From: a virus
Direction: 5' to 3' (one strand)
DNA length: 21,315 nt
IMG/VR virus record: IMGVR_UViG_3300010347_002943
Part shown: positions 1 through 21,315 of the stretch, piece by piece
How the letters are laid out: the number at the start of each line of letters is the position of its first letter
Position numbering within the stretch: the stretch's first letter is position 1
Program-made: the position numbers and the translations under genes
Notes under the pieces: generated by a model
What the model was told of the DNA's origin: nothing
The model's input: only the letters and a program-made list of their open reading frames with translations
Database searches by the model: none

Positions 1-327
1 ACCGATATCAGCGGGGCAACTATCACGGAATGGGCTAACTTTTCTGCCTCCTCGACCCCAGTGACCACTGCCAAGGCCTTCGCCACGGTCACAATGATCA
101 ATGCCACGACCAGCGGCACCACACGGACTGTCAAGATTGGGACAAGCGACAAGCTGGGGCTCAATACCAAGCTCTCCACAAATACTGTGATCATGGTGGC
201 CCTTGATAATGTCCGGGAGACCACCGCCCCGACAGTGACTGTATCCTCAACGGTGCTGGCACAGAACACGATCGACACGAGTACCGCACCGGGCGGCAAA
301 GTGACCAAAGTCTGGTTCATTGTCTGA
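1..327 (+). CDS. 5'-truncated virion-associated protein (Thr-rich, beta-rich; possibly head decoration)
   Basis: Frame 1 is open from base 1 (TDISGATITEWANF...VTKVWFIV*), so the track start at 61 is internal. It lies upstream of the head-tail genes. Function is inferred from position only. Confidence 0.6.
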   Translation, partial: TDISGATITEWANFSASSTPVTTAKAFATVTMINATTSGTTRTVKIGTSDKLGLNTKLSTNTVIMVALDNVRETTAPTVTVSSTVLAQNTIDTSTAPGGKVTKVWFIV

Positions 328-336
328 GGTCAAATC

Positions 337-483
337 ATGCCGATTGTGCCTCTAAAGGGATCTATCAGGATCACCACGGGAATGGTCCTTAGGGCAATGT
401 ATCCAAAAGTCCCAATGTGGCAGAAGGCGCTGATTAGGCTCTATCTGCTATGTGAAAGAATTCAGGGGGTTAAGTTATGGTAG
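337..483 (+). CDS. 48-aa hypothetical microprotein (MPIVPLKGSIRITTGMVLRAMYPKVPMWQKALIRLYLLCERIQGVKLW)
   Basis: Read by hand; it is below the ORF-track cutoff. SD-like GAGGTCA lies 4 nt before ATG337, the ORF fills the intergenic gap exactly, and its TAG (481-483) overlaps the start of the next gene (ATGGTAG). Confidence 0.6.
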   Translation: MPIVPLKGSIRITTGMVLRAMYPKVPMWQKALIRLYLLCERIQGVKLW

Positions 484-905
484 CATCTGGCTTCACAACT
501 CTATGGATGAACACGATTCTCGGACTGATATTCGGTGCGGCGGGCTCTCCATACACCGCTCCGTCGAATCTCTACATAGGCCTGGCCACTGCGGTTGCTG
601 CCGATGGCACCGTGACCGGCGAGCCATCCGGCAACAATTATGCCCGCGTCACGGTCGGGAACAGCAGCACCAATTGGAACACCGCGTCCGGCGGGGTGGT
701 GGACAACAAGACCGCCATCACTTTTCCGCAAGCATCGGGTTCTTGGGGCACGCTGGATACCTTCTTCATCGCCAACCATCTCACGAACGGCGGATCAGCG
801 GTCATCGCCTATGGCACTCTGTCTGAGGAGAAGACCATAGGAACTAATGATACGCCTAGCTTCGCCGCCGGAGCGCTCGACATCAGCCTGACGGCGACTA
901 CATGA
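477..905 (+). CDS. Conserved phage virion/fibre-associated protein (mycobacteriophage Gp80-like family), 142 aa
   Basis: Motifs LYIGL...EPSGNNYARV...N..AITFPQASGSWGT...F...G..L..EKTI..NDTPSFAAGALDI match this widespread family as I recall it. SD-like GGGGTTA; ATGA overlap with the next gene. Confidence 0.75.
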   Translation: MVASGFTTLWMNTILGLIFGAAGSPYTAPSNLYIGLATAVAADGTVTGEPSGNNYARVTVGNSSTNWNTASGGVVDNKTAITFPQASGSWGTLDTFFIANHLTNGGSAVIAYGTLSEEKTIGTNDTPSFAAGALDISLTATT

Positions 906-1321
906 TCAGGCAGATATCGGCTCCCTCCTGGAGGGCCCTTGTTGCAAGCAAGGGCTCTCAACAGGAGCAAGACGCCTTTCTTAGAGATGTCAACGCCTAT
1001 CGGGAAGATTGGGCTTCCCGGAAGCAGGCGCTGACGAACGCATATAAGGGCAACCTGCAAGATCCAGCGTACTTGGCCGCAAAAGCCGCCCTTCAGGCGG
1101 AAGCTGAGAGTCGGCTTCTGGCTTATGGTTTCTACGAGGAAACCACGCCGGAGCAGGACGAGGCAGAGGAAGAGGACAATCTGTCAGATATAATCGGGTC
1201 GATGCCGCCGGCCCGAATCCTGAAAATAGTTACCAGGATAACAAATTATTTCAGATCTAAACAAGTGCCTCCCAAGAAAGCCTTAACAATTGATCAGGTC
1301 CGCGCAAGACTGTTGGCATAG
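902..1321 (+). CDS. Hypothetical helical protein, 139 aa
   Basis: ATGA overlap with the upstream stop, fills the operon gap, acidic linker EQDEAEEED. No recognised family. Confidence 0.75.
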   Translation: MIRQISAPSWRALVASKGSQQEQDAFLRDVNAYREDWASRKQALTNAYKGNLQDPAYLAAKAALQAEAESRLLAYGFYEETTPEQDEAEEEDNLSDIIGSMPPARILKIVTRITNYFRSKQVPPKKALTIDQVRARLLA

Positions 1322-1328
1322 TGGTAGC

Positions 1329-2333
1329 ATGGCTGAAGAATATGTACCGGTAGATCCTATTAACATCACTCCAGCTTCTTCAAAGTCGTGGCTGGATGTT
1401 GACCTGGACACATATATCGCCAGCCTGCCACCTAACGTAACCGGGGTTGCCATTCGGGTATTGAATGCCAGCTCGGGCGGCTGTCCGGCGGGAGTTCGAA
1501 AAGATGGGTCGACCGATGCCCGCACAACAAATGTGACATCCGGCCAGATGTGCTTTTTCTGTGGTGTGTCCTCATCGAAAATATTCGAAATTTATAGCGG
1601 TTCCACGACCTATATAACCGCTTACATAGTCGGATATTTTAAGGATGTTACATTCCTTACGAATGCAACTGATGTAAGCTCCGCAAAAGCGGGCGTATGG
1701 AACGACCTTGACTCCGGGTATAACAATGCAATTGGGCTGATATTGGAGACCAATATAACAAGTTTGAAAAGCTTTGAATTCGGTTTCCGAAAAAATGGAT
1801 CAACTGATAATAGAACCAATGTGGGTGTACGGCGCTGCGGATGTTTCATAATCGGCGCGGATGCGGGCGTGTCGGAGCAGTATATCAGCGGTACCGATCA
1901 AGACACGTACCTCGTGGGGTACATCACCGAAAACGCGACGTTCTATACAAATGCTACCGATATATCCCTTGGCTCCACCGGATCTTACGCGGATTTATCA
2001 GTTGGATCGGCATCGGCGAAAGCCAATCTCATAGAGGTAGTAGCGTCATCGACATATGATTTCGGCCTTCGCAGAAATGGGGCATCAGACGATCTTTACG
2101 AGGGGGCTGCCAGGCACGCCTGCATCCTTGTCGGTGCAGACTCAAGTGGTGTCAGTGAGGGAAAGATCGCCGACACAGTCGTAGATTTCTTCCTTCTTGG
2201 GTACTTCCTGGCGGCTGCAGGCGCCGTAGCACTCGCGGGCCAGATTGCTACAAAATCGGGTCTGGCTGCCGGCACTTCGGTATTGAGGTCGCTGGGCGTC
2301 TTGGGTACTTCCTGGCGGCTGCAGGCGCCGTAG
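1329..2333 (+). CDS. N-terminal fragment (334 aa) of a frameshifted fibre-like protein: three tandem ~95-100-aa beta domains
   Basis: ATG1329 follows the upstream stop (track start 1290 overlaps it). Three internal repeats share G.R..G..D and L.GY motifs. The frame ends shortly after entering the second copy of the 104-bp duplication. Confidence 0.75.
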   Translation: MAEEYVPVDPINITPASSKSWLDVDLDTYIASLPPNVTGVAIRVLNASSGGCPAGVRKDGSTDARTTNVTSGQMCFFCGVSSSKIFEIYSGSTTYITAYIVGYFKDVTFLTNATDVSSAKAGVWNDLDSGYNNAIGLILETNITSLKSFEFGFRKNGSTDNRTNVGVRRCGCFIIGADAGVSEQYISGTDQDTYLVGYITENATFYTNATDISLGSTGSYADLSVGSASAKANLIEVVASSTYDFGLRRNGASDDLYEGAARHACILVGADSSGVSEGKIADTVVDFFLLGYFLAAAGAVALAGQIATKSGLAAGTSVLRSLGVLGTSWRLQAP

Positions 2334-2402
2334 CACTCGCGGGCCAGATTGCTACAAAATCGGGTCTGGCTGCCGGCACTTCGGTATTGAGGTCGCTGGG
2401 CG
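2195..2402 (+). repeat. Exact 104-bp tandem duplication (2195-2298 and 2299-2402)
   Basis: Both copies read tcttgggtacttcc...gaggtcgctgggcg and are identical base for base. 104 is not a multiple of 3. Confidence 0.97.
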
Positions 2403-3409
2403 GGGCCATAATCACCAAATCCGGCCTCCCCGGAGTTGCCAGGGTTTCGAAGGCCATGGCAGGTCTCATCAGCACCAAGACCGGCCTGGCGGGAGCGCTG
2501 GGCAAGTCGATACACGTAAGCGGCGCAATTACGACCATTTCGGGCTTGCAGGGCGGCCTGACCATCAGCCGAATTATAGCCATGGTCGGCCAGATAATCA
2601 CAAGGGCCGGTCTTGCTGGAAGCACCTCGGTGCTAAAAGCCTTATCCGGCTTGATTAGCACTAAAACCGGTCTCTCCGGTATTCTGACGGTCATTGGCCT
2701 TGGAATAGTGAATCTGGCCGGTGCAATCTCAACACGGGCGGGACTCGCTGGTGGTACCTCTGTACAGAGACGCCTGTTGGGGCAAATTGCAACTAGATCA
2801 AGCCTGGCAGGCGCATCCTCCGTATCTCGATCTTTGTCAGGCCTCATCATAACCAATATCGTTTTGGTAGGGGCGGGTCAAGTAGCAAGGGGGCTGGTGG
2901 CGGGTCAAGTAGCAAGGGGGCTGGTCGGTCAGATCGTAACGATATCGACTATCTTGGGAAATTCCAGGGCCTCCAAGGCGCTATCAGGCCTAATCAGTAC
3001 AAAGACTGCCCTAGGCGGGACCCTGACAATCTCTTTCGAGCACATCATAGCTCTTGCAGGCCTGATCAGCACAAAAAGCGGCCTGTCGTCTGGCCTATCA
3101 GTTTTAAGGTCCCTGTTGGGGCAAGTAAGTACATCATCTGGCCTGACAGGTACTCCATCACTGTCCCTGGCGTTGGCTGGCCGGATAGTGACTTCTACAG
3201 TTGCGGATTGCCGTGCATCGGTATCAATCGCTTTGGCGGGCGCCATCTCAACAGCGGCGTCGCTCGTGGGACAGATCAAAGATCTATCCCAACGTGTTAA
3301 ACATGCCACGCGTCTCGATTCAATAACAAAGCGATATGCGCGGATCAGGTCGGAAGCCAGCGGACATGTTAGAATAGATTCTATCTTAAAGCGGTTCGGG
3401 AGGTTTTGA
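2387..3409 (+). CDS. C-terminal fragment of the same fibre-like protein: ~15 copies of a 20-aa Gly/Ser/Thr-rich repeat plus a basic tail
   Basis: Removing one 104-bp copy joins 1329..3409 into a single 1977-nt ORF (658 aa) reading ...TSVLRSLGGAIITKSG.... The TTG at 2387 is probably not a true start. Confidence 0.7.
   Translation: MRSLGGAIITKSGLPGVARVSKAMAGLISTKTGLAGALGKSIHVSGAITTISGLQGGLTISRIIAMVGQIITRAGLAGSTSVLKALSGLISTKTGLSGILTVIGLGIVNLAGAISTRAGLAGGTSVQRRLLGQIATRSSLAGASSVSRSLSGLIITNIVLVGAGQVARGLVAGQVARGLVGQIVTISTILGNSRASKALSGLISTKTALGGTLTISFEHIIALAGLISTKSGLSSGLSVLRSLLGQVSTSSGLTGTPSLSLALAGRIVTSTVADCRASVSIALAGAISTAASLVGQIKDLSQRVKHATRLDSITKRYARIRSEASGHVRIDSILKRFGRF
2872..2925 (+). repeat. Exact 27-bp in-frame tandem duplication (AGQVARGLV x2)
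   Basis: ggcgggtcaagtagcaagggggctggt at 2872-2898 and 2899-2925. Confidence 0.95.
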
Positions 3410-3745
3410 ATGGACGTTTTCTTTGAGGGTAATTCCGAAATTTTGGTGATGAATACAGATTTTGAGTCGCTGGATTCGGCGACACTCATCGAAATTCTGG
3501 TCACGAAACCCTCTGGAGCCGTAGCAGCGTGGCCCGCGGAGCAAGTCGATCCGACTGAAGAAATTTGGGCCGAACTTGGGGTAACCGTGTCCGACCGTGA
3601 TATCACCTATACGACGGACGGTGATGACTTGGATGAACTGGGCACGTACAAGATTCAGGCCCATGTGGAATGGGATGCAGGGGCAAAAGAGTTGCATGGC
3701 CGAATACAGAAGTTTAGGGTCGTTGCTCATCTGCCTGAGCCGTGA
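3410..3745 (+). CDS. BppU N-terminal-like Ig-fold virion protein, 111 aa
   Basis: Pattern ..KPSG....W.A......ITYTT..DDLDELGTYKIQAHVEW.....HG....F.V is typical of stand-alone BppU-like domains. SD GGAGG; starts directly after the upstream stop. Confidence 0.6.
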   Translation: MDVFFEGNSEILVMNTDFESLDSATLIEILVTKPSGAVAAWPAEQVDPTEEIWAELGVTVSDRDITYTTDGDDLDELGTYKIQAHVEWDAGAKELHGRIQKFRVVAHLPEP

Positions 3746-3754
3746 GGAGAACGC

Positions 3755-4225
3755 ATGAACAGCTACGTAACCGACGCAGAGGCCGAAGCCTACTTCGACG
3801 GAGACCCAAGGGCAGACACTTTCCTGGAGGATGAGAACTTTTCCTGGTACCTGGCCAGGGCGACCAAAATAATAGACAGTCTGCCGCTCAAGGGCACAAA
3901 ATACCTACGAGACGGCACACAGGCCCTCCAATTCCCGCGGGAAGACGACGACGGTCATTACGACGCCGACGAGGCAACCGGGTCGGCTGAGGTACCTATG
4001 GCCGTCAAGGAAGCCTGTTGTGAGGAGGCCCTAGCCATCTTCTTACAGGGCACAACCGGCGGGAGGCGAGAATTGCAGGAGGCTGGGGTCCAAAGCTATA
4101 GCATTGGTGGAAAGTTGCAAGAGACTTTCGCTCCGGGCGCGGCTACCAGAACAAAGGGCCTCAGGAGCCCGTACGCGTATCGTTTGCTCTCACACTACAT
4201 CGCTCGGGCGGTGCCGATCATATGA
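3755..4225 (+). CDS. Head-tail adaptor/connector (DnaT-like domain, SPP1 gp15-type position), 156 aa
   Basis: N-terminal NSYVT..EA.AYF, then L..AT..ID, QALQFPR, VP.AVK.A.CE.AL and V.S.SIG: the characteristic adaptor signature. Confidence 0.85.
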   Translation: MNSYVTDAEAEAYFDGDPRADTFLEDENFSWYLARATKIIDSLPLKGTKYLRDGTQALQFPREDDDGHYDADEATGSAEVPMAVKEACCEEALAIFLQGTTGGRRELQEAGVQSYSIGGKLQETFAPGAATRTKGLRSPYAYRLLSHYIARAVPII

Positions 4226-4542
4226 GCCTACTCGATGCTTATCTACCCGCTCTTGGGGAGACAGTGGTCTGGAGGAAAAAGGGCGCGGTCAACGAGTACA
4301 ATGAGCCAACATACACAGAATCTTCTATCACTGTCATTTGGTATGATGATGTCAGAATGATCAGAAATGCCAGTGGTGAAGAACTACAACAGCTAGCTTA
4401 CATTCAGACCACATCGGCAATCCAACCGGGCGATATAATCATAAGGAACGGCTACGCGTGGCCTATCATCGGCATCCTGAAGACACCCCATCCTGATGGT
4501 GAGCAGTTCAGGATCGGAAACCTGGGAGAGATGATGATATGA
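4222..4542 (+). CDS. Head-closure protein (SPP1 gp16-like), 106 aa
   Basis: Follows the adaptor with an ATGA overlap. N.YNEPTY motif, beta-rich, I.PGD.I...G..W.I motif. Confidence 0.75.
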   Translation: MSLLDAYLPALGETVVWRKKGAVNEYNEPTYTESSITVIWYDDVRMIRNASGEELQQLAYIQTTSAIQPGDIIIRNGYAWPIIGILKTPHPDGEQFRIGNLGEMMI

Positions 4543-4859
4543 GAGTAGACTGGAAAGGAGCAGCCGTAGCAGCCATGGTGCAACAGGCCGCTATTGAAGT
4601 CGCCCGGATGACTGCCGAAGTCGTCAAAGGTGAATCGGTGAACCTCGCGCCGTTGAACGAGTCCACTCTGCGAAATTCGGCAACGGTCAACGACATCCCA
4701 ACTGGTGCAGAGATCAGCTACAATACACCATATGCCCTGGTCATGCACGAAAGCCAGAACTATACCCCCTCCCATCCGGGTACCGGGCCAAACTACCTCC
4801 GTGGCCCTCTCCAGAAGGCTGAAAAGCAATATCTGGAAGACTTACAAAAGTTATTCTGA
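4539..4859 (+). CDS. HK97 gp10-like neck/tail-completion protein, 106 aa
   Basis: AP.....LRNS...YNTPYA..MHE...GTG.NYL motif; ATGA overlap; canonical position. Confidence 0.85.
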   Translation: MRVDWKGAAVAAMVQQAAIEVARMTAEVVKGESVNLAPLNESTLRNSATVNDIPTGAEISYNTPYALVMHESQNYTPSHPGTGPNYLRGPLQKAEKQYLEDLQKLF

Positions 4860-4919
4860 TTTCTGTGATTCTATGAAATATGAAAAAATTGATCCCGTGA
4901 GGGTCTGGTGGCTGATCTG

Positions 4920-5345
4920 ATGGCCAAACTGACCACGATCTGCCCGGTATGTGAGAACGACATATCGATAGCAAGCCGGGATATCAAGCTCGCGGTGATG
5001 CAAAAAGACAAGACCGCTGGCAAAACAATAATCGGCTGCCCGGCGTGCGCGAGGGTGCTGGTGATATCGGATGCACCGGAGAAGGATATCAGTCAGTGGG
5101 TGGAGAAAGTGTCTGCTGATGAGGACTGGCTGGGGTGTGTCCCTCTGCTGAATCCTGACCAGGTGAAAATCCCGGCTGGCACAACCGGAGACCTCGCTTT
5201 CATCCGGTACAAGCCCGGCGGCGGGGGCGAGCCCCTCCCAAGGCGCGAGTACATGGTCCGCTATGGGATCGACCCAAAGATCCATGTCGAGCTGAACCCC
5301 GGACTCGGGGGAGGCACGTTTGTAATCACAGATTCTAGGAGATGA
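4920..5345 (+). CDS. Zn-ribbon protein (CPVC-x28-CPAC), 141 aa
   Basis: Two CxxC motifs. ATG4920 has SD-like GGCTGA 4 nt upstream; GTG4908 is an alternative start. Confidence 0.75.
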   Translation: MAKLTTICPVCENDISIASRDIKLAVMQKDKTAGKTIIGCPACARVLVISDAPEKDISQWVEKVSADEDWLGCVPLLNPDQVKIPAGTTGDLAFIRYKPGGGGEPLPRREYMVRYGIDPKIHVELNPGLGGGTFVITDSRR

Positions 5346-5349
5346 TAAC

Positions 5350-5589
5350 ATAAGAGTACTTATTGCATTAGTCGTGGCCCTCATGGCCATCGGCATGGCT
5401 TCCGCCTGGCCCCTCTCGGATGGGGTTGTCAAGCTCTCGGAGATTTCTTTCGAAGAGCTGAAAGGCATGGAGAACAGCATAGATGCATCCGGCATCCCGT
5501 CTGGGTTGGCCGAGTTCCTGGCTGACCACGGGGAGGGGATTCCCGGAAACATCACCAAGAAAGCACCGTTACGGTGTGGAGGAATGTGA
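5350..5589 (+). CDS. Small secreted or membrane-anchored protein with signal peptide (79 aa from ATA5350; 71 aa from GTG5374)
   Basis: The frame reads (I/M)RVLIALVVALMAIGMASA-WPLSDG, a complete signal peptide ending in A-S-A. SD GGAGATGA lies 4 nt before ATA5350. The start codon is uncertain. Confidence 0.6.
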   Translation: MRVLIALVVALMAIGMASAWPLSDGVVKLSEISFEELKGMENSIDASGIPSGLAEFLADHGEGIPGNITKKAPLRCGGM

Positions 5590-5590
5590 A

Positions 5591-5803
5591 ATGGCAGACG
5601 AAGATTTCAAGTTCCCGTGGGAGTCAAAGATTGAACTGGCCGCATTCATAGGCGTCTTATCCAGCCTGGCCGTATCTTTTGGCTACGTCGGACTGACTGC
5701 AGAACAGATCACAGGCATTACGTCAGTGCTATTCGTCCTCATCATGATACTGAGGAAATATAGCCATACCTGTATTGTCTGGGCGAAGGACCAGATGGAT
5801 TGA
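5591..5803 (+). CDS. Two-TM holin-like membrane protein, 70 aa
   Basis: SD GGAGG before ATG5591 (track start 5483 overlaps the upstream gene). Two hydrophobic helices (LAAFIGVLSSLAVSFGYV; ITGITSVLFVLIMIL), PW.SK N-terminus and a basic LRK after TM2. Confidence 0.6.
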   Translation: MADEDFKFPWESKIELAAFIGVLSSLAVSFGYVGLTAEQITGITSVLFVLIMILRKYSHTCIVWAKDQMD

Positions 5804-6063
5804 GCTGCATGGAGGCCGAATTCATCTCATTTTTGACAAACCAGGGGCTTGCGATAGGTATCGCGGCATTCCTGGTCTACTGGGTCACAACCCAAATGGG
5901 GACTCAGCTCAAATCGGCCTGTGAAAATCAGACACGGTTATGTGAAAATCAGCTTCGTATGGCGCAGGCAATGGACGCCATGATATCGAGGCTAGAGAGC
6001 CATGATGCGCAGGCCAAGAACATTCTGGAGAAGGTAGACATCATTGAGAAGAGGCTGCAATGA
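5800..6063 (+). CDS. Single-TM plus coiled-coil protein (BhlA/YvrJ-like holin-type), 84-87 aa
   Basis: EFISFLTNQGLAIGIAAFLVYWV transmembrane segment followed by heptad repeats. TTGA overlap at 5800, or ATG5809. Confidence 0.6.
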   Translation: MSCMEAEFISFLTNQGLAIGIAAFLVYWVTTQMGTQLKSACENQTRLCENQLRMAQAMDAMISRLESHDAQAKNILEKVDIIEKRLQ

Positions 6064-6452
6064 GCTTCCTGGAGGACATCGCACTGCAACTCCATGGCGC
6101 GGGCGTCGGCGTCTATCAGGGCACCTCCTCCACCAGGACGGTCTACATAGCAGAAATGCCGGACACCCCGGACGCTCTGATCTGCCTCTATGCCCGGCCT
6201 GGCAGGCCAAAAGAGCTCTACTGTGACATTCAATATCCTGACCTCCATGTTGAAGTCCGGGCGGCCACCTATAGCGCAGCTCAGACGAAGGCGGAGGCAG
6301 TCGACGCCGCGCTCCATGGCTTGCACGATACCGCCCTAAGCGGACACCAGTATCTCACCATCCAGGCGCTTGGAGTTCCTGCCTTCCTGGAGAAAGACGC
6401 GAGGGGCCGGACAATATTCTACCAGAATTTCGAGATAGTTAAAGGCGCTTAA
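6060..6452 (+). CDS. Tail terminator (Minor_capsid_3-like), 130 aa
   Basis: MPDTPD..I.LY..PG...YP.L.V.VRA..Y..A...A..V...LHG and D..GR..F..NF motifs; located immediately before the tail tube gene. Confidence 0.8.
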   Translation: MSFLEDIALQLHGAGVGVYQGTSSTRTVYIAEMPDTPDALICLYARPGRPKELYCDIQYPDLHVEVRAATYSAAQTKAEAVDAALHGLHDTALSGHQYLTIQALGVPAFLEKDARGRTIFYQNFEIVKGA

Positions 6453-6557
6453 TTTTATTGCCTTTTATTGCCATCATAATTTTTCTAATAATAGGTTTAG
6501 CACATTATTATAAACCCTAATTTGGGGCCAAACATCTATACTTCGAGGTATGAAAAG
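6453..6557 (+). promoter_or_regulatory. AT-rich intergenic region: possible T-rich terminator plus TATA-like promoter for the tail tube gene
   Basis: Longest gap on the + strand operon. ttttattgcc x2 (6453-6472), T-tracts, TTATAAA near 6508-6514, SD GAGGT before ATG6558. Confidence 0.4.
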
Positions 6558-6983
6558 ATGACTAACGCAACATCGGGAATGAATGGTTCTCTGTGGGTAT
6601 GTGACACAGAAAGCGGAACGTATGTGAAGCTGGCAGAGCTGATAGACTGCAAGCTCAAGATATCTGGTGCCGAGATCGACACAAGCAACGTCGATGACTC
6701 CGGGTGGGGATCAAGCATCGCAGGAGCGCGAAGCTGGGAGGTTTCGGCATCCAATAACTTCATAGTGTCTGATCCTGCATATGCCCTCATGATCGCTGCT
6801 CAGATCGCCAATTCAGATATCTGGTGCAAGATCTTGACAAGCGGCACCCCTACATCTAGCCCTGTCGGCTGGAAGGGAAAGGGTGGTATGAGCAACACAG
6901 ACATTGATGTGGCCGGGACCAAGACTCAGCAGAAAGTGTCCTGGACGATCAAGAGCAGGGGCGCTCTGGTCGCCGTAACTTGA
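6558..6983 (+). CDS. Major tail tube protein (TP901-1/Phage_tail_2-like), 141 aa
   Basis: L.ISGAEIDTSNVDDSGWGSSIAGARSWEVSA is the hallmark of this tube family. SD GAGGT precedes ATG6558; the track TTG6522 lies in the AT-rich spacer. Confidence 0.85.
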   Translation: MTNATSGMNGSLWVCDTESGTYVKLAELIDCKLKISGAEIDTSNVDDSGWGSSIAGARSWEVSASNNFIVSDPAYALMIAAQIANSDIWCKILTSGTPTSSPVGWKGKGGMSNTDIDVAGTKTQQKVSWTIKSRGALVAVT

Positions 6984-6992
6984 GGCTGACAG

Positions 6993-7919
6993 ATGACCTC
7001 AGCCGTGAGCGGCCTATCCGCCGCTCTTTTCAGGGATGAGCCGGAGGAGTATGTCGTCACAGCCGCCCTCGGCTCAAATCGTGATATTTGTTTTGCTTCA
7101 AAAAATGGAACAGACGCGAGCGTTGAGATCATAGTCTCCGGCAACAATACGTCACTCTCAATAGCGGTTTCTGGAACGAAAGTCACCATCAACAGCGCCA
7201 CCGATGGCAGTGGAACAGCAACCAGCACCGCTAGCCAGATCGTGGAGGCGTTCAATCTAGATGCTGATGCCTTTGCACTCTTCACCGCACGCCTACCTCC
7301 AGGCAGCACGGGCGCCGGCGTGACGGGCGCGATGTCCGAGGTTCACGCTGCCGATGGCGTGGCGTTCACGGCGTTGACCTTGGTCGACTCCGGGGATCAC
7401 AAGACATATCAGGCCGCGGACGGATCGAGATATTGGGATCCTGATGCAGCTCTGAGCATCTTGGTAGATGCTACACCTGTCACCTCTGGTTTCACGGTGA
7501 ATAGGATCCAGGGAAAAGTTACTTTCTCAGAATCGCAAGGATCCAGCGTGATCGCGGCGACCGGAACAAGGCGGTCTCTGTTGGCCTTCCAGAAGGTCTT
7601 CGGAATGTTCGACGGAAAGCTGAAGATCTCCGGAAAAGAGATCGACACCTCATCAGTAGATGATGACGGCTGGGGCTCCTCTCTGATTGGTTCTCGGAGC
7701 TGGGAGCTGACCGCCGGAACTTTCTTCTATGATGGTGGTATTCCTATCACCGCCATATCCCAGAAATACTTGTGGAAGTTCTACAGCGTCTTAGCGACCG
7801 TACCGCTGTGCATCGGTTGGGGCACTATAACCAGTATCGACAACATGACCGCGAACCCCAACGAGGCCCAAAAGCAAACCATAACCGTGAAGGGCGCGGG
7901 CGAACTGTTTATGGAATAA
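6993..7919 (+). CDS. Second tail-tube paralog with a ~180-aa insertion, 308 aa
   Basis: N-terminus MTSAVSG aligns with MTNATSG. KLKISGKEIDTSSVDDDGWGSSLIGSRSWEL aligns with KLKISGAEIDTSNVDDSGWGSSIAGARSWEV of the upstream gene. Insert spans about 7041-7580. Confidence 0.8.
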   Translation: MTSAVSGLSAALFRDEPEEYVVTAALGSNRDICFASKNGTDASVEIIVSGNNTSLSIAVSGTKVTINSATDGSGTATSTASQIVEAFNLDADAFALFTARLPPGSTGAGVTGAMSEVHAADGVAFTALTLVDSGDHKTYQAADGSRYWDPDAALSILVDATPVTSGFTVNRIQGKVTFSESQGSSVIAATGTRRSLLAFQKVFGMFDGKLKISGKEIDTSSVDDDGWGSSLIGSRSWELTAGTFFYDGGIPITAISQKYLWKFYSVLATVPLCIGWGTITSIDNMTANPNEAQKQTITVKGAGELFME

Positions 7920-7934
7920 TGGGGAAAAGAAACT

Positions 7935-8438
7935 ATGAACTATGAAATAATTCTGAATGATAAGCCCCTGAACTGGACTTTCGGGGCTATGAAGAAGTTT
8001 GAGCGGGACTGCAAGGCCATATTGAAGCGGATGGACATCAGGCCCGCGGCAGACCATACTGGCTATTTGCTATCGATGTACTCCAAGATAGCAGAAGTGA
8101 TGGAGGCTGCAGTGTCCGCTGCAACCGGGTTGTCCTCGGCTGAAGGCAAGAATGGTGAGCCCTCGGAAGCCAGCCAGGCTATAGATGCCTACCTACAGGC
8201 AGGCGGAACTCTCTCAGATCTTCAGCTAGGAATGTTCGAAGCTTTCCTGGAGAAAAATGACCCTTCTTCTATTCCTCCCTGGTTGGAGGAGATCAGCCGA
8301 AACGAGGAAGCGGTGAAGATCAAGCAGATGAAGGAGGAGGCAAAGCTAGAAGTAGCCAGGCTGGAGCTGGAAGCAGATCAGCAGAAGATCAAGGAACTGA
8401 AGCTTTCTGGCAAACAGTCCATCGCATCGGGTACATAG
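7935..8438 (+). CDS. Tail assembly chaperone (G-like), 167 aa
   Basis: Position between tube and tape measure genes; N-terminal L..TFGAMKKFE motif; C-terminal coiled coil. Confidence 0.7.
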   Translation: MNYEIILNDKPLNWTFGAMKKFERDCKAILKRMDIRPAADHTGYLLSMYSKIAEVMEAAVSAATGLSSAEGKNGEPSEASQAIDAYLQAGGTLSDLQLGMFEAFLEKNDPSSIPPWLEEISRNEEAVKIKQMKEEAKLEVARLELEADQQKIKELKLSGKQSIASGT

Positions 8439-8695
8439 ATCTGGGGCTCCTTCCAGATCAATTATATAGTCTTTCTGCTAATGAGCTTCGGGCGCTCATG
8501 GAGCGCCGTATGCAAGAGAAAGCCTGGGAACGTGAGACCGCTGCGTTCACGGGTTTTTGCGCTGGCGCTGCATTCGCTTTGGCCTGGAATGGGAAGCTAG
8601 GTACCTTTTCAGAGTTCTATTCTACTGAGAAGCCGGAGCCTAAGAAAGAAACCACGTCGCAGGAATATATAGACAGATACAACTCCTGGAGCTGA
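8402..8695 (+). CDS. Second tail assembly chaperone segment (GT-like), in the -1 frame relative to the upstream gene
   Basis: The chaperone-like motif GYIDLGLLPDQLYSLSANELRAL lies upstream of the first ATG (8498) and overlaps the end of the G gene. The start coordinate is approximate. Confidence 0.6.
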   Translation, partial: AFWQTVHRIGYIDLGLLPDQLYSLSANELRALMERRMQEKAWERETAAFTGFCAGAAFALAWNGKLGTFSEFYSTEKPEPKKETTSQEYIDRYNSWS

Positions 8696-8700
8696 TTTTC

Positions 8701-11700
8701 ATTACAGAAGTCGGAAGAATTACTGCGATTATTGACGGCGACATATCCCGCCTCACCTCGGCCCTGAACACTGCCCGGTCACAGGCTACCAACGCCGTCG
8801 CCGGAATCGAGACCGGCATGAAAGACGGCCTAAAGAACGGCCTGGCGGGCATCAACTGGAACGGCTTAGGGATGGACGCCGCGGGAGATTACCTCCGGGG
8901 TATCACCGCCGGCATGGGCCCGATCGGGACCGCTCTTGATGGAGTGGCTACCGCTCTCGGCCCAACCGGCTTAGTTGCCGTTGCTGCCGTCGCGGGCGGG
9001 GCAATCATAGCGAAAGCTGCTTATGATGCCGCTGCTGCATGGGAAGCCGGGATGGCTCAGATCAGCAAGACCACCGGCATTGAAAAGGGTTCGTCCGGCT
9101 TCAACGATCTTTCCGAGGATCTGAAAGATCTGTATGCGACGATGCCGACAACGATGTCGGAAATCCAGAACGTCGCCAAATCCGCCGGCTCCCTGGGAAT
9201 CGAGGAGAGCAGCATAGCAGGCTATACACGCGTCGCCCTTGAGATGGGGTCAGCTTTCGATATTCCTGCAGAAGAAGCGGCGGTAGCTGTCGGAAAGGTG
9301 CAATCCCAGCTCAAAAAGCTTCCCGAAGGAGTGGAAGATTCGGCACAATTCGCCCGGAATTTCGGCTCTGCCGTGGACTTTGCTGGAAACAGCATGAATG
9401 CCACCGAGCAGGAAGTTCTCGATTTCAGCACCCGGGCGGCGGGCGCTCTCTCACTTCTGGGTGGCTCCGCATACGAGTTGGCCGGGTGGGGCGGCGCGAC
9501 TGCCTCAGTGTTCTCCTCTTCCCAATTGGCAGCAGGCTCGTTCAATGCTGCTCTGACTCAGCTTACGGGGACCACCAAAGGCAGCCAGGAGGCGCAAGAA
9601 AAAGCTGCAGAACTCCTAGGCGTAACTTCCGAAGAGTTCATGAAACTGATATCAACAGATCCGACAGATACCATTCTGCGGTTGGGCAACGCGCTGGAAG
9701 AGCTAGATCCTGCAGAAGCTACCAAGGCAGCAGGCATCCTGGGAGGCGGATACGGTGACGACTTTTTCAAGAAGATGATCGGCCACACCGACGAGTGGCG
9801 CGGCAAAATTGAAGAAGTCGTGGCAGCAGGCGAGAAAGGCGAATCGATAGGTAAGTCTTTTGAGGCCGGGTCAAAAGGCGCAAAAGCCGCCATGCAGGAG
9901 CTTAAGAATAGCATCAGCGCCATCCTGATTGACATAGGCGGGCCGATTCGAGACGCGTTCACTCCTCTCCTGGGCGGCCTGGCAGAAGGGCTCAATAAGA
10001 TCCGAGAAATAGGCGAGAACCTCTGGGGACCGCTCACGACCGTCTTATCCCCCCTCACTACTGGAGCGGGCATACTGGCGGAGCACATCGGTACAATGGC
10101 AGGGATGAGCTTGGATGCTCTCGTATTGGCCTCCCAGGCCATAAGCAAGGCATTTGAGCTGGGCGGCAAGTACGCCGAAGCGGTCAAGGCAGAGATCCTT
10201 GAGATCATCGAGAATAGCGGGCCATTCAAGACCGTATCTGGCTACGTCGATGACATCAGTGACGCCTTCCAGCGGCTTTATGACAAAGTTGCCGATGTGG
10301 TCAGCAAGATAGCAGATGGCCTATCCAATGCGATACCAACCGCGCTCAAAGGCACCGGGGATGCCCTGGGAACTCTGGCAGAAAAGGCGGGCCTGGGTGG
10401 GGTGGCGGATGCTGCCGGAGGAGTGTTTGACTTTTTCGGAGACGTGAATGCCAGGGTTTGGGGCAAAGAGACCGGGAAAGAATATGAGGATGGTTTCAAA
10501 GAAGAAGTCGAAGACGGAGAGCTAACCGACGCGGTTATCAAAAAGCTTACTGGAGACGAAGCAAAAGACGCTCTGATGAAGGCAGGGAAGAATGCCGCTG
10601 ATATCTATGGAAGTGAGTTCGCGGCTCAGATGGCACTATCGAATCTGACCGGTGAAGAGCTTCTGGCCATGATCAACAGCCAGAGCACGCCCAACAAAAA
10701 GAAGATGATCCGCGAGTTCGAATATATGGATCATCAGTACAAGATGCTGATCACCAAAGGCGGGTCAGGCTACTACACGTCCCTCTATTCAGGTGATAAG
10801 CTCCTCGGAACGAAAGACTTCTTAGGAGATTACGCAAAGTTAGACCCCGTAGCCGCATTTCAGGAGATCACCGGAGCACCTGCCCCTGAAGAAGGTACCG
10901 CAGCTTATTACGGCTTGATGGGCGACCTCCTCCGGCAGCACCAGGCAGAGTTAGCTGAGATTAACGCACAGGAACCCATTAGCCTGTGGGATGATCCAGA
11001 CAATCAAAGATCCTGGATTAAGTACATGGATGAAAACAAGGATCTGGCAGAGCGAGCTGGCGATGAGATAGTATATGAGCTATATAACGCCCAGGCCAAA
11101 GCCATAGAGGCCAACGATGCCACGCTGCAAGAGAGCTTTTCCATAGTAATGAAGGGGTTGGCTTCTCCAGGTTCGGTATCTTCGGATCTGTTCAATATGG
11201 CACTGGCTGACATCATCGATGCTGGGTTTGTATCCGAAGGTCACAGGGCGGCCATGCAGGAGATCGCCATAGAGGACGCTGAGGAGTACAGAAAGAACCT
11301 GGTGGGCGGGATGAAAATAGAATTACCCTCCCTGGCTGACATAATCGAAGATCCGAGCAAAATAAAGGGTAGCTTCGAAAATATGCTCAAGTTTCAGGAA
11401 GGCTATCTTATCCCTAGAATCTCGGAAAATATGGAGGATGTGAATAGCCTTCTCAGCGAGGGAGTAAGTGAAGATGCCCTTTACGAAGCATACATAAAAC
11501 CGCTGTATGCCATCTATGAGTATCTGCCCTCCACCCTCCAGGACCTGCTTGGTGATCTGGAATCTGGAGTCATCGACCTGGCCAAATTCGGCGAATTGTA
11601 TTATACCGATGTTGCCGGCAAAATTGATGAGAAAGCAGCCGCGGCGCTGGAAGATATCAAATCAGCGAACGCGAGGTTCTACGGGGAATTTCTATCCGAC

Positions 11701-12099
11701 AATGCCAGCTGGCAAAATTACGTAAACGAATATGGGGGCTACATCGGCCCAACTAAGCTTTACGGTGGATATAGAGACGCAGTTGATGCTGAGATAGCAG
11801 CCAGCCAGGCGATCAATTCTAAGTACAATATAGCAACGGTGGGCTCAATTGGCATTGTTGCAGAGCTTGACACTTCCGAGGCTCAAACCGCAACGGATGA
11901 GCTGGTTGATAAGATCCAGACAACTCAGCCAACCATGAAATTGAATTTGGATACTAATGCCGCATATACCGCATGGGGCCACTTGGTTCAGGACATGGAG
12001 AACCTGACCATCCGGCTCCCCGTGGAACTCGACATAAAAGTTTATACTCCAGAAATCCGGGCGCTGGTCGAAGACGAGATCAGGGCGGCGTTGGCATGA
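8701..12099 (+). CDS. Tape measure protein (TP901-type core), ~1132 aa
   Basis: Core region WEAGMAQISKTTG...EIQNVAKSAGSLGI...ALEMGSAFDIPAEEAA; long and Ala/Gly-rich helical. The frame is open upstream of ATG8818 with a typical TMP N-terminus (TEVGRITAIIDGDISRL); probable start ATT8701. Confidence 0.9.
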   Translation: MTEVGRITAIIDGDISRLTSALNTARSQATNAVAGIETGMKDGLKNGLAGINWNGLGMDAAGDYLRGITAGMGPIGTALDGVATALGPTGLVAVAAVAGGAIIAKAAYDAAAAWEAGMAQISKTTGIEKGSSGFNDLSEDLKDLYATMPTTMSEIQNVAKSAGSLGIEESSIAGYTRVALEMGSAFDIPAEEAAVAVGKVQSQLKKLPEGVEDSAQFARNFGSAVDFAGNSMNATEQEVLDFSTRAAGALSLLGGSAYELAGWGGATASVFSSSQLAAGSFNAALTQLTGTTKGSQEAQEKAAELLGVTSEEFMKLISTDPTDTILRLGNALEELDPAEATKAAGILGGGYGDDFFKKMIGHTDEWRGKIEEVVAAGEKGESIGKSFEAGSKGAKAAMQELKNSISAILIDIGGPIRDAFTPLLGGLAEGLNKIREIGENLWGPLTTVLSPLTTGAGILAEHIGTMAGMSLDALVLASQAISKAFELGGKYAEAVKAEILEIIENSGPFKTVSGYVDDISDAFQRLYDKVADVVSKIADGLSNAIPTALKGTGDALGTLAEKAGLGGVADAAGGVFDFFGDVNARVWGKETGKEYEDGFKEEVEDGELTDAVIKKLTGDEAKDALMKAGKNAADIYGSEFAAQMALSNLTGEELLAMINSQSTPNKKKMIREFEYMDHQYKMLITKGGSGYYTSLYSGDKLLGTKDFLGDYAKLDPVAAFQEITGAPAPEEGTAAYYGLMGDLLRQHQAELAEINAQEPISLWDDPDNQRSWIKYMDENKDLAERAGDEIVYELYNAQAKAIEANDATLQESFSIVMKGLASPGSVSSDLFNMALADIIDAGFVSEGHRAAMQEIAIEDAEEYRKNLVGGMKIELPSLADIIEDPSKIKGSFENMLKFQEGYLIPRISENMEDVNSLLSEGVSEDALYEAYIKPLYAIYEYLPSTLQDLLGDLESGVIDLAKFGELYYTDVAGKIDEKAAAALEDIKSANARFYGEFLSDNASWQNYVNEYGGYIGPTKLYGGYRDAVDAEIAASQAINSKYNIATVGSIGIVAELDTSEAQTATDELVDKIQTTQPTMKLNLDTNAAYTAWGHLVQDMENLTIRLPVELDIKVYTPEIRALVEDEIRAALA

Positions 12100-12554
12100 T
12101 CCACGACTGGGATACCCACTACTGGCTGGCAGAGTTGCCGGACGGTGAATGGATCTCTGCCGAAGAGCACAGCAGCGCAGAGCCAATCTTCCAGACCGCG
12201 AAAAGAATCCAGATAGTCCCCATCTCTACTTCCTCTTCCCAGGCCATTCTGGATGCAGAGGTTCCCGAAGGCTACACGGCCTTTTTGCGAACTGATAGGA
12301 TAGAGATAGTGATGAGGGGGCCGGATGCAGAGCAGGCCCCTAAGCTGATCTACGTAATGGCAATGGAAAGAGGCCATTGGCTGGAGCCTGGCCGGATAGC
12401 ACTCTCAACTGTCCCTCTTTTAGATGGTTTTAGGGCCGAGCTGAGGATCTTCAGGGACGGCCACGGCGAGGTGGATTTTATATCATCTGACAATTTTATT
12501 AGTGAGGTAACGAATATGGATGAATACGATTTATATAGATTTATAAAGGTGTGA
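12096..12554 (+). CDS. Hypothetical protein, 152 aa
   Basis: ATGA overlap with the TMP stop (track start 11973 lies inside the TMP). No recognised family. Confidence 0.7.
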   Translation: MIHDWDTHYWLAELPDGEWISAEEHSSAEPIFQTAKRIQIVPISTSSSQAILDAEVPEGYTAFLRTDRIEIVMRGPDAEQAPKLIYVMAMERGHWLEPGRIALSTVPLLDGFRAELRIFRDGHGEVDFISSDNFISEVTNMDEYDLYRFIKV

Positions 12555-12556
12555 AA

Positions 12557-13165
12557 ATGTCAGTTCATATCAGGCGATACTATGGTTCCGGGCCGTCCGA
12601 GGTCGATATCTCTGGCGGGGAGAATCCAATAGGATTGAAACTGAAAACATATGACGGGAACTCAAATGAGACCTATCTGTTCAATGCCACGCATCCAGTG
12701 CCAAAACCTACGATTGGCAATAAACACAGCTTTACGGCCACAATAGCTTTGTACAGCGACGTTCTGGGCTCCGAGATCTACAGCGACCCCAAGATTTACT
12801 CAGGCGGCGTCCCCGCGGTCCCGAGCCCTAACCCCAAAGGATATGTGGCCTGGACGGGGGCCCAGATCTTCGTGGCTGACGACACCAACGACACCTACAC
12901 ACAAGCCACCGGGGTCCAGGACGATTCAGGAACAGAGATGGTAGCACAGGGTCTGACAGCTTCGAAGACTGACCTCCTGGCGACCTACGACAGCAGCAAC
13001 ATGAAGAGCGTGGGCCTGGCCGGTGGGGTTGCTTCGATAGGTCCGCTGGGGTCGGCTCAAAGGATTTCAAAGTACGTCAGGCTCCAGGGCACTCTCGGTA
13101 CGAGCTGCTCTCCTGGCTCGACCGTACCTGCAACCATCTACATGAGATACAGCGTTACGAGCTGA
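12557..13165 (+). CDS. Beta-rich putative virion protein, 202 aa
   Basis: SD AGGTG before ATG12557. PVPKP...HSF, YTQATG...SG, S.YVRLQ and PG..PAT..MRY motifs resemble a family seen in tail clusters; no name assigned. Confidence 0.65.
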   Translation: MSVHIRRYYGSGPSEVDISGGENPIGLKLKTYDGNSNETYLFNATHPVPKPTIGNKHSFTATIALYSDVLGSEIYSDPKIYSGGVPAVPSPNPKGYVAWTGAQIFVADDTNDTYTQATGVQDDSGTEMVAQGLTASKTDLLATYDSSNMKSVGLAGGVASIGPLGSAQRISKYVRLQGTLGTSCSPGSTVPATIYMRYSVTS

Positions 13166-13170
13166 GGCAC

Positions 13171-14859
13171 ATGATTATTGGCAAAAGTCGGATCGGTATT
13201 GGCCGGGTTGGTATGGTCACGGCCAGCTTCGAGGAGCCCTCGATTCTGGCTAATATTACCATCCTGGGCACGGAGAGCCCTTACGTCTACGCCAACATGA
13301 GCATAGTAGACGTCTACCCTCTCTCTGTCCTGGCTAATATGGACATTGACGCTTACAATCATCGGGAAGTCCTGTCCAATATGTCCATCCTTGGAAGGAT
13401 ACCGGTCCCGATTTCTGCCAACATGAACATCTCTGATAGGGTGGCTAAGGGCGTCCTGTCCAATATGTCTATCCTTGCGGTTCAGTACCGGCAGGTGGCT
13501 GCAGCCATATCCATTCTCGGGCTGGTCACCAGATCGGTCAGGGCCAATATGTCCATCCTGGAGAGCATAGATCGATCTGCTCAGGCCAACATGAGCATAG
13601 CTGACCTCATAGAACAGTGTGCCAGCGTGGCCATGAGCATATCCGGTTCTTTTGATATCGAGGCCCTGGCTAACTTCACAATCTCAGACCTGCGGGCCAG
13701 CACCACCACAGTCAGCATGGACATAGTAGATAACCACTATTGGGCCATAGGTCCGGAGGGCGGAGTCCTGGACCTGTCCGGCAAAGTGGCCGATCCTAAA
13801 CCGGACGGATTCGGGATCGAAGCATCCAAGACCGGGATGCTGGAAGGCCGGAGGGTAAACCTCCGGGATAAGGGTATAAAAGGTGGAGAATATACTTTCT
13901 ACGTATATTTAGACAATGACAGCGACCGACAAGCATTCCAGAAGGTCGTGAACAATGACGCTAAGGATTATGTGCTTCATATAGGCAGATCTGATAGATT
14001 TTATTATATTAAGAAGATGGCAACCAATCCCGAGAAGATTAAGGTTGCCCGAGGGCCTGTGCAACGGGTAACATGCTGGATGGAAGATCCTTGCATGTAT
14101 CACTATTGGGATCAGGGGGGTGACCTGGGAATATGTGCATTGCCTCATGATAGCACCTATAAATTCAACTATGGCACGGCACCAACACCAATCCTTTTTA
14201 AGATCGGTGGGTTCTATTCCGGTGGGCAGCTCACATCACCCTATGTGAGCGTCTGGGATGGGTCAGAGGAGAGCAGGCTCTATATCGGGCCCGGGCTGCT
14301 GTCCAACGAGTGGGCAGAGCTCACTCTCGACGGCTGGCACAAGAAGTACCTGAAGCATACCTATTCAGACGATTATAGCACTAATAACAGCTGGCAGTAT
14401 GATGCTGTGCAGAGCGGATGCTCCCTGTCAGGAGGGCAGGTCTCCGTGCCTTCGGGCGGATGGTTCTACTATAAATTCCAAGGGCATCCCCTGAAGGAGA
14501 ACATCAGGCTCCTGGCCACGATTACAAAGGCGGGATCTCCTATGATCCAGTACTCAACCGACGGCACCACCTGGACCACGTCCATCGCTGCAAGCGAAAT
14601 CGTGAGTGGCCAACATACAGAGTACTATCTGACAGGCACAGAGAAGATTAGTTCCGTCTACGTTCGGTTCTACAGCCCGGTTGGATCGAGCATGACAGTG
14701 CAGGACGTCTCTTTTTCGATGGACCGGGACATCTCAGCTCAGTATGACCAGCTCCCGACCTGCCCGGCCCAGGAATCCCGGAAGCTCAGGTTCGAGGGCT
14801 CTGGATCGGCCAAAGCGAGGTTGCAGACCACATTCCGCTCCAGGTGGTACGCGCAGTGA
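13171..14859 (+). CDS. Distal tail (Dit)-like protein with N-terminal 14-aa repeats and a probable carbohydrate-binding insertion, 562 aa
   Basis: Directly precedes the Tal-like gene. Dit-like features: V...TCWMEDPCMY, N.GTAPTP..F.I, and C-terminal LP......KL.F......F..RW. Confidence 0.65.
   Translation: MIIGKSRIGIGRVGMVTASFEEPSILANITILGTESPYVYANMSIVDVYPLSVLANMDIDAYNHREVLSNMSILGRIPVPISANMNISDRVAKGVLSNMSILAVQYRQVAAAISILGLVTRSVRANMSILESIDRSAQANMSIADLIEQCASVAMSISGSFDIEALANFTISDLRASTTTVSMDIVDNHYWAIGPEGGVLDLSGKVADPKPDGFGIEASKTGMLEGRRVNLRDKGIKGGEYTFYVYLDNDSDRQAFQKVVNNDAKDYVLHIGRSDRFYYIKKMATNPEKIKVARGPVQRVTCWMEDPCMYHYWDQGGDLGICALPHDSTYKFNYGTAPTPILFKIGGFYSGGQLTSPYVSVWDGSEESRLYIGPGLLSNEWAELTLDGWHKKYLKHTYSDDYSTNNSWQYDAVQSGCSLSGGQVSVPSGGWFYYKFQGHPLKENIRLLATITKAGSPMIQYSTDGTTWTTSIAASEIVSGQHTEYYLTGTEKISSVYVRFYSPVGSSMTVQDVSFSMDRDISAQYDQLPTCPAQESRKLRFEGSGSAKARLQTTFRSRWYAQ
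13240..13743 (+). repeat. Twelve tandem 14-aa (42-nt) repeats, consensus S-V-x-A-N-M-S-I-L
   Basis: SILANITILGTESP / YVYANMSIVDVYPL / SVLANMDIDAYNHR / EVLSNMSILGRIPV / ... / TTTVSMDIVDNHYW; exact 14-aa spacing with no indels, DNA diverged. Confidence 0.9.
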
Positions 14860-17051
14860 TAGAGATCGCTGTAACCAATCCGGATGGCGCGGTCATTATG
14901 CCATCACTTATCGATCCGCCTGCGTGTGATGAGTACATGGACAAGCCCAAGAGGATCACCGCGAAAATCGAGAAGCTCAGCGGTATCGACCCACGCGGAA
15001 CTGCGAAAGCGACTTTCCGGGGAAAGATCGTTCTCCTCGGGCACATCAAGCAGCTCGACCAGAGCAAGACTGAATACGATACTCTGATCCTGGATTCAGC
15101 GGAAGCCCTCCTGGAGGCCCGGATAGGGGCTTTCTACAGGTTTTCGGCGGGAACCACCTTGAATGCTATGGTTCAGAAGCTCATCGACATGGCAAATAGC
15201 TTGGTCCCCAGGGGCTCCTTTGTCCAGCATTCCGGGCACGTATACAAATGGGCTGGAAGAGGGACAACTTCTCATTTGGGAGCTATCAACCAGCTCTTTC
15301 AGGATGATGTGCTTCTCACCAAAGCCTCTGGCATCCCATCATCTCCAGGGACATGGTATCAATCCTCCACCGATCTCTATTTGTGGACTACCGATAGCAA
15401 GAGCCCTGATTACCATCCAATATTCATCCCATATTTCAAGGATACCATGCTGAGGTTGGGCACCCTGGAGGGCGGGGATAGGACTTTTCCCGTATGCTTC
15501 GAGGTAGGCGAGACCGATATTTTCTTAACTCTCAAGTCACTGATATTGGCCGGGGGGCTGGAGTACCAAATCAGATATGGAAAAGATGATTTGGCCTATA
15601 TCGATGGTAAAACCATCATCGGCAAGGGAAGCGAAACTTCCCCGACTACCACCTATACAGAGGGAGAAAATGCCGAGATATCTGTTGATATCATCGATGA
15701 CCTGGGAGAGATCCAGGCCCTCATAGGGCAAGGGGCTGGCAACGGCATCACCAGACAGGCCGCCGCGGCTATGGGGCAAACCACAGCACCGGGGGTATGG
15801 AGAGAAGCGATCTTTCAGGCTCCTGGCCTTTATGGTGCCATGCTGAGGACGGCCACAGAAAAAGCTTTCCAGGATTATGCTGATCCCACAATATATAATA
15901 TTAGGGCTATAGATCAGGATTGGGCCCAATCCGTAGGGAATTATGTAGAAATCCGCCGCAATCGACATATGCCGATAGTTCGGAGGATCAAACATATCCA
16001 GATGAAACCAGATGGTTCCATGCTCCTGGAGGTGGGCCAAAGGCTTCGGACCATCAAAGAACTCCTTCGGGCAGGGGATGAGATCCACAGGAAGCTTTCC
16101 AGCTTTTACGGCACTCACAACAAGAATGCATGGAGCTGGGGGATAGACTCCCAGAATATAGACAGCGTCACTCCCTTAACAATCTCGTTCGATCTGAAGA
16201 GCTCGGAGGAGAACGGCGAGATAGATCCAAACTTCCCCTATCAGGTACTCCTCAGCGTCCGGCTGGATTGGTACAAGTCTTCGGTGAAATCCGCCACGGT
16301 AAGCGGACTCCCTCACGGGTCAGTAGGTAATCACACGGGCTATGGAGGAGGGGAAACCTCTGATGAGGAGATGACCGCCCATAGCGTGCCCGGAACCACG
16401 AGCATGCAAACCGCGGCGCTGGTGCTTTTAGCCGGCGCCTGGCACACGCACTCATTTACGGGATATAATGACACATTCGTAGGAGAATTTGCTGGGACTG
16501 CGTGGGGTGAGACCATCGAACTCAATCCGGACTTTTTTGAGGGGGAATGCTTTGGTGATTGTTATGTAAATGCGTATATTCGGGGGGGTGATACGGGGGT
16601 AGAGAACGACCCATATCCCGCTGCCATTCCAGACCAACACCATGTGCATGGCATTCCATCAAGATATACACAAGCCGCAGGATATCAATCTCATACCGAA
16701 TCCATAGAGTCTGCCAAAACGCGGGCCGGCTCTGCGCAGCATGCAGACCAAACCCTAGACGACGCTACAGAAAAGATGGAGTTCCTGGTTAACCAGCTTT
16801 CGACAGGCTCGCCAGCTCTATTAGTCTTATCAATTAAGTGCAACGGCGTGCACGTTCCCGGCTCTCCCTTTGATGGTGGGACAGGGCTTTATGTGGGCGA
16901 TCGTTTGGATAATATAGATATATCCAGCCTGGTAGGCATTGGCTCGACAAACACACTGGTTTTTGAGCTGTCAGAATATGGAGGGGCTGCCCTGGTGAGA
17001 TGTGCATTGGCAGGTAATATTAATGTGTCTGCTATAATATCAGCGTTCTAA
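14856..17051 (+). CDS. Tail-tip hub (Tal/gp27-like) protein with C-terminal extension containing HxH motifs, ~731 aa
   Basis: GTGA overlap at 14856 (GTG14844 is an alternative start). Hub-like GLEYQIRY, IG.G.G.G and VG..V.I...IK.I..K..G...LEVG motifs; WHTHSF and HHVHGI near the C-terminus. Confidence 0.7.
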   Translation: MIEIAVTNPDGAVIMPSLIDPPACDEYMDKPKRITAKIEKLSGIDPRGTAKATFRGKIVLLGHIKQLDQSKTEYDTLILDSAEALLEARIGAFYRFSAGTTLNAMVQKLIDMANSLVPRGSFVQHSGHVYKWAGRGTTSHLGAINQLFQDDVLLTKASGIPSSPGTWYQSSTDLYLWTTDSKSPDYHPIFIPYFKDTMLRLGTLEGGDRTFPVCFEVGETDIFLTLKSLILAGGLEYQIRYGKDDLAYIDGKTIIGKGSETSPTTTYTEGENAEISVDIIDDLGEIQALIGQGAGNGITRQAAAAMGQTTAPGVWREAIFQAPGLYGAMLRTATEKAFQDYADPTIYNIRAIDQDWAQSVGNYVEIRRNRHMPIVRRIKHIQMKPDGSMLLEVGQRLRTIKELLRAGDEIHRKLSSFYGTHNKNAWSWGIDSQNIDSVTPLTISFDLKSSEENGEIDPNFPYQVLLSVRLDWYKSSVKSATVSGLPHGSVGNHTGYGGGETSDEEMTAHSVPGTTSMQTAALVLLAGAWHTHSFTGYNDTFVGEFAGTAWGETIELNPDFFEGECFGDCYVNAYIRGGDTGVENDPYPAAIPDQHHVHGIPSRYTQAAGYQSHTESIESAKTRAGSAQHADQTLDDATEKMEFLVNQLSTGSPALLVLSIKCNGVHVPGSPFDGGTGLYVGDRLDNIDISSLVGIGSTNTLVFELSEYGGAALVRCALAGNINVSAIISAF

Positions 17052-17057
17052 AAGAGG

Positions 17058-17522
17058 TTATGGATTTATGGTGTTCCACCAATTACCATGCACATCGCTT
17101 TGAGCTTGCTGATGAAGGTCTGGCAGGCCCTCAAAGCTCAAAGTATAATCATAATGCCAGTCTTCAGGGTCCAATATTGGGGTTGCTATTCCATCATCAT
17201 AGCAGGTTTCAATAGGAACCCATCCCTGCGATGTGTTGCATAGAATAAACATATGGGCTGGATTAGGCTCTTCAGTCATAACCAATTTTGTCTCAATGCC
17301 CATATTCTCAAGTCTCCATTCTGCATGAGCTGCGATTTCTGTGCAATCAAATTTATCTTCTATATACATCGCAGAATAATTAATCTCTGAGATGATCGCA
17401 GCAATAGTATCAGGCTCCTCCACCCTGGCAGGCACATCTGAATAATAGGGCTCTGGCATAGCCCCTACTGCTATCGATATCAAACATACGACGATTGCAG
17501 TAAGTAGGATAACTTTTAGCAT
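17058..17522 (-). CDS. Secreted transglutaminase/papain-like cysteine hydrolase, 154 aa (moron-like)
   Basis: Signal peptide MLKVILLTAIVVCLISIAVGA. FDC60...AH90MFI...WVPIE105 gives a Cys-His-acid triad with transglutaminase-like spacing. TATA-like element about 23 nt upstream. Only convincing minus-strand gene. Confidence 0.7.
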   Translation of the reverse strand: MLKVILLTAIVVCLISIAVGAMPEPYYSDVPARVEEPDTIAAIISEINYSAMYIEDKFDCTEIAAHAEWRLENMGIETKLVMTEEPNPAHMFILCNTSQGWVPIETCYDDGIATPILDPEDWHYDYTLSFEGLPDLHQQAQSDVHGNWWNTINP

Positions 17523-17544
17523 ACTATTAACACACTTTCTGAGG

Positions 17545-17560
17545 ATATATAGTTTTCCCT
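17545..17560. promoter_or_regulatory. Archaeal-type BRE-TATA element between divergent genes
   Basis: Minus strand reads AGGGAAAACTATATAT, 22 nt from ATG17522. Plus strand reads TATATAG, about 23 nt from ATG17576. Confidence 0.5.
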
Positions 17561-17575
17561 TTAGTGGTGATTTGA

Positions 17576-18097
17576 ATGGATTTCGGCCTAAAAGATACAA
17601 AATTCGTCCCGGAAATAGATGAAATTCCCATCAATCCGTATCGATTGAAGAAAATAATCGCTGACTGCGAAGAATATAATTCAGATTGCAGACTGTATAA
17701 GAAATATGATAGCACTGGGGGGGAAATCCCGGCCCGCTATCGGGGGAGAAACAGATATTGGATGACGGCAGGAGAAGGGCACCATGAAATACACGGGGAT
17801 TATCCTCTGATCGCTCTCTACGACCTAGACCCAGAATCTCCAGATGGCCGCATTCTGATCTGTCGCTACAGGCCAGAGAGGCCCGCACAGAAGACCACAA
17901 CTGGCCAGGAGTTGCCCGCTGTACCTCTGCAGACATTAGCTCAAGCTGAAAAACAGATCAAGGCTGCGCGGCTGGAGGCCGAACGTCAGGAGAGGATGAG
18001 AAAGAAAGATTCTAGGTTGTCATCTGATATCAAGATCAAGATTCCTACTCTGATGGCTCCCGACGCTGCAAGGAGACGCATAGATGAGAAGTATTAG
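17576..18097 (+). CDS. Hypothetical protein, 173 aa
   Basis: SD GGTGA 5 nt before the ATG; charged C-terminal coiled coil; no recognised family. Confidence 0.7.
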   Translation: MDFGLKDTKFVPEIDEIPINPYRLKKIIADCEEYNSDCRLYKKYDSTGGEIPARYRGRNRYWMTAGEGHHEIHGDYPLIALYDLDPESPDGRILICRYRPERPAQKTTTGQELPAVPLQTLAQAEKQIKAARLEAERQERMRKKDSRLSSDIKIKIPTLMAPDAARRRIDEKY

Positions 18098-18347
18098 GGA
18101 TAGGCTGGCTGAATGGCTTTTCCCAGGGCTCAGGGAGGTTGTAGATCAGCACACCATCATGTTGGAAGCTAATTATGATATACATTGTCTCCAGCTGCCA
18201 GCCGGCCCGAAAATGTGGGAGGAGGCCATGGCTAACTGCGAAGCTCTTCATGAGGATCTGCTGGCCGGGAAGATCGATCGAAGAGGGCGGGCCATGAGTC
18301 TGATTGAAGTTCTTAAAAGAAAAGAAATTATAAAAAGGAGGGAATAG
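18084..18347 (+). CDS. Hypothetical protein, 87 aa
   Basis: Overlaps the upstream stop; its TAG abuts ATG18348; fills the gap exactly. Confidence 0.6.
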   Translation: MRSIRDRLAEWLFPGLREVVDQHTIMLEANYDIHCLQLPAGPKMWEEAMANCEALHEDLLAGKIDRRGRAMSLIEVLKRKEIIKRRE

Positions 18348-20753
18348 ATGCCAACAATGAAAACTGATGTGCTCAGAGATCACGTTTTTAGATATCCTCA
18401 TCTGGCTAGCATATTAGGGGCCCATGCGGGTAGCTACGTAGTGCAGGGCAAGGAGCCTGCCATAGTCCAGCGGGCGGCAGGGGCTAACATGAGCGTCGAC
18501 GTGGGGCCGTTCACCTATGTACTCAACGGAGTCCTGGGCTCCAAGGCCACTACGACCAATGTAGTGGTGCAGGCGTCAGAAGCTAATCCAAGGATAGATC
18601 TCCTGTACCTGGCCACCAACGGCACCCTCACAGTTCTCAAGGGCACTGCCAGGGCAATTAAGCCGGCAACCGAAAGTACATGGCAGCGATGGGAAGAGCC
18701 CTATCCGGCGGATTTCAGCTCAGTGGATGGCCTACTCCTGGCTGAGATATTGGTGCCAGCCGGCGCGACCAGCATCCTCAATGAGAATATCCGCAACATC
18801 GCAGTCCCTGCTCTTCCAGCTAACTTCGACTCAATGTGTTCTGTGGAGGTGTTTCTGAGGGGCACCGAAATCATAGCCAGAAAGTCAGACGGCACAATCA
18901 TCGATTCCGGCATCGCGGGCACGGACGACACTGATGTAATTGATTCGGCGATCATTGGATGCCCCGACGGTGGCAGTATCTGGTTTGGCCCCGGCACATA
19001 TACTCTGGAGGCGAGCGGAGGCCCCTTCTACCTCTCGGGAAATGGCACTACAAACCCATTCTATTACTGTATAGGGGTGCTCGAAGGGAAAAACATCCAC
19101 TTGTACGGCGCTGGCCCTGGCATTACTACCCTGAAGCTGGCAGCGAACCAACATTATACAGATCATGTAGTGGCCATGATCCTGAACCGCACCACAGGCG
19201 ATTCAAGCGACGGCCATACTGGCTTCACTGTCGCCAATATGACCATAGACGGCAACAAGGCAGAACAGAGCGTCCTTTACCATGATGGCGCGGGCCTGAT
19301 TCTGACGGGGAGCGTTCGCAGCAATGAGCACTATTGGAACTTGGAGCTTAAAGACTCCTTCGGATATGGATTATATATTGGAAATAACGGAAACGGACCC
19401 GCTTCATTTGTGAGAATACACGATATCTATGTGCATGGGTGTTATAAGTCTGGCATCTGCACAGACACTACCACGGACCTGACTATCGCCAATTCAGTGA
19501 TTTATGATTCATCCACCGGCTTAGAGGTGATCGGTAATACCGATTATGCCACACGTGGATATGACAATATCTCTATCACCAATGTGGTCTGCAGGAAAGC
19601 TGGCATAACCATTTGGTGCATCAACGGCCTGGTAATGACTGGCTGCAACATGGACATCACCGGTGCGACTTCCTACGGCCTGCAAATACACTGTAGCTAT
19701 AATATAGATATTGTAGGATGTAGGTTCGCTGCAAACAAAACCAGCCAATACGTCTCTTACATAGACGGGGGCGGCTACATCGCTGACGGTGTTTATAAGC
19801 AGGTCAAGCTTAGGGATTGTACGTTTGATGGGTATCAAGCTCTAAAGGTGTTCGGCTCTGCGATCCTGGAGGCGTGCAACTGCACCTTCCACGGCTATAC
19901 AGACGGCGCAAATTATGGGGCTGCCGTTCTGCTGCAGGAGGTCTCTGAGCCCGTCACAGCACAGGTCTATCTATTCGATTGTGAACTGATAGCAGAGGCC
20001 CCGAGCACCTACCTGATATACTCAGTAGCGGGCTCAAGCGTTCACCTGATGAGGTGCCGTGCTCCGAATCTGGGATCATTCGGAGGTAGTGGGAGCTTAT
20101 ATTTCAGGGATTGCTCCGGAATCGGGTTGGAAGGGTACAATTCACGGTGGAGACTGGAGACTGGCACCTTCACCGCTACACCAGCCAGCACGTCGACTCT
20201 GACGATGACGGTAGACCGATCTGCTGTCATTCCGCCGGGTACCCCACTGAAGTATATTATTGGCGGAGTTGCATACTATGGGATCGTCACGGAGATAACG
20301 GCTAACCTCCTGACCATAGCAGGAGCGCCTTTGAGTGGTACTGTAACAGCTCTATTCCTAGGCGATTCTGATATGGTAGGCCAGATAGATTACCTCATTC
20401 CCGGAGTATTCGATGCGTCGGCGAGCTCTACCCTAATCCAGACATTGCAGAAATCTTATAGTGTCTGGAGAGGGAGGCCTGCGTACCTGGTCCGGATCAG
20501 TCACAAGGCAGCGACTGCAGACTCTGGGACGGCCCCTAATGTGACGGCTACAATCGCCGGTAATGTCGTGGGAACGGATAACTCAAACACCGGTAAGGCA
20601 GTCTCTACCAGCCTCGTCTCTACCGTGGTAGGTATCAATACCACCAACTACAGAGCGAAATCAGGTGATGTAATCGAACTGAAGACCACGCAGGGCGGCA
20701 CAGGTAATGCGACATACCTGACCGTGCTTCTCACCTTCGTTTCGGAGAGCTGA
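18348..20753 (+). CDS. Tailspike/receptor-binding protein: N-terminal anchor domain, pectate-lyase-like right-handed beta-helix, C-terminal beta domains, 801 aa
   Basis: N-terminal PRIDL...GT...P...LAEILVPAGATSI anchor motif. DDT..I..AI...GGSIWFGPGTY and NIHLYGAG...TTLK beta-helix cap, followed by ~22-aa Asn/Gly/Ile-rich rungs (NMTIDGN, IHDIYVHG, ISITNVV). SD GGAGG. Confidence 0.85.
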   Translation: MPTMKTDVLRDHVFRYPHLASILGAHAGSYVVQGKEPAIVQRAAGANMSVDVGPFTYVLNGVLGSKATTTNVVVQASEANPRIDLLYLATNGTLTVLKGTARAIKPATESTWQRWEEPYPADFSSVDGLLLAEILVPAGATSILNENIRNIAVPALPANFDSMCSVEVFLRGTEIIARKSDGTIIDSGIAGTDDTDVIDSAIIGCPDGGSIWFGPGTYTLEASGGPFYLSGNGTTNPFYYCIGVLEGKNIHLYGAGPGITTLKLAANQHYTDHVVAMILNRTTGDSSDGHTGFTVANMTIDGNKAEQSVLYHDGAGLILTGSVRSNEHYWNLELKDSFGYGLYIGNNGNGPASFVRIHDIYVHGCYKSGICTDTTTDLTIANSVIYDSSTGLEVIGNTDYATRGYDNISITNVVCRKAGITIWCINGLVMTGCNMDITGATSYGLQIHCSYNIDIVGCRFAANKTSQYVSYIDGGGYIADGVYKQVKLRDCTFDGYQALKVFGSAILEACNCTFHGYTDGANYGAAVLLQEVSEPVTAQVYLFDCELIAEAPSTYLIYSVAGSSVHLMRCRAPNLGSFGGSGSLYFRDCSGIGLEGYNSRWRLETGTFTATPASTSTLTMTVDRSAVIPPGTPLKYIIGGVAYYGIVTEITANLLTIAGAPLSGTVTALFLGDSDMVGQIDYLIPGVFDASASSTLIQTLQKSYSVWRGRPAYLVRISHKAATADSGTAPNVTATIAGNVVGTDNSNTGKAVSTSLVSTVVGINTTNYRAKSGDVIELKTTQGGTGNATYLTVLLTFVSES

Positions 20754-20756
20754 GTC

Positions 20757-21315
20757 ATGATCATTATCAGAAATATACCACTGGTAAGCGGGGAATACGA
20801 AGCCGTCTACCCCCCTGCCTACTCCGATACATACGTGAAATCAACATCCAACACCTTAGGGATGTCGGCCTATCTGACGATGGACCCCAGCAAGCCCCTG
20901 GTCGGCGACGCCTACGGCAATTGTTGGATGTCGAACAATGGGAACCCCTCCAACCAGCGGTTCCATGTCGATCTCGGTATTCCAAGAATAATTAGGAAGA
21001 TCGACTACTGCAACTACCACAATGCGGGATACAATACCAGCAGGGATGTGCAGAGCTTCACCCTGCAAGGCAGTAATTCCGCGTCCGCGTTCAACACGCT
21101 GACATATGCGACGGATACGGGATGGACGGCAATAGCCAAGAGTCCAGCGTCCATGGTAAGACACGCAGAGACCTACAACGGTGTAATATGGAACACCATC
21201 ACCATTACTGATCCTTCAGTGGCATACAGGTACTATGCTCTGAAGTGTGCTTCGAATTATGGCGATACTGGGTATATGGGTATCAGGCGACTGGTGTTCT
21301 ATGAGGCGTCGTATT
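20757..21315 (+). CDS. Discoidin/F5-8 type C (galactose-binding-like) domain protein, 3'-truncated (at least 186 aa)
   Basis: Read by hand (no stop inside the window, so absent from the track): MIIIRNIPLVSGEYEAVYPP...CWMS...NQRFHVDLG...FTLQGSN...W...YRYY.L...NYG...GI..LVFY. SD-like GAGCTGA 3 nt before the ATG. Confidence 0.75.
   Translation, partial: MIIIRNIPLVSGEYEAVYPPAYSDTYVKSTSNTLGMSAYLTMDPSKPLVGDAYGNCWMSNNGNPSNQRFHVDLGIPRIIRKIDYCNYHNAGYNTSRDVQSFTLQGSNSASAFNTLTYATDTGWTAIAKSPASMVRHAETYNGVIWNTITITDPSVAYRYYALKCASNYGDTGYMGIRRLVFYEASY

Follow-up and report, generated by a model that had tools for sequence, protein, structure and literature searches.

The gene block at 477-3745 of the analysed window, a 21,315-nucleotide stretch of viral DNA from the IMG/VR record IMGVR_UViG_3300010347_002943, probably encodes a chain-like, 'beads-on-a-string' neck fibre, in which Gp80-family subunits would be threaded on a single repeat-bearing polypeptide, here called the rope. 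By gene content the virus is siphovirus-like, encoding tail tube and tape measure proteins but no sheath, and the module lies between the gene for the major capsid (head) protein, seen in the related contig L001, and that for the head-tail adaptor (Table 1). The genes form a tight block, with start/stop overlaps at 477/483 and 902/905, and the TGA stop codon of the rope (3407-3409) is followed immediately by the ATG (3410) of the gene for a 111-aa protein. This arrangement, entirely on the + strand, bears out the claim of an earlier note on this DNA that the Gp80-like gene and the repeat protein belong to one operon.

Table 1 Features of the proposed fibre module and its surroundings in the window.
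Feature	Position	Strand	Evidence
48-aa small ORF, overlapping the start of the Gp80-like gene	337..483	+	Open frame kept in relatives
Gp80-family fibre subunit ('bead'), 142 aa, pI 4.2	477..905	+	Pfam PF23140
139-aa conserved protein between subunit and rope genes	902..1321	+	
Rope N-terminal head, predicted as three jelly-roll modules in one chain (pseudo-trimer)	1329..2228	+	AlphaFold2, VIA-align 2, Foldseek
104-bp tandem duplication, perfect, 2 copies (2195-2298 / 2299-2402)	2195..2402	+	Tandem Repeats Finder
Rope region, 15 units of ~20 aa, pI 12, proposed Gp80-dimer docking sites	2232..3292 (including the extra 104-bp copy)	+	Repeat HMM
27-bp tandem duplication, perfect, in frame, inside unit 9 (giving a unit of 29 aa)	2872..2925	+	
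Rope C-terminal tail, basic (45 aa, pI 11.6), with stop codon; proposed virion-proximal anchor	3272..3409	+	
111-aa beta-rich protein, candidate collar or fibre adaptor	3410..3745	+	Position after rope stop
Head-tail adaptor (Ad1 type)	3755..4225	+	PHROG 477 E 5e-14; Pfam PF20557 E 6.5e-15

The 142-aa product, which the earlier note had called Gp80-like, matches Pfam PF23140 (Gp80, GP4 fibre I protein) over its full length (E 3.1e-24, profile positions 2-127 of 128), and a profile that includes it retrieves gp80 of phage GP4 in PDB 8JOU (8jou_a, E 2.7e-50) as well as 9c39_K and 9mt4_I. It is the sole Gp80-like ORF in the window; a second module, centred on a 204-aa protein (12551-13165) and previously thought to repeat the same gene logic, yielded no relation to Gp80.

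The repeats had been taken for a gene of their own (2232-3277), a range that crosses a frameshift, and are instead the C-terminal half of one gene, 1329-3409, which encodes 658 aa once one copy of a 104-bp duplication is removed. Tandem Repeats Finder describes this duplication with a period of 104, 2.0 copies and a 100% match, and because 104 leaves a remainder of 2 when divided by 3, it puts the rope gene of the contig out of frame and leaves it as two ORFs, 1329-2333 and 2387-3409. In the L046 contig, 99.65% identical, there is a single copy and the ORF runs uninterrupted; relatives further removed have intact rope proteins of 740-760 aa, and the single-gene reading is also backed by P0001, P0004 and L010. 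That the duplication is genuine in the virus is possible but unlikely. In that case the fibre gene would be broken into a head-only product of 1329-2333 and a poorly initiated rope fragment, or alternatively restored by -1 slippage on G_GGA_AAG (2158-2164), which leads into a frame open from 2159. The copy is perfect in the contig, and with a second perfect duplication (27 bp) close by, the rope gene appears slippage-prone. The intact L046 frame speaks against a genuine duplication, however, as do the ends of two contigs, L001 stopping in the duplicated unit and L046 where unit 6 turns into unit-1-like sequence; contigs of this population thus break inside the repeats, which points to assembly trouble. 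As for the slip, the sequence does contain the heptamer and an open -1 frame, but the heptamer simply encodes a family-conserved Gly-Lys, and slippage there would insert about 45 out-of-frame residues. The question bears on the state of the gene and not on the identity of the module.

A repeat HMM detects 15 units in the rope, with successive spacings of 20, 20, 21, 21, 20, 24, 20, 20, 29, 20, 24, 20, 20 and 20 residues, in agreement with the earlier count of about 15 copies of a 20-aa repeat built from two 10-aa halves. Residue autocorrelation peaks at lag 20 (0.27) and lag 10 (0.19) over a background near 0.09, and for the repeat protein the best-lag score exceeds the shuffles by 8.7 SD. Two positions, G3 and T7, never vary; I5 is kept in 13 of 14 and L11 in 12 of 14, and the half-repeat L-x-G-x-[IV]-x-[TV] is found twice in each unit. 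Two further claims were upheld by composition: the 319-aa repeat region is poor in aromatic (1) and acidic (3) residues, with 26 basic ones, and the last 45 residues form a basic tail. The ropes of L010 and L015 have a tail like it, also with KRFGRF at its end; the C-terminus of P0001 differs. In this lineage the basic rope (pI 12) is matched by an acidic subunit (pI 4.2), a charge complementarity that is not general across lineages. An AlphaFold2 single-chain model of the rope reached a pLDDT of 36.5 overall and of 26-46 across the repeats, values that carry little weight because no alignment covered the rope part.

Pairing of Gp80 genes with periodic proteins extends well beyond the window. 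A survey of Gp80 gene neighbourhoods, one of the checks named in the earlier note, considered 33 IMG/VR loci, ten of which were left out since their contigs end too soon downstream; a lag-20 periodic protein lies beside or near the Gp80 gene in 23 of the 23 remaining loci (z 11-26). Five isolated or assembled phage genomes (GP4, C72C1, cta39025, PVJ1, DB2) likewise pair a Gp80 gene with a protein of 20-22-aa period. In GP4, gp79 adjoins gp80 and is periodic at lags 20 and 10; the periodic protein of C72C1 reaches z 6.8; periodicity is weaker in cta39025 and PVJ1; and DB2 gp11 has a 22-aa period and a W-rich C-terminus common to the ropes of L019 and C72C1. Gp80 genes are paired with periodic proteins in at least five unrelated lineages. 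Its adjacency to gp80 and its 20-aa period suggest that gp79, for which no PDB entry was found by sequence, is the rope of GP4. The window's repeat HMM finds no match in the ropes of GP4, C72C1 or L019, and what ropes have in common across lineages is period, composition and gene position rather than demonstrable homology. Distant head-plus-repeat proteins of the L047 type, with an 18-aa period, have no detectable Gp80 neighbour. Between close relatives, repeat number changes in 20-aa steps: there are 15 units in the window, 20 in L010 and 21 in L015, the last equalling L010 plus exactly one unit.

The N-terminal head of the rope was modelled by AlphaFold2 from 41 sequences (pLDDT 92.2, pTM 0.88). 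The best VIA-align 2 matches of this model are engineered single-chain C1q, APRIL/BAFF, adiponectin and Cbln1 trimers, with Z 12.0-9.6 over 277-285 residues (5hzf_A, Z 12.0, rmsd 4.6, 283 aligned; 4zch_B, Z 10.9; 4dou_A, Z 10.8; 5kca_A, Z 9.6); below these the score falls to Z 7.3 for single domains, and Foldseek is in agreement. The head is, on the evidence of the model, a natural single chain arisen by internal triplication, its three C1q/TNF-like jelly rolls, which share 25-36 identical residues, lying around a pseudo-threefold axis. The predicted likeness is one of fold and arrangement only, a Pfam search giving no family, C1q and TNF included, for 1290-2333 or P0001. What the head would have in common with C1q/TNF trimers, including the engineered single-chain 5HZF, 4ZCH and 4DOU, is the packing of three jelly rolls on a (pseudo) threefold axis, whereas the window's chain is natural and its sequence identity to the structural matches is 6-8%. 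The head family has no Pfam model and comprises at least 1,800 cluster representatives; among its best 150 matches about one-fifth are joined to ropes, and L012 and like relatives carry other heads in its place.

Among the neighbouring genes, the 48-aa ORF corresponds to an open frame of 47-48 codons in 15 related contigs, identical in two (L001, L006) and only 38-42% identical in 13 contigs of the 86-88% Gp80 group, with a shared N-terminal MPIVPL.GSI and C-terminal KLW. The 139-aa protein gave no match in Pfam, PHROG or Atlas; L008, L010, L014 and L015 have an ORF at the same place, and in L012, which lacks this gene, the rope gene directly follows Gp80. The 'BppU-like Ig' label once given to the 111-aa protein found no confirmation: it has no Pfam match, PF23148 (Gp77) and BppU_N included, profile comparisons were negative (hhalign against gp77, probability 0.1%) and its fold model is poor, leaving as sole support an Atlas language-model/feature lead to a cluster with BppU_N in 13% of members. 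In L010 and L008 its orthologue reads through into the head-tail adaptor in one frame uninterrupted by a stop, and this adaptor fusion in L010, together with the position of the gene by the adaptor, fits a collar or adaptor role.

Cryo-EM of GP4, Bas63 and A1002 revealed dimers of the Gp80 fold strung along a rope polypeptide, by which their beta-sandwiches are completed. The idea in the earlier note of strand donation from a repeat protein to Gp80-like subunits, with the repeats setting the length of a segmented fibre, matches this architecture, and by that analogy appears right in kind, though not new, and partly supported. In fibre I of the Ralstonia podophage GP4, five gp80 dimers sit on a separately encoded rope with the collar gp77; PDB 8JOU holds 10 gp80 and 3 gp77 chains. 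The window shares with GP4 the subunit family PF23140, a separate rope gene beside the subunit gene, the 20/10-aa period of gp79 and a small protein encoded close by (gp77 in GP4, the 111-aa protein here, which has no PF23148 match). GP4 differs in being a podophage with five resolved dimers, whose presumed rope of 325 aa lacks the pseudo-trimeric head and has no detectable sequence similarity to that of the window, whereas the genome studied here is siphovirus-like, with the major capsid gene on one side of its module and the head-tail adaptor on the other.

The Escherichia myophage Bas63 (Bas63/Sf14, Felixounavirus) carries at its neck a collar whose N-terminal rope is wrapped end to end by whisker dimers of the Gp80 fold and completes their incomplete sandwiches. 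The C-terminal end of that rope is virion-proximal, and the order of rope and then collar parallels the gene order here (rope, 111-aa protein, adaptor), although rope and collar are one protein in Bas63. There, two dimers are held by a short N-terminal extension ending before about residue 50, whereas the rope of the window is a protein of its own, 658 aa long, with 15 units and a proposed distal head. The Pseudomonas podophage A1002 has a chain-like tail fibre with a long rope, the rope domain of gp39, which adds to the sheets of 11 dimers; simple arithmetic on the published numbers (226-268 resolved residues of the fibre-dock domain for 11 dimers) gives 20-24 aa per dimer. A folded domain caps its distal N-terminal end and its virion-proximal end is C-terminal, as proposed for the window. 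In contrast, the rope of A1002 belongs to a split nozzle protein (nozzle-rope gp39), two subunit species form the dimers (gp40/gp41), the docking region has no significant sequence periodicity (as found for the orthologous A1002-type rope, KPP25 ORF005), and the distal cap is one Ig-like domain and not a triple jelly roll.

By analogy with these structures, we infer that rope strands dock in Gp80-like dimers. One rope polypeptide would comprise a folded head, about 15 extended 20-aa docking units and a basic tail, and the acidic subunits would bind along it as dimers. Each 10-aa half-unit would give the strand that completes the beta-sandwich of one subunit; a 20-aa unit would then equal one dimer and the repeat count would set fibre length, about 15 dimers here. 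The stoichiometry suggested before, one subunit per 20-aa repeat, is less likely than one per 10-aa half. Gene position and the analogy with Bas63 and A1002 suggest attachment at the neck: the C-terminal end of the rope would be virion-proximal, held via the 111-aa protein on the head-tail adaptor, and the pseudo-trimeric head would form the distal tip, likely as a surface-binding domain.

The recurrence of periodic proteins beside Gp80 genes in unrelated lineages and the use of such threads by Gp80-fold proteins in solved structures make it rather improbable that the 20-aa repeats instead fold by themselves into a monomeric two-sided beta-solenoid or beta-roll-like shaft, one coil per unit, carrying the head, with the Gp80-like protein decorating the neck or capsid independently and sharing just the operon. 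Being strongly basic, rich in Ser, Gly and Ala and non-aromatic, the repeat region would offer such a shaft little core, even if the two 10-aa halves, the Gly residues where turns are presumed and the single face conserved on each strand also suit a coil, and the lack of homology between the rope HMM and the ropes of other lineages is in its favour; that AlphaFold2 built no solenoid is weak evidence, given a run with no alignment for the rope part. A homotrimeric shaft of the kind found in adenovirus and classical phage fibres, built as a beta-helix or triple beta-spiral and typically made of periodic Gly/hydrophobic repeats, is highly improbable, since the head is predicted to be a complete pseudo-trimer in one chain already (single-chain C1q, as above), three chains would bring three heads, and a Pfam search detected no trimerisation or intramolecular chaperone domain.

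The single-chain pseudo-trimeric head fits the monomeric thread of the proposed fibre, which would resemble chaperone-usher pili in that an incomplete beta-sandwich is completed by a strand of another polypeptide. In those pili, the N-terminal extension of each subunit is donated to the next, and a periplasmic chaperone and an usher are needed. Here, one continuous thread would serve every subunit; with this separate donor proposed, and with no pilin, chaperone or usher family in the Pfam results or annotation of the window, membership of the chaperone-usher class was rejected. The Anabaena myophage A-1(L) bears a beaded neck fibre (gp82-gp81-gp80, ~100 nm long, ~16 beads), but there each bead is a trimer that connects head to tail with the next, with no thread, and its gp80 is an unrelated protein.

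New in the window are the long rope of 15 units (20 and 21 in relatives), a rope N-terminus predicted to be a natural single-chain C1q/TNF-like pseudo-trimer, and the placement of the module between capsid genes and head-tail adaptor in a siphovirus-like genome. The architecture was known from podophages and myophages, and the window would widen its range, adding a siphovirus-like genome as well as far longer threads. As the word 'repeat' is absent from the A1002 paper, and the available part of the Bas63 paper leaves the periodicity of its rope unmentioned, the 20-aa signature may be undescribed. With it, such fibres could be spotted in uncultured viruses: wherever a PF23140 gene has a neighbour whose product repeats every 20 aa, in halves of 10 aa, a beads-on-a-string fibre would be expected, its dimer number predicted by the repeat count of the rope. 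A practical warning is that rope repeats break assemblies and can make false frameshifts. The jelly-roll head on a monomeric thread is a candidate receptor-binding tip. More tentatively, ropes may represent a broad, unnamed class of evolvable molecular rulers, in which 20-aa units are gained or lost singly and fibre length, in Gp80 dimers, is written in the gene; in the present virus a natural single-chain C1q/TNF-like pseudo-trimer would place a trimer-type tip on a monomeric fibre, and such a fibre may so far be undescribed on a siphovirus-type virion.

The 142-aa product of 477-905 matches the Pfam family PF23140 (Gp80, the fibre I protein of phage GP4) from end to end (E 3.1e-24), which bears out the earlier note's call of a compact Gp80-like gene, and it is encoded by the sole Gp80-like ORF in the window. 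It is accompanied by a proposed thread protein, the rope (gene 1329-3409), consisting of an N-terminal head, putative docking repeats of 20 aa and a basic C-terminal tail. Autocorrelation of the repeats is highest at lags 20 (0.27) and 10 (0.19), 8.7 SD over shuffles, and a repeat HMM finds 15 units with the consensus L-[AS]-G-x-I-x-T-[KR]-[ST]-G-L-x-G-x-x-[ST]-V-x-[RK]-x, which amounts to L-x-G-x-[IV]-x-[TV] two times over. The earlier description of about 15 copies of a 20-aa repeat made of two 10-aa halves, with few aromatic or acidic residues (1 and 3, respectively, in 319 residues; pI 12) and a basic tail (pI 11.6 over the C-terminal 45 residues), was thus accurate. A pattern search of IMG/VR with the C-terminal half of the rope returned no relatives, and phmmer searches of PDB sequences with the Gp80-like, rope and 111-aa (gene 3410-3745) proteins gave chance matches only. 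A fold of the rope and the 111-aa protein, with the TGA read through, was uninformative for either part (pLDDT 36.5; alignment rows for the 111-aa part only).

The repeat protein had been taken for a gene of its own, but it is part of one gene interrupted by a perfect 104-bp tandem duplication (2195-2402; Tandem Repeats Finder). Because 104 is not divisible by 3, the frame shifts: the ORF 1329-2333 stops 35 bases inside copy 2, while the repeat frame, open from 2159, translates copy 2 exactly as the first ORF does copy 1. Removal of one copy yields a single 658-aa protein. The related contig L046 (JGI Ga0116190_1009603), 99.65% identical, carries a single copy in an unbroken frame of at least 417 aa, from which the joined reading departs by five substitutions, besides four differences where the contig runs out. 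Among more distant relatives, L010 (740 aa) and L015 (760 aa) encode unbroken versions that combine this head with the repeats and the tail; in the database protein P0001 (676 aa) the C-terminus is a different one. The joined reading is thus one that occurs in nature. Since contigs of this population tend to stop within the repeats, the duplication would have arisen in assembly or else be a rare variant. Over its final ~30 bases (- strand, reverse-complemented), L046 passes from repeat unit 6 into unit 1 sequence (STKSGLAAG) and stops there, which hints at recombination, or a tangled graph, among the units of this population. A second perfect tandem duplication, of 27 bp and in frame (2872-2925), gives repeat unit 9 a length of 29 aa, so that the rope gene holds two perfect duplications (104 bp and 27 bp) inside 700 bp. 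The heptamer G_GGA_AAG (2158-2164) lies in the rope frame precisely where the -1 frame opens; as it codes for a family-conserved Gly-Lys, this is probably a coincidence.

The proposal that each repeat donates a strand to a Gp80-like subunit is right in kind, having been seen in phages Bas63 and A1002, but it is not new, since such fibres are already published. In Bas63, whisker proteins of the GP4 fibre-1 fold pair into dimers that, 'such as beads on a string', line up end to end along the N-terminal rope of an Ig-like collar; the rope passes through monomer grooves and completes incomplete sandwiches (PMC12609058). In A1002, the rope domain of gp39 and each of eleven dimers form an augmented beta-sheet (PMC13730344), and the same report gives GP4 a separately encoded rope with five dimers (PMC13730344). 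PDB entry 8JOU contains ten gp80 chains and three gp77 collar chains; gp79 of GP4 has no PDB entry by sequence. We infer that gp79, which adjoins gp80 and has the same 20/10-aa period, is the GP4 rope. By analogy with these three phages, the fibre of the window most likely assembles by a similar mechanism. A chain of head-to-tail trimers of the A-1(L) type was rejected, as the subunit family is unrelated.

L015 and L010 differ by exactly one 20-aa unit, making 20 aa the unit of change. In A1002, 226-268 rope residues for 11 dimers correspond to 20-24 aa per dimer (our arithmetic on the numbers in PMC13730344). Taken with the two-half structure of the unit, this suggests that each 10-aa half carries one Gp80-like subunit, for about 15 dimers in a fibre of this virus. 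In both A1002 (PMC13730344) and Bas63 (PMC12609058) the rope has its C-terminus towards the virion. The 111-aa gene lies directly 3' of the basic tail and is followed by the head-tail adaptor, an order that, together with the published polarity, would set the tail at the neck, with a pseudo-trimeric head at the distal tip and the 111-aa protein as a candidate collar. In L010 and L008 the 111-aa orthologue continues in frame into the adaptor; there (L010 6806-7615 and the same region of L008) no stop separates the two, and a GGAGG and an ATG precede the adaptor part, so that the adaptor may be produced in both a fused and a free form.

The head itself, rope residues 1-300, is predicted to form three jelly rolls (pLDDT 92.2, pTM 0.88). 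Among known structures it comes closest to engineered single-chain trimers of C1q, APRIL/BAFF, adiponectin and Cbln1 (Z 12.0-9.6 over 277-285 aligned residues), which score well above single-domain structures (Z at most 7.3), and Foldseek concurs; the model thus describes a natural single-chain pseudo-trimer. The head family comprises 1,809 representatives (E < 0.001) and has no Pfam model. A lag-20 region is present in 32 of 153 proteins checked, nearly all from the head family, and usually lies directly behind the head. Three loci in bacterial metagenome-assembled genomes have the head domain but neither rope nor Gp80. Conversely, in L012 (3515-5518) a different N-terminal domain of ~440 aa replaces the pseudo-trimer ahead of the same rope repeats, and the 139-aa gene (902-1321 in the window) is missing. 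Head and rope can thus occur apart, as modules of their own. The database protein P0005 (885 aa) looks like the L012 type. Searches with the 139-aa protein gave no lead on family or fold.

The survey of Gp80-like gene neighbourhoods that the earlier note had called for found the Gp80 gene next to, or not far from, one for a lag-20 protein at all 23 informative IMG/VR loci, which represent three lineages (86-88%, about 42% and 40% Gp80 identity). Phage C72C1 also encodes such a protein near its Gp80 gene, as do, more weakly, cta39025 and PVJ1. KKP_3916 was the only phage without a rope candidate. In KPP25, an A1002 relative, the periodicity of the rope is not significant, and periodicity is thus not universal among ropes; KPP21 (LC064302) was rejected as an A1002 relative, being a Luzseptimavirus, and KPP25 fits instead. 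Across lineages, ropes have a common period and composition, with no homology detectable by the repeat HMM. A rope-side search with the protein P0064 found no relatives in IMG/VR; for P0038, the relatives (L047-L049) repeat every 18 aa, and no Gp80 gene was detected next to them. General charge complementarity between rope and subunit was rejected, as it is true in some lineages only.

Octadecabacter virus DB2 has two Gp80-like genes in tandem. Its gp11 (L003 7065-8591), though annotated 'ribonuclease E', is built of about ten acidic 22-aa repeats and a W-rich C-terminus resembling that of the L019 and C72C1 ropes, and gp11 is probably a rope. In Siphoviridae sp. cta39025 (L039 3590-4372), a 260-aa protein annotated 'b-glycanase' contains two Gp80-like domains, and the protein after it starts with about six 20-aa units, followed by a long Gly-rich region. 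Behind the 194-aa rope of L019-L037 lies a gene whose 500-830-aa product has N-T-x-x-G type repeats at a period of 17 aa and looks like a separate classical fibre.

The window spans an entire contig of 21,315 bp and carries structural genes of an uncultured tailed virus, each of them on the + strand; the near-identical L001 and L006 supply the upstream order: scaffold, major head protein, a 218-aa protein, then the fibre block. The 218-aa protein (L001 1815-2471; window 1-327), located between the major head protein and a small ORF, matched no family and is a possible capsid decoration protein. The small ORF is open in 15 related contigs, in 13 of which it is only 38-42% identical, compared with 86-88% for the adjoining Gp80 gene; an N-terminal MPIVPL.GSI and a C-terminal KLW are conserved. 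Window positions 1-4300 had no DNA match among 50,697 phage records.

Features flanking the proposed fibre genes in the window
Feature	Position	Strand	Remark
Small ORF, 48 aa	337-483	+	overlaps start of Gp80-like gene
Head-tail adaptor	3755-4225	+	after fibre block
Connector proteins, two tail-tube paralogues, then tape measure, hub proteins, beta-helix tailspike		+	downstream of adaptor
Tape measure protein	8818-12099	+	

No sheath gene is present in the window, which makes the genome siphovirus-like. The same gene logic had been thought to recur downstream of the tape measure gene, which is not the case: the 204-aa protein (12551-13165) is not Gp80-like, and the ~twelve 14-aa repeats of the A-N-M-S-I type at the N-terminus of the neighbouring 562-aa protein (13171-14859; autocorrelation at lag 28, read as two 14-aa units) are a separate matter. 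The initial observation at the fibre block was largely right, and what is new at this locus is the long periodic rope, its single-chain C1q-like head, as modelled, and the siphovirus-like setting.
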